Shown here: positions 1 to 64,000 of the stretch, piece by piece
Layout of the letters: each line of letters opens with the position of its first letter
Numbering within the stretch: the first letter of the stretch is position 1
From: Nanoarchaeota archaeon SCGC AAA011-D5
Lineage (GTDB): Archaea; Nanobdellota; Nanobdellia; Pacearchaeales; GW2011-AR1
Assembly (NCBI GenBank): GCA_000405225.1
Contig: ASMP01000001.1
Span: forward strand, 69,191 to 133,190
Length of the DNA: 64,000 nucleotides
Direction: 5' to 3'
Notes under the pieces: model-generated
The model's database searches: none
The model's input: only the letters and a program-made list of their open reading frames with translations
Told to the model about the DNA's origin: nothing
Made by a program: the position numbers and the translations under genes

Positions 1-367
1 CCTTATGATAATGGAAATAAGTAAATATGGATATGAAAAAAATAGTAAGCCCCATTATTATGAATATGTTCAGTAAGGGAAGGACTTCCCCAAAAGCCCA
101 AGTTTCCTGTGTGAAAGCAATAGGAACTGCAATAATAGAAGCCCCTATTATGACCTGAATCAAGTCATGAATATCAAACTCCACCACAGTCGGCCCTATA
201 AGATCTTCTAATTTTTTCTTCAACCCTCTTTTCATGGTTTTTATATGAAGGCGTGTTTTATTAATGTTTTGATGTTTTTCAATGAATACACCGCTGTAAT
301 CACATTTATGACTTAAAAGGAGTTACAAAAGAGAAAGGTTTTTAAGGGAAAAACCCTGTAAAAAGCG

Positions 368-1009
368 ATGAAAACAGGCATAAAAAAGATAGAACAATTG
401 GAAAGAGATATAACTCAAAATTTCAGTGGAAACTTCCCCATAGCAGTCCTAGACACTGGTGCGTTGATAGATATTACACGATCCATAAGACAGTACAATC
501 TTATCAATAAAAACGGAAACAGAAGTCCAAAATACGAAAGAACAACACCTTTCTTAAAATCCTTACGTTCTCAAATAGTCATAACACCTAAAACTTACCA
601 GGAGATACAAGATCATGGGAGAATGAGGCTTAATAGTCACACCCTGGAATTATCTCCTAAAGTTGTTAATTTTGCATTGGACACAATGATTAATTCTAAT
701 AGATTTATTTCTGGATTAGAATCTGAATTGGAGCTTGATCAAGCAAGATATGATGCATATTGGGCATCCAAAGAAGCTTGTAATGGAATCCATAAAAAGC
801 ATTTAGAAGGATGCTCTGAGACCGACAGAGAAATTCTCTCTACTATCGCTTATTTAAGCAGGTGTAAGATTCCTGATGGAGGAGGAAAATTGATGAGATC
901 TGTTTTGGCAATTTCTTCTGATGCACACATAATCAAAGGATCGGAGTTTTTAAAAAGAGGCTTTGATGGAAGATACTCCGCAATAGTGCCAATTTCAACT
1001 AGACATTAA
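368..1009 (+). CDS. hypothetical protein, possible PIN-domain nuclease
   Basis: 213-aa ORF. N-terminal AVLDTGALIDI and later ISSDAHII resemble PIN-domain acidic motifs. Lies 14 nt upstream of the ligase-like gene. Confidence 0.35.
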   Translation: MKTGIKKIEQLERDITQNFSGNFPIAVLDTGALIDITRSIRQYNLINKNGNRSPKYERTTPFLKSLRSQIVITPKTYQEIQDHGRMRLNSHTLELSPKVVNFALDTMINSNRFISGLESELELDQARYDAYWASKEACNGIHKKHLEGCSETDREILSTIAYLSRCKIPDGGGKLMRSVLAISSDAHIIKGSEFLKRGFDGRYSAIVPISTRH

Positions 1010-1022
1010 TTAAAAAATTAAA

Positions 1023-1850
1023 ATGGGATCAAAGCCAAATTTTGCAGAACATTTAGAGACGCCAGAGCCGGTTTTTGTAAAATATCCTGAAATTCCCCAT
1101 TTAACACAAGTTCCAGAAATCTTGGACAGTGATTCCTTGGAAGTTTATGAGAAACTTGATGGGGGAAACACTCAAGTAAGAACCCATAATAGACGAATTA
1201 TTACAGGAAGCAGGGCTAATTTTTTAAGCAGGGAGGAATATTTTAGGTTTCCTTGGTTCGGGGATTTTAATAAATGGGCAAAGTCCGACTATAGTTTCCA
1301 TAATCTTCCGGAAAATTTGATAATATATGGGGAGTTTTTATCTCCCCACACCTTAAGATACAAGCCAGAATTTGAATCCAGATTTTTTCTTATTGACCTT
1401 TATGATTTAAATAATGAAGAGTTTATTCCGTACGAGTCTGCAAGAAAAAGGTTAGAAGATGATCTTGAAATAAAAAGCATTTTATTTTTAGAGGCTCTTG
1501 CAAAAGGTAAGCAGAGCATGGCTAAAATAAAAGAACTTGCAATGGGTGAAAGCCAGTATTCTGATTATGGCAGAGAAGGAGTTGTAATCAAGGATTATTG
1601 CCATCATAGGTTTGCTAAATTATGGAGAACAAGCGTAAACCATTCAAGAAAAGGATTGTTAGTAGAAATAAATAAGACCATTTTAAGCTTACAACATACC
1701 AAACCCCTTCTTGTTCCTAGATATATTCCCGAATATCTTTCCCGGATGGTTTACAATGAACTGAAAAAAAGCGGAAGAATAGACATATCTTTGGCAGAGA
1801 TTAGCGATACTATAGAAATGGTACTAAATAAAAAACCTGCCAGAGTTTGA
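1023..1850 (+). CDS. putative ATP-dependent RNA ligase (Rnl2-like nucleotidyltransferase)
   Basis: EKLDGGN matches the KxDGxN motif I of Rnl2-type ligases. IIYGEF (motif III-like) and GREGVVIKD (motif IV EGVV) follow in the canonical order. Confidence 0.45.
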   Translation: MGSKPNFAEHLETPEPVFVKYPEIPHLTQVPEILDSDSLEVYEKLDGGNTQVRTHNRRIITGSRANFLSREEYFRFPWFGDFNKWAKSDYSFHNLPENLIIYGEFLSPHTLRYKPEFESRFFLIDLYDLNNEEFIPYESARKRLEDDLEIKSILFLEALAKGKQSMAKIKELAMGESQYSDYGREGVVIKDYCHHRFAKLWRTSVNHSRKGLLVEINKTILSLQHTKPLLVPRYIPEYLSRMVYNELKKSGRIDISLAEISDTIEMVLNKKPARV

Positions 1851-1889
1851 AGCGATTAATTTAATAAACTCGTTCTCTTTTTCTTATTT

Positions 1890-3308
1890 ATGGAGACCGG
1901 AATTGATTATGAGTCTACGGGCCTGAAATGCGGCCTTGAAATTCATCAGCAACTTGACACAATGAAGCTTTTTTGCAACTGCCCTTCTCTTTTGAGGAGA
2001 GATGGGCCTGACTTTACAGTTAAAAGAAGGCTGCATGTTGTTCCTGGAGAGAGCGGGGAAATTGACATCGCAGCAGTCCATGAAGCTTCTCTTGAAAAAG
2101 AATTTACATACGAAAGCTATGATACAACCTGCCTTGTTGAGCTTGATGAAGAGCCTCCACATACAATAAATTCCGGCGCTTTGAAAATTGCCCTGCAGAT
2201 AGCGCTTCTTCTTAACTGCAAGATCCTTCCTGTGAGCCAAATTATGAGGAAAACAGTCATCGATGGAAGTAATACCTCTGGTTTCCAGAGAACTGTCCTG
2301 ATTGCCAGAGACGGATTTGTGGAAACAAGCCACGGAAAAATAGGAATTGCAACGCTTTGCCTGGAAGAGGATTCTGCGAGGATAATAGACAAGGAAAAAA
2401 ATGTTTTCAGGCTTGACAGGCTTGGAATTCCTCTCGTGGAAATTGCGACAGCAGCAGAAATAAAAACACCGCAACAAGCGAAGGAAACGGCCTTAAAACT
2501 CGGAGAAATTTTGCGAACATTACCAGTTAAAAGAGGTCTTGGGACAATAAGGCAAGATGTTAATCTATCTGTAAAAGGAGGAAAAAGAATTGAGCTCAAA
2601 GGTTTTCAGGACATAAGAAACATAGAAAGAGCCATAGAGATAGAAGTGAAAAGGCAACACGAACTGATAAAGCGCGGAAAAAGTATCCCAGAAGTAAGGG
2701 CAGTTAATGACGATGGCTCCAGCAGATTTTTAAGACCATTGCCTGGAGCAGCAAGAATGTATCCTGAAACAGACATTCCTCTTCTAAGGGTTTCAAGGGG
2801 AATGATTGATGAAGCAAAAAAGGAGCTGTCAAGTATTAAAGAAAAAGAAGTTAAGATTGAAGGGCTGAGTGGGGAGATGTCTGCCCTATTGTTGAGAGAG
2901 AGGAAACTTGATGAGTTTAAAGAACTGCTACATATTATTAAAAATCCGCAGCTGATTGCAAAAACACTCTTGATTTTTCCAAAGGAAATAGCCTCTAAAG
3001 AAAAAAAATCATTGGTTGAAATTGAAAAAATCCTTAACAGAGATGTTTTGGGAAATGTCATGGAAAATGTCAAAAAGGGAAAAATTAAGGAGTCAGAGAC
3101 AAAACACGCTCTGGAAAATATTGCTAAGGGCAAAGGCATTGAATTTGAAAAAGTGGATGAATCAGAGCTAGAGGAAAAAATTTCCAAGATTATAAAGGAA
3201 AAGCCAGGACTTTCCGTCAATGCTTACATGGGGCTTGTTATGAAGCAGTTCAGGGGAAAAATTTCTGGAAAAGAAGTCTCGGGAATAATAAGGAAACATC
3301 TGAAATAG
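1890..3308 (+). CDS. Asp/Glu-tRNA amidotransferase catalytic subunit, GatB/GatE family
   Basis: 472 aa. GLEIHQQLDT-KLFCNCPS N-terminus typical of GatB/GatE. C-terminal YqeY-like tail (NAYMGLVMKQFRGKISGKEVSGIIRKHL). Length fits GatB better than GatE, so the subunit is not resolved. Confidence 0.75.
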   Translation: METGIDYESTGLKCGLEIHQQLDTMKLFCNCPSLLRRDGPDFTVKRRLHVVPGESGEIDIAAVHEASLEKEFTYESYDTTCLVELDEEPPHTINSGALKIALQIALLLNCKILPVSQIMRKTVIDGSNTSGFQRTVLIARDGFVETSHGKIGIATLCLEEDSARIIDKEKNVFRLDRLGIPLVEIATAAEIKTPQQAKETALKLGEILRTLPVKRGLGTIRQDVNLSVKGGKRIELKGFQDIRNIERAIEIEVKRQHELIKRGKSIPEVRAVNDDGSSRFLRPLPGAARMYPETDIPLLRVSRGMIDEAKKELSSIKEKEVKIEGLSGEMSALLLRERKLDEFKELLHIIKNPQLIAKTLLIFPKEIASKEKKSLVEIEKILNRDVLGNVMENVKKGKIKESETKHALENIAKGKGIEFEKVDESELEEKISKIIKEKPGLSVNAYMGLVMKQFRGKISGKEVSGIIRKHLK

Positions 3309-3381
3309 TCTTTGAAAAAATCTTCATAAAAAGAAAATCTTAAAAAGTCTTTTTGAATTACTTAATCACTGAAAAAAAGCC

Positions 3382-3948
3382 ATGGTTCCGAAAAAAATAT
3401 TTTTTACAAAAGGAGTTGGAAGGAATAAGGAGAAGCTTGCAAGTTTTGAATCTGCTCTTAGAGATGCAGGTATTGAAAAATATAACCTTGTTCAAGTTTC
3501 CAGTATTCTTCCCCCAGGTTGCAAAATTGTTACTAAAGATGAAGGTTTAAAGTATTTATCTCCTGGAGAAATTGTCCATCATGTTATAGCAAGAGCAGAT
3601 ACAAATGAACGTAACAGGCTCGTTGCAGTTTCTATTGGTGTTGCAATTCCTTCTGACGAAAGCCAATACGGATATCTTTCAGAACACTATTCTTATGGAC
3701 AAACCGAGGAGGTGGCTGGGGGATATGCAGAAGACCTCGCTGCTAGCATGCTTGCAACGACTCTTGGAATTGAAATTGACCCTGAAAAAGATTGGGATGA
3801 AAGAGAGCAAGAATACAAGGCTTCCGGCAAAATAATAAGAACAAGGAATATCACACAATCTGCAGAAGGTAAGGACGGGCTTTGGACCACAGTCGTCTCT
3901 GCAGCTGTTCTTCTTAACGGTCTTGAAGGAAAAACGGATAATCAATAA
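3382..3948 (+). CDS. pdaD: pyruvoyl-dependent arginine decarboxylase
   Basis: 188 aa. N-terminal [13 protein letters not shown]...VSSILPPGC is characteristic of PdaD, including the self-cleavage serine region. Confidence 0.8.
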
Positions 3949-3980
3949 TTTAATAAATCTGTTTTCCTATTTCTAAAGGC

Positions 3981-5261
3981 ATGGAGAGAACTTATGCTTC
4001 TGACTTAGAATCAGGGAAAGAAGCCTTTCTTCAGGGATGGGTCCATGATATAAGAAGCCTTGCGAAGATGAAATTCATCCTTCTTAGAGACATGTCTGGA
4101 ATTGTCCAGTGTGTCTTAAAGCAGGACACTAAAGGATTTGATGAAGAACTTACTCTGGAAAGTGTCATAGGTGTTAAGGGAAAAGCCAAGCCCGCCAAGC
4201 TAACCAATGGAGAATTAACCAACAAAAACCTTGAACTCGAGATTTCCCAATTAGAAATTATCAGCAAGGCAGAAGAGCTTCCGATACAGGTTAATGAGAA
4301 AGGAGCTAAAGCAGAACTTCCAACAAGGCTGGATAATCGGTCTTTAGATGTAAGGAAACCAAAGATTGCAGCAATTTTTAAGATTCAGAGCACAATAATC
4401 AACGGATTCAGGGAGTTTTTTTACCAAAAAGGATTTACTGAAATACAGCCTCCAGGAATCATAGCGACAAGCACAGAGGGAGGAACAGATCTTTTTGAAG
4501 TAAAATATTTTGACAGGAAGGCATACTTGGCACAAAGTCCTCAGCTTTACAAACAGCTTGCGGCAATTTCTCTGGAAAAAGTATTCTCCACAAGTACTGT
4601 CTGGCGTGCAGAAAAACACGATACGACAAAGCACATAAATGAAATAAGGCAGATGGACATTGAAGTTGCCTTTGTTGATGACAAAGGAATCATGAAATAT
4701 CTTGAAGAAGCCATCCAGCATATGGTAAGAAAAGTTTTGAAAGAATGCAAAGAAGAATTAAAACTGCTAGAAGCAAAATTAGAAATCCCGAAGGCAAAAT
4801 ATCTTACTTACAGCGAGGCCATTACCCTTTTGAACAAGCATGGCTTTAAGCTTAAATCTGGAGATGACTTTGAACCAGAAGCTGAAAAAAAACTCTGTTC
4901 CCTTTTTCCAGACACGATAATTTTCACTTATGAATGGCCTTCAGAAATAAAGCCATTTTACATCTGGCCAAAAAATCCAGAAAAAGGCACATCAGCAGGT
5001 TTTGATGCCCTTTATGGCGGAGTTGAAATCTCTTCTGGAGGACAGAGGGTTCATGTTCCGGAAATTTTAACCAGGCAGTTAAGATTAAAAAAACTGAACC
5101 CTGAAAATTTTAAGTGGTATGTTGACGCTTTCAGATACGGAGCTCCAATACATGCCGGTTGGTCTATTGGCCTGGAACGCCTTACTCAAGCCATGTTAAA
5201 ATTACCAAATATACGCGAAGGAACTTTATTCCCAAGAGACAGGAGAAGGCTGACGCCTTAA
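3981..5261 (+). CDS. aspS: aspartyl-tRNA synthetase (archaeal type)
   Basis: Class II aaRS motifs. LAQSPQLYKQ signature, FRAE-like WRAEKH and GLERL motif 3. Confidence 0.85.
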   Translation: MERTYASDLESGKEAFLQGWVHDIRSLAKMKFILLRDMSGIVQCVLKQDTKGFDEELTLESVIGVKGKAKPAKLTNGELTNKNLELEISQLEIISKAEELPIQVNEKGAKAELPTRLDNRSLDVRKPKIAAIFKIQSTIINGFREFFYQKGFTEIQPPGIIATSTEGGTDLFEVKYFDRKAYLAQSPQLYKQLAAISLEKVFSTSTVWRAEKHDTTKHINEIRQMDIEVAFVDDKGIMKYLEEAIQHMVRKVLKECKEELKLLEAKLEIPKAKYLTYSEAITLLNKHGFKLKSGDDFEPEAEKKLCSLFPDTIIFTYEWPSEIKPFYIWPKNPEKGTSAGFDALYGGVEISSGGQRVHVPEILTRQLRLKKLNPENFKWYVDAFRYGAPIHAGWSIGLERLTQAMLKLPNIREGTLFPRDRRRLTP

Positions 5262-5262
5262 A

Positions 5263-6570
5263 ATGACAGAAAAATTCATTTCAATTTCAGAAGCATTGAA
5301 GAAGGGAAATGGAAAGGTAGCTGTGCGCGGGTGGATTTACAGAGAGCGAGGAAGCAATGAATTCAAATTCCTTGTTTTAAGAGACAGCAGTGATATAATC
5401 CAGTGCGTCCTTAAAAAAGAGAAGTTCAAGAAACAATGGGAGGAAATTGACAAGATTCAGGTTGAAACAAGCGTTGAAATTGAAGGAACAATTAAGAAAG
5501 ATTCCAGAGCACCAACCGGCTACGAAATTGATGTAGATGAGACAAAAATAATTGGTGTGAGCAAAGATTTCCCTATAAATAAAAGCCTTAATGAAGAACT
5601 TTTAGGAGACAGGAGACATCTTTGGCTTAGAAGCAGGAAGATGAATTCAATCATGAAAATCAGAGACACAGTATTAAGAGCGATGAGAGAGCATTGGCAT
5701 AAAAAAGGGTTTTATGAATATCACTCCCCCACTTTGCTCGGAATGCAGGCAGAAGGTGGAGCAACCCTTTTCAAGGTGGATTATTTTGGAAAACCGTTGT
5801 ATCTTAGCCAGACATGGCAGCTGCATGCAGAAGCAGGAATCTTTTCTCTGGAAAAAATATTCACCATACAGCCGAGTTTCCGTGCAGAAAAAAGCAAAAC
5901 ATCGAGGCATCTTACTGAATACTGGCATGCTGAGATGGAAGTTGCATGGGAAGATTTTGACTACCTTCAGGACGATGCAGAGCAGTTGATTAAGCATATT
6001 GTTGAAAAGGTTTTGCAGGAAAGAAAACCAGAGCTGGAAATTCTTGGAAGGGATTGGAAAAAATTGGAGGCAACTATCAGAAAAAAATTCCCGAGAATAA
6101 CCTATGACTATGCTTTGAAACTTCTGAAGGAAAAAAAGAAAATCAGCATTCCGTGGGGAAAAGATCTTAGAACAATAGAAGAGGATAAGCTTTCAGAACT
6201 TTACGACACTCCAATAATGGTCAGGCATTATCCTAAAATTGTAAAGGCTTTTTACATGAAAGAGGTGCCAAACACGGAAAAAGGAAAAGAAACCGTATTT
6301 GGCTTTGACATGATAGCACCTGAAGGTTATGGAGAGCTTGTCGGTGGTTCACAGAGAGAAGAAGATATTGAAAAGCTCAAGAAGAATTTGAAAGCTCAGG
6401 GAGAAGACCCAAGCAAGTATGAATTTTACTTTGACACCAGAAGATATGGTAGCGTTCCTCATGGTGGCTTTGGAATGGGTGTTGAAAGAGTGATTTCTTG
6501 GATATGCGGACTTGAAACAATAAAAGACGCTATTGCTTTCCCGAGAACGATGACAAGATGGAGTCCTTAA
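5263..6570 (+). CDS. asnS: asparaginyl-tRNA synthetase
   Basis: SFRAEKSKTSRHLTEYWHAEMEVAW and GGFGMGVERVISW closely resemble AsnRS. Starts 2 nt after aspS. Confidence 0.85.
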   Translation: MTEKFISISEALKKGNGKVAVRGWIYRERGSNEFKFLVLRDSSDIIQCVLKKEKFKKQWEEIDKIQVETSVEIEGTIKKDSRAPTGYEIDVDETKIIGVSKDFPINKSLNEELLGDRRHLWLRSRKMNSIMKIRDTVLRAMREHWHKKGFYEYHSPTLLGMQAEGGATLFKVDYFGKPLYLSQTWQLHAEAGIFSLEKIFTIQPSFRAEKSKTSRHLTEYWHAEMEVAWEDFDYLQDDAEQLIKHIVEKVLQERKPELEILGRDWKKLEATIRKKFPRITYDYALKLLKEKKKISIPWGKDLRTIEEDKLSELYDTPIMVRHYPKIVKAFYMKEVPNTEKGKETVFGFDMIAPEGYGELVGGSQREEDIEKLKKNLKAQGEDPSKYEFYFDTRRYGSVPHGGFGMGVERVISWICGLETIKDAIAFPRTMTRWSP

Positions 6571-6617
6571 AATTTTAAGATGCAAAACTCTTAAAAACTC
6601 TCGGCTTTTCCTTTTTT

Positions 6618-7283
6618 ATGAAAATGAATGGTGTGGAACTTAAATGGCTGGGACACTCTGGATTCCAGATAAAAAACCATAGAGTCATTTACATAGATCC
6701 TTACAATATCAGTGATGGATTGGAAAAAGCAGACATAGTTCTTATAACCCACAGCCATTACGATCACTGCAGTTTTGCTGATCTGGACAAGATAATCAAG
6801 GAAGGAACAAGAATAATTGCACCAGCTGCCTGCCAGAGCACTATAGCTAAATTCAAAGTTCCTCTGAAGATAGAATTGGCAGAGTCTGGCCAGGAACTTG
6901 AACTGGGAGATTTGAAGATATCAACACTTCCCTCTTATAATATAAATAAACATTTCCATCCACAATCAGAAGGTTGGGTTGGATATGTTATGAAGATTGG
7001 AGATATTATTATTTATCATTCAGGTGATACAGACCTAATTCCGGAAATGCAGAAGCTTACTGGCTACAAACAGCAGGGAAAAGAGTTCGTGGCCCTCTTA
7101 CCTGTTGGTGGCAGATTTACAATGAGTGCAGAGGAAGCTGCAGAAGCAGCTAGCATAATAAAACCCACTCTTGCAGTGCCGATGCACTGGGGCTCTATCG
7201 TGGGAACAGAGGAAGACGCAAAAGAGTTTGTGGAATTATGCAAGAAAGAAGGAATAAGAGCGGAAATTTTGGAGAAAGAATAA
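6618..7283 (+). CDS. MBL-fold metallo-hydrolase
   Basis: LITHSHYDHCS metallo-beta-lactamase metal-binding motif. Confidence 0.7.
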   Translation: MKMNGVELKWLGHSGFQIKNHRVIYIDPYNISDGLEKADIVLITHSHYDHCSFADLDKIIKEGTRIIAPAACQSTIAKFKVPLKIELAESGQELELGDLKISTLPSYNINKHFHPQSEGWVGYVMKIGDIIIYHSGDTDLIPEMQKLTGYKQQGKEFVALLPVGGRFTMSAEEAAEAASIIKPTLAVPMHWGSIVGTEEDAKEFVELCKKEGIRAEILEKE

Positions 7284-7298
7284 AATATATTAAATAAT

Positions 7299-8015
7299 TT
7301 ATTTAGAAAATTTATAAATCAATTTAAACCATTTTCTAAAAGAATCTGCAATCTCTTTGTTATTTATCATAAAGCCAGTTGGATATTTTTCTTTCCATAG
7401 AACAATTGCAACTTTATTTCCAAAAATATTAACAACAGAATTTGATACTATATCTTTAGGTAAGACTTTACCTTTAAACAAGGGTTTTTTAATTAATTTA
7501 TTTTTAATATTTTCGTTATCAAATAAGCATATAAATTTTATTCTCTTTTTTATTCTCTCTTTTTCAAAATTAGGAATAAAATAAGGCAATTCTTCAAATA
7601 TCAGACCTTTAGCATTTAAAACATAAATATCTCCATTTTCTTTTAACATCTCTAGATGTATCGTTTTTAGTCCTTCTTTTCCTTTGTATATAGAAGCATT
7701 TATTTCTTCTTTTTCTGTATTTTCTAACTGTTTTAATTTTGGCAATAAATTTTCAATAACCATTCTTTTTTCATCAATATCTTTCAATAAATTTTCCGGA
7801 CTTGAAGCCTGAAAGTATTTTTTAAAACCTTTTATTACATAACTTACTAAACCCATTTTAATCAGAATTTCTAAGCTATCATATACTCTAGATCTATGCA
7901 AACCGGAATCTTTTATTATATTCTGAGTGCCAGTTGAACCTCTTTTCAACAAGGACAAATAGACTAAAGATTGATTTTTTGTCAATCCTGCCTTTTCTAA
8001 TTCTTTTATTTCCAT
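7299..8015 (-). CDS. TrmB-family transcriptional regulator
   Basis: N-terminal winged HTH (GLTKNQSLVYLSLLKRGSTGTQNIIKDSGLHRSRVYDSLEILIKMGLV) typical of TrmB. Confidence 0.65.
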   Translation of the reverse strand: MEIKELEKAGLTKNQSLVYLSLLKRGSTGTQNIIKDSGLHRSRVYDSLEILIKMGLVSYVIKGFKKYFQASSPENLLKDIDEKRMVIENLLPKLKQLENTEKEEINASIYKGKEGLKTIHLEMLKENGDIYVLNAKGLIFEELPYFIPNFEKERIKKRIKFICLFDNENIKNKLIKKPLFKGKVLPKDIVSNSVVNIFGNKVAIVLWKEKYPTGFMINNKEIADSFRKWFKLIYKFSK

Positions 8016-8098
8016 AACATAATAGCGTTAACCCCTTTATAACTCTTTTTCTTGTAATCCTTTAAAGGAGGACAGCATTTTAAAAACTGGTTCTTTCT

Positions 8099-8569
8099 TT
8101 GGAAAATAAAATGTTTTGCCCCACTTTCCCCTTTTTTGTTCACTCTTCTAGTCTTCACTTTCAGCCTAGACATCGCTCGTCTGATTCCCGTTATATGATA
8201 TATAAAATTAAGTCAGAAGAAGAAGGAGTAGAATTATTAAACTCGGCCTTATCAAGTTTATACCAAGAACCCCCTTATATTATCAAAGGTTTTGAATATC
8301 GTGAGAAAGATAATATTCAGAAAAACCCTTTTTTTGAGCATATGGTTACAAGATCCTATGAAGAAGAAAGACTTTTCAGTTCCAAGACACATAGAACAGA
8401 AAAATTAGAGAAAGTTTTTTTAAGAGATATACTCTTAAAGGATTTTAAAGATGATGTTTATCTTGCAGTAGAATTATACAATATTGATGGACATCCTTCC
8501 TTACAAAATCTTGCCCTCACTGAATATATTTACAGAAAATTATGTTCCCCAAAAATTAAGAAAAGATAA
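8099..8569 (+). CDS. hypothetical protein
   Basis: ORF only. N-terminal 30 aa are low-complexity, so the true start may be the internal MIYKIK. Confidence 0.3.
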   Translation: MENKMFCPTFPFFVHSSSLHFQPRHRSSDSRYMIYKIKSEEEGVELLNSALSSLYQEPPYIIKGFEYREKDNIQKNPFFEHMVTRSYEEERLFSSKTHRTEKLEKVFLRDILLKDFKDDVYLAVELYNIDGHPSLQNLALTEYIYRKLCSPKIKKR

Positions 8570-8914
8570 AGAAATAGAATTTTTTATTAGTTTTAATGTC
8601 TAATTATTTCTCAAAATATTCTTAAAATATTTAATTCAACCATTCCTTTAGATAAACATAATATTTTTAAAGAAGCAGATATTGTATTTCTTATATATTT
8701 AATTTATTCTTTCGGGGGATTGAGTAAATTAAATTGAAATTGATTTCTTTGGTGATAGTTGGAAGTATATCAGCTATTTAAGTCTTTCGTGAAAACGGGA
8801 GAGGCAAGTTGATTATCACTTCTAACAAAAACATAGAGCTGTAGGTTGAAATCATAGATTTCAACTACATCTTTTGTAAACAAAGAGCTGTAAGGAGGTA
8901 AAAAACGAAAAAAG

Positions 8915-9991
8915 ATGGTATTAGATTTTGCAAGAGAAGCGGTTCAGAATGTTGCAACTCACAGCATCAACTTTGATGAGCTTAAGGCCGGAAAAGCGAA
9001 CATAAAAGTTCTCGGAGTTGGAGGAATGGGTTGCAATGCAGTGACCTGGCTTTTCAACAAAGGAATAGAAGGAGCAACTGTCTATGCTACAAACACAGAT
9101 GCCTTACACCTTAGCGTTTCAAAAGCTGATGAGAAAATTCTTCTTGGTAAAGAGTTAACTCGTGGTTTAGGGGCAGGCGGAAAGCCAAAAGTTGGAAGAG
9201 AAGCAGCAAAAGAAGCAATAGTTGATTTGAAAAAGGCTGTTGGCGGAGCAGATATGGTTTTCGTCCTTTCAGGATTGGGGGGAGGAACAGGAACAGGAGC
9301 AGCGCCAGTGATAGCTCAACTCGCTAAGGAGACAGGATCTGTTGTTATTGGTGTTGTTACGATGCCTTTTGAATCTGAAAAAGCAAGGATAGAAAAGGCA
9401 GAATGGGGCCTTCAGGAACTCAGAGAAGTCACCGATACCTGTATTGTTCTTGACAACAACAGGCTTGTAGATATTGCAGGGCAGTTGCCAATTGAGCATG
9501 CATTTGCAGTTGCAAACGAGCTTGTTTCAACAATGATAAAAGGAATTGTCGAGACAATAACACTGCCAAGCCTCATTAACCTTGATTATGCAGATGTATC
9601 TGCAATCATGAAAGGTGGCGGAGTTGCAGTCATTGGTATCGGAGAAGACGATTCCTCAGAGCGTGTCAGTCAGGCTGTACGGCAAGCACTTACACATCCT
9701 CTACTTGACGTGGATTATAAGGGCGCTACCGGAGCACTGATACACATAACCTGCGGTCCGGATTTAAAGCTTGAAGAGTTCGATGTTATCGGAAGAACTG
9801 TTTCTGAGAACTTGAGCCAAGATGCAAACGTAATCATTGGAGCAAGAATCAGCAAAGAGTTTGTAGGAAAAGTCCGTGTCATTACTATAATGACTGGTGT
9901 CAGAAGCCCATATGTATTAGGAAAGCCGGTTGAAGAGCACGCAGCACCCGCAAAGGAAATGTCTGACCTGGGAATAGAGGTTTGGAGGTAG
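8915..9991 (+). CDS. ftsZ: cell division GTPase FtsZ
   Basis: Tubulin/FtsZ signature GGGTGTGAAP. SD-like AAGGAGGT 8 nt upstream of the ATG. Confidence 0.9.
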   Translation: MVLDFAREAVQNVATHSINFDELKAGKANIKVLGVGGMGCNAVTWLFNKGIEGATVYATNTDALHLSVSKADEKILLGKELTRGLGAGGKPKVGREAAKEAIVDLKKAVGGADMVFVLSGLGGGTGTGAAPVIAQLAKETGSVVIGVVTMPFESEKARIEKAEWGLQELREVTDTCIVLDNNRLVDIAGQLPIEHAFAVANELVSTMIKGIVETITLPSLINLDYADVSAIMKGGGVAVIGIGEDDSSERVSQAVRQALTHPLLDVDYKGATGALIHITCGPDLKLEEFDVIGRTVSENLSQDANVIIGARISKEFVGKVRVITIMTGVRSPYVLGKPVEEHAAPAKEMSDLGIEVWR

Positions 9992-10036
9992 AACCAAGGT
10001 TCCACACTTACCATATTCCTGAAAAAGAGTTTTTTT

Positions 10037-10070
10037 GCTCGGGGTTTTTCCCCGGGCATTTTTATTTTTA
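10037..10070 (+). terminator. GC hairpin plus T-tract downstream of ftsZ
   Basis: GCTCGGGGTTTTTCCCCGGGC perfect stem-loop followed by ATTTTTATTTTT. Confidence 0.45.
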
Positions 10071-10088
10071 GGAATTATCCAGCCACTA

Positions 10089-10155
10089 TATTTGTTACCT
10101 TTATTAAGGAACAACGAAATAGAAACATTATAAATATCAGATTTCTAGAAAAAAC
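10089..10155 (+). promoter_or_regulatory. conserved promoter module, copy 1 (TTGTTAC-N-AACAA palindrome + BRE/TATA, leaderless)
   Basis: Near-identical to 20935-21004 and 38361-38428. TTATAAATA sits about 25 nt upstream of the ATG. Confidence 0.5.
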
Positions 10156-10779
10156 ATGGAAAAAGAACAGCCAATAACAATTGATGCAGAGACCGTAAGA
10201 AGAATGCAATTGAATGCAGGAAGAAGTCCGAGAGTTGCTTTGATGGATATGAATATGATGGTTTCAGTTGTAAATCCTATCAATCCAGTCACTGGAAGAC
10301 CTTACGAAAAAGGATTTATGCTTGAATCTGAAAGAAGAAGAATAAAAAAGGATTATGGCTTAAAAGAATGGAATTCTAATATGTATATAAAATCACTTTT
10401 TTCTTTGCTTTCACAACTAAACCAAGTAATAGAACTCCAAAAAGCTCTAGGAAGAATGGAAGTTAGGGAAGGAAAATTACCTGAATTGTTTTATGAACAA
10501 TTTTTAGACGATATTGATAAATTGGCTGATTTATATGCTCAAAGTCCAGATTTGACTTTGGAATCAATAACTGATGTTAATGGTTTGAATACTGCTCTTA
10601 GAGCAATTAGAAGAGGGAGATTTTTTATAGAAATAGAAAGAAAAGAAATAGAAAGAAACAATTTAAAAGATAATTATTATATGGCGGAACTTCTTAATAC
10701 TATTCCTGTTAAAGAATCTGATATTCCTTGTCTTTTTGATGATTCCTCAAAAAGAAAACCAGAAAACGGACCAAATTAA
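10156..10779 (+). CDS. hypothetical protein driven by the same conserved promoter module as the DGR target genes
   Basis: 207-aa ORF with no recognisable domain. Its upstream 65 nt is a paralog of the DGR-target promoters. Confidence 0.5.
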   Translation: MEKEQPITIDAETVRRMQLNAGRSPRVALMDMNMMVSVVNPINPVTGRPYEKGFMLESERRRIKKDYGLKEWNSNMYIKSLFSLLSQLNQVIELQKALGRMEVREGKLPELFYEQFLDDIDKLADLYAQSPDLTLESITDVNGLNTALRAIRRGRFFIEIERKEIERNNLKDNYYMAELLNTIPVKESDIPCLFDDSSKRKPENGPN

Positions 10780-11333
10780 ACATCCATCTTCTTTGGAGGA
10801 TTCATTCTCGTTTGTCCGTAGGAGTTAAAGTAAAGAATGTTGTTTAAATCAATCTTTGCCTTTCTTGTCTTTTTTTTCTCATATTCATATCCAATTGGAA
10901 AAATAGCTTCTATTTGGGCATTTGCGGGAATTTTTAGTTCTTTTTTTATCTGCTCTTCAACGAAATAACCAACCCAGCATGTTGAAAGACCAGACTCCAC
11001 TATTTTAAGGAGAAAATTTTCCATTGCCGCCCCTGCTTGCTGTCTAGCATAAACTTCTCCTTGCTTTCCATAGGCATTTGTCAGTCTGCCTGGAACAGAA
11101 CAGGTAACAACAACATAATGTGCCCGCGCAACAAAATTCTGCTGGCAACATTCTGCAATTTGTTTTATTTTTTCAGAATCATCCACAAGAATAAATTTCA
11201 ATGTGTAATTACCACCGGCCATGGGAGCATATCGCGCTGCGTCAATACATTCTATAATGTCTCGCCAGTCAGGCTTTTTTGAATTGAATTTCTTTACGCT
11301 GCTCCTTGATTTTATCGCTTTGTCGAGTTCCAT
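10776..11333 (-). CDS. nitroreductase-family protein
   Basis: 185 aa with nitroreductase-like fold motifs (SVKKF, ARYAPMAGG, CWVGYF). Confidence 0.65.
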   Translation of the reverse strand: MELDKAIKSRSSVKKFNSKKPDWRDIIECIDAARYAPMAGGNYTLKFILVDDSEKIKQIAECCQQNFVARAHYVVVTCSVPGRLTNAYGKQGEVYARQQAGAAMENFLLKIVESGLSTCWVGYFVEEQIKKELKIPANAQIEAIFPIGYEYEKKKTRKAKIDLNNILYFNSYGQTRMNPPKKMDV

Positions 11334-11377
11334 TTTAGTAATAAAACAAAGGAGTATAAAAAGATTAGTAGTTTTGG

Positions 11378-12490
11378 TTAACTAAAACTAATAACTCCTC
11401 CTCCTAAAACTTCTTTGCCTCTGTAAAGAACAATCGCCTGTCCTTCTGATACTCCTGTTATTGGTTTGTTGAGAATTACTTTAAATCTACCACCAACCTG
11501 CCTTAAAATAGATGGCAATAACTCTCCAACATGCCTTATTCGAGATAAAACTTTTATTTTATCACCTCTTTTTATCTTAGAAATGTGATTCTTATTTATT
11601 GTATGGAAATTCTTCATAACTATCTCTTTTCTGTAATTCAAAGGATGGCCTTCTGGTGCAGCCACAAGCTCATTCTTTTTCAAATTTTTAGAAGCCACAT
11701 ACCACCTCTCAAGCTTTTGGCCCTTGCCTCTTTCAACTTCAATGCCAAATCTCGGACCGATTCTCTGGCCTATTGTGTAATAGTAGATTCCGTCATGTTT
11801 TCCAATCTGACTGCCTTTCGGTCCAAGAATTTTCCCCTCCTTCGGCGAAATCTTCACCTGCAGAAATTTCTTTAAGTTCACTTTTCCCACAAAACAAATT
11901 CCAACAGTGGATTTCCTGTTAAAGTTTTCAAATCCATTTTTTTCAGCTATCTCTCTTACTTGTTTCTTTGTCAATTCTCCTATTGGAAAAAGACTGTGAG
12001 AAATATCAGCCTTGTTTATTCTATACAAAAAATATGATTGGTCCTTGCCTTGGTCTTTGGCCCTTAATAGTTTTTTTCCGTCTTTGCTTTTTCTGATGTA
12101 GTGGCCTGTTGCTATAAATTCTGCGTCCAGTTTTTTTGCAGCTTCCCAGAGAAGAGGAAATTTCACTTTATTATTGCAATCTATATCTGGATTAGGAGTT
12201 ATGCCTTTTCTGTAAAGGTCAAACATCGGGCTGATTACATCTTTTTTATATTGCCTTTCAAAATCCAATGTTATTAATGGAATGCCAATTTTAGAAGCAA
12301 TACTCATAGCAACCTTCCTGTCATCTTTCCAGGAGCATTCGCCAGTCAGCTCGTTTTTAGTGTCAGACCAGTTTTTCATGAAAGCCCCAATTACTTCATA
12401 GCCCTGCCTTTTCAGAAGAAGCGCAGCCACGCTCGAATCAACTCCTCCGGACATTGCCAAGAGAACCTTTGGTTTTTTGTTTTGTTTCAT
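11378..12490 (-). CDS. mnmA: tRNA-specific 2-thiouridylase MnmA
   Basis: PP-loop SGGVDSS near the N-terminus and conserved MnmA core. Start placed at MKQNKKPK because the longer ORF would overlap tRNA-Asn. Confidence 0.8.
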   Translation of the reverse strand: MKQNKKPKVLLAMSGGVDSSVAALLLKRQGYEVIGAFMKNWSDTKNELTGECSWKDDRKVAMSIASKIGIPLITLDFERQYKKDVISPMFDLYRKGITPNPDIDCNNKVKFPLLWEAAKKLDAEFIATGHYIRKSKDGKKLLRAKDQGKDQSYFLYRINKADISHSLFPIGELTKKQVREIAEKNGFENFNRKSTVGICFVGKVNLKKFLQVKISPKEGKILGPKGSQIGKHDGIYYYTIGQRIGPRFGIEVERGKGQKLERWYVASKNLKKNELVAAPEGHPLNYRKEIVMKNFHTINKNHISKIKRGDKIKVLSRIRHVGELLPSILRQVGGRFKVILNKPITGVSEGQAIVLYRGKEVLGGGVISFS

Positions 12491-12524
12491 GATTTTAATG
12501 GAAAATTGTAGTTTAAAAATAAAA

Positions 12525-12620
12525 CGCCCGAGGCTGGACTCGAACCAGCGACCCCATGGTCTCCGCATTATCTAATTTTATCTAACAGCCATGTGCTCTG
12601 ACCGACTGAGCTACTCGGGC
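12525..12620 (-). tRNA. tRNA-Asn (anticodon GTT) with ~23-nt intron after position 37
   Basis: Acceptor GCCCGAG/CTCGGGC, D arm GCTC/GAGC, anticodon stem CATGG/CCATG, loop CTGTTA, T arm GCTGG-TTCGAGT-CCAGC, discriminator G. Confidence 0.8.
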
Positions 12621-12653
12621 TCAAAAAATTGAAATGAGAATTGTATTTAAAAC

Positions 12654-13184
12654 TTATCTATTTTTTCTCTTTGTCTTCTTTTTAATCGGTTTTAGTCCAA
12701 GGTCAAAAACTGGCTGAACTTGGTGCTTTTCAAGGAAAGCATAAACATTCGCGTGTTTTGAACCCTGTATTAAGAATATCATTGCCTGCATAGCATTTTT
12801 TATGTATTCTGGATCTCCTATTATTCCAACCTGATTGTCTTTTATTTCAAAATGGCACTTCGTGAGTTCGAGAAGAGCCCTCAAAGTCCTGCCCTGTTTT
12901 CCTATTATCCTTGCCCTGACTTTTTCTAGATCTTTTCTTCTTGTATAGTCTTTTATGTTTAAAACCTCGAGCATAAAATCTTCTTCTTTGATCAATAATG
13001 CAACAGAAAAAGGAAAACCAAACTCCAGGGCTTCTATCACCCTTTCTGCAATATATTCATTTTCCGGAGAACCGTGGATTGTAATCTTATTTCCTGTGCC
13101 TGTTATCTTTATTTCAAGCCTTTTCTCAAGATTTTTCCTGTTTTTTATTATTCTCTGTGGTTTTTCGCAGATGATTGTTTCCAT
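12654..13184 (-). CDS. KH-domain RNA-binding protein (Dim2/Pno1-like)
   Basis: Two KH-like segments with IIGKQGRTLRAL (GXXG loop). Confidence 0.6.
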   Translation of the reverse strand: METIICEKPQRIIKNRKNLEKRLEIKITGTGNKITIHGSPENEYIAERVIEALEFGFPFSVALLIKEEDFMLEVLNIKDYTRRKDLEKVRARIIGKQGRTLRALLELTKCHFEIKDNQVGIIGDPEYIKNAMQAMIFLIQGSKHANVYAFLEKHQVQPVFDLGLKPIKKKTKRKNR

Positions 13185-13312
13185 TTCACTTTTATATTAA
13201 CATTGTTTTATTTAAATTTTAATGTAAGAAACCTCTTTAATCTTACCATGTTGGTTTTATATCCATCATAGCCACCATCTGGTCTTTAATCTAATACCCC
13301 CCCATTGATATC

Positions 13313-13636
13313 TTAAAACTCCAAAGTATCTTTTTTTAGATATCCTTTGTTTTTTAGCCATTCTATCTGGTTTGGCTTGTATTTGAAGATTACATCCCCT
13401 TTGTTCTTATCAAGCTCCCATGGTTCTACAATGACTACATCTCCTGGACGAAGCCATAATTTTCTTTTCAGTCTTCCAGGAACTCTGCAGTTTCTCGTTT
13501 TTCCATCAAGGCAATTGACCAGCATCTTGTTCCCCCCAAGTCTCTGCTCTATAATCCCTACCATCTCCTCTCTTCTTGGGAGTGGGACTCTTGTAATTAC
13601 TTCTTCTTCCTGATTTCCTTGATTTCCTTGCCTCAT
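13313..13636 (-). CDS. eif1a: translation initiation factor 1A (aIF-1A)
   Basis: OB-fold S1-like region VGIIEQRLGGNKMLVNCLDGKTRNCRVPGRLKRKLWLRPGDVVIVEPWE is typical of eIF-1A. Confidence 0.85.
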   Translation of the reverse strand: MRQGNQGNQEEEVITRVPLPRREEMVGIIEQRLGGNKMLVNCLDGKTRNCRVPGRLKRKLWLRPGDVVIVEPWELDKNKGDVIFKYKPNQIEWLKNKGYLKKDTLEF

Positions 13637-13693
13637 GTTTATTTTAAAAAGAGTTTGTTTATAAGTTTAATGTGGTAGAATAAAGATTACAAA

Positions 13694-13990
13694 TCACAAT
13701 AGAACCAAAGCAAAAGGAATTCCCTGGATTTTTCCAACACTTTCCTTAGATATTATTCCTGCTTTAAGGGCTGCTTTTACAGATTCTTTACCAGCTATAT
13801 TGAAAGTAGCATCTTCTGAAGCCATTGATTTCATTATTTCCATTGCTTTCTCTTCAGAAACCTCTTCACCCTTATAGAAGGATTCTTTTATATCAAGCTG
13901 AAAATTTCCCCGCTCAAACCTTTTTCCAAGGATAGAAGAATCGCAAGCAGCAACAACATCCCTGTAAGACTTTATTATGTTTATGAACAT
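13694..13990 (-). CDS. hypothetical protein
   Basis: 98-aa ORF in the translation-factor neighbourhood. No motif recognised. Confidence 0.4.
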   Translation of the reverse strand: MFINIIKSYRDVVAACDSSILGKRFERGNFQLDIKESFYKGEEVSEEKAMEIMKSMASEDATFNIAGKESVKAALKAGIISKESVGKIQGIPFALVLL

Positions 13991-14110
13991 TTTAATCTTT
14001 TAAGAGACTAAATCCTTCTTTTTAAATATTGATATACCTAATACAAATTATAGAATAAATTCGCTTAAAAATATAATTATCTCTAATACTTATTTTAAAT
14101 TAAAAACAAA

Positions 14111-14302
14111 TCAAAAAGCTTTTTTAGCCCCTTGCTTTATTGCTTTTTCTGCATTGTCTTTGGACAGCATGGCGCTCATTTTTGTTCCGCATACAGAACA
14201 ATTTCCCTGAGCCATGTAGCCGCCCCGGGCAGTTTGCTTTATCTGTGGATTTTTCATCTCCCTGCCTTTTACTTTGCATTTAACACAATATCCCTGTACC
14301 AT
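14111..14302 (-). CDS. small zinc-ribbon protein (DUF5679-like)
   Basis: 63 aa with CVKCK...CSVCGTKM four-cysteine ribbon. Confidence 0.45.
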   Translation of the reverse strand: MVQGYCVKCKVKGREMKNPQIKQTARGGYMAQGNCSVCGTKMSAMLSKDNAEKAIKQGAKKAF

Positions 14303-14370
14303 TATGACATTACCTCCGTAGAACTCTTAGGAAAAATTGATTTTTAAAGGTTTATATTTTTTATTTCTAA

Positions 14371-14787
14371 TTAAATCTTACTTCTTACGCTGTGCTTGGC
14401 TCCACAGGCAAGGCAGTGAATGAACGTGACTCTGTTATGTGGTTCCCTTATGAGTTCTGTATCTGGCTTTTTGCATTCCTTGCATATAACAAACTCTTGC
14501 GCATATTCCTCTATTTTCTGGTTTATTTTTGCGCTTGAGACTTTTATATTGAGGACAAGCCTGTCCCCCTCTCTTTGGCCAGAAGCTGCAATCTCTTTCA
14601 GCAGGAATTTTTGCAAATGCTCGGGATTTCTTCTGAAAATTGATGCTATCTGGGAAAAGTTTGTGATTATAGTTTTTTTTCCCTCAAAATGCCCCTCAAC
14701 TTTCGGAATTTCAAATCTCTTTAAGTTGCCTCCCACTTTTTTTATCCTTCCATAAGCTTCTTCTAGTAATTTTTCGTAAGTTTCCAT
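14371..14787 (-). CDS. eif2b: translation initiation factor 2 beta subunit (aIF-2beta)
   Basis: C-terminal zinc ribbon CKECKKPDTELIREPHNRVTFIHCLACGAKHSV is typical of eIF2beta. Confidence 0.85.
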   Translation of the reverse strand: METYEKLLEEAYGRIKKVGGNLKRFEIPKVEGHFEGKKTIITNFSQIASIFRRNPEHLQKFLLKEIAASGQREGDRLVLNIKVSSAKINQKIEEYAQEFVICKECKKPDTELIREPHNRVTFIHCLACGAKHSVRSKI

Positions 14788-14831
14788 TATATATCCTTAA
14801 GGAAAGAGTTTATAAATCTTTTAAGTTTTAT

Positions 14832-15368
14832 ATGACTATGAGGATAAAAGAGATTGTTTTGGGAATTGCAATAATTGTTCTGACTATCTTTGTGACTTTT
14901 TACGGAATTAATACCATATTTCCAAAACCAAATTATGATGATTTTTGTGGAAAAATTAGTTATGACAGGCCAGTAGAAAATAATGCAACTTGCGTTGCTG
15001 AAGGAGGGAAATGGTCCTATAATATTGGTCCAAAAGTAGCAGACCAGGCAGACGGTTATTGTGATTTATATTATTATTGTAACCAAGAATACAACGATTT
15101 AAGTGAAGGGAGATCAAAAAAAGTTTTCTTCCTTGCTCTCCCTATAGGAATCTTAATAATTGCAGCAGGAGCTTTTTTCTTTGGTCTTGAAGCTGTCGGT
15201 GCAGGACTCATGGGCGGAGGAATTGGAACTTTAATTTACGGAAGCGGCGCCTACTGGCCCTATACTGAAAACTGGATAAGATTCCTTATATCATTAGCAG
15301 GTTTGGTTTTGATAATATGGCTCGCCTATTATTTCAGCAAGAAGTTTAGGGAGAAAAAGAAGAAGTGA
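14832..15368 (+). CDS. membrane protein, hypothetical
   Basis: N-terminal TM, Cys-rich middle, C-terminal TM helices. Confidence 0.45.
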   Translation: MTMRIKEIVLGIAIIVLTIFVTFYGINTIFPKPNYDDFCGKISYDRPVENNATCVAEGGKWSYNIGPKVADQADGYCDLYYYCNQEYNDLSEGRSKKVFFLALPIGILIIAAGAFFFGLEAVGAGLMGGGIGTLIYGSGAYWPYTENWIRFLISLAGLVLIIWLAYYFSKKFREKKKK

Positions 15369-15451
15369 TTAGCCTAACTTTGGAAAATATTCAGGATTTA
15401 TGCCTTCTGTTAAATGAACCCTTCTCGCTTTCATTTTAATTTAAATTTCAA

Positions 15452-15955
15452 TCATCCTAAATATCTTAATTTTCCAGGCCGAGGCTCGAAGACAATGCCA
15501 TCTTCTAAGAGTTTCTGAATCTCCTTGGTGATAATTGCAGGAGAGAATTCCTGCAATCTAAGAATTAATTTTTCAGTTTCTATCCCACCTTCCGGATCAG
15601 AGTTTTTTATCATATCAAAAATCCTGTCCTTTATAGCGATTATCTGTTCCTTCCCCAAGGAAGACGGGTTGTGCGAGGTTGCTTTTTCCTTTTCTGTTTC
15701 TAGTTTTCTTATCAGAAGATATTTTGGATTCATTTCTCTCATGACATCTGGAGAAATATATAATTCCTGATTCCAGTGCCTTATGACGCCTATCGCAACA
15801 ATCGTCTGCCCCTGATAAAAATTTTTGAATCTTTCAGTGTTGTCCCCAAAAACTTTCAATCTTATCTGGCCAGAGCCATCATCAACCGTAAATGAAAGAT
15901 ATTTTGTCTCTCCGAGACTCTCGTATTTTTCTACTATATTTCCTATGACATTCAC
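15452..15955 (-). CDS. RPA-like ssDNA-binding protein (OB fold + C-terminal winged helix). Possible N-terminal extension into ORF 15882-16097 across an A8 run
   Basis: OB-fold pattern NVIGNIVE...FTVDDGSGQIRLKVFGDN...GVIR and C-terminal wH similar to RPA32. Upstream ORF joins in frame if one A is removed from the A8 run at 15964-15971. Confidence 0.5.
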   Translation of the reverse strand: MNVIGNIVEKYESLGETKYLSFTVDDGSGQIRLKVFGDNTERFKNFYQGQTIVAIGVIRHWNQELYISPDVMREMNPKYLLIRKLETEKEKATSHNPSSLGKEQIIAIKDRIFDMIKNSDPEGGIETEKLILRLQEFSPAIITKEIQKLLEDGIVFEPRPGKLRYLG

Positions 15956-16098
15956 TCTTACTATTTTTTTTGTCTCCTAGTTCAAGAAAAGCGAATCTCT
16001 CTCCTTCAGCCTCGGAGTTTGTCACAGGTTTTCCTATGAGAATGTCCCCGATTCTGAACTTATATGCAGTATTTCTTTTAAATTTCTGTTCTGCCATT

Positions 16099-16320
16099 TT
16101 AATTGAAAGAATATCCGCAGCCGCCTTCTGAAAAGATACATGCTGGTCCGCTCGCCCGTGTATAAACTAAGGGCTTTTTGCATTGAGGACACCTATATTC
16201 AGACATTTTATCCCCAAAAGAATATTTTTCTTTCAGGAGATTATGCAATCTCACTCTTTCGTCTCCAGTTATTTTTCCTTCTTCATGTTTTTCCAATAAT
16301 TTTTGTAGGTCTTCTGACAT
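16099..16320 (-). CDS. small zinc-ribbon protein
   Basis: CPQCKKP...ACIFSEGGCGY. Located between RPA-like and mcm. Confidence 0.4.
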   Translation of the reverse strand: MSEDLQKLLEKHEEGKITGDERVRLHNLLKEKYSFGDKMSEYRCPQCKKPLVYTRASGPACIFSEGGCGYSFN

Positions 16321-16326
16321 TTTATC

Positions 16327-18354
16327 TTAAGTTCTTCCGATATAACCTCTTCTTGGCCGGAAAACAACGCCGCTCATATCTAATTTAGTTATCGCTTCTT
16401 CTATTTCATCTTTTGTTAGTTTCCCATCGAGTTCTTTTTCAATCTCTTCTATTGGAATCATTTTTCCGAGTCTGTTTTCCAGCTGCGCTATCAAATCCCT
16501 TACTATGAAAACCTTGTTCCTCTGTGAGGCAGGCATTCCTCCTGTTCCCCTGTCTATATCGAAGGTTTTTGATTCGTAGTCATAACCAACCTGCATCAGG
16601 TAATATTTTATTATTTCTATTGCTCTTTTTGCATCCTCTATATCCACGGTTTCGCTGAGCCGCATTTTTGCAGAAGCCTCGGCCATTCTTATTAATGCCT
16701 GGAGTTGCCTCGCTGAAATTGGAATCGAGGGGATAGCCCCTTCCCCAGAGACAGGGGTGTTTCTAAGCTCGACATAAAACTTTTTTATTTCTTTTACTGC
16801 TTCGTCACTCAGTACCGGAATTATTCTCTGTTTTGCATAGGCCACATATTTTCTCAAGAGGTCTCTTGAAATCAGCATTTCTTCTCCCATTTTCTGATGC
16901 TCGTGAAGAACATGGGTTGCAATAAGCTCATCTTTTTCTTTATTGGGCAAATCTCTCAGAGGAAAGATGACGTCAAATCTGTTTATCAAAGTTGGAGGAA
17001 GATCTATCTGCTCTGCTATTGACTGGAACGGGTTAAAACGTCCGAATTTTGGATTTGCCGCAGCCAGGACAGATGTCTCTGCCCTCAGAGTTGCATGCAC
17101 ATTTGCTTTCGAGATTGTTACTGTCTGCTGCTCCATCGCTTCATGCATTGAGCTCCTGTCTCCAGGATCCATTTTCTCAAGCTCGTCTATACAGACGAGC
17201 CCTTTGTTGGCAAGAACCATCGAGCCTGCTTCCAAAGACCAACCGCGGAGATATTCATCCCGGACAACTGTGGCTGTTAAACCAGCTCCGGTAGTGCTTT
17301 TTCCAACAACATATCTTCCTTTTGGCGAAATCCCTGCCATAAATACAAGAGTCGCGGATTTTGCAACTCCCGGATCTCCAATCAAAAGGATATGAAAATC
17401 TCCTCTGCTTTTCTGCCCGTCTGTATGGATTTTTTTAACTCCTCCGAAAAGCTGCAAAATCAGGCACCTTTTTATCTCGTCATAACCCCAGACACTTGGA
17501 ATAATGCTTTTTGTAAGTTTTTCAAATACTTTGGGATCCTGGGAAAGCTCGAGAATCTGTCTCTCGTCCTCATCGTTAATATCAAGTTGTTCAAAAGTCT
17601 CCTCCAAAGGGATGATGTTGTTTGCCTCTACTGCAAGTTCAAACCTCGTTGAAAGCCCCCCTGATTGCAATGGAACAGGAACTTCTTTGAGGATCCCCAT
17701 CACCTTTACCCTACTTCCAGGAGTTGTTTTTTCCTCCATGTTTGGTTCTACCAAATCTTCTTTAAGAAAAACATTTATCCTTTTTGGCTGTTCCCCTCCT
17801 GTGAGGGATTCTGGAGACTCTTCTATGACTAGTCTCTGTGTATCTACCATTTCTTTGCTTATCAGTTTGAATCCTCCCCTGCGACCGCAAGAGCATCTCG
17901 TTGGTTCTCTGAATTTTTTTTCTATCTGAAGAAAAGAGAGAACTGTTCCGCAGCTGGGACATTCGAACTTTGCATTCACTATCTGCGGTCTTACGTCGCT
18001 TGCCTGCCGCACAATCCCCTCAACAACCACCATTTCATTAAGGTTCCTGGAACGTAAATTTCTTACCTTTATATCCTGGCTTTTAGGGAGATTCAAAAGC
18101 CTGGCCCGAACGTTTTCCGCGAGTCCTTTCTCCTCAATAGCAAGCTCCAAAACTCTGATATTCTCTTCTGGATTTGTGAGAATTCCTTCTGCCAGTTTGT
18201 TTGAATATTCGAGAAGCTTCATAAAATCCAGAAAAATAATATTTTTACCTTTTCGCAGAGATTCTCCAAGCTCTCTTTTATAGAAATCAAAGAATCCTTT
18301 GGCCTCAATGATCAGTTCCTCCTCTTTAGATTTTGAAAGCTGAGTTTCTTCCAT
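16327..18354 (-). CDS. mcm: MCM replicative helicase
   Basis: Walker A ILLIGDPGVAKS, Walker B and arginine finger region, zinc motif CPSCG...CSCG. 675 aa with no intein. Confidence 0.9.
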   Translation of the reverse strand: MEETQLSKSKEEELIIEAKGFFDFYKRELGESLRKGKNIIFLDFMKLLEYSNKLAEGILTNPEENIRVLELAIEEKGLAENVRARLLNLPKSQDIKVRNLRSRNLNEMVVVEGIVRQASDVRPQIVNAKFECPSCGTVLSFLQIEKKFREPTRCSCGRRGGFKLISKEMVDTQRLVIEESPESLTGGEQPKRINVFLKEDLVEPNMEEKTTPGSRVKVMGILKEVPVPLQSGGLSTRFELAVEANNIIPLEETFEQLDINDEDERQILELSQDPKVFEKLTKSIIPSVWGYDEIKRCLILQLFGGVKKIHTDGQKSRGDFHILLIGDPGVAKSATLVFMAGISPKGRYVVGKSTTGAGLTATVVRDEYLRGWSLEAGSMVLANKGLVCIDELEKMDPGDRSSMHEAMEQQTVTISKANVHATLRAETSVLAAANPKFGRFNPFQSIAEQIDLPPTLINRFDVIFPLRDLPNKEKDELIATHVLHEHQKMGEEMLISRDLLRKYVAYAKQRIIPVLSDEAVKEIKKFYVELRNTPVSGEGAIPSIPISARQLQALIRMAEASAKMRLSETVDIEDAKRAIEIIKYYLMQVGYDYESKTFDIDRGTGGMPASQRNKVFIVRDLIAQLENRLGKMIPIEEIEKELDGKLTKDEIEEAITKLDMSGVVFRPRRGYIGRT

Positions 18355-18406
18355 CTTAAATATTAAAATTGATACAGAAGTTATTTTTATACTTTGTTGT
18401 AAACTA

Positions 18407-18751
18407 TTGAATAGTTTGCAGATGTTTCTGGACTGCGGTTTTTCTTTAGAGAGTGGAAACCCTTTTCAGAATCGTGCAAAGATTAATAAATGGCCTCTTT
18501 TTACGACAACGATGCCTCTGGAAAAAACAACACAAACAACACAAAAGTCCAGACTCCAGCATATCTTAGAAAAAAATAGTTCAGGAAAAGGAGTGACTTC
18601 GGAAGAATACAAAGAAGCCAGAAAATTAATCTTGAATCCAAAATACTCAGACAAAAAGTGTTGTCTTTGCTTTAATCCAATGAATAAATCGATTTACGAT
18701 ACAGAATTATGTCCACCTCATGCGTTCTATGAATTAATCAGAACAAAATAA
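18407..18751 (+). CDS. hypothetical protein
   Basis: ORF only, Cys-rich C-terminus. Confidence 0.3.
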   Translation: MNSLQMFLDCGFSLESGNPFQNRAKINKWPLFTTTMPLEKTTQTTQKSRLQHILEKNSSGKGVTSEEYKEARKLILNPKYSDKKCCLCFNPMNKSIYDTELCPPHAFYELIRTK

Positions 18752-19303
18752 TCACTTCTTATAATTTTTTAAGACAGCCTTGACATTTTTCAGGAGCTGG
18801 ACCATTGAAAATTTAAGTTGCTCATTGTTTTTTGTTCCTGTGCAGACGAGTTTTCCATTGCTGAAAAGAAGAAAAGTAGCATTTGGTTCTATCAGTTTGT
18901 ATACTAATCCGGGAAACTGCTCAGGCTCATATTCTGTATTCTCCATCTCTATAGCCAGGAAGTTGAGATTAAGTTTCAGGTTTATTGTTCCTGAAGCCAC
19001 GATGTTCTGGACAGTTATTTTTGGCTTCGTAGTTATCTTGACGTTTATTTTTCTGAGCTGTTTTATCACTGCCTGAATTACCTTCTTGACCTGTGCAATT
19101 GATTTTGTCCCTGTGCAAACGAGATTTCCCGAGGAAAAGACAAGAACAGCTGATTTTGGTTCTTTCACACGAAGGACAAGGCCGGGAAAAGTCTCTGGGT
19201 TGTATTCTGTGTTTGGCTGGGTTCTTGCCAGTTTTGTCAATGGAATAGGTTTTTCAAGGGAAGTCGTTGCAACGATATTTTGTATCTTGTAGGTGCTTGG
19301 CAT
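18752..19303 (-). CDS. tbp: TATA-box binding protein
   Basis: Two direct TBP repeats (IQNIVATTSL..., ...VQNIVASGTI...) with FPGLV motifs. Confidence 0.9.
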   Translation of the reverse strand: MPSTYKIQNIVATTSLEKPIPLTKLARTQPNTEYNPETFPGLVLRVKEPKSAVLVFSSGNLVCTGTKSIAQVKKVIQAVIKQLRKINVKITTKPKITVQNIVASGTINLKLNLNFLAIEMENTEYEPEQFPGLVYKLIEPNATFLLFSNGKLVCTGTKNNEQLKFSMVQLLKNVKAVLKNYKK

Positions 19304-19371
19304 TTTATTTTGACTTTATAAATAACAGAAGATTGGCTTTATAAAGGTTTATAAATGATTTTTGAGAAAAA

Positions 19372-19713
19372 TTAGTGGCTTATTTCCTTTGGTTCTATCT
19401 GCAAAACAGCTTTTGCTGGAAAATCTATTGGAAAGGCAATTACATCTCCATATCTTTTAAGAGGGGTGGACACTATTGGTTTTTTTCCTTCAGGTTTAAA
19501 ATAAAACCTGCTTTCTGCATTTTTCAGTAAATAAGAACCCTCTCTTGCTCCTTCATCTCTCCCTACTGGAGCCAGTACAAATTTTCCTGAACTTTCATAA
19601 AAAGAAGATGATCTATCCTCAAGACTACAAAAAATACATCCTGAAAATTGGATTTCGCCTTCAAAACCCCGTTGTAATAATTCAGCTAATTGTGATGAAG
19701 TAATCTTCCGCAT
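19372..19713 (-). CDS. hypothetical protein
   Basis: 113-aa ORF, no motif recognised. Confidence 0.4.
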   Translation of the reverse strand: MRKITSSQLAELLQRGFEGEIQFSGCIFCSLEDRSSSFYESSGKFVLAPVGRDEGAREGSYLLKNAESRFYFKPEGKKPIVSTPLKRYGDVIAFPIDFPAKAVLQIEPKEISH

Positions 19714-19773
19714 TGTTTTTTAGGGAGTTAATAGTTTAAAAGAATTTATATATCAAATTAATAATAAAATTAT

Positions 19774-20343
19774 ATGAAAAAAACCTGCGGGTGGCCTGGC
19801 TCTGATTCTGACATGATTGAGTACCACGACAGGGAATGGGGAACTCCTTGCCATGATGACAAGAGGCTTTTCGAATACCTTCTTCTTGATACATTCCAGG
19901 CAGGGTTGAGCTGGAGGACAATCCTCAAAAAAAGGGCGAATTTTGCAAAAGCTTTCCATGGTTTTAATGCAGAAAAAATTTCTAAGTACACAGAAAAAGA
20001 TTTCAAGAGGCTTATGAATGACGAGGGAATAATAAGAAACAGGCTCAAGATTCTCGGAACCATAGAAAACGCGAAAAGATTCCTTGAAATTCAGAAAGAA
20101 TTCGGAAGCTTTGATAAGTATATATGGCAGTTTACAGGACATAAAACAATAAAAAATAAATTCAAAGAGCTGAAAGAACTGCCTGCAAAAACAAAGGAAT
20201 CAGATGTAATGAGCAAAGATATGAAAGAAAGGGGTTTTAAGTTTGTGGGCTCGACAATATGCTATGCATTCATGCAGGGGACAGGAATGGTTAATGACCA
20301 TATTCTAGACTGTTTCAGATATAGCGAGGTTCAGAGGATTTAA
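19774..20343 (+). CDS. tag: DNA-3-methyladenine glycosylase I
   Basis: CGWPGSDSDMIEYHDREWGTPCHDDKRLFEYLLLDTFQAGLSW matches Tag including zinc-snap cysteines. Confidence 0.85.
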   Translation: MKKTCGWPGSDSDMIEYHDREWGTPCHDDKRLFEYLLLDTFQAGLSWRTILKKRANFAKAFHGFNAEKISKYTEKDFKRLMNDEGIIRNRLKILGTIENAKRFLEIQKEFGSFDKYIWQFTGHKTIKNKFKELKELPAKTKESDVMSKDMKERGFKFVGSTICYAFMQGTGMVNDHILDCFRYSEVQRI

Positions 20344-20407
20344 AGAATATAAAAACATCAAATCGCAAAATTTATAAACATTATAATTCATTATAAAATA
20401 TAATAAA

Positions 20408-20653
20408 ATGGTGCAGAACATAATTGATTTGGGTGAAAATGAAGACAGGATACTAAACATAGTGAAAGCCAAACACGGCCTTAAAAACAAATCCCAGGCA
20501 ATAGCAATGCTAGCCAAAGTCTACGAGGACAGTTTTCTTGAGCCTGAATTGAGGCCGAAATATATAGATAAATTAAAGAAAATTGAGAAAGAAGGATATG
20601 GTAAAACCTTTAAATCTATTGAAGAGTTGAGAAGAATAATAGAGAAAAGGTAA
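20408..20653 (+). CDS. putative antitoxin of a RelE/ParE-type TA pair
   Basis: 81 aa, 1 nt upstream of the toxin. Paralog of 51308-51598 (shared KxKYGLKxKSxAL core). Confidence 0.5.
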   Translation: MVQNIIDLGENEDRILNIVKAKHGLKNKSQAIAMLAKVYEDSFLEPELRPKYIDKLKKIEKEGYGKTFKSIEELRRIIEKR

Positions 20654-20654
20654 A

Positions 20655-20930
20655 ATGCCTAGGCAATATAAGACAAGCAAGAATTTTGATAGAATTCTTG
20701 ATAAGTTGAGGAAAAAAGACAAGATTGCCTTTGAAAGTCTCCTTAAAAAAATGGATGAAATCTTAAATATATCAAATGTAGAGCATTATAAAAATTTGAG
20801 ATATTCTTTAAAAGATTTTAAAAGAGCCCATGTTGGTTCTTTTGTCCTTGTTTTTAGGTATGACAAAAAAAATGACATAATCTTTTTTACAGATTTTGAC
20901 CATCATGATAATATTTATAAGAAAATCTAA
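20655..20930 (+). CDS. RelE/ParE-family toxin
   Basis: 91 aa. FKRAHVGSFVLVFRYDKKNDIIFFTDFDHHDNIYKKI matches the RelE/ParE C-terminal core. Paralog at 51599-51889. Confidence 0.65.
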   Translation: MPRQYKTSKNFDRILDKLRKKDKIAFESLLKKMDEILNISNVEHYKNLRYSLKDFKRAHVGSFVLVFRYDKKNDIIFFTDFDHHDNIYKKI

Positions 20931-20934
20931 CCCT

Positions 20935-21004
20935 TATTTTTGTTACTTCTTTAAAAGAACAACAAAATAGAAACATTTATAAATATCAGATTTCTAGGAA
21001 AAAT
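20935..21004 (+). promoter_or_regulatory. conserved promoter module, copy 2 (upstream of DGR target 1)
   Basis: TTGTTACTTCTTTAAAAGAACAA palindrome, then AAATAGAAACATTTATAAATA (BRE/TATA) about 25 nt from the ATG. Confidence 0.5.
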
Positions 21005-21886
21005 ATGGAAACAAAGACAAAATCAACATTCAAAGGAAAGCCTTTAATTGAAATTCCAGCATTTATACCCCAAATTGGTTTTCTAGAAGGAGATTTTGGT
21101 AGAGCTTTTCTTGAAGAACATCAGGGAAGAGCGGGCTCTGATTATAATGGCAATTCTGCACTGAATGTTCTTGGATATAATGGAAATGTAGTTACAGGGT
21201 CAAATCCATTTTCCGTAGTTCTTGCAAACCAAATTCTTAAACAAGAAGGCCTAAGAACAGCTTCCCAAGCTGACTTAGAAACAGCTATGAGAATTGGGGC
21301 TATGAATTTCAGAGGAACATATGAAGACACAGCTTTAGTTTTGAGAACAGAAGATGATAAAGACTATTCAAGAAACACTCCTTTAGCTAGAGACTTAGGA
21401 AGACAACTTAAAGAAAGAGGAGTAAAGTTCGGAGCTAAAAGTCCACTAATTATTCCTTTGACTGACTTAGATCTTCAAAAAGCAGAAAATGATTATGGTT
21501 TGACATTCAAATTAAGAGAAGATGCAGAAGTTTATGAAGCACCTATTTTAACAAAAGAAGGAAAATTCAATTCAGAAGATATTGATGAAAGAACAGGATT
21601 GCCAAAACAAGTTAAAGGTGGAAATAGAACTCTTTACTCTAGAAATTCTGGGCTTTCCGGGTTGTTCTTGGGCCTCGGCCTGGGCCTGGGCTCGGGCAAC
21701 TGGGGCTTGGACTACTCCAGTGTGGATGGCAGGGTGGTTCTTGTTAGCGCCGCAGGCGCGCGCGCCGATTTTGACCAAAGGCTGACAGGACTTGAAACTC
21801 AAAGACAAGAAGCACATCAGACATATCTTGCTAAATTATCTCAATTAATAGAGAGTATAGACAGTGAACTTAAGAGATCAAAGTAA
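21005..21886 (+). CDS. DGR variable (target) protein 1, carries VR1 near C-terminus
   Basis: 293 aa. C-terminal SGLSGLFLGLGLGLGSGNWGLDYSSVDGRVV is encoded by a sequence matching the TR at every non-adenine position. Paralog of 38429-39199. Confidence 0.7.
   Translation: METKTKSTFKGKPLIEIPAFIPQIGFLEGDFGRAFLEEHQGRAGSDYNGNSALNVLGYNGNVVTGSNPFSVVLANQILKQEGLRTASQADLETAMRIGAMNFRGTYEDTALVLRTEDDKDYSRNTPLARDLGRQLKERGVKFGAKSPLIIPLTDLDLQKAENDYGLTFKLREDAEVYEAPILTKEGKFNSEDIDERTGLPKQVKGGNRTLYSRNSGLSGLFLGLGLGLGSGNWGLDYSSVDGRVVLVSAAGARADFDQRLTGLETQRQEAHQTYLAKLSQLIESIDSELKRSK
21652..21737 (+). repeat. DGR variable repeat VR1
   Basis: About 86 nt aligned to TR 22081-22166. Roughly 22 mismatches, all at TR adenine positions (AAC codons changed to GGC/CTC/TAC etc.). 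Confidence 0.75.
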
Positions 21887-22080
21887 TCTGTTAAATTTAT
21901 AAAATATTTTTTCTTTATAAGATTCCTAGCCAATTTTGCTTAAGGGCAGAGGGCTGGGCCACAAGCCGATTAATAGAGCTTATTCAATTAGGCCATAAAA
22001 TTCAGCTTCGACAACTAGTAAATATGAAAATATTGAAAATTGAAGAAGCGGTGATTTACTTTCAATTAATTGGCTATATT

Positions 22081-22166
22081 GCTTTCCAGGTTGTACTTGA
22101 ACAACGACCTGAACCTGAACTCGAACAACAGGAACTTGGACAACTCCAATGAGAATGGCAGAATGG
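22081..22166 (+). repeat. DGR template repeat (TR)
   Basis: AAC/AAT-rich (CTTGAACAACGACCTGAACCTGAACTCGAACAACAGGAAC...). Lies between the target gene and the RT. Identical to VR1 and VR2 except at adenines. Confidence 0.75.
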
Positions 22167-22194
22167 CTCAGATGGCTAGGATACTCATAATAAT

Positions 22195-23245
22195 ATGCGA
22201 TCTCATGATAACCTTTATCCTAAAATTTATTCTGTAGTAAACCTTGTCTTAGCTTGGAAGAAGGCTAGAAAGGGAAAAACTCGAAGAGATTATGTGATAG
22301 ACTTTGAACTAGAGTTAGGAAAAAACCTGAAGGCTTTGCATGAGGAACTAAAGAATAAGACTTACAGGCCAGGCCCATTAAAAACGTTCATCTTGAGAGA
22401 CCCAAAGACAAGAAAAATCTCGAAATCAGAATTTAGGGATAGGGTAGTTCATCATGCTTTAGTAAGAATGATTGAGCCAATTTTTGACAAAACATTTATT
22501 CATGATTCTTATGCAAACAGAAAAGGCAAAGGCAACCTGTTTGCTGTTGAAAGATTCTATAAATTCATCAGAAAAGTTTCACGAAATGGAAAAACTAAAG
22601 GATGGTTTAATAATAATCAGATAAAAGGATATTGCCTTAAAGCAGACATAAAGCATTATTTCCAAGAAGTTGACCATGAAATTCTATTAAGAATCATAAA
22701 AAAGAAAATAAAAGATAAAGATGTTATCTGGCTTATTGAAAGAATTTTGGAGAATAACGTTCATGATAATCCAAATGGCAAGGGAATGCCTCTTGGAAAT
22801 CTGACAAGCCAATTCTTTGCAAATGTTTATTTGCATGAGTTAGACAAATTTGTGAAACATAAGTTAAGAGCAAAATTTTACATAAGATATGTTGACGATT
22901 TTGTCTTGCTAAATTCATCAAGAGAAAAACTGCTAAGCTGGGGGGGGGGCGATAGAAGATTTTTTAGTTAAAAACCTAAAAATAGAACTTCATAAAGAAA
23001 AATCCAAAATTATCTCTCTTTCAAAAGGAATAGATTTTGTCGGCTTCAGGAATTTTTATCATTTCAGGCTTTTGAGGAAAAGAAACATCAGAAAAATGAT
23101 TTTTAATGTTAAAAAATATAAAAATAGGGAAATAAACAAGGAAAATCTTCTTGAAAGCTTTCAAGGCTGGAATGCCTATGCAAAATGGGCAGATAGTTTT
23201 GAATTAAGAAAAAATATTGTGAAAGAAATTTATAGTATAAAGTAG
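22195..23245 (+). CDS. DGR reverse transcriptase. Reading frame broken at a G10 run (22940-22949). Annotated ORF 22195-22971 plus in-phase continuation to 23245
   Basis: SYANRKGKG, LKADIKHYFQEVDH, the DGR-specific motif-4 variant MPLGNLTSQFFANVYL (xGxxxSQ instead of QGxxxSP), catalytic IRYVDDFVLL. After a +1 shift the frame continues IEDFLVKNLKIELHKEKS...GIDFVGF...FQGWNAYAKWADS. Confidence 0.85.
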
Positions 23246-23248
23246 AAT

Positions 23249-24973
23249 CTAACCGTATCTCCAGCTTCTTTTTTGTGATTTGAAATCCTTTTTTACGTCT
23301 TCAAGAGTGGAAGCGTCAGAAGGAGATTTGTCTGGGCGTAGGGCAGTAAATCTTGGAAATCTTAAAGCAAAGCCAGAGTTATAATTCGGGGAATGCTGTA
23401 TTTCCTGGTAGTTAACAGAAATAACAATTTTTGGCTTTATTTTTACAGACTTGCCTTTTTCTTCGATGATGTATGGCTTTAATTTTTCTGTTAGTTCCTT
23501 AAAGGAAATTCCTATCTTAGATTCTTCTGTGGATTTTTCCTTTATCCCTGTTCCCATTTTTCCAATTTCCAAAAACTTTCCTGTTTTCTCATCTTTGCAG
23601 GAAAGAATAAAGCTTGAGAGCCATCCATGCCTTTTTCCTGTTCCGTATTCTGCTCCTGTAATTACAAGGTCGAGGTCTCTTGTCTCTGGCTTGACTTTCA
23701 GCATGTGGCCGACTCTGCTTCCCGGCTGGTATTCTTTTTTCAGATTCTTGAACATAACTCCTTCCTGCCTGTCTCTTAAGGCTTTCTTGTAAAATTCCCC
23801 TGCTTTTTTTTCGTCAGAGGTGATTATCTGTTTCGCATGAATTATTTTATAAGGATGGCCACTTATCACATTCTTTATCAAGGCTGTCCTTTTTTCAAAA
23901 GGCTCATTCAAAAGAGATTTTCCTTCATAATAAAGGATGTCAAACACATTTATTTCTACAGGAAGTTCTTCCTGCAGTTTTTCTATGTCATATTTTCTTC
24001 TTATTCTCTGGCTTATTTCCTGGAAAGGTCTGTATTCCTTGGTTTTCCTGTCAAAGCCAACAGCTTCTGAATCCAAAATGAAACTGTCGCCTTTAACATA
24101 TTTTTTTGTATAATCTATCACCTCTGGAAATTGCTTTGTCACGTTTTCAAGGCGCCTTGTGAACAGAGTTATCTGGTTTCCTTTTTTGTGAATCACAAGC
24201 CTGAAACCGTCATATTTATACTCAATTGCGCATGGCTTGCCTACAGTCTCAAAGGCCTCATGAATATTTTCTGCTTTCTGAGCAAGCATGACTTTTACAG
24301 GTTTTCCTACTTGAAGGTGTATTTTTTCAAGTTCGCTGATTTTTCCATCTCTGACAATGTCAAAAACAGCTGCAAGGTCATTTGATTTATCTATGGCATC
24401 CTGAATTTTTTTTAGATTTTCCTTTTCAGGGTCAGAAAAAAACGCAACAGCCATAGCATCTCTGATGGTGCTTTCCTTTAATCCAATCCTCAGGTCTCCG
24501 ATAATGGTTCTTACAAGATAAAGCGCTTCAAGCGGGGGAGCAGAAGTCAAGAGTTCTGTTATCAGAGCGAGTTTTTTTCCTACTGTGCCCTTTCCTTCTA
24601 ATTCAGGAAGCTTCCTCAGATTTTCAAGAACCTTTTCCGTTGTAAGAACATGCCTGTGTAATGTTGCCTGTTTCTTTTTCGCAGTAAGCTTTTCTGCAAC
24701 TTTTCCCAAATCACCGATTTCTTTCCATTCGTGAACAACGGTTTTTTCATCAACTCCTATGGCTTTTGAAATAGCCTTAATCGCAAGCTGATTGCTTATT
24801 CCTATTTTTCTTTCATCATACTCTGGATAGATGTCTCCTAGCAGAAGATAAAGGACGTCCCTGTCTTTTTCATCCAAATTTTTCAAAAACTTAGCAAGTA
24901 TTGCGGTTTTTTCCAACCTTTTTGTAGTGCTACTGGCTTCGTTATAAAATTCTGCCAATTGCTGATATTTCAT
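23249..24973 (-). CDS. lig: ATP-dependent DNA ligase
   Basis: 574 aa. Adenylation motif KYDGFR region (EYKYDGFRLVIH), EGVMFK motif IV-like, OB domain. Confidence 0.9.
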   Translation of the reverse strand: MKYQQLAEFYNEASSTTKRLEKTAILAKFLKNLDEKDRDVLYLLLGDIYPEYDERKIGISNQLAIKAISKAIGVDEKTVVHEWKEIGDLGKVAEKLTAKKKQATLHRHVLTTEKVLENLRKLPELEGKGTVGKKLALITELLTSAPPLEALYLVRTIIGDLRIGLKESTIRDAMAVAFFSDPEKENLKKIQDAIDKSNDLAAVFDIVRDGKISELEKIHLQVGKPVKVMLAQKAENIHEAFETVGKPCAIEYKYDGFRLVIHKKGNQITLFTRRLENVTKQFPEVIDYTKKYVKGDSFILDSEAVGFDRKTKEYRPFQEISQRIRRKYDIEKLQEELPVEINVFDILYYEGKSLLNEPFEKRTALIKNVISGHPYKIIHAKQIITSDEKKAGEFYKKALRDRQEGVMFKNLKKEYQPGSRVGHMLKVKPETRDLDLVITGAEYGTGKRHGWLSSFILSCKDEKTGKFLEIGKMGTGIKEKSTEESKIGISFKELTEKLKPYIIEEKGKSVKIKPKIVISVNYQEIQHSPNYNSGFALRFPRFTALRPDKSPSDASTLEDVKKDFKSQKRSWRYG

Positions 24974-25065
24974 GGAATCAACCCCATTTTATTTCATAAG
25001 AACCAGAGATATTTAAGGTTGTTTATCACATAAATATTTTTATATAAAAACAGGCTATATTAAAT

Positions 25066-25347
25066 ATGAATCGCCGTATTATTTTCACAAAAGAGGGAAT
25101 AAACCTTTTAGAAAAAATACTTATTGATGAATTTATAAGAAATCCTGAAAAGGTAGAAGAAGCAACTAAAGCTCTTGGTCTTGAATTAATACCTATGATT
25201 CAGAGACATCTAAAGAGATATACCGAAATTGAAGAAGATATTTTGAGAATTAGGGCTGGAATGGAACCACAATATAATCCTGTAGAATATTACAATGGTA
25301 AAAAGCAAAAAATATATTCTATAAATCAAACATTACTGATAATATAA
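25066..25347 (+). CDS. hypothetical protein
   Basis: 93-aa ORF. Confidence 0.3.
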   Translation: MNRRIIFTKEGINLLEKILIDEFIRNPEKVEEATKALGLELIPMIQRHLKRYTEIEEDILRIRAGMEPQYNPVEYYNGKKQKIYSINQTLLII

Positions 25348-26185
25348 TTACCCCGATTAAAATAGATATTGCTCCTATAATCTGTTTTAAAGTCATTTTT
25401 TCTTTTAAGTAAATTCTTCCCAAAAATACCGAAACTACAACGCTTGAGGCAACAATTGGGGCTATTACTGAAACATTAGTTGACTTTAAGGCTAAAAGAT
25501 AAAATGTAAAAGCAAGACCATCAAAGATACCGGATGCAATTCCTGTTCTTATTGCCTTTTTATTCGGCCTGAAAAATCTTTCTTTCATTAAATATTTGTA
25601 CAAAAAAATTGCTGGTAAAATTAAACCTCCTAAGTAAATTATAGCGTTAGCTTCCCCTATCCTTTCTACTATAACTTTCTCTAAGGGGACAGTAATTCCT
25701 ATAAAAATCACAGAAAGCAATTCATAGCCACTGCCTGAAATGAACCTTATTCCCTTTATTTTTTTAAAGTTAGCTGAGATTAAAAATGCACCAAGCAAGA
25801 CTAAAATAACAGAAAAGATATTAATAAAACTAAGTTTTTCCCCAAGAAATACTATTGCTATCATAATTGAAACTATTATCCAACTTTCGTCTAACGAGGA
25901 AATTAAAGATAATTTTTGCTTGCCTAGTGCTTTATAGAAAAAAAGATAACCCAAAAATGTAGTAATGACAGCAAAAATCACCCATATCAAATCATTTAAT
26001 GGGATCAGAGTTATTTTCCCTATAAATACAATAACTATCACAAACTGCAATATCACTCCTGTAATGGTATTTATCAAGAGAGTTGTGAGTGTTCTTACCC
26101 TTGCTATTGTTTTCTTTAGAAATAATTCTTCAAAGCCCCATAAAACCATTGCTAAAAGGGAAAATAGAAGACCAATAAAAGCCAT
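25319..26185 (-). CDS. EamA/DMT-family transporter
   Basis: About 10 predicted TM helices in two repeated halves. Confidence 0.55.
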   Translation of the reverse strand: MAFIGLLFSLLAMVLWGFEELFLKKTIARVRTLTTLLINTITGVILQFVIVIVFIGKITLIPLNDLIWVIFAVITTFLGYLFFYKALGKQKLSLISSLDESWIIVSIMIAIVFLGEKLSFINIFSVILVLLGAFLISANFKKIKGIRFISGSGYELLSVIFIGITVPLEKVIVERIGEANAIIYLGGLILPAIFLYKYLMKERFFRPNKKAIRTGIASGIFDGLAFTFYLLALKSTNVSVIAPIVASSVVVSVFLGRIYLKEKMTLKQIIGAISILIGVIILSVMFDL

Positions 26186-26209
26186 AAAATAATTCGGAAA
26201 GAATAGTAT

Positions 26210-26740
26210 TTAACCATTACGAAGACTTTTTATTTCCTTTTCTGACAAGGCAAGAGAATCAAAAACTTCTTTTGGTATTAGGTAAAATTGTACTGGAACA
26301 ATTAACAAATGCCCACTTTTAGGTTTTTTTAATTCACTAAAAGAGTGATTCCCTCCTAAAACATAAGCATTGGAAAGTCCAGGCCCTCCACTACAAGCTT
26401 CCAACATAGCGTGTATATAATGCGGTTCTGCCCTACTAAAATAATCTACACCCAAAACTAATGCAGCTTCTTCTAATTTCAAAAGTCCACTTATATCTTT
26501 TCTACTACCCATATCTTTATTTATGTAATATGGCCTGCCTATTCTTCTTTCGTCCTTATGGGGATCTTCTACATCTGCGACCATCATCGCGTGGGGCATC
26601 CCTATCGAATCTACCTTAACAATTCTATCTCTTCCATCAACAAACATACAAATATTTCCTTTGAAAGCAGGAATAAGTCTTCTTTTAATGTTTTGGTTCA
26701 AGAGAATCAATTTATCTAATTCCATTAATTTACCTAACAA
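26210..26740 (-). CDS. hypothetical protein
   Basis: 176-aa ORF with conserved-looking His/Asp-rich core, not assignable. Confidence 0.4.
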   Translation of the reverse strand: MLGKLMELDKLILLNQNIKRRLIPAFKGNICMFVDGRDRIVKVDSIGMPHAMMVADVEDPHKDERRIGRPYYINKDMGSRKDISGLLKLEEAALVLGVDYFSRAEPHYIHAMLEACSGGPGLSNAYVLGGNHSFSELKKPKSGHLLIVPVQFYLIPKEVFDSLALSEKEIKSLRNG

Positions 26741-26786
26741 TTAATGTTTAAAAGAATTGTTGGGTTATATTGACTGTTTCTAATTA

Positions 26787-27296
26787 CTACAATCCCCTTG
26801 ATTTTTTTCCCGCACTTGTCAGGCCGCGGAAAACTCTTCCCCTGTTTTCGGGTTTTGCAATCCAGGAAATCGTTTTGTCTGCCTTAATTTCAGGCCTTTC
26901 CGGGTCAACGAGGATTACCTCATAAAAATAATAAATCCCATCTTTTCCAAGAAGATAGGAATTCAAAACTTCGAGGTTTGAAAATTTCCGTCCAGCTCTT
27001 TGCTCTGCAATCCATTGATAATTCATTTTCAGATTCTTTCTTGTGTGGAGCCTTTTTCCTCTTCGGCCTTTGTTAGGTCTTGGTCTTCTGTGGCCGCCGC
27101 GCATCAGCCTTACCCTAATGACAACAAAACCTTTCTTATCCTTATAACCGAGAGCCCTTGCTCTGTCTATCCTTAATGGTTTTTCTAGCCTTGTGAATAC
27201 AGGACTTTTTCGCCAGGCAATCATCCTTTCTCTCAGGACTTTTCTGTCTGGTTTTTTCCAGGCCTGTTGCAGATAATGGTACATTCCTTTTGTCAT
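26787..27296 (-). CDS. rpl15e: 50S ribosomal protein L15e
   Basis: MYHYLQQAWKKP...RPNKGRRGKRLHTRKN... is typical of L15e. Confidence 0.85.
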   Translation of the reverse strand: MTKGMYHYLQQAWKKPDRKVLRERMIAWRKSPVFTRLEKPLRIDRARALGYKDKKGFVVIRVRLMRGGHRRPRPNKGRRGKRLHTRKNLKMNYQWIAEQRAGRKFSNLEVLNSYLLGKDGIYYFYEVILVDPERPEIKADKTISWIAKPENRGRVFRGLTSAGKKSRGL

Positions 27297-27337
27297 AATA
27301 AGAATAAGATAGAAAAATGCTTTTTAAATTTGTTGAA

Positions 27338-27411
27338 TGAGCCCGCTCAGATTTGAACTGAGGACTTCCGCCTTATCAGAGCGGCGATCTACCAGGCTGA
27401 TCTACGGGCTC
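27338..27411 (-). tRNA. tRNA-Ile (anticodon GAT), no intron
   Basis: Acceptor GAGCCCG/CGGGCTC, D arm GATC-AGCCTGGTA-GATC, anticodon loop CTGATAA, T arm CTCAG-TTCAAAT-CTGAG, discriminator A. Confidence 0.85.
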
Positions 27412-27452
27412 TTACTCAATAAAAGAATTAGAGGGTTTTATAAGTTTTCTTG

Positions 27453-28139
27453 CTATTCCCTAGAATCTAATTCCAATGTCAGAGTCCCATTAGAAAGATT
27501 GTAGTTGCTGATTGGAAGATTTATTGGGATAATCTTGTAAAAAACCTTTTTTCCTGCAAGGGCCTTGATTTCAATGCTGTTTTCCAATTGGATTATGGAT
27601 ATATCTTCTGGCGACTTAACTCCGGGCATTTTTATTTCATACACAACTCTGTTTGAAAATCTCCTTATGTCTGTTTTAGGTTCTGTCTTTGGAAATCCCG
27701 AGAATTTTCTGGAATCTGGATTTGGCAGTTCGATGGTCTTTGTTTTGTCTTTTATCTGATTTTCTCTCCTTTTGAATTCAGGGACATTACCAAAACTTCT
27801 GACCTTTATCTGTGGAGGCCTGCCCCCTGAAGTGCTTATAGAGATGCTTATTCCTCCGCTTTTCTTTGAAACTTTCTGCTCTTTACTTTTGTTCCCTTTT
27901 TCCTGATCAATATCTTTCATCTGCTTATTCAGGTTTTTTATGAGAGAATTAAACAAAGCGTTTAATCCCATGGGGAGCTTTATTTCGCCTTCCATTGGTT
28001 CCAGAAAATCATTCCTGCCTAAAAGTCCCCAGTCCTCTTTCTCAAACAGGTCTTTTAAGGGTGCCTGACAGTAAGGACAATAGTTATAACCGCCTTCAAT
28101 CTTTTCTCCGCAATTTCTGCATCTTTTTTTGCCGAACAT
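27453..28139 (-). CDS. zinc-ribbon protein with C-terminal Hsp20/alpha-crystallin-like domain
   Basis: N-terminal CRNCGEK...CPYCQ ribbon. C-terminal about 90 aa follow an ACD pattern (IKMPGVKSPEDISI...NGTLTLEL). Confidence 0.45.
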   Translation of the reverse strand: MFGKKRCRNCGEKIEGGYNYCPYCQAPLKDLFEKEDWGLLGRNDFLEPMEGEIKLPMGLNALFNSLIKNLNKQMKDIDQEKGNKSKEQKVSKKSGGISISISTSGGRPPQIKVRSFGNVPEFKRRENQIKDKTKTIELPNPDSRKFSGFPKTEPKTDIRRFSNRVVYEIKMPGVKSPEDISIIQLENSIEIKALAGKKVFYKIIPINLPISNYNLSNGTLTLELDSRE

Positions 28140-28264
28140 AGAATAGTAAACCCCTCTTTTCTTTAAATAGTTTTCTAGAGTAGGATATAGAAAACTATTT
28201 TTGAAAAAACAGCGATTTTTGATTAAATAGTTTTCTGGTCTCTTGTTGGGTATACTTTAATTTA

Positions 28265-28371
28265 TGCACCAGCCGGGAATCGGACCCGGATTACAAGATT
28301 CTTCCGTTGGACGAACGCCTAGGCGTAGTCATTCGTGGGAATCTTGAGTTCTGCCGTTAAACCACTGGTGC
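28265..28371 (-). tRNA. intron-containing tRNA, probably tRNA-Gly (anticodon CCC), ~36-nt intron
   Basis: Acceptor GCACCAG/CTGGTGC 7/7, D arm GTTT/GAAC, anticodon stem CAAGA/TCTTG with loop TTCCCA then intron containing palindrome ACGCCTAGGCGT, T stem CCGGG/CCCGG with atypical loop TCCGATT. Isotype uncertain. Confidence 0.55.
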
Positions 28372-28428
28372 CTTTTTTTAAATATATTTTCCAGTTGATA
28401 AATTTTTATATATCCCCATTTTCCTTAG

Positions 28429-28914
28429 ATGATAATGGGAACTCTTGAAGACAATACAAGAAGATTGATAGCTTTGAAGCTTTTAGCAAGCGCCTATGGA
28501 AGCTTTGGAGACAGGGTAAACAGGAGATTTGAGCAAACGAGAGAAGAATTGGGGAAAAGATTAAAGAATAAGGCAGCTTTGCCCGCGAATTCAGAATTAC
28601 TTCTTAAATTAGGTTGGAGTGATGAAGCTGTCAAAGGAGCGAGAAAAATAAATCTAGCAATAGAAGAATTTAAACAAAATTACTCCGAAGAGGGAAAAAA
28701 ATTGCAGAAACTCATAGATAAGCACAGAGATGTTAGAAGAGCCTATCTTGAATTTGGCGGGATTGTGGAAGAAGATGTCTACATAGAAATTATAAGAGAA
28801 GTTATGGGAAAATTAGACTATGACAGAGCCAAGTCTATTTATGAAGCAGCGGATTTAATGGCAAGAGTTTTAGGGAAAGATGAGGGAGTGCAAGTGTCTT
28901 TGCTCTCAGAATAA
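28429..28914 (+). CDS. hypothetical protein
   Basis: 161-aa helical ORF. Confidence 0.4.
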   Translation: MIMGTLEDNTRRLIALKLLASAYGSFGDRVNRRFEQTREELGKRLKNKAALPANSELLLKLGWSDEAVKGARKINLAIEEFKQNYSEEGKKLQKLIDKHRDVRRAYLEFGGIVEEDVYIEIIREVMGKLDYDRAKSIYEAADLMARVLGKDEGVQVSLLSE

Positions 28915-28949
28915 GTTAACTTTTTATATCTTCTTCCTCTTTTTATGGC

Positions 28950-30404
28950 ATGGCAAATAAGAACAAGTTTTATGTTACAACCCCTATATATTACCCCAAC
29001 GATATTCCCCATATAGGGCACGCATATACAACCATAGCGGCAGATATCTTGGCCAGATGGTACAGGTTTAAGGGTTATGATGTCTTCTTTCTAACAGGAA
29101 CAGACGAGCATGGAAAAAAGATAGAGAACACAGCAAAAAAGCACAACAAAACTCCCAGGGAATTTGTCGATTCTTTAATCCCTAAATTCAAAGAAGCATG
29201 GAAAAAACTCAACCTGAATTATGACAGATTCATAAGAACAACTGACAAGGACCATGAAAAATTCGTCCAGGAAATTCTTCAGAAAGTATATGATAAAGGA
29301 GATATCTACAAAGGCCATTACGAAGGATACTATTGTACAGAATGCGAGGCTTATTACACTGAAAAAGACCTTGAAAATGGTTGCTGTCCAGTACACAAAA
29401 CAAAGATTGAGAAACTGAAGGAAGAATCTTATTTTTTCAAACTTTCAAAATATCAGAATAGATTATTAGAATTTTACAGGGAAAATCCAGATTTTATTTC
29501 TCCCTCTTACAGAAAAGATGAAGTCATTAATAGAGTCAAAGAAGGTCTGAAAGATCTTTCTATTTCAAGATCTAGTTTTAAGTGGGGAATCCCTCTTCCA
29601 TTTGATAAAAAACATGTGGTTTATGTTTGGTTTGATGCCCTGTTCAATTATTACTCTGCTACAAGAGATAAAAACAAAGAAAAATTTTGGCCTGCAGATG
29701 TCCATTTAATTGGAAAAGACATTGTCTGGTTTCATACTGTTTATTGGCCTGCATTTTTGCTTTCAGCAGGAATTGAATTGCCAAAAAGAGTATTTGCTCA
29801 CGGATGGTGGACTTTTAATAAAGAAAAAATCTCAAAGTCAAAAGGAAAGGTAATTAATATAGATGAATTAGTTAGAATTGCTGGTTCAGACTCTGCAAGA
29901 TATTTTTTATTTAGGCATATACCCTTTGGTGAAGACGGGGACTTCTCTGAAAATGCTTTGGTTGAAAGGCATAACAACGAGCTTGCCAATAAGCTAGGAA
30001 ACTTAGTTAGCAGAGTTTCAGCTCTGGCTGAAAAATATGGCTTAAAAGAAGTTAATTTTAAAAAAATAAATGTAGACATACATATTTCAAATGTTGTAAG
30101 AGACGTTAGTGAATTAATTGAAAGATTTGAGTTTGATAAAGCACTCAACTTAATATTCGCATTTATAGATACATTAAATCAGTGGGTACAAGATAAAAAA
30201 ATTTGGGAAACTGGGAGTAAAGAAGACCTGTTTGAACTTGCTACGGGGATAAGATTAGCTACAATTCTTCTTTGGCCATTTATACCCGAGACTTGTGAAA
30301 GAATATCAAAGACATTTGGATTTAAAATTTCTTTAAGCGAACTTGAAAAACCTTTAAAAGTAATAAAAATAAAAAAATCAGAGATTCTCTTCAAAAAGAT
30401 TTGA
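28950..30404 (+). CDS. metG: methionyl-tRNA synthetase (catalytic core without C-terminal tRNA-binding domain)
   Basis: PHIGHAYT (HIGH), zinc knuckle CTECEAYYTEKDLENGCCPVH, KISKSKG (KMSKS). Confidence 0.85.
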   Translation: MANKNKFYVTTPIYYPNDIPHIGHAYTTIAADILARWYRFKGYDVFFLTGTDEHGKKIENTAKKHNKTPREFVDSLIPKFKEAWKKLNLNYDRFIRTTDKDHEKFVQEILQKVYDKGDIYKGHYEGYYCTECEAYYTEKDLENGCCPVHKTKIEKLKEESYFFKLSKYQNRLLEFYRENPDFISPSYRKDEVINRVKEGLKDLSISRSSFKWGIPLPFDKKHVVYVWFDALFNYYSATRDKNKEKFWPADVHLIGKDIVWFHTVYWPAFLLSAGIELPKRVFAHGWWTFNKEKISKSKGKVINIDELVRIAGSDSARYFLFRHIPFGEDGDFSENALVERHNNELANKLGNLVSRVSALAEKYGLKEVNFKKINVDIHISNVVRDVSELIERFEFDKALNLIFAFIDTLNQWVQDKKIWETGSKEDLFELATGIRLATILLWPFIPETCERISKTFGFKISLSELEKPLKVIKIKKSEILFKKI

Positions 30405-30746
30405 TTATCTTATCTTGCTTCCTGGTTCTATATTTGAATCTGGCTGAAGAAGACAAACCATGGAACCCCCATCATTGACAGAAGCCAAAAGCATGCCCCG
30501 GCTTTCAGTGCCTTTTATTGTCCTTGGTTCGAGGTTTGTGAAAACAATGCAGTTCTTGTTCTTTAACTGCTCTTTTTTGTAATATGGTTTTATTCCTGCG
30601 ACAAGTGTCCTTTTCCCAAGTTCTTTTCCAAGATCAATAGAAAGCCTGTAAAGTTTGTCAGCTCCTTCAATGTCCTCAGCCTTAAGAATTTTTGCAGCCC
30701 TTATATCTAGCTTTTGCCAGTCAGAGAACTTTATTGTTTCAACCAT
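30405..30746 (-). CDS. stand-alone tRNA-binding domain protein (Trbp111/CsaA/MetRS-C-like)
   Basis: 113 aa. DIRAAKILKAE...GMLLAS pattern of the EMAP-II-like OB tRNA-binding domain. Confidence 0.65.
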   Translation of the reverse strand: MVETIKFSDWQKLDIRAAKILKAEDIEGADKLYRLSIDLGKELGKRTLVAGIKPYYKKEQLKNKNCIVFTNLEPRTIKGTESRGMLLASVNDGGSMVCLLQPDSNIEPGSKIR

Positions 30747-30755
30747 TTTTCCGCA

Positions 30756-31529
30756 TTATCTCAACCCAAGCCAGTCTGAAAATCTTTCAAAGAAACCTTC
30801 CCTGTCTTTGTTGGAGTCATAGGGAACATTCAGAATTTTTGCCGCGATTTCTTTATATGCCCTAGCAGCATTGCTCTTCGGATGGAGTTGCACCACTGCT
30901 CCTTTGCTTCTTACGGATTTTTTAACAGCCATGTCCTCAGGAACCATACCCAGAATAGGAGCTTCCAGCATTTCTTTGACGACTTCCGGTTCGAGTTCTA
31001 CGCCATCTTTTCTCACCCTTGTCACTATAATGCCTCTTACCGGTTTTTTCATCTCTTCTGCGATTTTCACCGCCTTTAACGCATCTGTAACAGCAGGCAT
31101 CTCGGGATTTGTAACGATGATAAGCTCATCTGCAAGCTCAATTGCACAGACTGCCTCATAACCAAGGCCAGCAGAGGAATCCACGATTATATTTTCTGAA
31201 AGTTTCTTGAAGTCTTTTTTAAAATTTTTCATTCTTTCAGGCCTTGTTCTTTTTAGTTCCTTCACAGAGAGTGAAGACGGCATTATTTTTATTCCAGATT
31301 CGTGCTCGTACACAGCTTCAAAGGGTTCTGCCTTTCCCCTTAAAACATGATTCAGATTTATTGGGACTTCTGGAGAATTTAGATGCAGGCCAACATTAGG
31401 GGTCGAAAGATTTCCGTCAATAATCAAAACATCTCTCCCAAAATATTTCATTGCAGCAGCGAGATTTATCGCTGTTGTCGTTTTTCCAACACCGCCTTTT
31501 CCCGACGTGATAACAATAACTTTTGACAT
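30756..31529 (-). CDS. minD: MinD/ParA-family ATPase
   Basis: Deviant Walker A ITSGKGGVGKTTTA. Confidence 0.8.
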   Translation of the reverse strand: MSKVIVITSGKGGVGKTTTAINLAAAMKYFGRDVLIIDGNLSTPNVGLHLNSPEVPINLNHVLRGKAEPFEAVYEHESGIKIMPSSLSVKELKRTRPERMKNFKKDFKKLSENIIVDSSAGLGYEAVCAIELADELIIVTNPEMPAVTDALKAVKIAEEMKKPVRGIIVTRVRKDGVELEPEVVKEMLEAPILGMVPEDMAVKKSVRSKGAVVQLHPKSNAARAYKEIAAKILNVPYDSNKDREGFFERFSDWLGLR

Positions 31530-31640
31530 GGGATTTTATAGTAAAACCATCTTTTAAACCTTATTGTAGAGAATTATTATTAAGCAGTTTTTTAAGATAT
31601 CCGGCTTTTTACAGTATAAATCTTTATCTTAAGGCAATTT

Positions 31641-32090
31641 CTACGATAGAAGAAATTGCTTAGTGGTGCTTATAAACTTTTCTAGCTTTTCGGCGTAGCT
31701 TTTCAGTTTATCGAGATTAATGTTTATCTCTTCACCAAGATAAAAAATCTTCAGGGTCACATTTTTCCTAAACTCCCCTATCCTTTCCTTTCTTAGCTCC
31801 TCCACTTTTCTGAACATCTCATACATGTCTAATACCTCTTGGAAATTATCATCTTTTCTGAACAGCTTCCTGGCAGTTTCTATCTGCCCTATGGGGTTTG
31901 CAGGAATAGAGGATATCTTTTTCTTCTTTTTCGCATGTTTAAGTATGCCGTTCAACCCCTTTTCTATCATTTTCTTCCATCTGAGAAGGAGATTAATTAT
32001 GACATCGCAAGTCTTTGTGTATTTTAGGCTGACATATAAAAGGTGATCTGCACTTATTTTTTCCTGAATTATTTCTTCTATTTCTTCCAT
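31641..32090 (-). CDS. hypothetical protein (paralog of 32244-32714)
   Basis: 149-aa helical ORF with shared motifs DHLLYVSLKYTK / DHIIYVTFPLIKD. Confidence 0.4.
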   Translation of the reverse strand: MEEIEEIIQEKISADHLLYVSLKYTKTCDVIINLLLRWKKMIEKGLNGILKHAKKKKKISSIPANPIGQIETARKLFRKDDNFQEVLDMYEMFRKVEELRKERIGEFRKNVTLKIFYLGEEININLDKLKSYAEKLEKFISTTKQFLLS

Positions 32091-32243
32091 TCAATCTCCC
32101 TTTCACCCCTTTAAAGAAGTATAAGTGCTATGGTAGCATACTATTTATATCTTTCTTTCAGCCCGACGATGCATCAGGGATTGTCCCTTCCCGTGTTTTT
32201 CTCCCTGACGTCCTGCCTTTTTCCTAGAAATGGTATTCTTCAC

Positions 32244-32714
32244 CTAAAAATGGCTTTTCATCCCCTCTTTGGTCTTTCTCAAAATATCTTTTGCCATTAT
32301 TAAAAATTCTTTGGTTTTTTCAAGAGTTAAAGTTGTAGGCTTTGAGTTTTCAGAAAGTATGACTATTTTTTCTTCCTTTACGAATTCAAATGGACTCTCT
32401 TTATGCTTTTCCACGAAATTGAACAGTTCCAGAAGAAGCTTTATTTCTCCCCCATGTATGTTGTACCTTGCCGCACACTTTTCTGTGAAGGTTTTAAAGT
32501 TCTCCCTGGAGTCTTTGTAAAGACTTATCCTTTTGTAAAGGTACTCGTACTGAAGAATAGAGGTTATACAGCCGGTTACCACCTCTTTTATATCCAACAT
32601 TACCTTCAGAAGAAGCCTTTTATCCTTTATGAGGGGGAAAGTAACATAAATTATATGGTCTATTGTCCTGAGATCTTTTTCTGCAGTAACCAGTGCCTCA
32701 AGGAATTTTTCCAT
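32244..32714 (-). CDS. hypothetical protein (paralog of 31641-32090)
   Basis: 156-aa helical ORF. Confidence 0.4.
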   Translation of the reverse strand: MEKFLEALVTAEKDLRTIDHIIYVTFPLIKDKRLLLKVMLDIKEVVTGCITSILQYEYLYKRISLYKDSRENFKTFTEKCAARYNIHGGEIKLLLELFNFVEKHKESPFEFVKEEKIVILSENSKPTTLTLEKTKEFLIMAKDILRKTKEGMKSHF

Positions 32715-32799
32715 TCCCCAGAAAGGGAGAAAGAATTAATATAATTGTTGGTAATCGGCGATACATCTGGAAACCGAACCCTGGGAACAAATACCTCAT

Positions 32800-32955
32800 C
32801 TAAAAGAAAACCCCTAAAAGGATTCTGAAAGCCAAAACCAAGACTATAAATGATACAACATGAACCGGTTTCAGCATGATTTTTGATTCGTATTCTTCTT
32901 CAAACCTCATCAATCCGCCGTAACCAGAAGGCATGTGTATCCTGTTATCTGCCAT
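32800..32955 (-). CDS. secG: preprotein translocase SecG/Sec61-beta-like small protein (below ORF-track cutoff)
   Basis: 51 aa MADNRIHMPSGYGGLMRFEEEYESKIMLKPVHVVSFIVLVLAFRILLGVFF. Pattern SG-GL-R-[FY] plus single C-terminal TM matches archaeal Sec61beta. Confidence 0.45.
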   Translation of the reverse strand: MADNRIHMPSGYGGLMRFEEEYESKIMLKPVHVVSFIVLVLAFRILLGVFF

Positions 32956-33000
32956 GGATTAGATAAATTCAAATAGTTTTTAAAAGTTGTTGTATTAAGG

Positions 33001-35385
33001 ATGTTTATGGAACCCTATGAACACCAGACAGAAGAAAAGAAGATAGCAGAGTTCTGGGAAAATGAGAAGATTTACAGGTTTGACAGCAAAAAGGCAAAGA
33101 AAAAGGCCAATATTTACAGCATTGACACTCCACCACCGACACTTTCTGGGGAAATGCATATAGGGCATGCTTTTTCTTATTCACAACAGGATTTTATTGC
33201 AAGATTTCACAGAATGTTCCTCGCTGGAACCGGTGCTGAGAAAGGACAAGTCTTTTATCCTTTTGGGACAGATGATAATGGGCTACCTACAGAAAGGCTT
33301 GTGGAAAGACTTAATGGAGTCAAGAGCAAGGAGGTTTCAAGAACAGATTTTATTGACCTCTGTCTTAGAACACTTAAAGAAATAAGGCCATCATTTATAC
33401 AGGCTTGGAAAAAGCTCGGAATTTCCTGCGACTATGAAATTTATTATTCTACGATAGACAACAATTCACGGAAGATTTCCCAGAAAAATTTTCTTGACTT
33501 ATTCAAAAGGGGGCTAGTTTACAAAAAAGATTTTCCTACAATTTGGTGCCCTGAATGTCAGACAGCAATAGCTCAGGCAGAACTTGAAGACAAAGAAATT
33601 CCAAGCAGTTTTGTTACTATAAAATTTTCTGCAGCTGGAAAAGAATTGCCAATAGCAACGACGAGGCCAGAGCTTCTGCAGGCATGTGTCGCCATTTTTG
33701 TCAATACTAAAGATAGCAGGTACAAGTATCTAAAGGGAAAACGTGCAAGGATTCCAATTTTTGATTTTGAAGTTCCTGTTATTTTTGACAATTCCGCAAA
33801 TATGGAAAAAGGCACAGGGGCAATGATGGTCTGCTCTTATGGAGACAAATATGATGTTGATGCAATCTTAAGGCATAAATTAAAGCCAAAGATAATCTTT
33901 GATAAGAAAGGAACAATCATTGAAGGAAAATATAAAAGTCTAAAAGTTAAAGAAGCAAGGAAGAAGATTCTGGAAGAATTGGAGAAAAAAGCGCTTATTC
34001 AAAAGAGAGAATCAATACTTCACACGGTAAATGTACATGATAAATGTGGTACGGAAATAGAATTCCTGCCATCAGAACAATGGTTCATAAAAATTCTCGA
34101 TAAAAAGAAAACATGGATTTCCCAAGGCAGGAAAATCAAATGGCATCCTGAACACATGAGAAAGAGATATGAAAACTGGGTTTCTGGTTTGCAGTGGGAC
34201 TGGAATATCTCAAGAGACAGACACTTTGGGGTTCCGATTCCTGTCTGGGAATGCAAAAAATGCAAAGAAATCATTTTGGCAGCAGAAAAAGAGCTTCCTG
34301 TTGACCCTTTTGAAACAGAAAAAAGATGTCCAAAATGCGGAAAAATTGCAGAACCAGAAAAAAAGGTTTTAGATACGTGGGCAACTTCTTCTTTGACTCC
34401 GCAGATAGTGTCTTCCTTAGTTGGAAATAAAATAAAAATTCCTTTTTCTTTGAGACCCCACGCTCATGAGATAATAAGGACATGGACTTTTTATACAATT
34501 GTAAAATCTTATCTGGCTGAAAAACAAATCCCGTGGGAGGATATCATGCTATCAGGATATGTCAAGCTTAGCGGTGAGAAAATGTCAAAATCAAAAGGAA
34601 ATGTTATTGACCCAAAAGAGGTTATAAATCAATTCGGAACAGATGCCTTAAGATTCTGGGCAGCAAGTTCAAAACTTGGGGAAGATCTGGATTACGATTC
34701 AAAAGACCTTGTTACGGGAAAAAGATTGGTCACTAAGCTCCTGAATGCATCGAATTTTGTTTTCATGAATTTGAAGGATTACAGGCCAAAGAAACCTAAA
34801 AAGTTGGAGCCATTAGACAAATTATTCCTGGATGAATTAACCAGGGCTGTTTACACAACAACAGGCAGATTTAGAGAATATAATTACTCAAAAGCCAAGT
34901 CTGATGCAGAAGAATTTTTTTGGAAGGATTTTTGTGGCAATTACCTTGAAATAGTCAAGTGGAGAGTTTATAACGGAAACAAAAAAGAGAGAGAATCCGC
35001 ATTTTACACTCTTTATACCTCATTGCTAACTATCCTGAAATTAATTGCACCGATAATGCCTTTCATTACAGAAAGAATTTATCAGGAACATTTCAGAAAA
35101 AATGAAAAGGAAAAGAGCATTCATATTTCTGAATGGCCTAAAACAGAAAAGATAGCAAATAAAAAAGAAAAGTACACTAAAATAAGCTGGAATAAACTGA
35201 CAGACCTGGTATCAAAAATAAGAAAATTAAAATCCGAAAATAAAAAACCCCTTAATGCAGAAATAATTCTTAGCCTTGATGAAGGCGCCTCTATTTATTT
35301 GAAAGGAGTCTTAGAAGATTTAAAACATGTAACAAATGCCCGCGAAATAAAAGAAGGCAAGGAGTTCAAGATAGAGTTCGTGTAA
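33001..35385 (+). CDS. valS: valyl-tRNA synthetase (short C-terminus)
   Basis: PPPTLSGEMHIGHA (HIGH), TTRPELLQ...MEKGTGAMM editing-domain region and WNISRDRHFGVPIPVW closely parallel bacterial ValRS, KMSKSKGNV. Confidence 0.85.
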   Translation: MFMEPYEHQTEEKKIAEFWENEKIYRFDSKKAKKKANIYSIDTPPPTLSGEMHIGHAFSYSQQDFIARFHRMFLAGTGAEKGQVFYPFGTDDNGLPTERLVERLNGVKSKEVSRTDFIDLCLRTLKEIRPSFIQAWKKLGISCDYEIYYSTIDNNSRKISQKNFLDLFKRGLVYKKDFPTIWCPECQTAIAQAELEDKEIPSSFVTIKFSAAGKELPIATTRPELLQACVAIFVNTKDSRYKYLKGKRARIPIFDFEVPVIFDNSANMEKGTGAMMVCSYGDKYDVDAILRHKLKPKIIFDKKGTIIEGKYKSLKVKEARKKILEELEKKALIQKRESILHTVNVHDKCGTEIEFLPSEQWFIKILDKKKTWISQGRKIKWHPEHMRKRYENWVSGLQWDWNISRDRHFGVPIPVWECKKCKEIILAAEKELPVDPFETEKRCPKCGKIAEPEKKVLDTWATSSLTPQIVSSLVGNKIKIPFSLRPHAHEIIRTWTFYTIVKSYLAEKQIPWEDIMLSGYVKLSGEKMSKSKGNVIDPKEVINQFGTDALRFWAASSKLGEDLDYDSKDLVTGKRLVTKLLNASNFVFMNLKDYRPKKPKKLEPLDKLFLDELTRAVYTTTGRFREYNYSKAKSDAEEFFWKDFCGNYLEIVKWRVYNGNKKERESAFYTLYTSLLTILKLIAPIMPFITERIYQEHFRKNEKEKSIHISEWPKTEKIANKKEKYTKISWNKLTDLVSKIRKLKSENKKPLNAEIILSLDEGASIYLKGVLEDLKHVTNAREIKEGKEFKIEFV

Positions 35386-35417
35386 AAATTTAAAAAAGGC
35401 CAAATATTTAATATAAG

Positions 35418-35912
35418 ATGGAATCAAAAGCGCTGATAGGAGTAATTGTTGCTTTAGTTGTAATTGCCCTTGGGGTGGTTTTATTTATTCAGTTCTGGTC
35501 TAATGGCGCAAAAACAGGAACAGAAGATACAGGAACTCAGGGAGGACAGGCTGCTCCTAGCCTGGGAGCTGAAGAAGAACAACAGCCTTTTCAGGAACCG
35601 CCTCCAATAATACGGCCAGAAGCGACAGAATTTTTTATAGAAGCAGATGACAGGGGATTTTATATTGACGGTGCAGACGTTGGCTCTATATCTGCCATTA
35701 CAGGAGAAACACTAAAAATAACTTTCAGTGTAAGAACCACAGGGGTTTATTACGGCGGACTTCAGTTTAAGGGTTGTGGACAAGACACAGGCAAGGTGGC
35801 TCCTGGAGATTCTGCAACAACAGAGTTTATGGCAAGCAGCACATGCACCATAACTTCTTATTGGCCATCGAGCAGCAGAGTGAAAGACAGGTTGCAGGTT
35901 GTTGTCGGATAA
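35418..35912 (+). CDS. secreted/membrane-anchored hypothetical protein
   Basis: N-terminal hydrophobic helix, Cys-containing C-terminal domain. Confidence 0.4.
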   Translation: MESKALIGVIVALVVIALGVVLFIQFWSNGAKTGTEDTGTQGGQAAPSLGAEEEQQPFQEPPPIIRPEATEFFIEADDRGFYIDGADVGSISAITGETLKITFSVRTTGVYYGGLQFKGCGQDTGKVAPGDSATTEFMASSTCTITSYWPSSSRVKDRLQVVVG

Positions 35913-35972
35913 TCTTTGATATTTGCCAATTTCTTTCCTTAATTTTATAAACATCCTTTTTGTTTATCTGAT

Positions 35973-38354
35973 ATGCCCATAACAAAACAAGAATTGACAG
36001 AGCTCTTTGAACAGCTTGGACAATACAAAACAAGGGCTACAGAACTTATAACTGTATATATTCCTGCCGGACAGAACATATATACGGTGGCTGACCAGCT
36101 CGAGGCAGAGAAATCTACTGCGAAAAACATAAAATCTGCAGGAACCAGGAAAAATGTCGGCAATGCTCTTGATAAGATAACCAGGCAGCTTAAGGAATAC
36201 AAAAAAACCCCTGAAAACGGTCTTGCAATTTTTTGCGGGAACATATCCAAAGTTGAAGGCCAAGAAGATTTACAACTTTGGGCTATAGAGCCTCACACGC
36301 CTCTGAAAACAAGAATGTATCGCTGTGACAAAGAATTTATTCTTGATCCTCTGAGAGAAATGCTGGAAGTGACAGAGGTTTTTGGACTTTTGGTCATGGA
36401 CAGGAGAGAGGCAACAATTGGCATGCTTGAGGGAAAAAGGATAGAGACTCTTCATAAAATGACTTCAGGTATTCCTTCAAAAATAAGGGCCGGAGGGCAA
36501 TGCTTAGCTCAGGATACATTGATTATGAAAGATAATGGGGAAATCTTAGAAATTCAGAATTCACACAACCCCTTAATGATTATTTCTGAGAATTTTAATC
36601 AAGAGAGATCAGAAATGACACCCTTAATTGCTAAATGGGAAAATAACAAAGAATTGTTTAGGGTTATAACAAAATATCCTAAATTAGAGGTTAAAGCATC
36701 TGGTGAACATACTTTCTTTGTTAGGACAACCAGAGGTATAGAGGAAAAAACTCTTTCTGAACTTAAAGAGGGAGATTATCTAATTATGCCTGAAAAGATT
36801 AATTTACATTTGGAAGACCAAAAAATTGTCTTTTCTCCAGAAATTAAACAAGCCTTTAATATGAAAAATATCCAAACTCTTAATAAAGTTATTCCTGATT
36901 TTGCTAGAATTTTGGGCTATTATCTTGGAGATGGATGTTATGAAATTGACAGATTAACTTTCTTTGAACAGAGAGGAGAAGTAGCTAGATATTATCTGGA
37001 TTTAATTGAGAAGGTTTTTGGAATTAAATCTGACTTAAGATTTAGAAAAGATAAAAATTATTGGCAATTAAGGGTTTATAGCAGATTGGTCTCTCAATTA
37101 TTTAAACAAATTTATCCTGGACAAGATAAAACCCATGCCGGAAGAATACCCCCTATCATATTAAAATCTTCTGATATTGCCCTAGCTTCTTTCATTGGGG
37201 GATTTTTTGATGCTGAAGGATATGTTGCAAAAACAAGAATTGCTGCAGGATTTAACAATGAATTGTTAGCTAGACAATTACAATTTGCTTTATTGAGGGT
37301 AGGTATCATATCTTCAATAAATATTTATGATAATAGAAGAAACCCTTATTCAGACAAATTTAGATATACTCTGGCAATTGACGATTTAGAATCTATTAAA
37401 ATCTTCCAAAAAATGATTAACTTTTGTTCTGAAGAAAAAAGGAATAAGATTCAAAACCTAATTAACAAGAGGAGCAATAGAAATAAAGTTAGGCAATTAG
37501 TTGTAAATGGGAAAGAGATTGCTAGAATAATAAGGAATTCTGGTTTAAATACGAGGCAATTTAGCTGCCCTGATTTCTTTAATAATAAGAAACAATTAAG
37601 TAAAAAGGTATTTAAAAAGAGAATCTTAGATAAAATTAGTAATAATGACCTAAAAAGAAGATTAGAAATGTTCTATAATTCCAACCTTATAATTGTCAAA
37701 ATTAATAATATTAAATCGGTTGGTATTCAGAAAACTATAGATATAGAAACTAAAAACCATAACTTTATTGCCAATGGTTTAATAGTCCACAATTCAAGCC
37801 AGAGATTTCACAGAATAACAGAAGGCCTGACAAAAGAATTCTATAAGAGAATTGCAGAAGACATGAAAAAAATTTTCCTTGGAATGCCAAAACTTAAAGG
37901 AATACTGATAGGGGGCCCGATACCGACTAAAGACGAGTTTTTAAAAGGGGAATATCTGACAAATCAGCTTCAGCAGAAAGTAATGGGAAAGATAGACATA
38001 GGAGATGCCTCTGAGTCTGGTCTGGGAGAACTGGTGGAAAAAGCGAAGAATCTTTTGGCAGACCAAGAGAGGCTTCAGGAAAAAAAAGACGTTGAACTTT
38101 TCTTCAGGGTTTTAGGGGAAGACCCTGGAAAAGCAGCACTCGGTGAAAAAGAAAGCAGAAAGGCCTTGGAAATGGGAGCTGTTGCTACTTTATATGTAAG
38201 TTCCAAGATTCCCAAGAGTCTTATAAAAGAACTTTCAAAAATGACCGAAAACACAGGTTCAGAAATAAAGACCATTTCTACAGATACACCGGAAGGCGAG
38301 CAGTTTTTTAATATGGGCGGAGTAGGAGCAATTTTAAGATTCAGGATTGGGTAA
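35973..38354 (+). CDS. prf1: peptide chain release factor aRF1 interrupted by an intein
   Basis: NIKS motif (TAKNIKSAG) and GGQ loop (IRAGGQ) followed directly by Cys. Extein resumes SSQRFHRITEG. C-terminal domain matches eRF1. Confidence 0.85.
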   Translation: MPITKQELTELFEQLGQYKTRATELITVYIPAGQNIYTVADQLEAEKSTAKNIKSAGTRKNVGNALDKITRQLKEYKKTPENGLAIFCGNISKVEGQEDLQLWAIEPHTPLKTRMYRCDKEFILDPLREMLEVTEVFGLLVMDRREATIGMLEGKRIETLHKMTSGIPSKIRAGGQCLAQDTLIMKDNGEILEIQNSHNPLMIISENFNQERSEMTPLIAKWENNKELFRVITKYPKLEVKASGEHTFFVRTTRGIEEKTLSELKEGDYLIMPEKINLHLEDQKIVFSPEIKQAFNMKNIQTLNKVIPDFARILGYYLGDGCYEIDRLTFFEQRGEVARYYLDLIEKVFGIKSDLRFRKDKNYWQLRVYSRLVSQLFKQIYPGQDKTHAGRIPPIILKSSDIALASFIGGFFDAEGYVAKTRIAAGFNNELLARQLQFALLRVGIISSINIYDNRRNPYSDKFRYTLAIDDLESIKIFQKMINFCSEEKRNKIQNLINKRSNRNKVRQLVVNGKEIARIIRNSGLNTRQFSCPDFFNNKKQLSKKVFKKRILDKISNNDLKRRLEMFYNSNLIIVKINNIKSVGIQKTIDIETKNHNFIANGLIVHNSSQRFHRITEGLTKEFYKRIAEDMKKIFLGMPKLKGILIGGPIPTKDEFLKGEYLTNQLQQKVMGKIDIGDASESGLGELVEKAKNLLADQERLQEKKDVELFFRVLGEDPGKAALGEKESRKALEMGAVATLYVSSKIPKSLIKELSKMTENTGSEIKTISTDTPEGEQFFNMGGVGAILRFRIG
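36501..37793 (+). mobile_element. intein with LAGLIDADG homing endonuclease, inserted after GGQ of aRF1
   Basis: Starts with Cys (CLAQDTLI), ends ...GLIVHN followed by Ser. Two LAGLIDADG-type motifs ILGYYLGDGCYE and FIGGFFDAEGYV. About 431 aa. Confidence 0.75.
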
Positions 38355-38360
38355 ATCAAT

Positions 38361-38428
38361 AATTTGTTACCTCTTTCAAAGAACAATAAAATAGAAAAAT
38401 TTATAAAGTTCATTTTTCTGGGAAAATT
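38361..38428 (+). promoter_or_regulatory. conserved promoter module, copy 3 (upstream of DGR target 2)
   Basis: TTTGTTACCTCTTTCAAAGAACAATAAAATAGAAAAATTTATAAAG... homologous to copies 1 and 2. Confidence 0.5.
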
Positions 38429-39199
38429 ATGGAAACAAAGGCAAAACGTCCAGTATTCAATGGAAAGCCGTTAATTGCAATTCCAGCAGTTATTCCACAG
38501 GCAGGTTTTCTTGAAGGAGACTTTGGAAAAGCTTTCTTAGAAGAATATCAAGGAAGAGTTAAATCTGATTATAAAGGAAATTTTGTTTTAGATGTTCTCA
38601 AATATGGAAATGATGTTGTAAAAGGCTCAAATCCTTTTGCAGTTGTTCTTGCAAACCAGATTCTCAGGCAGGAAGGATTAAGAACAGCAACACAAGCTGA
38701 CCTTGAAAAAGCACTTAGAATTGGTTGGAATTTAAGAGGAACATATGAAGATACTGGTCTGGTTTTAAGAACAAAAGAAGACAAAGACAATCCAAAAAAT
38801 ACTCCTTTAGCGAAAGATATTAGCTCTCAACTTATGGCAAGGGGAATAAAATTCAGTCCTAAGAATCCAGTAATGGTTCCTTTAACAGGACTGGAACTTG
38901 CGAATGCAGATAATGATTACAGATTAACATTCATATTAAGGGAAGACGCAGAAGCTTATGAAGCACCTATTTTAACAAAAGAAGGAAAATTCAATTCAGA
39001 AGATATTGATGAAAAAACAGGATTACCAAGACAAGTTAAAGGCGGAGACAGATGCATTTATGCTAGAAACTCTGGGCTTTCCGGGTTGTGCTTGGGCGGC
39101 GGCCTGGTCCTGAGCTCGAGCGACGGGGGCTTGGGCGGCTCCTATGAGGATGGCAGGGTGGTCGTTGTAAGTGCTGAAGGCACCTCACAAAATTCTTGA
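38429..39199 (+). CDS. DGR variable (target) protein 2, remote paralog carrying VR2
   Basis: 256 aa, roughly 70% identical to 21005-21886 over the N-terminal 210 aa. C-terminus diverges only where the TR has adenines. Confidence 0.7.
   Translation: METKAKRPVFNGKPLIAIPAVIPQAGFLEGDFGKAFLEEYQGRVKSDYKGNFVLDVLKYGNDVVKGSNPFAVVLANQILRQEGLRTATQADLEKALRIGWNLRGTYEDTGLVLRTKEDKDNPKNTPLAKDISSQLMARGIKFSPKNPVMVPLTGLELANADNDYRLTFILREDAEAYEAPILTKEGKFNSEDIDEKTGLPRQVKGGDRCIYARNSGLSGLCLGGGLVLSSSDGGLGGSYEDGRVVVVSAEGTSQNS
39076..39161 (+). repeat. DGR variable repeat VR2 (remote)
   Basis: Aligns to TR 22081-22166. About 22 mismatches, all at TR adenines. Substitutions differ from VR1 (for example AAC to GTC/AGC/GAC). 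Confidence 0.7.
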
Positions 39200-39245
39200 A
39201 TCTGATTGCTAAAAACTTTTAAAACTTCTTTGGCTTTTACCTTAT

Positions 39246-39881
39246 ATGCAAAAAAACAGAGGAGACCTAATATTCTGGCTGTTCGGCTCTTATCTAATCC
39301 TTATAGGAATGCTTGCCTTTGTCAATGCTTTCTTGCATCTGGAAGATGCTATTCCATTATGGTTTTCTTATATCGCTGTTTTTCTTATCGGAATTGGAGT
39401 CATCACAAAAAATTCTGATATGATTGCAATCCAAGCAAACATTATCGCCATACCATATATTTTCTGGAATATTGATTTTTTTTATCAACTGGCAACCAGC
39501 AGACCTTTATGGGGAATCACCGACTATTTTTTTATCAAAGAGGGGATGAATTCGCTGGGCAATTTCGTAACTCTGGAGCATATTTACATTGTTCCTGTCG
39601 CGATAGGGTTTATTTATCTTCTCGGAGCCCATAGAAAAGATTTATGGAAAATAAGCTTACTCGAAATAGCTATCATCTTTTTCATGACTTTTTTCCTTTC
39701 TTCTAGTGAAATGAATGCCAACTGCGTCTTTAGTTCCTGCATAAGCTTCATTTCTTTAGAAAGCCCTGGTTACCAATTCTTATGGTTTTTTACTGTTTTT
39801 ATCATAATCTTCTTGACAAATCATCTTCTTGTTTATCTTATGAAAAAGGCTCACAGATTTGATATGAAGCCCGATGAATAA
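39246..39881 (+). CDS. membrane protein, hypothetical
   Basis: Multiple TM helices. Confidence 0.45.
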   Translation: MQKNRGDLIFWLFGSYLILIGMLAFVNAFLHLEDAIPLWFSYIAVFLIGIGVITKNSDMIAIQANIIAIPYIFWNIDFFYQLATSRPLWGITDYFFIKEGMNSLGNFVTLEHIYIVPVAIGFIYLLGAHRKDLWKISLLEIAIIFFMTFFLSSSEMNANCVFSSCISFISLESPGYQFLWFFTVFIIIFLTNHLLVYLMKKAHRFDMKPDE

Positions 39882-39911
39882 ATTTAAAACTTCCCGCGAT
39901 TTCTTTTAATC

Positions 39912-40463
39912 ATGACTGAAAAACCAGAGATTTCCAGTAAAACCCAGGAAGAGATTGATGAAGGAAAAGAAAAAGAAGACATGAGGATGATAGAGTCAAT
40001 CCTTTTTGTATCTGGAAAATTCCTTGATATGAAAGCCTTAATTGCACTTTCCGATATGAACCCGATAATTATAAGAGAATTGCTGGAAAAACTCAGAGAG
40101 TCCTATGAGGAAAGAGAGTCTGCGCTTAGAATTATTGAAAAAAACGAGATGTGGAAAATGGATGTTCGCCCCGAATTCAGCCATTTAACGACAAAGATTG
40201 CAGGAGGATCTTCCGAATTTACAAAAGCAGAGCAGGAAACACTGGCAATGATCGCGTTTAAACAGCCGATAAAACAATCTGTGATAGTAAAGATAAGAGG
40301 GAACAAAGCCTACGACCACATAAAAAAATTTGTGGAGTTGGAACTCATTAAGAAAAAGAAGCAGGGGCATACCCATGAACTGAGCTTAAGCCAGGAATTT
40401 TATGATTATTTCGGCGTTTCAGAGCCAAAAGCGCCAGAAAAAACAGAAGCAGAGTTGGATTAA
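39912..40463 (+). CDS. scpB: segregation and condensation protein B homolog
   Basis: Tandem winged-helix pattern ESILFVSGKFLDMKAL...LAMIAFKQPIKQS typical of ScpB. Confidence 0.6.
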   Translation: MTEKPEISSKTQEEIDEGKEKEDMRMIESILFVSGKFLDMKALIALSDMNPIIIRELLEKLRESYEERESALRIIEKNEMWKMDVRPEFSHLTTKIAGGSSEFTKAEQETLAMIAFKQPIKQSVIVKIRGNKAYDHIKKFVELELIKKKKQGHTHELSLSQEFYDYFGVSEPKAPEKTEAELD

Positions 40464-40470
40464 CTAAAAT

Positions 40471-41712
40471 ATGGAAATCATAACAGTTATCATTTACCTA
40501 TCTATATATCTGGGACTTTTTGCAACTACTTTCTACATTCTTAGCTTTGTTTCTTATTCAAAGAAGAAAAGGGAGTTTTATACAGACAAAGAACTTCCCT
40601 TTGTTTCTGTTATAATCCCTGCTTATAATGAGGAAGAGACAATAGCAAAAACGCTGAAGTCTGTTTTAAAATCAGATTATCCTGATTTTGAAGTTATAAT
40701 TATAGATGACGGGAGTTCAGACAACACTTTGAAAATAGCCAGGAAATTTGAAAACGAAAAAGTAAGAGTTTTTCACAAGGAAAACGGAGGAAAAGGTTCT
40801 GCGCTCAATTTCGGACTGAAACTGGTAAGAGGGAAGATAGTATTCACAATGGATGCTGATACAACTGTCGCTAAAGAAAGTATGAAAAATATGGTGCGAT
40901 TTTTCAAAGACGACGAAATAATGTGTGTAAGCCCTGCCATTATAATAGACAAACCAAGAAATATACTGCAGAGAGTACAGTATATGGAATACCTTCTTAG
41001 CCTGTTTTTGAGAAAGGCATTCGCTTCTTTAAAATCAATATACATCACTCCTGGAGCTTTTTCTGCATACAGAAAATCCTTTTTTGATAAATTCGGTTTG
41101 TATGATGTTGGAAATCCCACAGAAGACCTGGAAATGGCCTTAAGAATTCAGTATAATGGATATTACACTGAGAATTGTCCAGAGGCTCCTGTATACACAA
41201 TTGCTCCCTCAACTTTTAAGGAGCTGATGATACAAAGAAGAAGATGGTATTTCGGACTTCTTAAAAATCTGTGGACCTACAGAAAAATTGTCGGAAAAAA
41301 ATACGGAGATCTCGGAAGTTTTGTCATACCAACAGCATTGGTGAGCATAATCCTTTCTGTAATGGTTGTCGTGTATATGTTCTTCAAAACGATTTTTGAG
41401 GTTAAAGACAACTTGATTTTTTATCAAAGTGTTAATTTTGATTTTTCAAGCATATTCAATATCAATTTGTATTTTATAGAAAGAGTCTTGTTCCTTTTTT
41501 TCAGCAAGCCAGTTGTGCTTTTCATAATTCTGTTCATGACTGTACTTGGATTTTACATGCGTTATGCCTCAAGAAAGATAGGAAGGCTGTCTGGATTACT
41601 TGTAAATCTAATTTTGTTTTATATGTTTTTTGCAATTCTTTTTGGATTATGGTGGGTAATAACAATATTTTATACAATATTTTCAAAGACAGTAAAATGG
41701 AGAGAACTATAA
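40471..41712 (+). CDS. family-2 glycosyltransferase, processive type (membrane)
   Basis: VIIPAYNEE, DDGSSD, MDADT and QRRRW motifs. N- and C-terminal TM helices. Confidence 0.75.
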   Translation: MEIITVIIYLSIYLGLFATTFYILSFVSYSKKKREFYTDKELPFVSVIIPAYNEEETIAKTLKSVLKSDYPDFEVIIIDDGSSDNTLKIARKFENEKVRVFHKENGGKGSALNFGLKLVRGKIVFTMDADTTVAKESMKNMVRFFKDDEIMCVSPAIIIDKPRNILQRVQYMEYLLSLFLRKAFASLKSIYITPGAFSAYRKSFFDKFGLYDVGNPTEDLEMALRIQYNGYYTENCPEAPVYTIAPSTFKELMIQRRRWYFGLLKNLWTYRKIVGKKYGDLGSFVIPTALVSIILSVMVVVYMFFKTIFEVKDNLIFYQSVNFDFSSIFNINLYFIERVLFLFFSKPVVLFIILFMTVLGFYMRYASRKIGRLSGLLVNLILFYMFFAILFGLWWVITIFYTIFSKTVKWREL

Positions 41713-41756
41713 AAGTAGAAACTTATATAAGTTTAAGATAGGTTTTTCATCATAAT

Positions 41757-42410
41757 ATGGAAAAAAGAAAATTTGAAAGCAAAAACCGGTATGTTATATC
41801 TTTGCTAATAGCAACATTTGTTTTTTTTCTAATCTTTGCTGTCAGCTATTCTATATCTTATTTTGAACTGCAAAGGGTTTCCAATCTCCAGGTTGATGTT
41901 AGTTACGATATCTTTGAGGATAAGCTTGATTATTCTCTATTTAATGCGTCAATATGTGATGAACAATATTTTGGTAAGATATCCCAGGACTTGGGTTTCC
42001 AGGGAAGAATTATAGATGACCTTGAAAGGAAACTTGGAAAGCAAAATGAGGATGTTTTACTCAGGAAAAAGTTCTATTCGCTAATAGAAATTGAACATCT
42101 TGAATTTGTGAAGGAATTTAACAATAACTGCTCTAAAAGCAAGGAAAAGATAAATACAATTCTTTTCTTTTACTCTAACAATGAATCATACATCAAAGAA
42201 AGCGAAGAAGCCGGAAGAATACTTGGAGTAGTGGCTGAAAGAAACCAGAACCTTATTATTTACTCTTTTGATATAGATCTTGAAAGCGATTTGGTGAACA
42301 AACTGGAGAAAAAGTACAATGTAACATCCTCTTCGACAGCGGTGATTAATGAGAAAACCAGCATAAAGCTTCCTGCAAATATCCAGGAGATAGAAAAACA
42401 CCTGCAGTAA
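41757..42410 (+). CDS. hypothetical membrane-anchored protein
   Basis: N-terminal TM helix, 217 aa. Confidence 0.4.
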   Translation: MEKRKFESKNRYVISLLIATFVFFLIFAVSYSISYFELQRVSNLQVDVSYDIFEDKLDYSLFNASICDEQYFGKISQDLGFQGRIIDDLERKLGKQNEDVLLRKKFYSLIEIEHLEFVKEFNNNCSKSKEKINTILFFYSNNESYIKESEEAGRILGVVAERNQNLIIYSFDIDLESDLVNKLEKKYNVTSSSTAVINEKTSIKLPANIQEIEKHLQ

Positions 42411-42462
42411 TTATATATTTTTATACAGAAATATTAAAAAACAACTCATAGTTTGATTTCTA

Positions 42463-43278
42463 ATGGAAATATTTTGTTCTGTCTGTGGGATATCCGGCAA
42501 GATGAGGGGCGTATTTGAGGTTATTTCTCCTAAGGGTGTTATTTTTGCATGCGAGAAATGTGTATCTGAAGAAGGGTTTCCGGTGCTTAAAAAACCAGAT
42601 AAAAAGGTTTTTGAAGGGTCTGAAAGAAAAAGCAGCGTTTACGAAAGGCTTTCGAGACTTTCAGGGATAAGACATGCAGAGCAACAGGAAAGGCCTGAGC
42701 TGAAAAAACAGGAAGAAAGCCTGAGAAAAATAATTGACAGGAAATATGAAGAAAAAATGAGAATGCAGGATTTCAGATTGAAATCGAGGCCAGATTTAAT
42801 AGATAAATTTCACTGGATAATCATGAGGGTGCGAAGAGTTCGCGGATTAACACAAAAACAGCTGGCTGAAATGATTGGAGAATCAGAAGCGGCAATAAAA
42901 ATGGCAGAACAGGGTCTAGTTCCTGAAGGCTACGAACTCATGGATAAGATTGAAGGATTTCTTAACGTAAGGCTTATCAAGGAAAGAACTTCGTCCATGC
43001 TTGGCCAAAGTAAGGAAAGAAATATTTACCCAATTTCTTCTCCTGAAAAAAGGGAAACTCGCCCAAGCGTGGTCGAGTTAGAGGGAGAAAAACAAAGACC
43101 ACAAACATATCCGCAGAAAACCCTGAGCCTTGACAGAAAAAGCATTGGTTCTTTAACAATAGCTGATTTGCATAGAATGAAAAAAGAGAGAGGGGCGGAA
43201 ATGTGGAAAGCTGAACTTGAAGACGGGGAAAAAGAGGAAGTGATAGGGGAAGAGCCTCTAAGCAAAGAGGAAGATTAG
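42463..43278 (+). CDS. zinc-ribbon plus XRE-type HTH protein (aMBF1-like)
   Basis: N-terminal C4 ribbon CSVCG...CEKC. HTH RGLTQKQLAEMIGESEAAIKMAEQG. Long acidic C-terminal tail. Confidence 0.5.
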   Translation: MEIFCSVCGISGKMRGVFEVISPKGVIFACEKCVSEEGFPVLKKPDKKVFEGSERKSSVYERLSRLSGIRHAEQQERPELKKQEESLRKIIDRKYEEKMRMQDFRLKSRPDLIDKFHWIIMRVRRVRGLTQKQLAEMIGESEAAIKMAEQGLVPEGYELMDKIEGFLNVRLIKERTSSMLGQSKERNIYPISSPEKRETRPSVVELEGEKQRPQTYPQKTLSLDRKSIGSLTIADLHRMKKERGAEMWKAELEDGEKEEVIGEEPLSKEED

Positions 43279-43366
43279 GATGAAAAAATCCTATATGCTT
43301 ATCTTTTTTGACTCCTTAAACAAAGAAAACCAAAGCCTTTTTAAACTGAAATCCTGATTTCTTATC

Positions 43367-43645
43367 ATGGAAGGTGCCAAACTTGAACTCGAGATTCTTA
43401 AAAGTTCAAAAGAAGAAATTGAAGTCAGGATTGGAAGTATGACTCTTGTTGAAATTCTAAGGGTTTACTTAAACAAAGACCCCGCAGTAAACTTTGCTGC
43501 CTGGAAGAGAGAACACCCGTCAGAAAAACCAATTCTAAAGGTAACAACAAAAGGAAAAACTGCTAAAAAAGCGATAAGCGATGCTATAACTTCTATGGTG
43601 AAAGACCTCGATAAGATTGAGGCTGATTTCAAGAAGATGAAGTAG
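43367..43645 (+). CDS. rpoL: DNA-directed RNA polymerase subunit L (Rpb11 homolog)
   Basis: 92 aa. TLVEILRVYLNKDPAVNFAAWKREHPSEKPILKVTTKG matches the RpoL pattern. Confidence 0.75.
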   Translation: MEGAKLELEILKSSKEEIEVRIGSMTLVEILRVYLNKDPAVNFAAWKREHPSEKPILKVTTKGKTAKKAISDAITSMVKDLDKIEADFKKMK

Positions 43646-43646
43646 G

Positions 43647-44501
43647 TTAAAGGATATTTCTTAGTTCTTCTAATCTCTTATTTGCATCTATTGATGTGGA
43701 AAACATCTTCCAAAAAATTCTTGAGAGCCATTCCACCCATTCTTTATCTTTTATGGTATAGGATATGAACACCTTTTTATCAAGCTCATGAATCTTACCT
43801 GTCGGCTCTTTTATCTCTTTCATATGGAATAGTTTTTTATCGAAAATACTAGCCCTTAATGGATGCTCTCTGTGTCTTATTTCTATGTTTTCTTTCCCAT
43901 ATTTGAAATTCAAAGACAGCATCTTTTCTATGTTCTCTTTTCCCGCAATATCGACCCTACAAAGGACCTTTATGCTCACTCCTTTCTTAACCAAACTATC
44001 TATTATCTTGAACATATCAATACTTTTATTTTTGAAATTGATAAAAGACAGATTGCCGGAAAAAATCAGTATCTGCTTCTCAGTTCTATTAAATAGTTCA
44101 CTTAAGTTTTGAATAGCAACTTCTTCTTCATTTTGTGAATATTTTAATCTGGAATTTTTATTGCCTTCCTTTATATGCTGGAAGATATCAAATGCCGAAA
44201 AATCTTCTTTTTTGTGTGCTTTCATTATATCTTCTTCAAGCTGTTCTTGGAATACGGAGCTGCTTATTTTGTCCATAGAAGACCAATAAACTATTTTTAA
44301 TGCTCCTCGAGTGCCTTCCCTAAATGTTCTTGTGGAAATTGTACCAAAATTTTTCCCAATTTCCTGAACATACCTGTCTGCTGTTCTCCAATTTTTTTCA
44401 AGATATTTTGCTATTTCTTGTATACTTCTCGGTTTTTTGTAAACAAAATCTTCTATTTTTTTGGTTATATCGCTATTAAGCATAAACTTCAATGTTTTCA
44501 A
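43647..44501 (-). CDS. hypothetical protein with N-terminal winged HTH
   Basis: SIQEIAKYLEKNWRTADRYVQEI HTH-like segment. Rest unassigned. Confidence 0.4.
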   Translation of the reverse strand: MKTLKFMLNSDITKKIEDFVYKKPRSIQEIAKYLEKNWRTADRYVQEIGKNFGTISTRTFREGTRGALKIVYWSSMDKISSSVFQEQLEEDIMKAHKKEDFSAFDIFQHIKEGNKNSRLKYSQNEEEVAIQNLSELFNRTEKQILIFSGNLSFINFKNKSIDMFKIIDSLVKKGVSIKVLCRVDIAGKENIEKMLSLNFKYGKENIEIRHREHPLRASIFDKKLFHMKEIKEPTGKIHELDKKVFISYTIKDKEWVEWLSRIFWKMFSTSIDANKRLEELRNIL

Positions 44502-44627
44502 AATATTTAAACTCTTTTATCAAGTACAACACTATTGACATTTTTTGTACAGTAAATTGTATATTCTCTACAACTCCTATGATAAATATGGAAAAGATTT
44601 TCTTTTCCCAAATATTATTGAAAGGAG

Positions 44628-45494
44628 GTGATAAAAATGGACTTATTAGGAGGTTTAGTTGAGAGAGTTGGTTTAACTGGAAACGAGTCTCTAGCTGAGA
44701 TAATAAACTCCGGCATAATTGGAATAGCACCCTTTCCTTTAAATGGCCAAATGTATATACAGGAAGTTCACGATTGTTTTATCCAAAGAGCGGAAAAACA
44801 ACAACAGCAAATAAAGTCGACTCTTGATGCTCTCACCAGAGAAATTCCCTTACCATCTCAGGAAGAAGACTTTGATTCAACAAGAAATGAATTAGTTGCT
44901 GAATATCTTTCTTGCGGGATTGAAGCTTATTTTGACAGGATTTCTTCTGATTTATTTGATATCAAAAGAAAGATAGAGGCGGAAGTTAAAGACAGGTATG
45001 ATAGCAATAAAAAAAATTTAGTAGAGATCCCCCTTTTTGCAAATGCGCGACTTAATCAAGAAGAATGGAATTGCTCGATAGTTTCCAATGATGGAACATA
45101 TACTCATAAAATAGACATAAAATCCTTTGTTCCCCCAATAACAAAAGAGGCCAAAGAAAAAGTTAAGGCATTTCAGGCAATTTATATGGAAGCTATTTCT
45201 AAATCATTGAGGGAGCCATTAATTGGCGATATAGTGATGAGGGATTTACAATCCAAAGTCGCCGAAGCGGATTTGTCTGTATTCTGGATTCCAAAGCCGT
45301 TTGATCTAAGAATAAAAGTTGAAACTATTGACAACGATCCTTTTATCGCAGCTTCAGTATATAACAGAAAATATCTTGTTTCTAAATGGAATGTTGATGG
45401 TGAACTGCCTTATGAGCACTATCTAAAGGAATTCGGAGTTTCTGGAATTCGTAATGCAACTCCCATTAAAATACCGAATAGCTTTAAGAATTGA
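44628..45494 (+). CDS. hypothetical protein
   Basis: 288-aa ORF. Confidence 0.4.
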   Translation: MIKMDLLGGLVERVGLTGNESLAEIINSGIIGIAPFPLNGQMYIQEVHDCFIQRAEKQQQQIKSTLDALTREIPLPSQEEDFDSTRNELVAEYLSCGIEAYFDRISSDLFDIKRKIEAEVKDRYDSNKKNLVEIPLFANARLNQEEWNCSIVSNDGTYTHKIDIKSFVPPITKEAKEKVKAFQAIYMEAISKSLREPLIGDIVMRDLQSKVAEADLSVFWIPKPFDLRIKVETIDNDPFIAASVYNRKYLVSKWNVDGELPYEHYLKEFGVSGIRNATPIKIPNSFKN

Positions 45495-45573
45495 CACAAA
45501 AAACTTTATTTTTTATTTTTTCTCTATTTTTTACAACAATAATTCTTATTAATCTCCCCTTCTTTTACCAAAT

Positions 45574-46326
45574 ATGCTGGAAGATGAAAAACCAGGAAAG
45601 GTTTCTGCCGGAAGTTTTGACCTTAACAAATGGCTTTACGGAGGCTACGAGGCAGGAATAATAACAATGATTGCAGGGCCTCCTGCGAGCGGGAAAACAA
45701 ATTTTGTTATTCTTGCAGCTTGCAGCCAGGCAAAAAAAGGCAGGAAAGTCATTTTCATAGACACTGAGGGCGGATTCAGCACAGAAAGGGTTAAGCAAAT
45801 AGTCGGGCAGGAAAATTACGAGGAAATCCTAAAAAACATCCTTCTTCTGAAGCCAATGAGTTTTGAAGAGCAGAAAAAATTATTCCTCAAGCTGGCAGAG
45901 CAGGTGAAAAAAGAAAACATAGGCCTCATTATCATAGATGGAATGGCTATGCATTATCGTTTAGAGCTAGGATATGTAAAAAATAAGGAAGCAAAAAATG
46001 AAGAGGAAATTAAAAAAGTCAACAGGGAACTTGCCTGGCAGATGAAGCTTCTTTCTGAAATTTCCCAAAAACAAAGAATTCCTGTTCTTATCACGAACCA
46101 GGTTTATTCTGAGTTTTTATCTGATGAGGAAAGAAAAAAAGGGGTCAAGCCAGGAGTCAATCTTGTTGGCGGCGATTTGATGAAATACTGGAGCAAGGCA
46201 ATAATTGAGCTTAAGAATGAAAACGGAAGAAAGAAAGCAATATTGCTGAAACACAGGAGCATGCCGCAGAAAGAAATGAATTTTGAAATAAGGGAAAAAG
46301 GAATATTTCGTAGGGGATGGTTATAG
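45574..46326 (+). CDS. radB: RecA-superfamily ATPase RadB-like
   Basis: Walker A GPPASGKT, Walker B LIIIDG. Short RadA-core-only architecture. Confidence 0.7.
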   Translation: MLEDEKPGKVSAGSFDLNKWLYGGYEAGIITMIAGPPASGKTNFVILAACSQAKKGRKVIFIDTEGGFSTERVKQIVGQENYEEILKNILLLKPMSFEEQKKLFLKLAEQVKKENIGLIIIDGMAMHYRLELGYVKNKEAKNEEEIKKVNRELAWQMKLLSEISQKQRIPVLITNQVYSEFLSDEERKKGVKPGVNLVGGDLMKYWSKAIIELKNENGRKKAILLKHRSMPQKEMNFEIREKGIFRRGWL

Positions 46327-46521
46327 AAATATTCCAAATTTGCCCCAGACGTCAAAACAAAGTTTTGCGTCGCGAAGCCAAAAATGGCTTCTGAAGCGTG
46401 GTCAAATTAAAGGCATTTTCAAAAGAGAGTGGATATAGACCATAGGACGTTACCTTTGCAAGAAAGAAGAAATAACTTTTAGGTGGTTCTCAAAGATTTT
46501 AAACATCTGTTTCTTTGATAG

Positions 46522-47748
46522 TTGATGCAGGAAAAAGAGGGTAAAGATATTCGTTTTGAAGTTATTAAAAAAATAGCAGATACAAGATTTAAGTACCGGG
46601 ATATTGGAAAAATTTCAGAGCTTTCCACCAGTTCTCCTCCGAGCGTTTTTATCGGAAGCAAATTAAAATATCCTTTGGTGAATGTAGGAATATTAAGCCC
46701 GCTGGAAAAAGATGAAGATGCCTGGATATATGATGATGCTGAATTCTGGGCAAAGAACAATTTTGGAATAAGAGATGTTGTAAGCCTAAGAGAAAGCCTG
46801 TTGAATTCCAGATTCCAGTCAAAAGTCACTGATCCAAGGTCAGGCAACAGGAAGTTTGTCAAAATGGCCCAGGAGCTTGCACTTGCTTCGAAACCAGTAG
46901 ACTTGGAGATTGAACTCAAATCCAGAGTCGGTCCGGGATTCAAAAGGGACAGGGTTGTTATTCCGCAGGGAATGAGTGCCCCTCTAAAAAAAGCAAAAAT
47001 TACGGGAAATGTAAAAATTAATCCTAAACTTGACAAGGTCATGAACGACGAGATAAAAGCGGCAGAAGCTGTAGAAATTCTTTATATGAACAACTTTTCA
47101 GAGTATATCTTAAGCAAGGTCCTTTCTGTTGGAGTTCTTGGTCTGAAAAAAGACAGGAAACTTGTTCCAACGAGATGGAGCATAACTGCCACAGACGATA
47201 TGATAGGAAAGAAACTACTTGAAAAAATAAGGGATTATCCATGGATTGAGAATCATGAATTATTTTTCGGAGAGTTTATGGGAAACTGCTACTTGGTCAT
47301 GTTATTCCCAAACATTTTCTCTTATGAGCTTTTTGAATTGTATCTGCCGGGAAGCTCGTGGAATCAGGGAAAAGAGATAAAAGCTTCCACAGACATGGAA
47401 GATTTCTATGGAAGAAAAAACTATGCAAGCAACACAGCAGGAGGATATTATGCTGCAAGGCTTCCTATCCTTGAGTACCTGGAAAAAGAGAAAAAACAAG
47501 CCTCTGTTCTGGCAATAAGGATCGAGCTTCCAAGCTACTGGGCTGCCCTCGGCGTATGGGTATGTCGAGAAGCCATGAAGAAAGTATTAGGCAATAATAA
47601 TCTTAAATTTTCAGACATGAAGGAAATGCTAGAGAGCGCGAGAAAAATAGGAATGATAAAGTTTGGTTATGACTCCTCGAAAATCCTGAAGAAAAGCAAA
47701 ATTCTGGAAAATATAAAAACCCAGACTACGCTTGGGAAGTGGTTTTAG
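46522..47748 (+). CDS. hypothetical protein
   Basis: 408-aa ORF, no confident domain assignment. Confidence 0.4.
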   Translation: MMQEKEGKDIRFEVIKKIADTRFKYRDIGKISELSTSSPPSVFIGSKLKYPLVNVGILSPLEKDEDAWIYDDAEFWAKNNFGIRDVVSLRESLLNSRFQSKVTDPRSGNRKFVKMAQELALASKPVDLEIELKSRVGPGFKRDRVVIPQGMSAPLKKAKITGNVKINPKLDKVMNDEIKAAEAVEILYMNNFSEYILSKVLSVGVLGLKKDRKLVPTRWSITATDDMIGKKLLEKIRDYPWIENHELFFGEFMGNCYLVMLFPNIFSYELFELYLPGSSWNQGKEIKASTDMEDFYGRKNYASNTAGGYYAARLPILEYLEKEKKQASVLAIRIELPSYWAALGVWVCREAMKKVLGNNNLKFSDMKEMLESARKIGMIKFGYDSSKILKKSKILENIKTQTTLGKWF

Positions 47749-47756
47749 GTTTATTC

Positions 47757-48164
47757 TTAGTTTTCTAAGCCTAAATCTCTGTTAAACCAAGGTCCTTCAC
47801 AATTATCTCTGAAATCTCTTCTGAGATATTTCCCTCTTTCATCAATTATCTCTATATAAAAAGCCTCTCCAACTTCAGCTTTTTTTCTAAGTAGAGGACT
47901 CATTTTTTCGTCTAAGATAATTCCTACTCTTACCTTATCCCCCTCTCTTACAGGAGTTGTTCCGTAAAAATTTAGCTGCGTAATTTCAATAGGAGGAATG
48001 GGATTTAAGTATACTCTCAAATAATTTCTATGGGAAGCATCTTTTCTTCCCCCCTCAGCGCTTGTTACATAACCTTCAATTCTAACTATTTTTAAGGTTT
48101 CAATTCCTCTTTCAGTTAAAATTTCAATTTTATTAGCAAGAGCTTCCAAACTAATTTTTCCCAT
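47757..48164 (-). CDS. hypothetical protein
   Basis: 135-aa ORF. Confidence 0.4.
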   Translation of the reverse strand: MGKISLEALANKIEILTERGIETLKIVRIEGYVTSAEGGRKDASHRNYLRVYLNPIPPIEITQLNFYGTTPVREGDKVRVGIILDEKMSPLLRKKAEVGEAFYIEIIDERGKYLRRDFRDNCEGPWFNRDLGLEN

Positions 48165-48223
48165 TTTTTTATGTGTGAATACAGATTTATAAAACCTACG
48201 GTTGTGTTATTACTTTAAAATTA

Positions 48224-48475
48224 CTATTTAAAATTATTCTCCTGCTTCTTCCTGTAAGCCTCAATCCTTTTCTTATTTGTCTCACATTCTTTGTTGAAAC
48301 AGAAAATCCATGGCTTTTTTCCTTTTCTTATTGATAAGAGCATTGGAAATCCGCAATGCTCGCAGATTTTGTCTGATTTTTTTATCAGGGAATCTGGTGG
48401 CAGGGAATAAAGATTCTTACATTGGGGATAATTTGTGCATCCTACAAAGCTCCTTTTTGTCTTTTTTGAATACAT
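48224..48475 (-). CDS. topA: topoisomerase-type zinc-ribbon domain (C-terminal part of topA, separated by a frame change in an A7 run)
   Basis: GCTNYPQCKN and CEHCG...CFNKEC zinc ribbons. Upstream in-phase translation reads ...LNICPVCKKGSLQIM..., and joins the topA frame if one A is added at 48647-48653. Confidence 0.6.
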   Translation of the reverse strand: MYSKKTKRSFVGCTNYPQCKNLYSLPPDSLIKKSDKICEHCGFPMLLSIRKGKKPWIFCFNKECETNKKRIEAYRKKQENNFK

Positions 48476-48639
48476 TATCTGCAGGCTGCCTTTCTTGCAG
48501 ACAGGGCAGATGTTGAGTTTGTTTTCCTCCCTCTGCTGAATCCAGAGCTTTGTATTTGCATCCGCAAGTTCCTCGCCTATTTCTTTTTCCTGTGATTTGA
48601 ACTGTTCTGAAATCTTTATTATCGTGTTTTTTGCTTCTT

Positions 48640-50547
48640 CTATGACTTTTTTTCTTTTTCAATATAGTTCTTTTTTGAAGCTTGAATGGCGTTCATTTCT
48701 TTTTCAAAATTTCTCGTGAGGGATTCATCGATTATTATCGGGCTATGTTTTTCCATAGTTTCTATCAGAGAAATTCCCAGTGAAGTAGCTTTTATACTCT
48801 GGCCATGTATGTATCCCCTATCATAAAGAGTTTCTAATATGGCGGACCTGGTGGCTTTTGTTCCCAGATTTCTTTTTTCCAGCTCTGAAATAACAGATGC
48901 TGGAGAGTATCTGTGCGGAGGCTGTGTTTCTTTTTCAATTATATCCAGATTAGAAATTTTTATTTTCCCGTTTACGTCCGGAATTTCCTCTTCTTTAAAT
49001 TTTAAAGGATAAATGCTTAACCATCCCTTTTTTATGATTGTGGAGCCTCTTGCATAGAAGATTAAATTACTAATTTTTGCACTTATTGTTTTGTTTTCAA
49101 GAACAGCGTCTTCACAGAACAAGGAAAGAAATCTTTTTACTATAATGTCATAGATTTTTTTTTCGTCATCGCTTAAATTTCCAGTATTCTCTGTTGGATA
49201 TATCGAAGGATGAGCCGGATCTGTTTTTTTCCCCTCTACAGGCTTTTCTCTTGTAAGGAGTTTTTCAGCTTTATATTTTATTGCAAGATTTCTGAGAATT
49301 TCCCCGTAGTTTATAGAAGGCGGAAGCTTCTGGCTGGAAGTTCTTGGATAAGAAATCAAACCCGCCAGATAAAGATTCTGTGCAATCTGGAGGGTTTTCC
49401 CCGGATTTAAGCCAAATAATCTGTATGCCTCTGTCTGTAAATTCGTGAGATTAAATGGCGGGTTTGGCGGAATCTCTTCCCTCTTTTTCTTTGTTTCTAC
49501 ATCTGCACTTTTTCCTAGAAGTTCCTTAAATTTCCCAAGTTCTTCTTTTTTGAAAATGTCTCTGTTATGCACCAGCTCTATCTTGGGACTTTCCAGAGTG
49601 ATAAAGATCTGCCAGTAAGCTTGTGGTTTAAATGAAGAAATCTGTTTTTCTTTTTGGACTATCATATTAAGGGCAGGGCCTTGGACTCTTCCTATAGACA
49701 TTATCTTGAATTTTCCGATAGCCTTTAAAGCATTCATCAAAGCTCTTGAAAGATTTATCCCATAGAACCAATCCAGATAATGTCTTGTTTCTCCTGCAAT
49801 TGCCTGGCCCCAATCCAGGCTCGGGAATTTTTTTTCGTAAGAATCATTCAGCTCTTTTTGTGTCAGGGTTGAAAATTTCATTCTTGAAGCATCTTTCTGG
49901 TTTCCGATAAATCTTACGACATTCAGGCCAATGACCTCTCCTTCTATGTCATAATCCGTGGCAACAGTCATGGAACCGGAGTTTTTTACAAGTCTTGCAA
50001 GAACATCGTGGTATTTCTTGCTGAAATCGCCCTTTCGTACCATGTAATTTGGAACCCATTTTATGTCAAAAACAGGGATTCCAGAACCAGAAGATGTCTG
50101 CGCCAAAGTAAAGAGATGCCCGACAGCAGACGCAACCACAATTTTTTTCCCTTGCCTGTCGACTTCATAATAGGGAACCCCGTTAATGCTTTTTTGAACT
50201 GATTTTCCAAGGCTGGAAGCGATTTTTAATGCTGCCTGTGGTTTTTCGGTGATGATTAATTCATAGCCATCCGGAACCAAGGTTATTTTTTGCGGAATAT
50301 ATTCTGATTTTGTTTTACCTGTTTTTTTAGCTCCACCTCTTACAGATTTCTTTTTTACTGGGTGGATTTTGGGTGTTTTTTTAAAAATAGCCTCCCCCTC
50401 TTTTTCTATCTTCACCAATGATTTTAAATCAGGCTTTTTGTAAGCTTTTTCCACAGCATACTTGACGTCTTTTTGCTCTACAGGAAAAAATTGCTCTGCA
50501 GAAATTTCTGCTTTTGTCTTTTTTTGTCTTCGTGGCATGCCTTTCAT
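48640..50547 (-). CDS. topA: DNA topoisomerase I (type IA)
   Basis: TOPRIM ITEKPQAALKIA, DxD (ATDYDIEGE), catalytic-Tyr region GLISYPRTSS. Confidence 0.85.
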   Translation of the reverse strand: MKGMPRRQKKTKAEISAEQFFPVEQKDVKYAVEKAYKKPDLKSLVKIEKEGEAIFKKTPKIHPVKKKSVRGGAKKTGKTKSEYIPQKITLVPDGYELIITEKPQAALKIASSLGKSVQKSINGVPYYEVDRQGKKIVVASAVGHLFTLAQTSSGSGIPVFDIKWVPNYMVRKGDFSKKYHDVLARLVKNSGSMTVATDYDIEGEVIGLNVVRFIGNQKDASRMKFSTLTQKELNDSYEKKFPSLDWGQAIAGETRHYLDWFYGINLSRALMNALKAIGKFKIMSIGRVQGPALNMIVQKEKQISSFKPQAYWQIFITLESPKIELVHNRDIFKKEELGKFKELLGKSADVETKKKREEIPPNPPFNLTNLQTEAYRLFGLNPGKTLQIAQNLYLAGLISYPRTSSQKLPPSINYGEILRNLAIKYKAEKLLTREKPVEGKKTDPAHPSIYPTENTGNLSDDEKKIYDIIVKRFLSLFCEDAVLENKTISAKISNLIFYARGSTIIKKGWLSIYPLKFKEEEIPDVNGKIKISNLDIIEKETQPPHRYSPASVISELEKRNLGTKATRSAILETLYDRGYIHGQSIKATSLGISLIETMEKHSPIIIDESLTRNFEKEMNAIQASKKNYIEKEKKS

Positions 50548-50647
50548 TACTTATTTTCGTTAATAAACATTACGAAATACCATCTCCCAAAAGGTTTAAA
50601 AGCACACCACTTATGGGATATATACTTTAAAATACACACGTCCAAAG

Positions 50648-50914
50648 ATGAAAGACAATTTTGACATCTTTTTTAGGAGAAAGCCGGCCTTGATGCTGGT
50701 TTCCTTGAAAAAGAACACGAGGATGAGGTACGGCAGTATTTTGGCTAAGGAAGTAGACTGCACTTACAGCCACGCAGTGAAGATTCTGCAGACGCTTGAA
50801 ATCTTGAAATTGGTTGATTTTGAAAAAAGAGGGCGGATAAAAATTATAAAATTGACCAAGAAAGGCAGAGAAGTTGCAGACGCTATAGAAAACATTCAGA
50901 AACTGATCAGATAA
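50648..50914 (+). CDS. winged-helix DNA-binding protein
   Basis: 88 aa. MRYGSILAKEVDCTYSHAVKILQTLEILKLV wHTH pattern. Confidence 0.45.
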   Translation: MKDNFDIFFRRKPALMLVSLKKNTRMRYGSILAKEVDCTYSHAVKILQTLEILKLVDFEKRGRIKIIKLTKKGREVADAIENIQKLIR

Positions 50915-51125
50915 GGCAAGAATTCTGATAACTACCGCCCAACGCATTTGTTTTTTCTTACCTGCTGGTATATTTCAGGTTATCTAGATTTTAGCAAATA
51001 TTGATGACTACGGCAACAACATATATTTAAACTTCTTCCTCTAAATTTTTTTAAGGCTCCGCAGCTCATGAGGGGTAAACCCCTACAATAACCCCCTTTA
51101 AAGCGGTTATTCGCTACGGACCAAA

Positions 51126-51257
51126 GGCTCCGTAGCTCAGCCTGGTAGAGCACTGGACTCTTATGAGGAGAACCAAGGTTCTCCCTACACTACCCTCTCC
51201 TTTACAAGAGAAATCAGAGAGATCCAGGTGTCGTGGGTTCAAATCCCATCGGGGCCA
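51126..51257 (+). tRNA. tRNA-Lys (anticodon CTT) with 58-nt intron (51164-51221)
   Basis: Acceptor GGCTCCG/CGGGGCC, D arm GCTC-AGCCTGGTA-GAGC, anticodon stem CTGGA/TCCAG, loop CTCTTA|intron|A, T arm GTGGG-TTCAAAT-CCCAT, discriminator A. Confidence 0.85.
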
Positions 51258-51307
51258 TACAGCATTTTTGATTAAAGAAAGGTTTAAATACTTTAAGTGC
51301 ATATGAA

Positions 51308-51598
51308 ATGCATACTAAATACACACAAAATCACATGGCAAATGAAACTGTTTCAGCAAGAGTTGAATTAAATGATTATGCAAACAGGGTTTTAGGTATG
51401 ATAAAATTAAAATATGGGCTGAAAGACAAGTCAGAGGCCCTGAATAAGTTCATTGAACTTTATGGACACGATATTCTTGAAAGAGAGGCAACGGAAGAAT
51501 ATGTAAAAAAAATTATTGAAATATCTAAGAATCATTTTAAGAAACATGGGCATAAAAAGATGAGTTTACGGGAACTTGATAAACTCTCTGGAGTTTAA
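51308..51598 (+). CDS. putative antitoxin (paralog of 20408-20653)
   Basis: 96 aa. Shared KLKYGLKDKSEAL core. Stop abuts toxin start. Confidence 0.5.
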   Translation: MHTKYTQNHMANETVSARVELNDYANRVLGMIKLKYGLKDKSEALNKFIELYGHDILEREATEEYVKKIIEISKNHFKKHGHKKMSLRELDKLSGV

Positions 51599-51889
51599 AT
51601 GTTTGATTTTAATCTTACAGATGAACTTAAGTCGATAATAGAAAAATTAGCAAAAAAGGACAAAAAAAGATCCGAGATTATAAATAAAAAAATAAAGCAG
51701 ATAATTAACTCTGATTCTGCATCTATACAGCATTATAAGAATTTAAGACAGGATTTAAAAGAATTTAAAGCTGTTCATATAGATTCAAGTTTTGTTCTTG
51801 TTTTTAGAGTTGATATTGCTAAGAATTTTATTCTTTTCGTTGACTTTGACCACCACGATAAAATCTATAAGAAAAAATATAGATTATGA
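51599..51889 (+). CDS. RelE/ParE-family toxin (paralog of 20655-20930)
   Basis: FKAVHIDSSFVLVFRVDIAKNFILFVDFDHHDKIYKK. Confidence 0.65.
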   Translation: MFDFNLTDELKSIIEKLAKKDKKRSEIINKKIKQIINSDSASIQHYKNLRQDLKEFKAVHIDSSFVLVFRVDIAKNFILFVDFDHHDKIYKKKYRL

Positions 51890-51943
51890 CTGAAAAGGTA
51901 TCACTTCTGATAATTGATCATCGGGGCTATTTTTCTTGCAAGA

Positions 51944-52513
51944 TCACACAGAAATAAATTTTATACTGGCATTGGCCATCTTTCTGTGGAAGTCAAGATC
52001 AGGGCTGATATCTTTTGATTCAAATATCACTAAATCTAAACCCTCCCAAAAAAGGAACCAGCCTGCTGGCTCAAGAAGAATTGTGAAAAAACTGGTCATA
52101 AAACTTTCATTTTTAAACCTAAAAAATAAGTAAGTAGCTACAAACATTAGAGCAATGCCAACTATTGTAAAAGAAAGCCCTGTTTTTATTGTCTTCTTTT
52201 TTTGCTTTTTTAATATGTGAAGATGTTTTTTAAAATACTTTTTCAGCCTGTCTTCTATTCTTGCCTCTTCCTTTAAGTTTCTCTCTTCTTTTGGCATCAT
52301 AAAAATAAAATCCATCTCCTCTTCCTTCACCAGACATGCTCTTTTTGCTTCAGAGAGAAAATCATCAGAAAACCCTCTTTGAGGTAGTGGTCTTGGGTCA
52401 AAATTAGAGAAAATGTCCTCGTATTTTTTAATCGCAAATCTTACTTCAGAACTCTCCCAAGAATCCTCTTCCTCCTCTTTCTCTGCTTGCATATTTATTA
52501 AAACAAACCGCAA
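51944..52513 (-). CDS. hypothetical membrane protein
   Basis: Acidic N-terminus, two C-terminal TM helices. Confidence 0.4.
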   Translation of the reverse strand: MRFVLINMQAEKEEEEDSWESSEVRFAIKKYEDIFSNFDPRPLPQRGFSDDFLSEAKRACLVKEEEMDFIFMMPKEERNLKEEARIEDRLKKYFKKHLHILKKQKKKTIKTGLSFTIVGIALMFVATYLFFRFKNESFMTSFFTILLEPAGWFLFWEGLDLVIFESKDISPDLDFHRKMANASIKFISV

Positions 52514-52641
52514 TTTAAAATTCTATCACTTCTCTTATTAATAACAAATTGTTGCCAATATTAAGATATAAGCTTCCATTTTCATATTTACAACCAATTC
52601 CATAAATTCCAGAATATTCTGACATTTTAATCAAAATAAAA

Positions 52642-52956
52642 TTACCTATATTCACGCCAGGTGTTCTCGCACTTGGTGCATTTGAAGAACTTAGTCTCTG
52701 CCTCGTCTGTTGCCCTTGTCTGGCGGGTCCAGAAGTATGCCTTTTTGTTACCGCATTTTTCGCATGACTTTTCAAGGTCTATTGTAGGATAGACCTCAAC
52801 ATCTTTTTCCTTTATTACCGCGACTTCTTGCTTCCTTCCTATCTTTTCAGAGGTTTTTATCTTCATCTTTGACTTAGAAGAATAGCCACATCTAGGGCAA
52901 CCCATATTCTTGGTTTTCATTACGAGAACAGAACCACACCTCGGACAAAATTCCAT
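52642..52956 (-). CDS. tfs: transcription factor S / RNA polymerase subunit M
   Basis: N-terminal ribbon CPRCG...CPRCG and C-terminal TFIIS-type ribbon CEKCGNKKAYFWTRQTRATDEAETKFFKCTKC. Confidence 0.8.
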   Translation of the reverse strand: MEFCPRCGSVLVMKTKNMGCPRCGYSSKSKMKIKTSEKIGRKQEVAVIKEKDVEVYPTIDLEKSCEKCGNKKAYFWTRQTRATDEAETKFFKCTKCENTWREYR

Positions 52957-53254
52957 TTTAGTTTTTATTCTAAATTAAGTCTGTTTAAAAACTTTACTGT
53001 TAATTCCATATTTTCCTCTTGATTTTGCAACCTGTTGTGATATTAGGAAATTCACTTGCTAAGTGCCTTGATAACTTGATCATAGATTTTCACCCATTTT
53101 TGATGCCACCGAACAGAACCAACATTTTTCACAGGTTTTTTGCCTTGAAGAATCAAGCGACGCTGATGCTTAGCCCACTGCGTGTGGATATCCCGTGCAT
53201 AGCTCATGCCTTGAATCAGTTTCCTATTTTTCATAGAGTTCATCATCTTGTCCC

Positions 53255-53887
53255 TTAATTTTCATTGCATGGTCCCCTTTCAGACTTTGGTTTTTGCCAG
53301 TCATAAAATGCCAGCTTTATCCATCCGAAATAAGGAGCAAGCTTTACAACAGCTTTTCCGACCAACATTTCCTCTGTTACCCCGCCTTCAAATTCAAGCT
53401 GTCCATTGTTATTATCCCCGATTGTGGAAAATATTTTCTCTTCATTCTCTGTGCTGGTTATGCTAATTATCCTATGTATTACTGGATTTTTCTGATTTGC
53501 ATTGAAAATTATTATGTCCCCCTCTTCAAGCTTTTCGGGGTTTGCTCTTACTATGAACAATATGTCTCCTTTGCTGAAGCCATTCTTCATGGGAAAACCC
53601 CTGAAGTCCGATTCATTTACTGAAAATTCAGAATATTTGCCTTCATGTCTCTGCCACCATGAATTAAAGTTGCTGAATAAATTTCCCTGATGGTACATGC
53701 TGCAGGATTCCACTATGGCCAGTGGGAGAGGGGTTCCTGTTATAAGGCTTAGTCCTGGAAAGAAAATGAACTTTATGAAGATGAAAAGAAAAACTATAGA
53801 GAACACCCAGCCTTTGAAGCTGTCATCTTTCCAGAGAAAAAACCAGAATTTTCCCCAATAGTCTTTCAGACTCTTTTTTAAATCCAT
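53255..53887 (-). CDS. signal peptidase I (archaeal Sec11-type)
   Basis: N-terminal TM, Ser box SCSMYH, GDNN motif. Confidence 0.65.
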   Translation of the reverse strand: MDLKKSLKDYWGKFWFFLWKDDSFKGWVFSIVFLFIFIKFIFFPGLSLITGTPLPLAIVESCSMYHQGNLFSNFNSWWQRHEGKYSEFSVNESDFRGFPMKNGFSKGDILFIVRANPEKLEEGDIIIFNANQKNPVIHRIISITSTENEEKIFSTIGDNNNGQLEFEGGVTEEMLVGKAVVKLAPYFGWIKLAFYDWQKPKSERGPCNEN

Positions 53888-54134
53888 TAAAAATTTAATC
53901 CGCGGATGTTTTTAAAGTATCTCACCGAAATAAAATAAATACTTTTTAAACAAAGCCTCAATCACCGAAATATTTAAATAGTATACTCTTTATGTGTATA
54001 CATTAGAGTGTATACCACCTCTTTTCAACCCAACCGCCGTGTCTGAATCGTTAAAAAAGAATGAAGACAAACGAATCAAGGCACGGTTGTTATACTTAAA
54101 TAAAAACCAGAAAAACAAAAAGAAAACATAGAAA

Positions 54135-54641
54135 ATGGCAGATATTTTTGACAATCCCATACTTTGCAAGGACTGCAATTCTAGAATGAAGCAGACAACC
54201 TTTGAAAAGAACGGATTTTTAATAAGGGTTGTTGTGTGTGATAAATGCGGCCACAGAATCCTTCATCCCAATGATGAGGCAGAATATCACAGATTTGTGG
54301 ATTTAAGGAACAAGGAATTCAGGGTAAAAATGAGGCTTGTAGGAAACAGTTATGCAGTTTCTATTCCAAAAGAGATAGTCTCCTTCCTAAGGGAAATGAA
54401 AGAGCAGGAAAAGAAAATGAATGACATGGTAAGTCTCTGTTTTGAGGATTTCGGAAGATTGAGTTTGGATTTTAATAGCAGCTTAAAGGAACAAAAAGGG
54501 AATTCGAGAATTGTTAAAGCAAGAGAGCTTAAAGTCGTGAAGAACAACAAGCCTGTTTTACATATCAGGCATTTTTCCGATTCTGCAAATCCAAAAAATA
54601 ATAAAACACAGGTGTTTAAGAAAATTAAAGAGGAGGAATAA
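54135..54641 (+). CDS. zinc-ribbon plus AbrB/SpoVT-like domain protein
   Basis: CKDCNS...CDKCGH ribbon. VGNSYAVSIPKEIV swapped-hairpin motif. Confidence 0.45.
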   Translation: MADIFDNPILCKDCNSRMKQTTFEKNGFLIRVVVCDKCGHRILHPNDEAEYHRFVDLRNKEFRVKMRLVGNSYAVSIPKEIVSFLREMKEQEKKMNDMVSLCFEDFGRLSLDFNSSLKEQKGNSRIVKARELKVVKNNKPVLHIRHFSDSANPKNNKTQVFKKIKEEE

Positions 54642-54773
54642 AATGAAATTTATCCTAGAAATAAGCGAAAGGGAAAGAGATGCTTTAAAGAAAGCGGGAA
54701 AAGAAATAAAAAACGTATTCAAAAAGATTGCCGATAGTTTTGAAATAAAAGTCGTTAAAAACAAAAAATAAAA

Positions 54774-57110
54774 ATGGATAAAAAAGAAGTTCAGCTAAAA
54801 GTCGTGGAAGCACAGCAGGATGATGCGTACAAAGGAATAGCCAGAATAGACGGCGAAGTAATGCGCGAATTGGGAATAAGGAGAGGCGATGTAGTGATAA
54901 TCAAGGGAAACAGGGAAACTGTCGCGATTGCTGATCGTGCTTACCCTGCAGATGTCGGCGAGGGAATTGTAAGGATAGATGGAATTCTGAGAAGAAATGC
55001 CAAAACAGGTATCGGCGAAGCTGTCAAAGTTTCCAAAGCAGATGTGAAGGAAGCAAAAAAGCTCATTATTGCCCCTGCACAGAAAAATATAACGGTGCAG
55101 GCAGAACCAGAGAATTTAAGACGAGGCTTGCTTGGTAGAGCTGTTGTAAAAGGAGATGTTGTTGTTCTTGGAGGAGTTCAAAGACGAAGAGATCTTTTCT
55201 CAGAAGAACTTGGAGGAGATATCGGAGACATGTTAGGAGACATGTTTGGAAGCATGGGGGGAGGATTCGGACAATTGGGTGGAGGAGTTACTCAGATTAA
55301 ATTTTTAGTCGTCAATGCAGCCCCCTCTCAGCCTGTGATAATAACTGAAAATACGCAAGTGACCTTGAATCCCAAGGCAGTTGAAATAACAGAGGAAAAC
55401 ATACCTGAAATAACTTATGAGGATATTGGTGGGTTGTCTGAGGAAATAAAGAAAATAAGGGAAATGGTTGAAATTCCGATGAAGCACCCTGAAATTTTTG
55501 AAAGACTTGCCATTGAACCCCCAAAAGGTGTCTTGTTGCATGGGCCTCCGGGAACAGGAAAAACTTTACTTGCTAAAGCTGTAGCAAACGAATCTGAAGC
55601 AAGTTTCATTCTTCTTAACGGGCCTGAGATAATGTCAAAGTTTTATGGTGAATCTGAAAAGAAGATAAGGGATATTTTTGAAGAAGCTGAAAAAACAGCG
55701 CCATCGATTATATTCATTGATGAACTTGATGCAATAGCTCCCAAGAGAGAAGAAGTTATGGGAGAGGTTGAAAGAAGAGTTGTCTCCCAATTGCTCACGA
55801 TGATGGATGGCCTTAAATCAAGAGGAAAAGTAATTGTTATCGGAGCCACGAACAGGCCGAATTCCCTAGACCCTGCTTTGAGAAGGCCTGGGAGATTTGA
55901 CAGGGAAATAGAACTAAATGTTCCCGGAAAAGAAGGAAGATTGTCAATTTTGAAGATTCATACGAGAGGAATGCCTCTTCATAAAGATGTAAACCTCAAA
56001 GAGATAGCTGCTGTAACTCACGGATTTGTTGGCGCTGATTTGGAGTCCTTGTGTAAGGAATCAGCTATGATTGTTCTGAGAAAAGTGCTTCCGAAGATGA
56101 AGATGGAAGCAGAAGAAAAAATTCCTGCTGAAATTCTTGAGAAATTGATAATAAAACATGAAGATTTAGTAGAGGCACTTAAAGTAGTAAGGCCAAGCGC
56201 AATGAGGGAAGTTCTTGTCGAAATTCCCAACACAAGATGGGAAGACATAGGAGGCCTGAATAAAATTAAACAAGATCTTCAGGAAGCTGTTGAATGGCCT
56301 TTAAAACACCCTGAAACCTTTGTGAGAATGGGAATAAGGCCTTACCGCGGGATTTTACTTTATGGACCACCTGGAACAGGAAAAACTCTTCTTGCTAAAG
56401 CTGTTGCTAAAGAAGCAGAAGCAAATTTCATTCAGGTCAAAGGCCCTAGTTTATTGAGCATGTGGGTGGGTAAATCAGAGGAGGGCATGAGAAAAATCTT
56501 TGAAAGAGCAAGGCAGGTAGCTCCATGCATAATCTTTTTTGATGAGATAGATGCCCTTGCAGGCAAGAGAGGGCTTGACGCTGGAACAAAAGTTACAGAG
56601 CGTGTTTTAAACCAGATGCTTGCAGAGATGGATGGTCTTGAAGATTTGAACGATGTACTTGTCATAGGCGCAACAAACAGGCCAGACATGTTAGACCCTG
56701 GATTATTAAGGCCAGGGAGATTTGACAAGATACTTCTGGTTGGAGCTCCTGATGAAAAAGGAAGACTTCAGATTCTTGAAATTCACACAAAGAAAATGCC
56801 TATTGGCGATGCCAGCGGAAAAAAGCCTTTGACTCCTGAAAAAAGGGAAATTCTTCTGGAAGAGCTGGCAAAGAAAACAGAAGGATATACAGGAGCTGAC
56901 CTTGAAGCTGTTGCAAGAGAAGCCGCGATGCTTTCCTTGCGGGAGTCTATCGATAGTAGGTTTGTAACAGAAGAGCATTTCTTTGAGTCCCTTAAAAAAG
57001 TAAAACCTAGTGTAAGCAAGCCTCTTCTTGAGGTTTACAAGAAAATTGAGGATACTTTCCTGAAGAGCGCAAAGACAGCAGTCCCTCTTGAAAGCAGCTA
57101 TCTTGGATAA
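54774..57110 (+). CDS. cdc48: AAA+ ATPase Cdc48/VCP homolog
   Basis: N-domain plus two AAA modules each with GPPGTGKT Walker A and DE Walker B. Confidence 0.9.
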
Positions 57111-57132
57111 TTTTGGATAAGTTGATAACTTT

Positions 57133-57315
57133 ATGGTAGAGAATATAGAACAAATTTTATCAGGGATTTGCCCGAATTGTAGAAAAGAATCTACATTTAA
57201 TTATATTGGTGAACAGGAAATGTTTAAAGAACCAGCTATTCAGCTTTATGATTGTAATTCATGTAACTCTTCAATTGACTTAGCCAGCATTTCTAATAAA
57301 AAACCTATTCAGTAG
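57133..57315 (+). CDS. small zinc-ribbon protein, hypothetical
   Basis: CPNCRKE...CNSCNS. Confidence 0.3.
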   Translation: MVENIEQILSGICPNCRKESTFNYIGEQEMFKEPAIQLYDCNSCNSSIDLASISNKKPIQ

Positions 57316-58222
57316 TCACGATGACTCTGCCTTCTTTGTCAATGAAAATCGTTTGCTCTGCCTGACTTACTTTAGAGTCAGAGACTTCAACCAACTGAGA
57401 AAAATGATGCAGGTTTCCATTTGCCTCCAACTCTTTTAAAGCAAACAACCCCCTGGCTTCGAATTTTTTGAAAATCCAGCGCGAACAAAAAGGCAGAGTA
57501 TTATATTCTTTTTTTATGAATTCCAGAATCTCTCTTGCCAGAGAGCTCCTTGGACTTTTCTCTGAGGTTAGTTCATAAATTCCGGAAAGCTTCCCATCCC
57601 TGACCTTTCCTGATCCAGGAGTTGCGAAAGGCTCAATTGCATAAAGCCCTTCTTCAAGTTTTATGGTTTTTCCATCATCGATATTTGGAATTGTAATTCC
57701 TGCATGCAAGCTGTACTGTTCCATGCTATGACCGGAGAGATTTATTATCGGAGAGAAGCCACTTGCCTCTATGGTTTTAGAAATTACAGAACCGATTTTG
57801 TTTGTTGTTATACTGCTTCCTGTGCGTTTTATTTTGTAGTCTGCAGTTTTAGATTTAATAAATTCAACAGCCTCACTTAAAGCATTTTCACTGGCTTTTA
57901 CTAACTTTTTATTTTCCTCATTCTCATCAAGGTCTACAGAAAATGCGTTGTCTGCCACCCATCCGTCAACATTGACGCCAAAATCCACTTTTAGCAATCC
58001 GTTTGCCGCAGTTTTATCATCGTGACCTGGAGTGTAATGTGCTGCGACTTCATTTATGCTGAGATTTACCGGAAAAGCCGGTTTTCCCCCAAGCTCAAAA
58101 ATTTTTGCCTCTATCTTTTCTGCTATTTCCAGCAAAGGAATGCCTTTTTTTACAATAGTTCTTGCATAGATTTTCACCTGTGAAGCTATTTTTCCGGCTT
58201 TCAGAATCTTTTCGGTGCTCAT
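57305..58222 (-). CDS. map: methionine aminopeptidase, type 2
   Basis: Pita-bread fold motifs (AAHYTPGHDD, NLSGHSMEQYSLHAG). Confidence 0.85.
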   Translation of the reverse strand: MSTEKILKAGKIASQVKIYARTIVKKGIPLLEIAEKIEAKIFELGGKPAFPVNLSINEVAAHYTPGHDDKTAANGLLKVDFGVNVDGWVADNAFSVDLDENEENKKLVKASENALSEAVEFIKSKTADYKIKRTGSSITTNKIGSVISKTIEASGFSPIINLSGHSMEQYSLHAGITIPNIDDGKTIKLEEGLYAIEPFATPGSGKVRDGKLSGIYELTSEKSPRSSLAREILEFIKKEYNTLPFCSRWIFKKFEARGLFALKELEANGNLHHFSQLVEVSDSKVSQAEQTIFIDKEGRVIVTTE

Positions 58223-58353
58223 TTTTTCCTTTTATCTGGATTTTTAACAAGAACAGTGGGAAGAACAGGCTCAAAGTTCAAAGTGCCTGGATTAAATCTC
58301 ATTTTAAGATGAAGTTCCTTGATTTTTCTTTTAGCTTTCTTGGCCTTTCTCAT
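58219..58353 (-). CDS. small basic protein (44 aa), translationally coupled to map
   Basis: MRKAKKAKRKIKELHLKMRFNPGTLNFEPVLPTVLVKNPDKRKK. Its TGA stop overlaps the map ATG (ATGA). Confidence 0.3.
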   Translation of the reverse strand: MRKAKKAKRKIKELHLKMRFNPGTLNFEPVLPTVLVKNPDKRKK

Positions 58354-58393
58354 GCATTACTTAGAAAAAGTTGTTTTTTAAAATGTTTGTTGG

Positions 58394-59125
58394 CTATCCA
58401 ATCCTGAAAACGGCTGTAACTCTTGCCGATATCTCCTGCTCGCTGGGGACAATGCTTGTTGCTTCTTGTTTTGCTTCCGCCGCAGTTGCTCCTGCGAAAT
58501 CACGGGCAAGCCATGGAATATAATCATAGGAATCCACAGAAACAGAGACAAGCTTTCCAACTTTTTTATCGAGGCCTTCTGCAACACCCTCTGCCTTGGA
58601 AGTCGCGTCCTTTGCAGCAAGTTTCATCGCTTCTGCCTTGTATTTATTTTGGTTTTCCTGGCTAAGTTCAAAATTTATATAGCTGATCCCTGCTCCGGAA
58701 TCCACGCCAGAGTCTATGACATCTCCGATTTTTTCTGAATCGTCGGCAGAGAGCTCGACTCTTAACGAATGAGTGGCCCTATAACCTGTTATTTTTCCTG
58801 TGCCTGTCTTGTAATCATATTCAGGATAAACACTGTAACTCTGGGTTTTGATGTCTTCCCGCTCAAAACCTTTGCCTATAAGAGAATTTATCAGCGAGTC
58901 AACAATCTCTGAATTTGCATCAGCTGCCTCGTTGCTAGTTTCTCCTTGCGAGTCAACATTGAAATAAACTCCGATAATATCAGGCATTGCCTTTATAGTT
59001 GACGTCCCTGACACGCTTATGGTGTTCTCATAAGAAGGATTTAGGGAGTTGATGAGTATCAATGTGAGTACTACTACTCCTACAATTACAAGTAATGTTA
59101 TTTGCACAGATTTTTCGAGTTTCAT
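58394..59125 (-). CDS. SIMPL/DUF541-domain protein
   Basis: N-terminal TM then SIMPL-like domain (GVYFNVDSQGETSNEA...GYRATHSLRVEL). Start chosen at MKLEKS where it overlaps the upstream gene stop (ATGA). Confidence 0.6.
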   Translation of the reverse strand: MKLEKSVQITLLVIVGVVVLTLILINSLNPSYENTISVSGTSTIKAMPDIIGVYFNVDSQGETSNEAADANSEIVDSLINSLIGKGFEREDIKTQSYSVYPEYDYKTGTGKITGYRATHSLRVELSADDSEKIGDVIDSGVDSGAGISYINFELSQENQNKYKAEAMKLAAKDATSKAEGVAEGLDKKVGKLVSVSVDSYDYIPWLARDFAGATAAEAKQEATSIVPSEQEISARVTAVFRIG

Positions 59126-59703
59126 TTTTTCTTCCAGATTTTTTGGTATAACGCTATTCTTAATACCAAGATAATGATGGCGAATACTGCTCCCGCAAGG
59201 AACCATAACCAATAGTTTTCTGTATTTATAATGCTTGCTGACTCTGCAGCTTTGGCAGAACCTTCGGTAGCCAATGCAAATGCTTCTTCCTGTGTTGCAA
59301 CAACTGCCCGCTGTGCGGAAAAATAAAATTTCACTGCAACTGCGGCAATCCCCGATATTAGTGCAATGGGAATAATCTGCTTTATTTGAGAGTTTAGCTT
59401 GCTGCTTTTTGGAGAAATTACTATTGACTTATTGGAAAAACGGTACATTCTTATCTTTCTTCCCTTAGGACTCCAGAAGAAATTCTTGCTTTCCTCAATA
59501 ATTCCCGCCTGAACCATCTTTCTTATATTGTATTCAGCAGTATTCAGTGGAATTTCCAGTTTTTCAGAGATGTCTTTTTCACTGGCTTCTTCTTTTTCAG
59601 ATAGGAAATTGATTATCTTACTTGCAGTTTTATTTTTAAGTATCTCTGCAATTGATTTAAGTCTGCTGTCTTCCAATGAAAATAAAAGGTATTTTTTGTT
59701 CAT
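59122..59703 (-). CDS. winged-HTH membrane-anchored regulator-like protein
   Basis: N-terminal ArsR/wHTH-like segment and two TM helices. Co-oriented and overlapping with the SIMPL gene. Confidence 0.45.
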   Translation of the reverse strand: MNKKYLLFSLEDSRLKSIAEILKNKTASKIINFLSEKEEASEKDISEKLEIPLNTAEYNIRKMVQAGIIEESKNFFWSPKGRKIRMYRFSNKSIVISPKSSKLNSQIKQIIPIALISGIAAVAVKFYFSAQRAVVATQEEAFALATEGSAKAAESASIINTENYWLWFLAGAVFAIIILVLRIALYQKIWKKK

Positions 59704-59745
59704 TAAAAAGATAAAAAACTGTTCTTTATAAATAAAGCGATAAGT

Positions 59746-60240
59746 TCAATTTTGTTTGAAGTTATTACCGCCCTGCCTTTCTTTGAGCCTTCTGTTTTTT
59801 GGAATGAAATTTCCTATTTTTTCTTCAGAGGCCTTGCCTGTTCCAAGAAAATCTTCGCCATGCTTCATAATAAGGAATCCATGTTTTCCTGTTTTAATTG
59901 GAAGTTCATGGCCTTTCATCCATTCTTCTGTCTGTTTTTCATCAAGTTCAAATATGTTTGTCTTAATCTGTGAAGAAAGAGCCTGCGAACCCTCGATGCT
60001 GAGCCTTATAATATTTTCTCCAGGAATAATTTTCGCGAAATAAAATCCAACACGCTCTATTGGAACAATTGCTTCAAGTTTTCTGATTTCATTTTCAGAT
60101 ATGTCTCCGGAAAATAGGAAAAGCCTTTCTTCTCCCCTTTTTATTATCAAGCCAGGAACATTTTCTATGCCAAATTGTGCATTCAGAGCTTTTTCTATTT
60201 CTGCTTTTTCCCTTGGATTCAAGATTTTTATAAAGCTCAT
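59746..60240 (-). CDS. PUA/Nip7-like RNA-binding protein (putative)
   Basis: 164 aa. 4-nt overlap with the downstream NOL1/NOP2/Sun methyltransferase gene, as in archaeal Nip7-NSun arrangements. Confidence 0.35.
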   Translation of the reverse strand: MSFIKILNPREKAEIEKALNAQFGIENVPGLIIKRGEERLFLFSGDISENEIRKLEAIVPIERVGFYFAKIIPGENIIRLSIEGSQALSSQIKTNIFELDEKQTEEWMKGHELPIKTGKHGFLIMKHGEDFLGTGKASEEKIGNFIPKNRRLKERQGGNNFKQN

Positions 60241-61208
60241 CTTTTCCTCTTCATTTTGGCAATAAAAAATCCCTCTGTATCGTTGTCTTGTGGATAAATC
60301 CTGCAGGACTTTTCAATGTTCTTATCATAATCATGGTCTAGCCATTTACCTATACCGGGCCTACACTTAACAGGGAGGCTTATTTTTTCTATACTAACAT
60401 TATTTCCAAATTTTTTCAAAACAAAATCAATCACTCCTTCATTTTCTTCAGGGGCATGCGTGCACGTTGAATACACGGCCTCTCCACCCGGCTTCAGGAT
60501 TTCTATTGCAGAAGCAAGCAATCCTTTCTGGAGCTTGGAAAGGTTTTTTATTGTTTTTGGATTCCACATTTTTGCAGTTGCATCAGAACTTCTCAGTGTT
60601 CCCTCTCCCGAACAAGGAGCATCAACCAAGATTTTGTCAAATTGGAAACCAAATTCTTTCAGCTTTTTGCAAAGATAAATTCCGTCTTTTTTCACCAGGA
60701 TTGAATTTGCAACTCCGCAACGCTCCATGTTTGAAGCCAGAATCTTTAATCTTCCAAGATTAGAGTCATTTGCTATTATTATCCCTTTGTTATTCATGGT
60801 TGCTGCAATCTGTGTTGTTTTGCTTCCTGGAGCAGCCGTAAGGTCAAGAACAAGTTCATCTGGCCTTGGTTTCAGGGCAAGAACAGGAAGCATACTCGCA
60901 ATTTCCTGTATATAATAATACCCGAGAAGATGCTCCATGCTTCTTCCGAGTTCTCCCGGAGACAGTTCATTTTTTATGGTCATTATTTCTGGATATAATT
61001 TAAATGGCTGAGAAACTTCCCATCCTTTTGAGTTTAATCTAGTCAGTAATTCCTCCGGAGAAATTTTTAATGTGCTGCATCTAATAGAATTCTGCAAAGG
61101 CTTATCTAAAACATCTAAATAAGTCTGCATTTCTTTCCCAAGAAGCGAAGACATACGCTCAAGAAAAATGGGCTTTAGTTCGTAGTTCTTTGTTTTCCTG
61201 TTTTTCAT
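60237..61208 (-). CDS. NOL1/NOP2/Sun-family RNA cytosine-C5 methyltransferase
   Basis: SAM motif VLDLTAAPGSKT, catalytic DAPCSGEG and TCT. Confidence 0.8.
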   Translation of the reverse strand: MKNRKTKNYELKPIFLERMSSLLGKEMQTYLDVLDKPLQNSIRCSTLKISPEELLTRLNSKGWEVSQPFKLYPEIMTIKNELSPGELGRSMEHLLGYYYIQEIASMLPVLALKPRPDELVLDLTAAPGSKTTQIAATMNNKGIIIANDSNLGRLKILASNMERCGVANSILVKKDGIYLCKKLKEFGFQFDKILVDAPCSGEGTLRSSDATAKMWNPKTIKNLSKLQKGLLASAIEILKPGGEAVYSTCTHAPEENEGVIDFVLKKFGNNVSIEKISLPVKCRPGIGKWLDHDYDKNIEKSCRIYPQDNDTEGFFIAKMKRKR

Positions 61209-61263
61209 GAATTTGATTAAGAAAGAGAATTTTTAATACTTGAGGTTCTATTGAGGCCTAAAC

Positions 61264-61479
61264 TCAGAATAAAATTTTGGCTAACCTATACAAACCGTAA
61301 CCAGATCCAAAAAGAGCAAGTGTGAATGTTATTGACTGGTATTCTGACCAATATTTAAAATCTTCTATTAAATTTGGCTTTCCTTCTCTTTTATCTTTGA
61401 ACATCTTGAATACTCCAGTAACAGGAATCCACTGCTTCCAATCCGGCTTTAATCTTTTTTCTAGAATTTCTGGGCTCAT
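61264..61479 (-). CDS. hypothetical small protein
   Basis: 71 aa, one C-terminal TM. Confidence 0.3.
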   Translation of the reverse strand: MSPEILEKRLKPDWKQWIPVTGVFKMFKDKREGKPNLIEDFKYWSEYQSITFTLALFGSGYGLYRLAKILF

Positions 61480-61528
61480 GACCTTATTCTGTCAAAGACA
61501 ATATTATTAAAATCTTTCTTTGGAAACT

Positions 61529-63574
61529 TTAAAAATCCCCCAGTTTTGTCTGTTTTTTTCCTTCCGTGATCTCCTTTACATCTATGTTAAAAACCTGGAA
61601 GATGTTTTCAACTGCCGGAAGAATCTGCCTGTTCAAGTAATATTCAATATTGTATTCTCCTTTTTCTTCGACAAGCTTTACACAATCTCTCACGAGTTTT
61701 TTCTTTTCCCTGGTTTCTGCTATAAAATATTCAATTAGGTTAGCTCCGCTTATCGGAATTCCAAGTTCTCTCATTTTTCTCGCAGCGATAACATGCGGAG
61801 AAATTGCCTTATACTCTGAAAGGGGTTTCTGGAGCATTGTCCTTATAGTTATTTCTTCTCTGGAAACTTCACGATTTTTGACTTTCTTGATAATTTCTTT
61901 TAGGTGTTCTAAGGCTCTTTTTTCATTGCCATCTTCCAGGACAAGGCGAATGACCCTGTTTTGCAATTCTCTCGCAAGATGGCACCAGTCTCTTCTCACT
62001 GTTTCAAATCCACGTATTTTCAGCCTGTTATCTTTTCCAGTTAAGGCATATTTCTTTTTTGCCCCGATTGTTCCTGTCCTTTTTGTAACCCACAATCCAC
62101 GAGTAAAAAACCCCTCCAGTTCAAGTTCCATTACTCCCGGAAGTTCGTTGTTCAGTCTTTCAAGAAGAGCAAGAGCCTGTGCCTCACTCTTTTTTTGCAT
62201 AAGGAATGCTATGCTGTCTGTGTCTGAATAGATCACTTTGTAGCCCGCTTTGTCTATTTTTTCAATTGTTTTTTTTATGAAATCCCTGCTGATTGCTTTT
62301 GCTGTTGCAGAGGCTTCAGGGCAATAATATCTTGCTCCAAAAAATCCCTGATAACCATAAGAGGCATTTGCGAGAAGTTTGAAGGCATTGCTCCTTGCCT
62401 TTTTGATTGCATCCGGTTTTTCTTTTAGTTCGTGCTTATATTGTTTTCTCTTCTCTATTATCTCCCTAAGCATTTCAGGAAAAAATGCCGGCTTTTTCGA
62501 GAAATAAAATCTTTTTCCGCCGACTTCAACTTCAAGAAAATCCTTTTCTTTTTTTTCCGAAAAGGAAGATCTTGAAAGATTGAAAGTCACTATGATGCTT
62601 GGCCAGAAACTTGTGAAATCAAAAACACAGATATCTTCATATAAACCCGGAGTTGGCTCAAAGACAAAAGCACCTTCATATTTTGGCCTACGCATCCTGG
62701 TGCTAATTTCTTCATGTACTGGTTTCTTTTCAGGAATTTCCCCGAATCTGTCTAGGTTATGTATTATATAATCCTCAACATTGTTGGACATGCCGTTTCT
62801 CGTTACAGAGAAAACAGGCTCCTGCATGATTCTTGTGAATTCAAGAATGTCTGGCCAGAATTTCTGGAAAAGCCCATAGGCAAGAACAGAATCATGGAGA
62901 TTATATTCAAAATAGCTGTCCCATTCTTCTTTCTTGATTTTTGAGGAGTGTTTGAATTTGAAGTCTTTTTTTGTGTCTCCTAAAAATTCTCGGGAAACTT
63001 CATTGAGAGAAAGGGTTTCAGACTGCATGTATTGCGAGTATGCTGTCTGGATAAATTTCATAAGGTCAATATGCACGATTCCCGACACTTTTCCTGTTGG
63101 AAGGGCCCCGCGGAAAAATCTTGGCTGGCTGTTATCCAAACCAAGAGCCAGAGAAACTCCAAGCTTCACTGCTCTTTCTTTCAAATAAGGCAAGTCAAAT
63201 CCGTCTGAAAAATAACCAACAAGAAAATCGGGAGAAGTCTTCTTAACATAAGATACAAACTTTTCTAAGAGTTCTTTTTCATTTTTTACAACTTCCACAT
63301 AGTCTGCTTTTGGCTTCCTTCCGCCCCCCGTCTTCCAGGTAAGAACTTTTTTGAAATTTTCCGAAACCATGGAAATCATGAGGATTTCACCCTCTCCTAT
63401 CCCGAACTCATCTGCTTCTATATCATAAGTAAGGACTTTTGGGGAGAATGCGTGAATGTCTGCTTTTTTTTGGCTTTGGAGCTTCATGCATAGATCAACC
63501 TGCAACTCTTGGTCGATTCCTCCAAATTCTCCAGAATTGTCAAGAACCTCTCCCTCTACTTCATACCATTGCAA
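61529..63574 (-). CDS. polB: family-B DNA polymerase, exonuclease + polymerase domains (C-terminal ORF of a frame-split polB)
   Basis: Exo motif YDIEA, polymerase motifs SLYPS-like, KKYA (KKKYALTGK), YSDTDS. ORF begins at an alternative TTG start only because of a frame break in an A8 run at 63585-63592. Confidence 0.9.
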   Translation of the reverse strand: MQWYEVEGEVLDNSGEFGGIDQELQVDLCMKLQSQKKADIHAFSPKVLTYDIEADEFGIGEGEILMISMVSENFKKVLTWKTGGGRKPKADYVEVVKNEKELLEKFVSYVKKTSPDFLVGYFSDGFDLPYLKERAVKLGVSLALGLDNSQPRFFRGALPTGKVSGIVHIDLMKFIQTAYSQYMQSETLSLNEVSREFLGDTKKDFKFKHSSKIKKEEWDSYFEYNLHDSVLAYGLFQKFWPDILEFTRIMQEPVFSVTRNGMSNNVEDYIIHNLDRFGEIPEKKPVHEEISTRMRRPKYEGAFVFEPTPGLYEDICVFDFTSFWPSIIVTFNLSRSSFSEKKEKDFLEVEVGGKRFYFSKKPAFFPEMLREIIEKRKQYKHELKEKPDAIKKARSNAFKLLANASYGYQGFFGARYYCPEASATAKAISRDFIKKTIEKIDKAGYKVIYSDTDSIAFLMQKKSEAQALALLERLNNELPGVMELELEGFFTRGLWVTKRTGTIGAKKKYALTGKDNRLKIRGFETVRRDWCHLARELQNRVIRLVLEDGNEKRALEHLKEIIKKVKNREVSREEITIRTMLQKPLSEYKAISPHVIAARKMRELGIPISGANLIEYFIAETREKKKLVRDCVKLVEEKGEYNIEYYLNRQILPAVENIFQVFNIDVKEITEGKKQTKLGDF

Positions 63575-64000
63575 TGGTAAAATTTTTTTTCAATGATATA
63601 ATGAGTTATAAATCCCAGGTCATAGCCACGTCTTTTTTCTATCTCTTTAAGGCCAAGCCTGTCTGCTACATCATGCAAGTCTTTGTAATTTGTTGCAAAG
63701 ATTTTAAGAGCATTGACTTCTTTTCCAAGAAAGTTTTTTTTATGAAGTTCAACAGCTTCTACTTTTGTCTGCCTGCCTTTAGTGTCTAGTTTTATTTTCC
63801 TTATCTTTTCCACAAGATCCTTTATCTTTTTATCGCTGAGGCCGGATTCCAAAACAGCCCAGAAATAAACAGGACACGAATCAATAATGCACAGCCTTTT
63901 TCCATGAGAATCCCTTCCTATCATCCTTATGTAATTTCTATCCTTAAAATCAAAGTAATCATAATCTACGGGAATAAATGTTGTTTTCATCCTTTTGATA
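63556..64000 (-). CDS. polB: family-B DNA polymerase N-terminal domain (5' ORF of polB, continues past window end)
   Basis: N-terminal PolB domain. Ends IIEKKFYHCNGMK*. Adding one A to the A8 run gives ...IIEKKILPLQWYEVEG..., contiguous with 61529-63574. Confidence 0.8.
   Translation of the reverse strand, partial: IKRMKTTFIPVDYDYFDFKDRNYIRMIGRDSHGKRLCIIDSCPVYFWAVLESGLSDKKIKDLVEKIRKIKLDTKGRQTKVEAVELHKKNFLGKEVNALKIFATNYKDLHDVADRLGLKEIEKRRGYDLGFITHYIIEKKFYHCNGMK

Follow-up and report, generated by a model that had tools for sequence, protein, structure and literature searches.

The question raised by this locus is why one sequence of about 68 nt should recur, little changed, directly in front of three genes, two of them DGR targets and the third unrelated to both, in a single 64-kb window (the whole stretch of DNA that was analyzed). 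The three segments, copy A (10088..10155, +), copy B (20937..21004, +) and copy C (38361..38428, +), were present where the first-pass annotation had placed them, and they abut the ATGs at 10156, 21005 and 38429, respectively. Copy A was recognized by alignment, profile and pattern matches, copy B was the best match of a target-family profile (E 3e-13), and copy C was matched by the same profile with E 3e-11. The identity over the 68 nt before the ATG had been put at 85–90% and proved slightly lower: 84% between A and B (58/69), 82% between B and C (56/68) and 75% between A and C (52/69). The likeness begins at about position -68 from the ATG (about -80 for the pair A-B), and the shared sequence spans an upstream inverted repeat, the motif ATAGAAA, a TATA box and the whole spacer up to the ATG, so it reaches well beyond the generic TATA box. 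The similarity of copy A to the other copies ends after ATGGAAA, and that between B and C runs on into the coding sequence of these two paralogs (~80% nucleotide identity). Copy A has a 1-nt deletion, one T fewer, at the TATA box (CATTATAAA versus CATTTATAAA in B and C).

The module was found to be rare in the window, where it is carried by 3 of ~75 genes and the GC content is 36.6%; the genes of the window and their best matches indicate a DPANN (Nanoarchaeota-like) MAG. A profile of the three copies recovered its own three sites only (E 4e-19 to 4e-18; next best 0.41), and the pattern ATAGAAA-N2-3-TTATAAA-N7-TTTMT gave three matches when 0.00 were expected from shuffles. For every copy, a gene lies 5' of the module on the same strand, and these flanking genes were those annotated previously: ftsZ before copy A, a ParE/RelE-type toxin gene before copy B and an intein-containing aRF1 gene before copy C.

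The general order of the module is dyad, ATAGAAA, TTTATAAA, N7, TTTCT, N9 and ATG. In copy A, TTGTTAC is located at 10092-10098, GAACAA at 10109-10114, ATAGAAA at 10119-10125, TTATAAA at 10128-10134 and TTTCT at 10142-10146 (+). In copy B, the dyad (20940-20962) is followed by ATAGAAA (20967-20973), TTTATAAA (20976-20983) and TTTCT (20991-20995), and in copy C a weak dyad (38364-38386) is followed by ATAGAAA (38391-38397), TTTATAAA (38400-38407) and TTTCT (38415-38419), all on the + strand.

Archaeal core promoters contain an A/T-rich TATA box of ~8 bp, centered ~25–27 nt 5' of the transcription start, and a purine-rich BRE immediately 5' of that box. In the module, the purine-rich BRE ATAGAAA(C/A)A stands directly 5' of the TATA box, and its AGAAA was nearly invariant in 81 instances, bearing in mind that many module instances came from a pattern-biased scan. 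In each copy, TT(T)ATAAA begins 28–29 nt 5' of the ATG, a distance measured to the ATG and not to a mapped start. TTTCT is located ~10–14 nt 5' of the start, and the ATG follows it at a fixed 9–10 nt in many instances. Other genes of this DNA have a BRE/TATA-like motif, RAAAG-N-TTTATAAA, shortly 5' of the ATG, and TATA-like octamers relative to start codons peaked at -32 to -25, with 18 of 44 occurrences in those 8 positions; this pile-up indicates that leaderless expression is the norm here. As the TATA box of the module matches the local peak, a leaderless transcript is expected from each copy, and the BRE/TATA promoter proposed in the first-pass annotation, with an ATG ~25 nt past the TATA center, was thereby supported. 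Moreover, the 3' end of ftsZ carries a GC-rich hairpin and a T-run before copy A, which argues that copy A begins a new transcript. It was also observed that AGAAA on the BRE side and TTTCT are reverse complements around the TATA box, which in copies A and B takes the form TAGAAA-N18-19-TTTCTA; the core promoter (20967-20996 and its equivalents in A and C) thus looks quasi-symmetric, and its BRE is invariant.

Two of the genes driven by the module are DGR targets, as had been annotated. Target B (21005..21886, +; 293 aa) contains VR1 (21652-21740), and its paralog target C (38429..39199, +; 256 aa), a remote target 17 kb away, contains VR2 (39076-39164). When compared with the template repeat (TR; 22081..22169, +), which belongs to the DGR context outside the module, 22 of 23 mismatches of VR1 and 22 of 25 of VR2 fell at TR adenines. 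A single TR and a single RT (ORF 22195-22971, +; RVT_1 1.5e-15) serve both VR genes, and an RT-16 RNA (21925-22082, +; Rfam RF03019, 104 bits, full length) lies directly 5' of the TR and just touches it. This RT-16/TR/RT unit has a plain TATA box of its own, TTTATAAA at 21896-21903, ~25 nt before the 5' end of the RNA, and neither a profile match to the module nor, by eye, a dyad was found before it. Therefore, the module would drive the targets and not the retroelement core. The TR-RT transcript itself seems to begin with the structured RT-16 RNA, from its own promoter.

The AF2 model of target B was confident (pLDDT 86, pTM 0.76) and shows an alpha/beta body and, behind it, a long C-terminal helix. 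By sequence, the protein matched neither a PDB entry nor AvpA, and Foldseek returned nothing significant; its weak matches (E ~1) were enriched for C-type lectin domains and included the Thermus DGR protein TaqVP. No signal peptide was evident by eye. Outside the window, the same 273-kb contig encodes a third target paralog, P0018, of 293 aa and with 85% identity to target B. Immediately 5' of the DGR cassette are the genes of a DUF2683 antitoxin-like protein and of the ParE/RelE-type toxin (20408-20930, +), and the stop codon of the latter is 9 nt from the dyad of copy B. The aRF1 gene before copy C (35973-38354, +; 793 aa) contains an intein with a LAGLIDADG homing-endonuclease domain; its ortholog in locus L002 has 496 aa and a faint intein match. 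At the orthologous position after aRF1, L002 carries the module, a target and an RT. On the 3' side of target C, a 211-aa protein without Pfam family and then ScpB (39246-40463, +) are encoded.

Gene A (10156..10779, +; 207 aa) belongs to no Pfam family and is located between ftsZ and a nitroreductase gene in conserved synteny. Its AF2 model was uninformative (pLDDT 53). A profile of 40 target-family promoters, from which copy A was excluded, nevertheless recovered copy A with E 2e-9 and the gene-A promoter of L001, a syntenic Nanoarchaeota contig, with E 3e-9. In the more distant L204 and L207/L208, the ftsZ/nitroreductase locus holds an operon of two genes, p134/p147 and, behind it, gene A; there the module (TTGTTACC...ATAGAAA.ATTTATAAA) precedes the first gene of the operon. 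Since the gene-A locus and the target family both carry the module, two unrelated families have kept one promoter across large evolutionary distances. The gene-A locus is syntenic across genomes; the target cassettes are found at different loci.

The target family gave 253 matches, belongs to no Pfam family and occurs in Nanoarchaeota, Woesearchaeota, Pacearchaeota and Aenigmatarchaeota. A metagenome scan with the alignment of this family produced 80 loci, and 40 target-family upstream regions could be aligned over the whole module, wherever the target was the first gene of its unit; their consensus is roughly tTGTTACTtcTtTAAAAGtAACAAaATAGAAAgaTTTATAAA-N7-TTTcT-N9-ATG. Targets located directly behind another gene had no module (L158, L159, L176 and L179). 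Copy B was 90% identical to the target promoter of L126, from another organism, when the proteins were only ~65% identical. Between the paralogs B and C, the identity was 0.82 in the module, whereas 4-fold sites reached 0.67 and third codon positions 0.64. This excess over near-neutral sites points to purifying selection and not to recent duplication.

Additionally, one genome per species was scanned with the BRE-TATA-TTTMT core pattern only, and 118 loci were obtained (54 DPANN, 64 other). The motif GTWAC, which was outside the query, occurred within 12 nt 5' of ATAGAAA in 16 of the 54 DPANN matches and in 0 of the 64 others. The full-length module was also detected before proteins unrelated to either family (L024, L042, L054, L060, L027, L104, L177 and others). 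Nearly all of these other module-driven proteins lack a Pfam domain, and the target-family and gene-A HMMs found no relatives among them. A VR-like C-terminus common to L027, L060, L078 and L090 was discarded as an impression, with a single weak BLAST link between L060 and L180 (4e-5). Four housekeeping genes with the same core were inspected by eye, those of ribosomal protein L3 (L035), ribosomal protein L1 (L121), a histone (L055) and the proteasome (L067); they had no upstream box and long leaders, and they were absent from the profile matches. Across genomes, the module does stand before many unrelated genes, but its density is low and it was not seen at these housekeeping genes with the same core. 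The idea that it travels with its gene as a local triplication was replaced by that of a DPANN-wide element maintained by selection before the target family, the gene-A operon and others.

A viral origin was considered and rejected, because the pattern scan of viral contigs gave two weak partial matches, none of them convincing. An insertion hotspot was observed between adjacent tRNA-synt_2 (Asp/AsnRS-like) paralogs, located in the window at 3981-5261 and 5263-6570 (+) with nothing between them. In L004 (1839-6737), the hotspot holds a complete DGR cassette with module, target and RT, and in L001 (180-4107) it holds toxin-antitoxin genes and, between these and the AsnRS gene, an orphan full module (L001:1481-1531, TTGTTACTTCTTTAAAAGAACAAC...TTTATAAA) with no target.

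The upstream part of the module had been described as an inverted repeat TTGTTAC/GAACAA and as a candidate operator. Exact matches to the window form, TTGTTAC-N10-GAACAA, were found only at the three module sites of the window. The arms that actually pair are TTGTT/AACAA, together with TTCTTT/AAAGAA or CCTT/AAGG further in. At the level of the family, the dyad consensus is TGTTACT-N-AGTAACA, and its distal box TGTTACT and proximal box AGTAACA are reverse complements in one register only, with a column complementarity of the half-sites of 0.53 in register versus 0.32–0.44 when shifted. The proximal box peaks 16–17 nt and the distal box 32–33 nt upstream of the TATA start, which places the dyad directly 5' of the BRE, and the spacing between the boxes is 4, 7 or 10 nt depending on the lineage. 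Perfect long palindromes are present in some relatives, for example TTGTTACTTTT-GTTA-AAAAGTAACAA at locus L144. TACT...AGTA was found in 13 of 80 module instances (shuffles, 1.4) and ACT...AGT in 33 of 80 (shuffles, 9.5); among the window copies, TACT is present in copy B only and AGTA in none, GAACA being found instead.

A generic, position-free inverted-repeat score calculated on 80 instances was not significantly above shuffles (5.16 vs 4.77). No compensatory changes between the two halves of the dyad were detected, and their complementarity was at or below that expected from permuted column composition. When folded as single-stranded DNA, copies A (z -4.0) and B (z -3.5) were better than shuffles and copy C (z -0.65) was not. 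Complementarity at the consensus level without covariation favors a site for a dimeric protein over a selected hairpin. An operator role of the dyad is plausible from its position just 5' of the BRE, but the dyad of copy C is weak. The Rfam search of the window found no family on the module, though it detected the RT-16 RNA nearby. Rfam also matched tRNAs at 12525-12620 (-), 28265-28371 (-) and 51126-51257 (+), of 96–132 nt and probably intron-containing archaeal tRNAs; ARAGORN misses these three and reports only a tRNA-Ile at 27338-27411.

A candidate for the protein that would bind the dyad was suggested by the units that the module precedes. In four contexts, a TrmB-family gene (PF01978 + PF11495) was found to belong to a module-driven unit whose genes lie close together on one strand: between module and target (L142), after the target (L129, L133 and L127), after the module and a small orphan gene (L069 and L122), and in L282, a locus chosen via the protein alone, where a module match (E 2.6e-8) is followed by p136, p115 and the TrmB gene. 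The closest solved homolog of this linked regulator was TrmBL2 (PDB 5BPD; E 5e-22), and the module-linked TrmBL2-like clade in DPANN comprises at least 6675 matches at E <= 1e-20, with ~260 aa and 70–100% identity. A TrmBL2-like protein, or another member of the TrmB family, is tentatively proposed as the regulator. The TrmBL2-like gene may, however, simply be a highly expressed passenger behind the module, a reading suggested by its homolog TrmBL2, which in Thermococcus is an abundant chromatin protein, a global repressor and an SMC roadblock (PMC4158304; PMC11840125). The proximity of ScpB to target C, seen beside the role of TrmBL2 as a Smc-ScpAB roadblock in Thermococcus, is probably a coincidence.

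No ortholog of the module-linked TrmBL2-like clade was found within the window. The window does encode a TrmB-family HTH protein (7299..8015, -; 238 aa; PF01978 3.2e-13) 2.1 kb upstream of copy A. Over 118 aa, this protein shares 31% identity with the TrmBL2-like protein P0153; it is thus only distantly paralogous to the linked clade and makes a weak candidate for the regulator. Its gene is transcribed divergently from a 152-aa orphan gene, and halfway between the TATA boxes of the two there is a perfect 12-bp palindrome, TCCTTTAAAGGA (8058-8069), with the look of an operator for autoregulation. This palindrome was tried as a link to the center of the module and rejected, because it is not enriched in the window (11 matches vs 10.8 expected). 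Compared with L001 and L004, the TrmB and 152-aa orphan genes are inserted between a metallo-beta-lactamase-fold gene and ftsZ.

These results are best explained if every copy acts as a full archaeal promoter from which a leaderless mRNA is made, with an upstream transcription-factor site, and marks a small regulon; we assign this reading a probability of roughly 65%. The module would consist of the dyad directly 5' of the BRE, the purine-rich BRE ATAGAAA, the TATA box TTTATAAA, a conserved spacer with TTTCT and the ATG, and in many DPANN archaea purifying selection would keep its ~68 nt near a single canonical sequence. It would precede a restricted set of units: the DGR-diversified family (cis and remote), the gene-A operon, orphan genes and the operon of the TrmBL2-like regulator. 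A dimeric DNA-binding protein on the dyad, next to the BRE, would modulate the recruitment of TBP/TFB. The transcription start, the co-regulation, the protein binding and the identity of the regulator are what we infer from sequence in this model. Since the module is rare (3 in 64 kb), selective and absent from the four inspected housekeeping genes, a regulon fits better than a generic promoter, and the small co-regulated set proposed in the first-pass annotation is supported and can probably be widened to a DPANN-wide cis-element of low density and selective carriers. A more ambitious version, in which an autoregulated TrmBL2-like protein switches DGR-diversified and lineage-specific orphan proteins on and off in an ancient DPANN-wide regulon, is rather doubtful, even more so than the choice of regulator.

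The main rival, although unlikely, is a constitutive class of strong promoters, near-optimal for TBP, TFB and RNAP, which would serve a few genes of very high expression without any regulator of their own; in that case the upstream box would represent an extended BRE or an UP-like element. Such a class would account for the maintenance of the full 68 nt, including the spacer between TATA and start, at one sequence whatever the gene or genome, and for the diversity of the downstream genes. The dyad without covariation and its non-significant generic inverted-repeat score are also in its favor, as is the recurrent passenger, a TrmBL2-like protein whose homologs are abundant chromatin proteins. 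By contrast, a basal promoter would be hard to reconcile with the four housekeeping genes inspected by eye, which have the same core without upstream box, are not leaderless and gave no profile match. Moreover, the complementarity of the half-sites in one register only is not predicted by an asymmetric contact of basal factors, and the module is used by only 3 of the ~75 genes of the window.

It is improbable that the copies share descent but no function, with B and C similar as paralogs, A having captured a target promoter by recombination, and no regulon. The similarity of B and C does continue into the coding sequence, and copy A is nearer to B (84%) than to the promoter of its own ortholog in L001 (63%), which would fit a recent intragenomic copying; in addition, the module without target in L001, where L004 has target and RT, indicates that cassettes move or decay. 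Nevertheless, the modules of B and C are more alike (0.82) than near-neutral sites (0.64–0.67), copy A is equally close (84%) to the target promoter of a different organism (L126), the gene-A locus carries the module in the distant L001, L204 and L207, and the unrelated genes of L054 and L060, from other phyla-level lineages, have copies that are 80–86% identical. A structured RNA or DNA element (terminator hairpin, 5' leader or riboregulator, or recombination site at a cassette end) is the least probable of all and was dropped, because, even though read-through RNA from the same-strand upstream genes would include the module, the folding of copies A and B surpasses that of shuffles and target cassettes occupy different loci in different genomes, covariation is absent, copy C does not fold, no Rfam family was matched, ftsZ has its own hairpin and T-run before copy A, repeat searches found no partner 3' of module-driven genes that could be a second repeat at the cassette end, the gene-A locus is stably syntenic and the scan of viral contigs gave no convincing copies.

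To our knowledge, gene regulation in DPANN archaea has hardly been described, and neither has the timing of the expression of DGR variable proteins. An archaeal promoter with an upstream transcription-factor site is of a known kind; the literature searched on the promoters of DPANN archaea and of DGRs contained neither the element itself nor its tie to DGR targets, and for TTGTTAC it gave only 16S primer papers. A promoter of 68 nt that is recognizable by sequence alone, and is kept at 80–90% where proteins are ~65% identical, provides a handle for listing a regulon in uncultivated genomes. It would tie the remote DGR targets, gene A and its partners to one control circuit, it provides a concrete candidate regulator, the TrmBL2-like protein, that is testable in vitro, and it may be useful as a ready-made strong or regulated promoter for genetics in DPANN archaea or surrogate hosts. 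If the regulon with a TrmBL2-like switch were true, the hypervariable ligand-binding proteins of episymbionts would be under one dedicated transcriptional switch. If the module were only a strong constitutive class, it would be a useful annotation feature and biologically ordinary.

A canonical DGR cassette comprises a target with VR, an accessory gene, the TR and the RT, and it may have remote targets. The system described here resembles it in that both VR genes, one of them remote, use a single TR/RT, and differs from it in that the TR-RT unit is on its own plain promoter. No promoter module common to cis and remote targets and to non-DGR genes was found in the literature on DGR promoters.

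Known sites of the TrmB family are inverted repeats: TACT-N3-AGTA for TrmB of Pfu/Tli, the TGM TATCAC-N5-GTGATA for TrmBL1/Tgr and TACT-N7-8-GAGTA for VNG1451C of Halobacterium; those located 5' of BRE/TATA are activator sites (PMC4158304). The module likewise has an inverted repeat adjoining BRE/TATA, in the upstream position of the activator configuration, and its consensus TGTTACT...AGTAACA contains TACT...AGTA. Its half-sites are longer, however, the spacing is 4, 7 or 10 nt, and the window copies have GAACAA instead of AGTAAC. The presence of a TrmB-family gene inside module-driven operons recalls T. litoralis, where trmB is encoded in the TM operon that TrmB controls (PMC4158304). The module genes are, by contrast, DGR targets and orphans and not genes of sugar metabolism, and the binding of such a protein to the module is a prediction. 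In the linked DPANN protein, the motif RSRTYD retains the Y-D pair; Y50/D51 are listed as DNA-contacting residues (PMC4158304). The protein is TrmBL2-like, however, and has no sugar-binding subdomain.

The likeness to TrmBL2 (TK0471) resides in the length (260–264 aa) and in each protein being the most conserved TrmB paralog of its lineage. TrmBL2 binds AT-rich, A-tract DNA in coding and intergenic regions and not a defined palindrome (PMC4158304; PMC11840125), and it is not known to have a discrete palindromic operator or a defined regulon promoter, unlike the arrangement proposed for the module. Finally, Ptr2 of M. jannaschii and TFB-RF1 of P. furiosus aid the recruitment of TBP or TFB from a site directly 5' of BRE/TATA (PMC4158304). 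These factors belong to other protein families and recognize other motifs, but the candidate site in the module occupies this same position.

Follow-up and report, generated by a model that had tools for sequence, protein, structure and literature searches.

Diversity-generating retroelements (DGRs) constitute the main reverse transcriptases (RTs) of DPANN archaea, where they are thought to tune surface proteins for host attachment by these tiny symbionts, and an accessory gene (avd, HRDC or similar) is present in about 70% of DGRs.

Among the systems described to date, the closest solved relative of the RT considered here is that of the Bordetella phage BPP-1 DGR (bRT-Avd, PDB 8ub7, bioRxiv 10.1101/2023.10.23.563531), in which mutagenesis is adenine-specific, the template is enclosed by a duplex of sequences up- and downstream of the template repeat (TR), namely the avd:Sp cPRT Stop duplex, and the Sp region (Rfam RT-10) lies 3' of the TR. 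The Nanoarchaeota (DUSEL4) DGRs and their variable protein AvpA (Paul et al. 2015, PMC4372165; Handa et al. 2016, PMC5006420) come from the same host group as the present locus; there, an IMH of TGGGGT is opposed to an IMH* of TGGAAT, and internal hairpins with a GRA loop have been described in the target genes (PMC4372165). The structured RNA RT-16 (Rfam RF03019) was described, without a role, as an orphan motif found 'near RT genes' (Weinberg et al. 2017, PMC5737381). A further point of comparison is provided by contingency loci in Campylobacter, Neisseria and Haemophilus, where simple-sequence repeats (poly-G or short units) bring about phase variation.

The locus described here is, in the most probable reading, a chromosomal, Avd-less DGR of a DPANN archaeon (the group of Nanoarchaeota, Woesearchaeota and Pacearchaeota), and we propose that a hypermutable run of G residues reversibly sets its RT off (G10, G11) or on (G9, G12). 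The following features, other than those of the RT gene, are found in the window, by which we mean the whole 64-kb stretch of DNA that was analysed.

21005-21886, plus strand: target gene 1 (293 aa), a variable protein with a predicted C-type-lectin-like (CLec-like) domain followed by a C-terminal helix (residues 252-292)
21652-21737, plus strand: variable repeat VR1, encoding residues 217-244 of target 1
21730-21737, plus strand: IMH-like end of VR1, CAGGGTGG, with GG in both VRs where the TR has AA
21747-21759, plus strand: candidate DNA hairpin GCGCC-GCA-GGCGC, 10 nt 3' of VR1 and within the coding sequence
21896-21905, plus strand: putative TATA-like box TTTATAAAAT, recognised from sequence, with the RT-16 RNA starting about 20 nt downstream
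21924-21932, plus strand: 5' strand of a long-range helix, UCCUAGCCA
21925-22082, plus strand: RT-16 RNA (Rfam RF03019), a structured non-coding RNA adjoining the 5' end of the TR
22081-22166, plus strand: TR, with 29 adenines and about 1e15 possible peptides
22159-22166, plus strand: IMH*-like end of the TR, CAGAATGG, with AA where both VRs have GG
22173-22181, plus strand: 3' partner segment of the long-range helix, just 3' of the TR
38429-39199, plus strand: target gene 2 (256 aa, P0004), a paralogue 17.4 kb away without the C-terminal helix
39076-39161, plus strand: variable repeat VR2
39171-39183, plus strand: candidate hairpin GTGCU-GAA-GGCAC with a GRA triloop, 10 nt 3' of VR2

Repeats, neighbours and accessory genes

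The TR aligns without gaps over 86 nt with VR1 and with VR2, and each pair has 22 mismatches. All 44 of these differences fall on TR adenines (29 of the 86 nucleotides), and 0 of the 57 non-adenine positions is changed (hypergeometric p = 9e-15 per pair), with a sharp loss of similarity at both ends of the repeat. The substitutions are predominantly A>G, which sets the locus apart from BPP-1: relative to the TR, VR1 has 16 A>G, 5 A>T and 1 A>C, and VR2 has 20 A>G and 2 A>T. An earlier note made from the sequence alone had described about 22 adenine-only mismatches between 22081-22166 and 21652-21737, and had proposed tallying substitutions by TR base against both this VR and 39076-39161, with a spread over the four bases as the outcome that would speak against a DGR. 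Its description proved exact, and its account of a template rich in AAC and AAT codons is matched by the 10 AAY codons in the translation of the TR in the target frame, LSRLYLNNDLNLNSNNRNLDNSNENGRM. As in other DGRs, the VR lies towards the 3' end of a target that codes for protein (residues 217-244 of 293). Moreover, outside the window the same contig carries a third target paralogue, P0002, the VR of which is compatible with this TR too, such that three paralogous VRs have been diversified independently from one template. The presence of three cellular targets, two of them remote, is another difference from BPP-1.

The GG-for-AA difference between the VR and TR ends agrees with the published nanoarchaeal IMH and IMH*, and the triloop hairpin within the target coding sequence is a second likeness to these DGRs, the loop after VR1 being GCA, however, rather than GRA. 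The hairpins after VR1 and VR2 share their 10-nt offset and differ by one compensatory pair change. Because their DNA folding energies show no improvement over those of shuffled sequences, they are put forward as candidates on positional and comparative grounds.

The cassette has the order target, RT-16 RNA, TR and RT, with 194 nt between the target stop codon and the TR, and only about 28 nt from the TR to the start codon of the RT, the latter again differing from BPP-1. No Avd-sized ORF is found in the 194-nt gap, and there is no ORF of any kind between target and RT, unlike the arrangement in both BPP-1 and the Nanoarchaeota (DUSEL4) DGRs. In addition, the only families that recur in the surroundings of 73 related RT genes are those of targets, none being a family of small ORFs, and Avd was thus rejected as a linked component. 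The claim of the earlier note that an Avd-like gene is missing is borne out, and the linked neighbourhood holds no accessory gene; we infer a DGR without any accessory protein, while a distant or unlinked accessory gene may exist. With regard to the flanks named in that note, the ATP-dependent ligase does lie directly downstream, on the minus strand, whereas the tag glycosylase (19774-20343) is no immediate neighbour, being separated from target gene 1 by a toxin-antitoxin pair (20408-20930).

The same layout of target, TR and RT, with adenine-only TR/VR mismatches, is found in about 60 related DPANN loci and genomes. Because the cassette recurs so widely, the DGR adds one more member to a class already known, and both it and its CLec-like target are ordinary and expected for this group of organisms. 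The interpretation of the element as a DGR, first made in the earlier note, is supported by the adenine-only mismatches, the DGR-like RT, the recurring cassette, and the placement of the IMH/IMH* ends and hairpins.

The RT-16 RNA and the target proteins

The covariance model of RT-16 matches over its full length (model positions 1-158) and scores 104.4 bits (E 4e-17), well over the gathering threshold of 50. In contrast to its published status as an orphan, RT-16 adjoins the DGR template in all 10 related loci scanned (11 of 11 loci overall), and its 5' strand, which has an alternative local pairing with 21952-21958 (Rfam P1), also covaries with a second partner located past the TR. Cognate pairings of this long-range helix have a median of 7 Watson-Crick pairs, as compared to 4-5 for non-cognate pairings (p 5e-12 to 2e-13), and the covariation rests on 45 distinct helix sequences. 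The helix encloses RT-16 and the TR together, and its 3' partner segment can be likened to the cPRT Stop duplex of BPP-1. This arrangement suggests that the template-enclosing duplex of the Bordetella phage ribonucleoprotein has been kept in Avd-less DGRs, although the structured RNA is 5' of the TR here and 3' of it, as the Sp region, in the phage. RT-16 appears to be a DGR RNA scaffold situated 5' of the template, which would give the orphan Rfam motif a role. The TATA-like box is the putative promoter of a transcript carrying RT-16, the TR and the RT; a scan for bacterial promoters and terminators was uninformative, the host being an archaeon. RT-16, which fills the gap between target and TR, had been missed in the earlier note.

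The target sequence family has no match in Pfam, NCBIfam or a phmmer search of the PDB, and a profile of 54 target sequences found nothing in the PDB, AvpA included. The AvpA motifs GxxVVVYAH, HPxxxPFxG and RFxGV are absent from all 25 ORFs of the family that lie close to related RT genes. The confident AF2 model of the target (pLDDT 89) suggests a C-type-lectin-like fold, with a likeness to TaqVP, AvpA and C-type lectins, in which the 17 rewritten VR codons would lie on the presumed binding face. The target has no signal peptide, and a position on the cell surface would be hypothetical. The likeness to TaqVP of Thermus aquaticus (PDB 5vf4; PMC6328139), a protein of a bacterial host with 11% sequence identity to the target, was not recovered by Foldseek, which gave no significant match of the model in the PDB. 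AvpA shares with the target a short internal VR (about 27-28 codons) and, after it, some 46-48 residues of helical tail. The earlier remark that no fold can be recognised in the target holds for sequence, whereas the predicted structure points to a CLec-like one; this predicted fold and the third paralogue outside the window had both been missed.

The reverse transcriptase gene and its G-run

The RT gene is made up of the following parts.

22195-22949, plus strand: N-terminal part of the RT (fingers and palm), with SYANRKGKG, LGNLTSQ and YVDD, and including the G-run at its end
22940-22949, plus strand: G10 homopolymer that breaks the RT frame, a candidate phase-variation tract
22950-23245, plus strand: C-terminal part of the RT (last portion of the palm, plus thumb), read in the +1 frame and open until the stop codon at 23243-23245

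The frame that starts at 22195 ends at a stop codon at 22971, shortly past the G10 run, and the conserved C-terminal third of the RT resumes in the +1 frame up to 23245. The RT frame is therefore not intact; G9 or G12 would bring it back, and with one G fewer (G9) a 349-aa RT is obtained. The G10 run is the sole run of G or C of at least 8 nt in the 64 kb. Of the earlier claims for the RT, the motifs SYANRKGKG, GMPLGNLTSQ and YVDD are present, whereas a single ORF across 22195-23245 is not, the frame break at the G10 run having gone unnoticed.

With one G removed, the best PDB match of the RT is the Bordetella phage DGR RT 8ub7 (E 5.8e-42), as opposed to E 8e-20 for group II intron RTs and 3e-19 for retron-type RTs. 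The alignment to 8ub7 covers residues 3-337, and the C-terminal part aligns to bRT through residue 315. LGNLTSQ fits the DGR RT motif [I/V/L]GxxxSQ (defined in PMC7826257), YVDD fits YxDD, and the arginine equivalent to R74 is shared with BPP-1. The assignment in the earlier note to a DGR-type RT, rather than one that groups with group II introns or retrons, is in agreement with this ranking and with the xGxxxSQ signature.

Repeat tracts in related genes and a possible switch

Tracts of this kind are common in the clade. Across 73 related RT genes, there are 33 long poly-G or (GA)n repeats in 69.8 kb of RT gene sequence as compared to 4 in 620 kb of flanking sequence, an enrichment of about 70-fold, and all are on the sense strand. 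Only 4 of the 33 are in frame, which is below the neutral expectation of one in three, and 29 are out of frame; in the case of (GA)n, 1 of 15 is in frame and 14 are not. Among the poly-G loci, 10 require a -1 shift and 5 a +1 shift, whereas 11 of the (GA)n loci require +1 and 3 require -1. Downstream of the tracts the reading frames are still open and conserved. Overall, about 45% of the related RT genes (about 34 of 74 loci) are broken, almost only at repeats that occupy three loop positions, in lineages with RTs 53-79% identical to that of the window; TR/VR pairs are equally clean in broken-RT and intact-RT loci.

At the site of the G10 run, relatives have G6, G7, G9 and G11. The L034 lineage includes G9, G10 and G11 alleles in near-identical surrounding sequence. 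For instance, L078, L079 and L080 have G10 where L034 has G11, and over the 5.75 kb in which L079 and L034 were compared, the difference lies solely in the G-run. P0247 represents an in-frame G9 allele at this site, known from protein sequence only. L077 (G12, with a full 369-aa RT) and L041 (G11, RT broken), alleles of one population sampled at Hainich, were both obtained from a single aquifer well and show 7 differences over 5.3 kb. Protein alleles are consistent with G8 to G13. G11 is oddly dominant, occurring in 9 lineages, and is the longest tract among the 73 surveyed loci, G12 and an inferred G13 being found among cluster-derived alleles. The window thus contains a simple-sequence repeat in an ORF that shifts its frame, and on and off length alleles occur in near-identical genomes of sister lineages, the window strain being represented by a single assembly, the truncated RT of which (P0124) is alone in its cluster. 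A pattern scan of metagenomes for tract variation in the same strain recovered only L075, which is the L070 contig, and L076, with G9 as in L005. The VRs of the on (L077) and off (L041) assemblies do not differ, and so reveal no link between RT state and diversification.

From the enrichment of the tracts and the natural alleles that differ in length only, we infer a reversible RT switch, with change of tract length turning the RT on or off in this organism. The rarity of in-frame tracts, the dominance of G11 and the ceiling of 11 nt could also be accounted for by obligatory recoding or by a technical limit. A rival reading is that G10 is in truth G9, miscounted in sequencing or assembly, leaving the RT intact and always expressed, with the other alleles homopolymer errors too. 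Consistent with such an error, the full RT is regained with one G fewer, and a population assembled twice, as L076 and L005, has G9 both times. Long G-runs are error-prone in Illumina data, where indel errors increase with such runs, and some of the allele differences could be technical. A miscount is nonetheless unlikely, as it leaves unexplained the existence and enrichment of G and GA tracts in AT-rich RT genes, and (GA)n, although no known error hotspot, is mostly out of frame. In addition, each allele is found on several independent contigs (16, 9 and 5 for three distinct 190-aa, G11-type sequences; three independent assemblies for G10), and the G12 contig of L077 has 120x coverage. Programmed recoding, by -1 or +1 slippage of the ribosome or slippage of RNA polymerase on the tract to yield a constitutive low level of RT, would accommodate the prevalence of out-of-frame lengths, the recurrence of G11 and the sense-strand location of every tract, and after a slip on a G-run perfect re-pairing of the tRNA would be possible. 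The required shift is mixed in direction, however, and these lineages also include in-frame alleles that encode a full-length RT (G12 in L077; G9 in L005, L014 and P0247), while tract length differs among near-identical genomes, unlike a conserved recoding signal, making this mechanism somewhat less probable still than a miscount.

The broken RT of the assembly, and of nearly half of its relatives, might instead be read as the first step in the pseudogenisation of a decaying DGR, with VRs that are fossils of earlier activity. Decay is very improbable given that the frame past the tract is conserved and open to its normal stop codon, that non-adenine mismatches of the TR with either VR number zero, and that breaks are clustered at repeats and three loop positions, unlike random decay; the clean TR/VR pairs of broken-RT loci, together with the open downstream frames, likewise led to the rejection of the pseudogene reading. 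As for the element not being a DGR at all, and instead a group II intron or retron RT next to ordinary paralogous sequence, NCBIfam, which holds no matching DGR model, does give sub-threshold matches to group II, Drt3a, Drt2 and retron RT models. All of these scores are far under the cut-offs, in the PDB search the E-value of the match to the DGR RT is better by 22 orders of magnitude, and the non-coding TR matches the paralogues in the 86-nt VR block alone, with adenine-only differences. The adenine-only pairs and the PDB ranking refute this reading, and its probability is negligible.

Under the preferred reading of an Avd-less DGR with a switchable RT, a single transcript would probably start about 20 nt past the TATA-like box and carry the RT-16 RNA, the 86-nt TR and the RT frame, with the 5' end of RT-16 pairing with the segment just 3' of the TR to enclose both elements. 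The RT would then make cDNA of the TR, misreading adenines, here mostly as G, and this cDNA would replace the VR in at least three paralogous targets (the two of the window and a third from another part of the contig), the IMH-like GGGTGG end and the hairpin 10 nt downstream presumably serving as guides. The likely outcome is the rewriting of the 17 codons of the presumed binding face of the CLec-like protein. The G-run would act as a hypermutable simple-sequence repeat that reversibly sets hypermutation off at G10 or G11 and on at G9 or G12. Whether the poly-G and (GA)n tracts in tolerant RT loops serve across the clade as a heritable and reversible hypermutation switch, with the mutator off in most cells and on in a minority, is a proposal for which we consider the chances evenly balanced.

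Similar to the contingency loci of Campylobacter, Neisseria and Haemophilus, the tract is a long poly-G or dinucleotide repeat in a reading frame of an AT-rich genome, and tract lengths differ in near-identical genomes to give in- and out-of-frame alleles. In contrast to these loci, the host is an archaeon, the gene encodes an enzyme of targeted hypermutation as opposed to a surface or restriction-modification function, and switching and its reversibility are proposed. The G-run is also a difference from the Nanoarchaeota (DUSEL4) DGRs, such tracts being unmentioned in the papers on DGRs examined; the literature on DGRs and DPANN RTs that was covered, a scope that does not include the Paul et al. 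2017 survey, has no report of frameshift, homopolymer or phase variation. Suppression of hypermutation under stable conditions has only been speculated upon in reviews (PMC8867640), and a frame-shifting repeat in the RT, with on and off alleles in one aquifer population, provides a concrete hypothesis for how the mutator is restrained. If true, it would represent a contingency locus governing a diversity generator, and a clear archaeal case of repeat-mediated phase variation. In practical terms, surveys that demand an intact RT ORF would drop or shorten nearly half of this clade. Lastly, because homologues without a tract read TGG AAA AAA at the site of the window's G-run, the tracts may even owe their origin to A>G changes that the RT itself introduced into A-runs.

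Repeats and reverse transcriptase of the retroelement

The cassette read in the earlier note as a diversity-generating retroelement (DGR) is a real DGR, an interpretation upheld by adenine-only differences between its template repeat (TR) and variable repeats (VRs) and by a DGR-type reverse transcriptase (RT). It belongs to the DPANN DGR class described in Paul et al. 2015 (PMC4372165), and ~80% of DPANN RTs are DGRs (PMC8632793); an element of this already-known kind is expected in a DPANN genome. Three features go beyond the routine: an RT broken at a repeat, in a lineage-wide pattern; RT-16, here assigned as the DGR RNA next to the template and enclosed with it by a covarying helix; and a C-type lectin (CLec)-like target family undetectable by sequence search. 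The main features are:

21005-21886, target 1, with VR1 at 21652-21737
21925-22082, Rfam RT-16 (RF03019) RNA, full length, 104 bits (gathering score 50)
22081-22166, TR
22195-23245, RT gene, with a G10 run at 22940-22949
38429-39199, target 2, with VR2 at 39076-39161

When the full 86-nt TR was run along the entire window without gaps, with changes permitted solely at adenines, exactly two further sites matched, VR1 and VR2. Each carries 22 mismatches, all at TR adenines and 0 at the 57 non-A positions, as the earlier note had claimed for VR1 and as the tally by TR base now gives for VR2. With 29 adenines in 86 nt, such a distribution would arise by chance at ~9e-15 per TR/VR pair, and similarity drops sharply beyond both limits on each side. 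Read in the target frame, the TR contains 10 AAY codons and 17 variable codons, with ~1e15 peptides possible. Substitutions are predominantly A>G (16/22 in VR1, 20/22 in VR2; 36 of 44 overall), and because of this bias VR1 is very glycine-rich. The bias could stem from the RT or from selection; in the Bordetella phage BPP-1 DGR, misincorporation opposite template adenines most often involves dATP (PMC7826257).

The TR ends in CAGAATGG and the VRs in CAGGGTGG, the last two TR adenines being GG in both VRs. This is the IMH*/IMH distinction of TR- and VR-end signals in nanoarchaeal DGRs, TGGAAT versus TGGGGT (PMC4372165). Hairpins of 5 bp with a 3-nt loop lie 10 nt past VR1 (GCGCC-GCA-GGCGC) and VR2 (GTGCT-GAA-GGCAC), differing from one another by a single compensatory pair; their folding energies are no better than those of shuffles, and they are thus positional candidates only.

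The RT gene is not the single ORF 22195-23245 of the earlier note. The ORF from 22195 stops at 22971, after 258 codons, and the conserved remainder continues in the +1 frame through 23245, the two frames meeting at the G10 run. With G9 or G12 in its place, a continuous RT of 349 or 350 aa results. The frame-repaired protein matches Pfam RVT_1, and its nearest solved structure is the Bordetella phage DGR RT 8ub7 (E 5.8e-42, residues 3-337), as compared with 8e-20 for group II intron RTs and 3e-19 for retron-type RTs in the same structure-database search. It also possesses LGNLTSQ, matching the DGR-RT signature [I/V/L]GxxxSQ, and an arginine equivalent to R74 of the BPP-1 RT. The DGR-type assignment therefore stands, and a closer affinity to group II intron or retron RTs, with the motif missing, is contradicted.

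When one genome per species was scanned, 74 loci encoding relatives of the RT were recovered, all but L071 in metagenome-assembled genomes and nearly all labelled DPANN archaea; L071 (Endozoicomonas, 25% identity) was left out. At ~60 of the 74, a TR of ~90 nt ends ~25 nt ahead of the RT start codon, and 290-540 nt upstream, on the same strand, there is a VR that differs at adenines only, with extra VRs 1-4.5 kb off in some cases. Four target families of ~240-265 aa, placed ~1.1 kb upstream of the RT, are the only gene families to recur in the vicinity of these RT genes. Across L001-L074, a single RT clade is thereby accompanied by at least four families of target that are mutually unrelated by sequence, the window's family accounting for 20 loci. 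No small ORF resembling the accessory protein Avd recurs near related RT genes, in agreement with the earlier report that the cassette has none.

Simple-sequence tracts in the RT genes

Approximately 34 of the 74 RT loci are frame-broken, nearly all at a simple-sequence repeat. The tracts occupy three loop positions:

After YVDD (the window's site): G11 in L034 and L070, G9 in L005, G7 in L001, G6 in L003
Just ahead of GMPLGNLTSQ: G8-G11 then CGA, or (GA)6.5-13.5, often then CGCG
Near residue 150: third position

With cut-offs of ≥8 nt for G or C runs and ≥6 units for GA/TC repeats, the RT genes (69.8 kb) contain 33 tracts, all on the sense strand, and the flanks (620 kb) contain 4; the window's 64 kb holds a single such tract, inside the RT gene. 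In-frame tracts number 4 of 33 (L005, L014, L067, L026) and out-of-frame tracts 29, and the reading frames past the tracts remain open and conserved.

Length alleles are also found within lineages. When RT fragments were clustered at ≥90% identity, proteins were identical as far as the tract and thereafter split by frame. For instance, the L041 lineage has broken G8, G10 and G11 tails and a G12 form encoding a full 369-aa RT (P0257), and the L054 lineage has broken G8, G10, G11 and G13 tails plus full-length forms of 339-344 aa. In the L034 lineage, with the tract at the window's own site, G11 occurs on 6 contigs and G10 on 3, while an in-frame G9 form (P0247) is known from protein sequence only. 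Loci L077 (G12, 120x coverage) and L041 (G11) were both assembled from one aquifer well; across 5,319 bp they diverge at 7 positions, the G-run being the sole difference inside the RT gene. Likewise, the G-run is the only difference between L079 (G10) and L034 (G11) over 5,754 bp, and G10 recurs in two more independent assemblies of that lineage. Near-identical contig pairs show few substitutions, clumped in short patches outside the DGR, such as 9 differences in 25 nt downstream of the RT (L005 7045-7069 versus L076) and 5 in 10 nt in a region with a called tRNA-synthetase gene (L080 4305-4314 versus L034).

A switch is proposed, on the grounds that the tracts are enriched, lie at loop positions and leave the frames downstream of them preserved, and that in- and out-of-frame alleles co-occur. 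The pattern is like that of bacterial contingency loci, such as Campylobacter poly-G tracts: a change in tract length would turn the RT, and hence hypermutation, on and off, and the window's element is proposed to be off in this assembly, one G from on. A decaying DGR is opposed by the TR/VR pairs of broken-RT loci, which are as clean as those of intact-RT loci (non-A mismatch rate 3.6% in both, an apparent value that is largely an artefact of pair-end extension) and as diversified (mean A mismatches 16.7 versus 14.8). Programmed recoding at the tract, by which the genomic frame would be corrected during expression, is a live alternative, but loci would need shifts in different directions, and some genomic alleles are in frame. 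Slippage during transcription could make the off state of the proposed switch leaky. Long G-runs are prone to sequencing error, and the alleles are known from assemblies and protein clusters of relatives. In-frame tracts are fewer than the neutral expectation of one in three, the dominance of G11 is odd, and VRs are identical between the G12 and G11 assemblies (L077, L041). A literature search, with Paul et al. 2017 (reportedly on the same DPANN DGR class) outside its scope, found no description of DGR RT genes with repeats, frameshifts or phase variation.

In the window (22940-22949) and its closest relatives the tract reads TGG GGG GGG GCG AT. (WGGAI), and tract-less homologues (L002, L011, L013, L067, L069) read TGG AAA AAA CAA/GAA ATT (WKKQ/EI). 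The G-run resembles an A6 run converted A>G, the commonest change in this DGR's VRs, and it is tempting to speculate that the RT's own mutagenesis made it. Two other RT genes are broken near the 5' end by perfect tandem duplications of 19-20 nt (L023 4686-4740, L060 6134-6184), which could be a further lesion type able to revert.

RT-16 RNA and its enclosing helix

RT-16 fills the target-to-TR gap and ends at the TR start, as it also does in 10/10 related loci scanned. It is among the 19 orphan motifs described near RT genes, of which only RT-10, the BPP-1 TR-to-RT spacer, was linked to a DGR (PMC5737381). Its 5' end (21924-21932, UCCUAGCCA) complements a strand directly past the TR (22173-22181, UGGCUAGGA). 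In an alignment of 58 loci, Watson-Crick helix length had a median of 7 for cognate strand pairs versus 4-5 for non-cognate pairs (p 5e-12 to 2e-13), with 45 different helix sequences among the former. Covariation (p 1e-8) also links the 5' strand to its local partner in Rfam P1; this mutually exclusive pairing is shorter (median 6 versus 7 Watson-Crick pairs) and, in the examples inspected, depends on G-U pairs. RT-16 is assigned as a template-adjacent DGR RNA, with the predicted distal helix enclosing both RT-16 and the TR.

The helix is the counterpart of the TR-flanking avd:Sp 'cPRT Stop' duplex of BPP-1, a type predicted in 207 other DGRs (bioRxiv 10.1101/2023.10.23.563531), whereas here most of the structured RNA is 5' of the template and Avd is lacking. 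A TATA-like box precedes the helix strand by ~20 nt, which suggests that transcription would begin at that strand.

Target proteins and neighbouring genes

Targets 1 (293 aa) and 2 (256 aa) are members of a family with at least 253 proteins, all annotated 'hypothetical protein' and, where the source names an organism, almost always from DPANN. The alignment shows a well conserved scaffold and a single hypervariable block, SGLSxLxLxxxLxLxSxxxxLxxSxxxGRVVVVS, in which the invariant positions correspond to TR positions lacking adenine. P0002, a third paralogue with 85% identity, is encoded beyond the window on the same 273-kb contig, and its own version of the VR is likewise compatible with this TR; a single TR/RT unit therefore has at least three targets, of which two are remote.

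Neither target has a sequence match in Pfam, NCBIfam or the PDB, a 54-sequence profile search included. The earlier description of the fold as unrecognisable thus holds by sequence, but not for a family that appears CLec-like. As in AvpA, a known nanoarchaeal DGR variable protein, the target has an internal VR of ~27 codons, a helical tail of ~46 residues and a hairpin within the coding sequence (PMC5006420), whereas AvpA sequence motifs are absent. It is therefore filed as a distinct, probably CLec-fold family with an AvpA-like mode of action.

An ~85-nt stretch of upstream and 5' sequence (64-94% identity), including TATA-like TTTATAAATA and the first codons ATGGAAA, is common to both targets (20925-21011, 38349-38435) and to an unrelated 207-aa ORF with no family match (stretch 10077-10162, ORF 10156-10779), and may reflect their co-regulation. 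Directly upstream of target 1 is a toxin-antitoxin-like pair (20408-20930) that comprises an 81-aa DUF2683 protein and a 91-aa toxin of the YafQ/RelE/ParE type; 61 nt of the gene for this toxin show 74% identity to 51726-51786, suggesting a second copy there. The aRF1 release-factor gene (35973-38354, 793 aa) ends 75 nt ahead of target 2 and, judging from its translation, seems to include an intein-like insert that has a homing-endonuclease-like region. Finally, tRNA matches at 12525-12620, 28265-28371 and 51126-51257 are 96-132 nt long, implying intron-bearing archaeal tRNA genes.

Follow-up and report, generated by a model that had tools for sequence, protein, structure and literature searches.

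The aRF1 gene and its insert

The window (the whole 64-kb stretch of DNA analyzed here) contains an archaeal release factor gene, aRF1, whose single open frame is interrupted, directly after the codons for the catalytic GGQ motif, by a segment with the features of an intein. All features lie on the forward strand.

35973..38354, + strand: aRF1 precursor gene, a single frame with 793 codons and a stop, predicted mass 90.9 kDa
35973..36500, + strand: N-extein (aa 1-176), covering aRF1 domain 1 and the beginning of domain 2
36126-36137, + strand: NIKS motif of the N-extein, aa 52-55
36318-36338, + strand: YxCxxxF motif of the N-extein, present as YRCDKEF, aa 116-122
36492-36500, + strand: GGQ motif of the N-extein, G174-G175-Q176
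36501..37793, + strand: intein, 431 aa (aa 177-607), 50.4 kDa, pI 9.6, with Pfam Intein_splicing and LAGLIDADG_3 matches
36501..36539, + strand: splicing block A (CLAQDTLIMKDNG), with Cys177 as intein residue 1 and predicted first nucleophile
36699..36722, + strand: splicing block B (SGEHTFFV), SxxH instead of the usual TxxH
36885..37472, + strand: LAGLIDADG homing-endonuclease domain, about aa 305-500, two LAGLIDADG_3 stretches
36909-36944, + strand: LAGLIDADG motif 1, ILGYYLGDGCYE, aa 313-324, acidic residue D320
37191-37226, + strand: LAGLIDADG motif 2, FIGGFFDAEGYV, aa 407-418, acidic residue E415
37473..37682, + strand: helical module, aa 501-570, following the endonuclease and preceding the C-terminal splicing region, with helices at 513-568 in the AlphaFold2 (AF2) model
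37683..37793, + strand: C-terminal splicing region, comprising blocks F and G
37737-37778, + strand: splicing block F, IDIETKNHNFIANG
37779-37793, + strand: splicing block G, LIVHN, with His606 and Asn607
37794..38354, + strand: C-extein (aa 608-793 and the stop), with the remainder of aRF1 domain 2 followed by domain 3
37794-37796, + strand: Ser608, codon TCA, the predicted +1 nucleophile

The host is identified as aRF1 by the equivalog profile, by the three eRF1 domains, and by the joint presence of NIKS, YxCxxxF, and GGQ. Pfam eRF1_1 (aa 17-131 of the precursor), eRF1_2, and eRF1_3 were all found in the sequence flanking the insert. The NCBIfam aRF1_eRF1 model (TIGR03676; cutoff, 234.7 bits) scored 387 bits on the precursor and 415.3 bits on the protein spliced in silico; thus, excision of the insert leaves a 362-aa aRF1 that fits the profile better than the precursor does. 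A Foldseek search with the precursor model also recovered the aRF1 structure 4af1, and structure matches to the aRF1 part include ribosome-bound eRF1 structures. A scan of the 64-kb window revealed neither a second aRF1 nor a second intein of the aRF1-intein family, and the MCM and PolB genes within the window are without an intein.

Splicing residues and intein class

The insert begins with CLAQDTLIMK directly after G174-G175-Q176 and ends with NGLIVHN, after which the host sequence resumes as SSQRFHRITEG. It is poorer in G+C than the exteins (0.29 versus 0.41). Pfam Intein_splicing (PF14890) matched it with 63.9 bits (cutoff, 35.8; E value, 2e-17) and the C-terminal intein model TIGR01443 with 24.2 bits (cutoff, 15.6), while the N-terminal model TIGR01445 scored slightly below its threshold on this intein (20.4 versus 24.5 bits). 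Taken together, such matches lie well outside what chance would give. Among 120 homologues with identities down to 61%, which were selected by similarity to the query, as were the other homologue sets used here, intein residue 1 is Cys in 119, and the terminal His-Asn pair, the Ser at +1, and GGQ are present in all 120. In a 51-sequence alignment, S243 and H246 of block B are invariant, with Ser standing where Thr is usual. The AF2 model of the precursor (pLDDT, 79.9) places the splicing domain in the HINT fold, as judged by matches to the solved inteins 7qss, 1dq3, and 1vde. By its residues, profile matches, and predicted fold, the insert is classified as a full-length class 1 intein of the HINT fold.

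The original prediction, made from the letters of the window, had described a 431-aa insert at 36501-37793 of an aRF1 gene at 35973-38354, beginning with Cys, ending with His-Asn, followed by Ser, and lying immediately after GGQ. These limits hold to the base, with the insert starting at aa 177 and GGQ occupying aa 174-176. The two LAGLIDADG-type motifs that it named are likewise present, and the proposed comparison with splicing-block and LAGLIDADG profiles gave scores above threshold together with a predicted fold matching 7qss, 1dq3, and PI-SceI. Where it spoke of a “mini-intein plus homing endonuclease,” the intein with an endonuclease stands but the term “mini” does not, as the element is a standard bifunctional full-length intein consisting of a HINT splicing domain, a two-motif LAGLIDADG endonuclease, and the helical module at aa 501-570.

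Endonuclease domain and helical module

The endonuclease domain is predicted with good local quality (pLDDT of about 90) as two mixed helix/strand repeats, and its sequence and structure matches include PI-PfuI, TliVMA, PI-SceI, and I-Tsp061I. Pfam LAGLIDADG_3 (PF14528) matched it in two stretches with 56.8 bits (cutoff, 22.5). Both motif cores, LGYYLGD320G and GGFFDAE415G, present an acidic residue followed by Gly, and in the 51-sequence alignment G315 to G321 (except L318) and G410 to Y417 are invariant.

Within the intein, conservation is highest in the helical module (identity, 0.74 to 0.77). No helix-turn-helix (HTH) or other Pfam match was obtained for aa 501-570, even in a relaxed search, and Pfam HTH_3 is found in related inteins of MCM and aRF1. 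Because of its position, the HTH_3 in the inteins of relatives, and its predicted helices, we presume that the module is an extra DNA-binding region.

Empty alleles and the insertion junction

The aRF1 sequence obtained by ligating the exteins in silico aligns with the solved aRF1 structures 4af1 and 3agk through GGQS(S/A)QRF without a gap. Among the 120 best database matches to this spliced extein, 117 are intein free, about 362 aa long, and mostly read GGQSSQRFHRI; intein-free alleles with identities of up to 91% (P0121) read RAGGQSSQRFHRI, and the predicted spliced junction peptide of the window contains IRAGGQSSQRFHR. At the DNA level, the ligated exteins of the window read GGAGGGCAA up to the insertion point and TCAAGCCAGAGA after it, and the natural empty allele L082 reads GGAGGGCAG and AGCAGCCAGCGC across the same site. 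L082 is collinear with the window except for a gap of exactly 1,293 bp, which corresponds to the intein bases and therefore confirms the boundaries 36501..37793. L082, like L207 and other alleles, comes from the Hainich groundwater metagenomes. The seamless GGQ-SxQRF junction that had been predicted is thus borne out by structures, by database proteins, and by a natural allele.

Empty alleles were collected by protein search and with a DNA pattern spanning the junction. The patterns of the genome scan were drawn from intein motifs, and that scan therefore returned intein-bearing loci only. A survey of relatives for intein-free aRF1 alleles, also proposed at the outset, found them alongside two other kinds, so that three kinds of allele occur: intein free, with a full-length intein, and with a mini-intein.

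Distribution in DPANN archaea

DPANN archaea have the same intein at the same site in 120 or more protein clusters and 74 or more species-level genomes, and the same architecture was found in more than 100 independent assemblies (NCBI, ENA, JGI, and Logan). Of 80 GTDB species loci, 74 carry it at this site, the other six being truncated or unparsable; the GTDB loci with the intein belong to Pacearchaeota, Woesearchaeota, Iainarchaeum/Diapherotrites, Aenigmatarchaeota, and Bilamarchaeaceae. Of the 150 best cluster representatives at 50% identity, 64 likewise have an intein here. Intein length is nearly constant (431 aa in 104/118 homologues).

Outside the window, a large Aenigmatarchaeota-type clade of aRF1 has GGW in place of GGQ, and cluster representatives with GGF, GGM, and GGS also occur. 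A genetic-code artifact was ruled out for GGW, as the codon is TGG and in-frame stops are absent. A nonstandard splice register was likewise rejected for the class reading GG[W/F/M] before the intein Cys and SQ after its terminal HN, since the canonical GG-x-S-x-x-R-[YF] spacing is preserved with the standard boundaries alone. Synteny between GGW and GGQ aRF1 loci was limited to one common flanking gene, in L080 and L204 only.

Selection and apparent mobility

Intein and extein are equally well conserved (identity, 0.70 for the intein versus 0.70 and 0.62 for the extein). Median dN/dS ratios were 0.17 over the intein and 0.22 in both the endonuclease and the flanking extein, values that are approximate because dS, at about 1.4, is near saturation. 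As estimated from these sequences, the endonuclease is under purifying selection, which would fit a co-opted function as well as active homing.

Site occupancy is patchy, and the three nearest extein relatives of the window are intein free. In L206, the flanking DNA is 97.0% and 95.8% identical to that of the window, yet the same site holds an unrelated, endonuclease-free mini-intein. Similarly, the exteins of P0030 and P0032 are 98% identical and their inteins just 73%. Over all pairs, intein and extein distances were positively correlated, but only at r = 0.49 (Mantel P value of about 0.001, with phylogenetic nonindependence ignored).

The codon of the +1 residue was TCN in all 28 comparable intein-bearing alleles. 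The alternative Ser codon AGY was found in 0/28 occupied versus 54/120 empty alleles (Fisher P value = 1e-6, again with phylogenetic nonindependence ignored), whereas for the neighboring +2 Ser codon occupied and empty alleles were alike (P value = 0.40). On the strength of the patchy occupancy, the intein replacement, the intein/extein discordance, and the +1 codon contrast, the element appears to have kept its mobility in DPANN archaea, with a population pattern that fits continuing gain, loss, and replacement of the aRF1 intein.

Proposed mechanism and alternative explanations

We conclude with high confidence that the aRF1 precursor carries a class 1 full-length intein between Gln176 and Ser608. 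That this intein splices and cuts DNA, and that the precursor is inactive before splicing, we infer. The splicing steps follow established intein chemistry. In an N-S acyl shift, Cys177 would attack the Gln176-Cys177 bond, the N-extein would be moved onto the side chain of Ser608, and Asn607, with the help of His606, would cyclize and release the intein, leaving an O-N shift to form a normal Gln176-Ser608 peptide bond. The expected products are a free intein of 50.4 kDa and a 362-aa, 40.5-kDa aRF1 whose GGQSSQRF loop is intact. With 431 additional residues in the loop that has to enter the peptidyl-transferase center, the unspliced precursor presumably cannot release peptides, and it can be soundly inferred that the host aRF1 must splice to function. 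The free intein or the precursor is expected to act as a two-motif LAGLIDADG endonuclease that cuts aRF1 alleles lacking the intein where GGQ is encoded, and repair of the cut allele would then copy the intein in (homing).

The use of one site and a nearly constant length across several DPANN phyla could also reflect old vertical inheritance. The intein would then still splice but be fixed, with homing lost and the element persisting solely because an essential catalytic loop leaves almost no chance of its exact removal. We regard this reading as unlikely. The positive correlation between intein and extein distances speaks for it, but a decaying endonuclease should drift, and here neither LAGLIDADG core varies and the endonuclease dN/dS, at about 0.2, resembles that of the host protein. 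Moreover, empty alleles abound among the closest relatives, a near-identical strain has a different intein, pairs with near-identical exteins have divergent inteins, and the endonuclease-free mini-inteins, which are what endonuclease loss looks like, form a separate lineage. The unusually good conservation of the whole intein, equal to that of the extein, and its insertion at the one residue that performs catalysis might instead point to co-option, with conditional splicing at GGQ serving as a posttranslational switch on the level of active release factor in DPANN archaea and the conserved “endonuclease” serving this or some other host role. In favor of this reading, conditional splicing is reported for archaeal inteins, RadA among them (PMC5238726 and PMC11409957). 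Such a switch appears quite improbable to us; so does its extension to a retained endonuclease and helical module whose conservation would come from host-level selection, and equally so the coupling of release-factor supply to, for example, redox state, temperature, or growth state. Active homing accounts for the conservation equally well, Cys1 is the sole obvious redox-sensitive residue that we noticed, and many close relatives are intein free, some others having a minimal endonuclease-free intein, which is the pattern expected of a selfish homing cycle and not of an essential regulator.

A further reading takes the 431-aa segment as an unremoved, lineage-specific aRF1 domain or as an artifact of assembly or gene calling, and NCBI pipelines do call many such proteins only “hypothetical” or “LAGLIDADG family homing endonuclease.” This explanation is effectively refuted: the splicing residues are all present and conserved, the empty alleles equal the ligated exteins exactly, and the architecture recurs in the many independent assemblies. 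Entry of the GGQ loop into the peptidyl-transferase center is established structural knowledge for eRF1/aRF1, and a 431-aa domain in that loop is incompatible with it.

Relation to known inteins and implications

The predicted homing intein in the GGQ loop of aRF1 has architectural counterparts. Among solved structures, the best sequence match is PI-PfuI, the ribonucleotide reductase (RNR) intein of Pyrococcus furiosus (1dq3; E value, 1.5e-16; Foldseek E value, 3.6e-20), with an alignment over intein residues 42-328 that takes in the FDAEG motif. In both, a two-motif LAGLIDADG endonuclease splits the HINT domain; PI-PfuI differs in its RNR host and its site, shares only about 22% identity in the structural alignment, and is unlike the aRF1 intein in the region after the endonuclease (the helical module). 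The best structural matches to the modeled intein are TliVMA (7qss; Foldseek E value, 3.8e-23; TMt, 0.75), further PhoVMA/TliVMA structures (V-ATPase A subunit; 7qsu and 7qst), and PI-SceI (yeast VMA1; 1vde and 1lws). TliVMA, PhoVMA, and PI-SceI are classical homing inteins in the catalytic loop of an essential protein, although their sequence identity to the aRF1 intein is 11 to 16% and they have another host and another DNA target. Splicing and homing are experimentally proven for PI-SceI, whereas the aRF1 intein is known here from sequence and model.

Intein hosts are mostly replication and repair proteins. The nearest inteins outside aRF1 belong to this usual niche of replication and recombination hosts, being those of MCM (P0281, P0299, and P0306) and RadA (P0298), with E values of 1e-31 to 1e-41 and 27 to 32% identity; they share the HINT plus double-LAGLIDADG architecture and have a recognizable HTH_3. 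A precedent in a core translation factor is the aIF2/IF-2 intein, in another factor and at another site, and the top NCBIfam match of the window's intein is the intein-containing IF-2 model NF011418 (E value, 6.8e-16). In PMC4760082, aIF2 is counted among archaeal intein hosts and core translation components are said to “contain few inteins”; release factors go unmentioned in its main text. A giant-virus paper mentions eRF1 and inteins separately (PMC5871332). A full-text literature search, in which PMC4760082 was covered by its main text, returned no paper on a naturally occurring intein in a release factor (aRF1/eRF1, DPANN, or GGQ).

These genes are often misannotated as “LAGLIDADG homing endonuclease” or “hypothetical protein,” and annotation by name then wrongly scores aRF1 as missing. 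Public DPANN data display every stage of the homing cycle, from the empty site through the endonuclease-bearing intein to the endonuclease-free mini-intein, and offer a natural system for studying the dynamics of inteins and the flow of genes in archaea that are uncultivated and depend on hosts. Because the intein lies in a class 1 release factor exactly at the catalytic residue for peptide release, every molecule of the termination factor would need protein splicing, and the aRF1 intein is thus a system in which to test whether splicing can regulate translation.

An intein at the GGQ motif of aRF1

The GGQ motif of the window aRF1 (aa 174 to 176) is followed directly by Cys177, the first residue of an insert that ends in GLIVHN607 and is succeeded by Ser608-SQRFHRI. 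The insert has exactly the size and position that the original prediction assigned to a LAGLIDADG intein, and both of the LAGLIDADG-type motifs claimed for it were located, at aa 313 to 324 and aa 407 to 418.

Features of the aRF1 locus and its surroundings in the window
35973-38354, + strand: aRF1 precursor ORF, a single open frame of 793 codons
36501-37793, + strand: intein, 431 aa, Cys177 to Asn607
Directly upstream of aRF1: class-I tRNA synthetase gene
16330-18465 and 61532-63589, - strand: MCM and family-B DNA polymerase genes, both without an intein
Other genes in the window: MetRS, DNA ligase, topoisomerase, CDC48, and GatB/E
One tRNA-Ile

The surroundings are those of an ordinary DPANN chromosome. 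MCM and family-B DNA polymerase (PolB) are classical archaeal intein hosts, and neither a second aRF1 nor a second intein of the aRF1-intein family was found in the 64-kb window. Relative to its host gene, the intein is markedly AT-rich (GC, 0.29 versus 0.41; GC3, 0.23 versus 0.37), as is the case in 73 of 74 related loci (mean GC, 0.29 versus 0.38).

The flanks match eRF1_1, eRF1_2, and eRF1_3 (Pfam), and the insert scores above the Pfam cutoffs for both Intein_splicing (63.9 bits; cutoff, 35.8) and, in two stretches, LAGLIDADG_3 (56.8 bits; cutoff, 22.5). Removing the insert in silico raised the score against the NCBIfam aRF1 equivalog from 387 to 415 bits, with one match now spanning the junction. 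The seamless junction expected from the original prediction was likewise recovered, as the ligated extein (362 aa) aligned without a gap through GGQS(S/A)QRF with the aRF1 crystal structures 4af1 and 3agk and with eRF1. Given this alignment and the presence of both NIKS and YxCxxxF, the host is an ordinary aRF1.

Among solved structures, PI-PfuI (1dq3) is the top relative of the intein by sequence (E value = 1.5e-16). The whole precursor was modeled with AlphaFold2 from an alignment of 51 sequences; the mean pLDDT was 79.9 (~90 in the endonuclease), with low confidence in the GGQ loop (168 to 175), an intein loop (199 to 220), and the start of the C-extein (609 to 616). Foldseek matched this model in the PDB to the TliVMA intein (7qss; E value = 4e-23, TMt = 0.75) and to aRF1 (4af1; TMt = 0.70), as well as to PI-PfuI, PI-SceI, and numerous structures of eRF1 on the ribosome. 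A helical module (aa 501 to 570) separates the endonuclease from the C-terminal splicing strands; it is the most highly conserved part of the intein and has no Pfam match, but an HTH_3 domain is present in related MCM and aRF1 inteins.

Splicing residues and selection

In 120 homologue clusters (formed at 90% identity) with the same ~790-aa architecture and 61 to 100% identity to the window protein, GGQ, the terminal His-Asn, and Ser+1 were each present in 120/120 and Cys1 was present in 119/120. In the 51-sequence alignment, S243 and H246 of block B (S243-x-x-H246) were invariant, as was the core of each LAGLIDADG motif, with D320 and E415 among the residues concerned. P0031, an aRF1-intein homologue that is intact in other respects, carries Arg in place of Cys1 (GGQ|RLSEDT...), which should block splicing; either the allele is dead or the sequence contains an error.

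Host and intein are equally conserved: all-pairs identity is 0.70 in both the intein and the N-extein and 0.62 in the C-extein. In genomic DNA of GTDB species representatives (156 pairs), the intein had a median dN/dS of 0.17, and the endonuclease domain and the flanking extein codons each had a median of 0.22; these values are approximate because dS was ~1.4. This conservation, together with the dN/dS values, shows that purifying selection acts on the endonuclease.

These residues would allow standard class-1 splicing, in which Cys177 would undergo an N-S shift, the N-extein would move to Ser608, Asn607 would cyclize with the aid of His606, and an O-N shift would restore the Gln176-Ser608 peptide bond. 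The predicted products are a 40.5-kDa aRF1 and a basic 50.4-kDa endonuclease (pI 9.6). The GGQ loop must be received by the peptidyl-transferase center, and a 50-kDa domain within it should therefore block catalysis until removed, so that splicing is presumably obligatory.

Empty, full, and mini alleles

Intein-free relatives, which the original prediction had proposed to survey, proved to be abundant. Among the 120 listed matches to the ligated extein, 117 were intein-free aRF1 proteins of ~362 aa with identities of up to 91%, most of them reading GGQSSQRFHRI. None of the three nearest extein relatives has an intein, and the first intein-bearing homologue ranks below intein-free relatives, at 86% extein identity. 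At the DNA level, a groundwater locus with an empty allele (L082) shares neighboring genes with the window and is collinear with it except for a gap that corresponds exactly to the intein. The remaining 3 of the 120 listed matches carry, at the GGQ|S site, endonuclease-free mini-inteins of 138 to 155 aa. Their identity to the splicing parts of the window intein is only 28 to 37%, and they thus form a separate intein lineage.

Recent turnover is most directly indicated by L206, a related locus that is 97.0% identical to the window across 1,088 nt upstream, reaching 5 nt into the intein, and 95.8% identical across 333 nt downstream. Between these stretches, an unrelated ~466-nt mini-intein (~155 aa, endonuclease-free; L206 1241-1706) occupies the GGQ|S site in place of window positions 36506-37799, and thus strains at roughly the species level differ in the occupying intein. 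The L206 contig diverges beyond window position 38132, so its end is rearranged or chimeric. Further signs of intein movement are the discord between P0030 and P0032, two database proteins with 98% identical exteins but only 73% identical inteins, the opposite pattern in other pairs (exteins, ~55%; inteins, ~75%), and an only moderate correlation between intein and extein distances (r = 0.49).

The closest intein-bearing relative, P0002, has an aRF1 gene with only 79% nucleotide identity to that of the window, but DNA just downstream of aRF1 is 94% identical (L207 3243-3511 versus window 39210-39478). A 256-aa ORF without a Pfam match (window 38429-39199) is missing at this locus. These differences point to a mosaic locus or to recombination that imported the aRF1-plus-intein allele.

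We also compared codons among alleles with the junction peptide AGGQ|SSQRFHR. At the +1 Ser, all 28 intein-bearing GTDB loci used TCN (28/28), whereas empty metagenomic alleles used AGY (54/120) or TCN (66/120), a contrast with a Fisher P value of 1e-6 when shared ancestry is ignored; the +2 Ser codon showed no such contrast (P value = 0.40). Exchange between AGY and TCN takes two mutations. An endonuclease that does not cut AGY sites, or coconversion of the flank with the intein, would predict the +1 pattern, which is suggestive but does not amount to proof.

Distribution

When one genome per GTDB species was scanned, 105 loci were confirmed and 80 of them kept; the full gene was parsed in 74 of these, with the intein at GGQ|S in 74/74. 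Locus titles include Pacearchaeota, Woesearchaeota, Nanoarchaeota, Iainarchaeum/Diapherotrites, Aenigmatarchaeota, and Bilamarchaeaceae, and the aRF1 intein, which occurs in two size classes (~431 and ~505 aa), is thus spread over much of DPANN. The intein alone, used in an exhaustive HMMER search against 1.84 billion cluster representatives, matched 2,896 proteins at an E value of ≤1e-3. Among the best 150 of these, 64 have aRF1 exteins, and MCM and RadA of other archaea are the closest non-aRF1 hosts of related inteins.

aRF1 variants outside the window

In some intein-bearing aRF1 representatives, the Q position of GGQ is occupied by W, F, M, or S.

Intein-bearing aRF1 proteins with variant GGQ motifs
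GGF: P0252, P0268, P0284, P0303
GGM: P0279, P0286, P0292, P0301, P0307
GGS: P0273
GGW: P0270, P0274, P0277, P0293, P0317

With splicing at the standard boundaries, the loop retains its canonical length, and the mature proteins would be without the catalytic Gln. With the spliced extein of P0274 (GGW) as the query, 118 of the best 120 matches (P0391-P0510) were intein-free aRF1 proteins of 400 to 410 aa reading GGWS; they form a large clade, in which the Trp is invariant down to 57% identity. The GGW sequences read retain NIKS and YxCxxxF, a true TGG codon specifies the Trp, and several of the proteins carry the name Aenigmatarchaeota. The GGW genes at two loci (L204 6001-7218 and L205 6001-7218) adjoin genes for ribosomal proteins L3, S11, S4, and S13. 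To our knowledge, GGQ is universally conserved, and our literature search found no GGW aRF1.

Two further proteins, P0289 (aa ~125 to 367) and P0304 (aa ~131 to 639), each contain a second intein and are thus two-intein aRF1s. This intein lies inside the stop-codon-recognition motif YxCxxxF, directly before its Cys (...YLYM|C...intein...HN|CDDH[YF]), which serves as the +1 nucleophile. Both aRF1 signature motifs are therefore intein targets.

Novelty of the host site

Full-text literature searches found no description of an intein that occurs naturally in aRF1 or eRF1. A large intein survey, in its main text, reports few inteins in translation components and does not mention a release factor (PMC4760082). 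aRF1-intein proteins are already in public databases, some labeled “eRF1/intein/homing endonuclease” by the JGI pipeline and many labeled “LAGLIDADG family homing endonuclease” or “hypothetical” by NCBI; a protein identical to the window precursor is on record at NCBI and in the Logan assembly of SRR3927433. The window element is a textbook-type homing intein, and what is new is not the mechanism itself but the notable host site.
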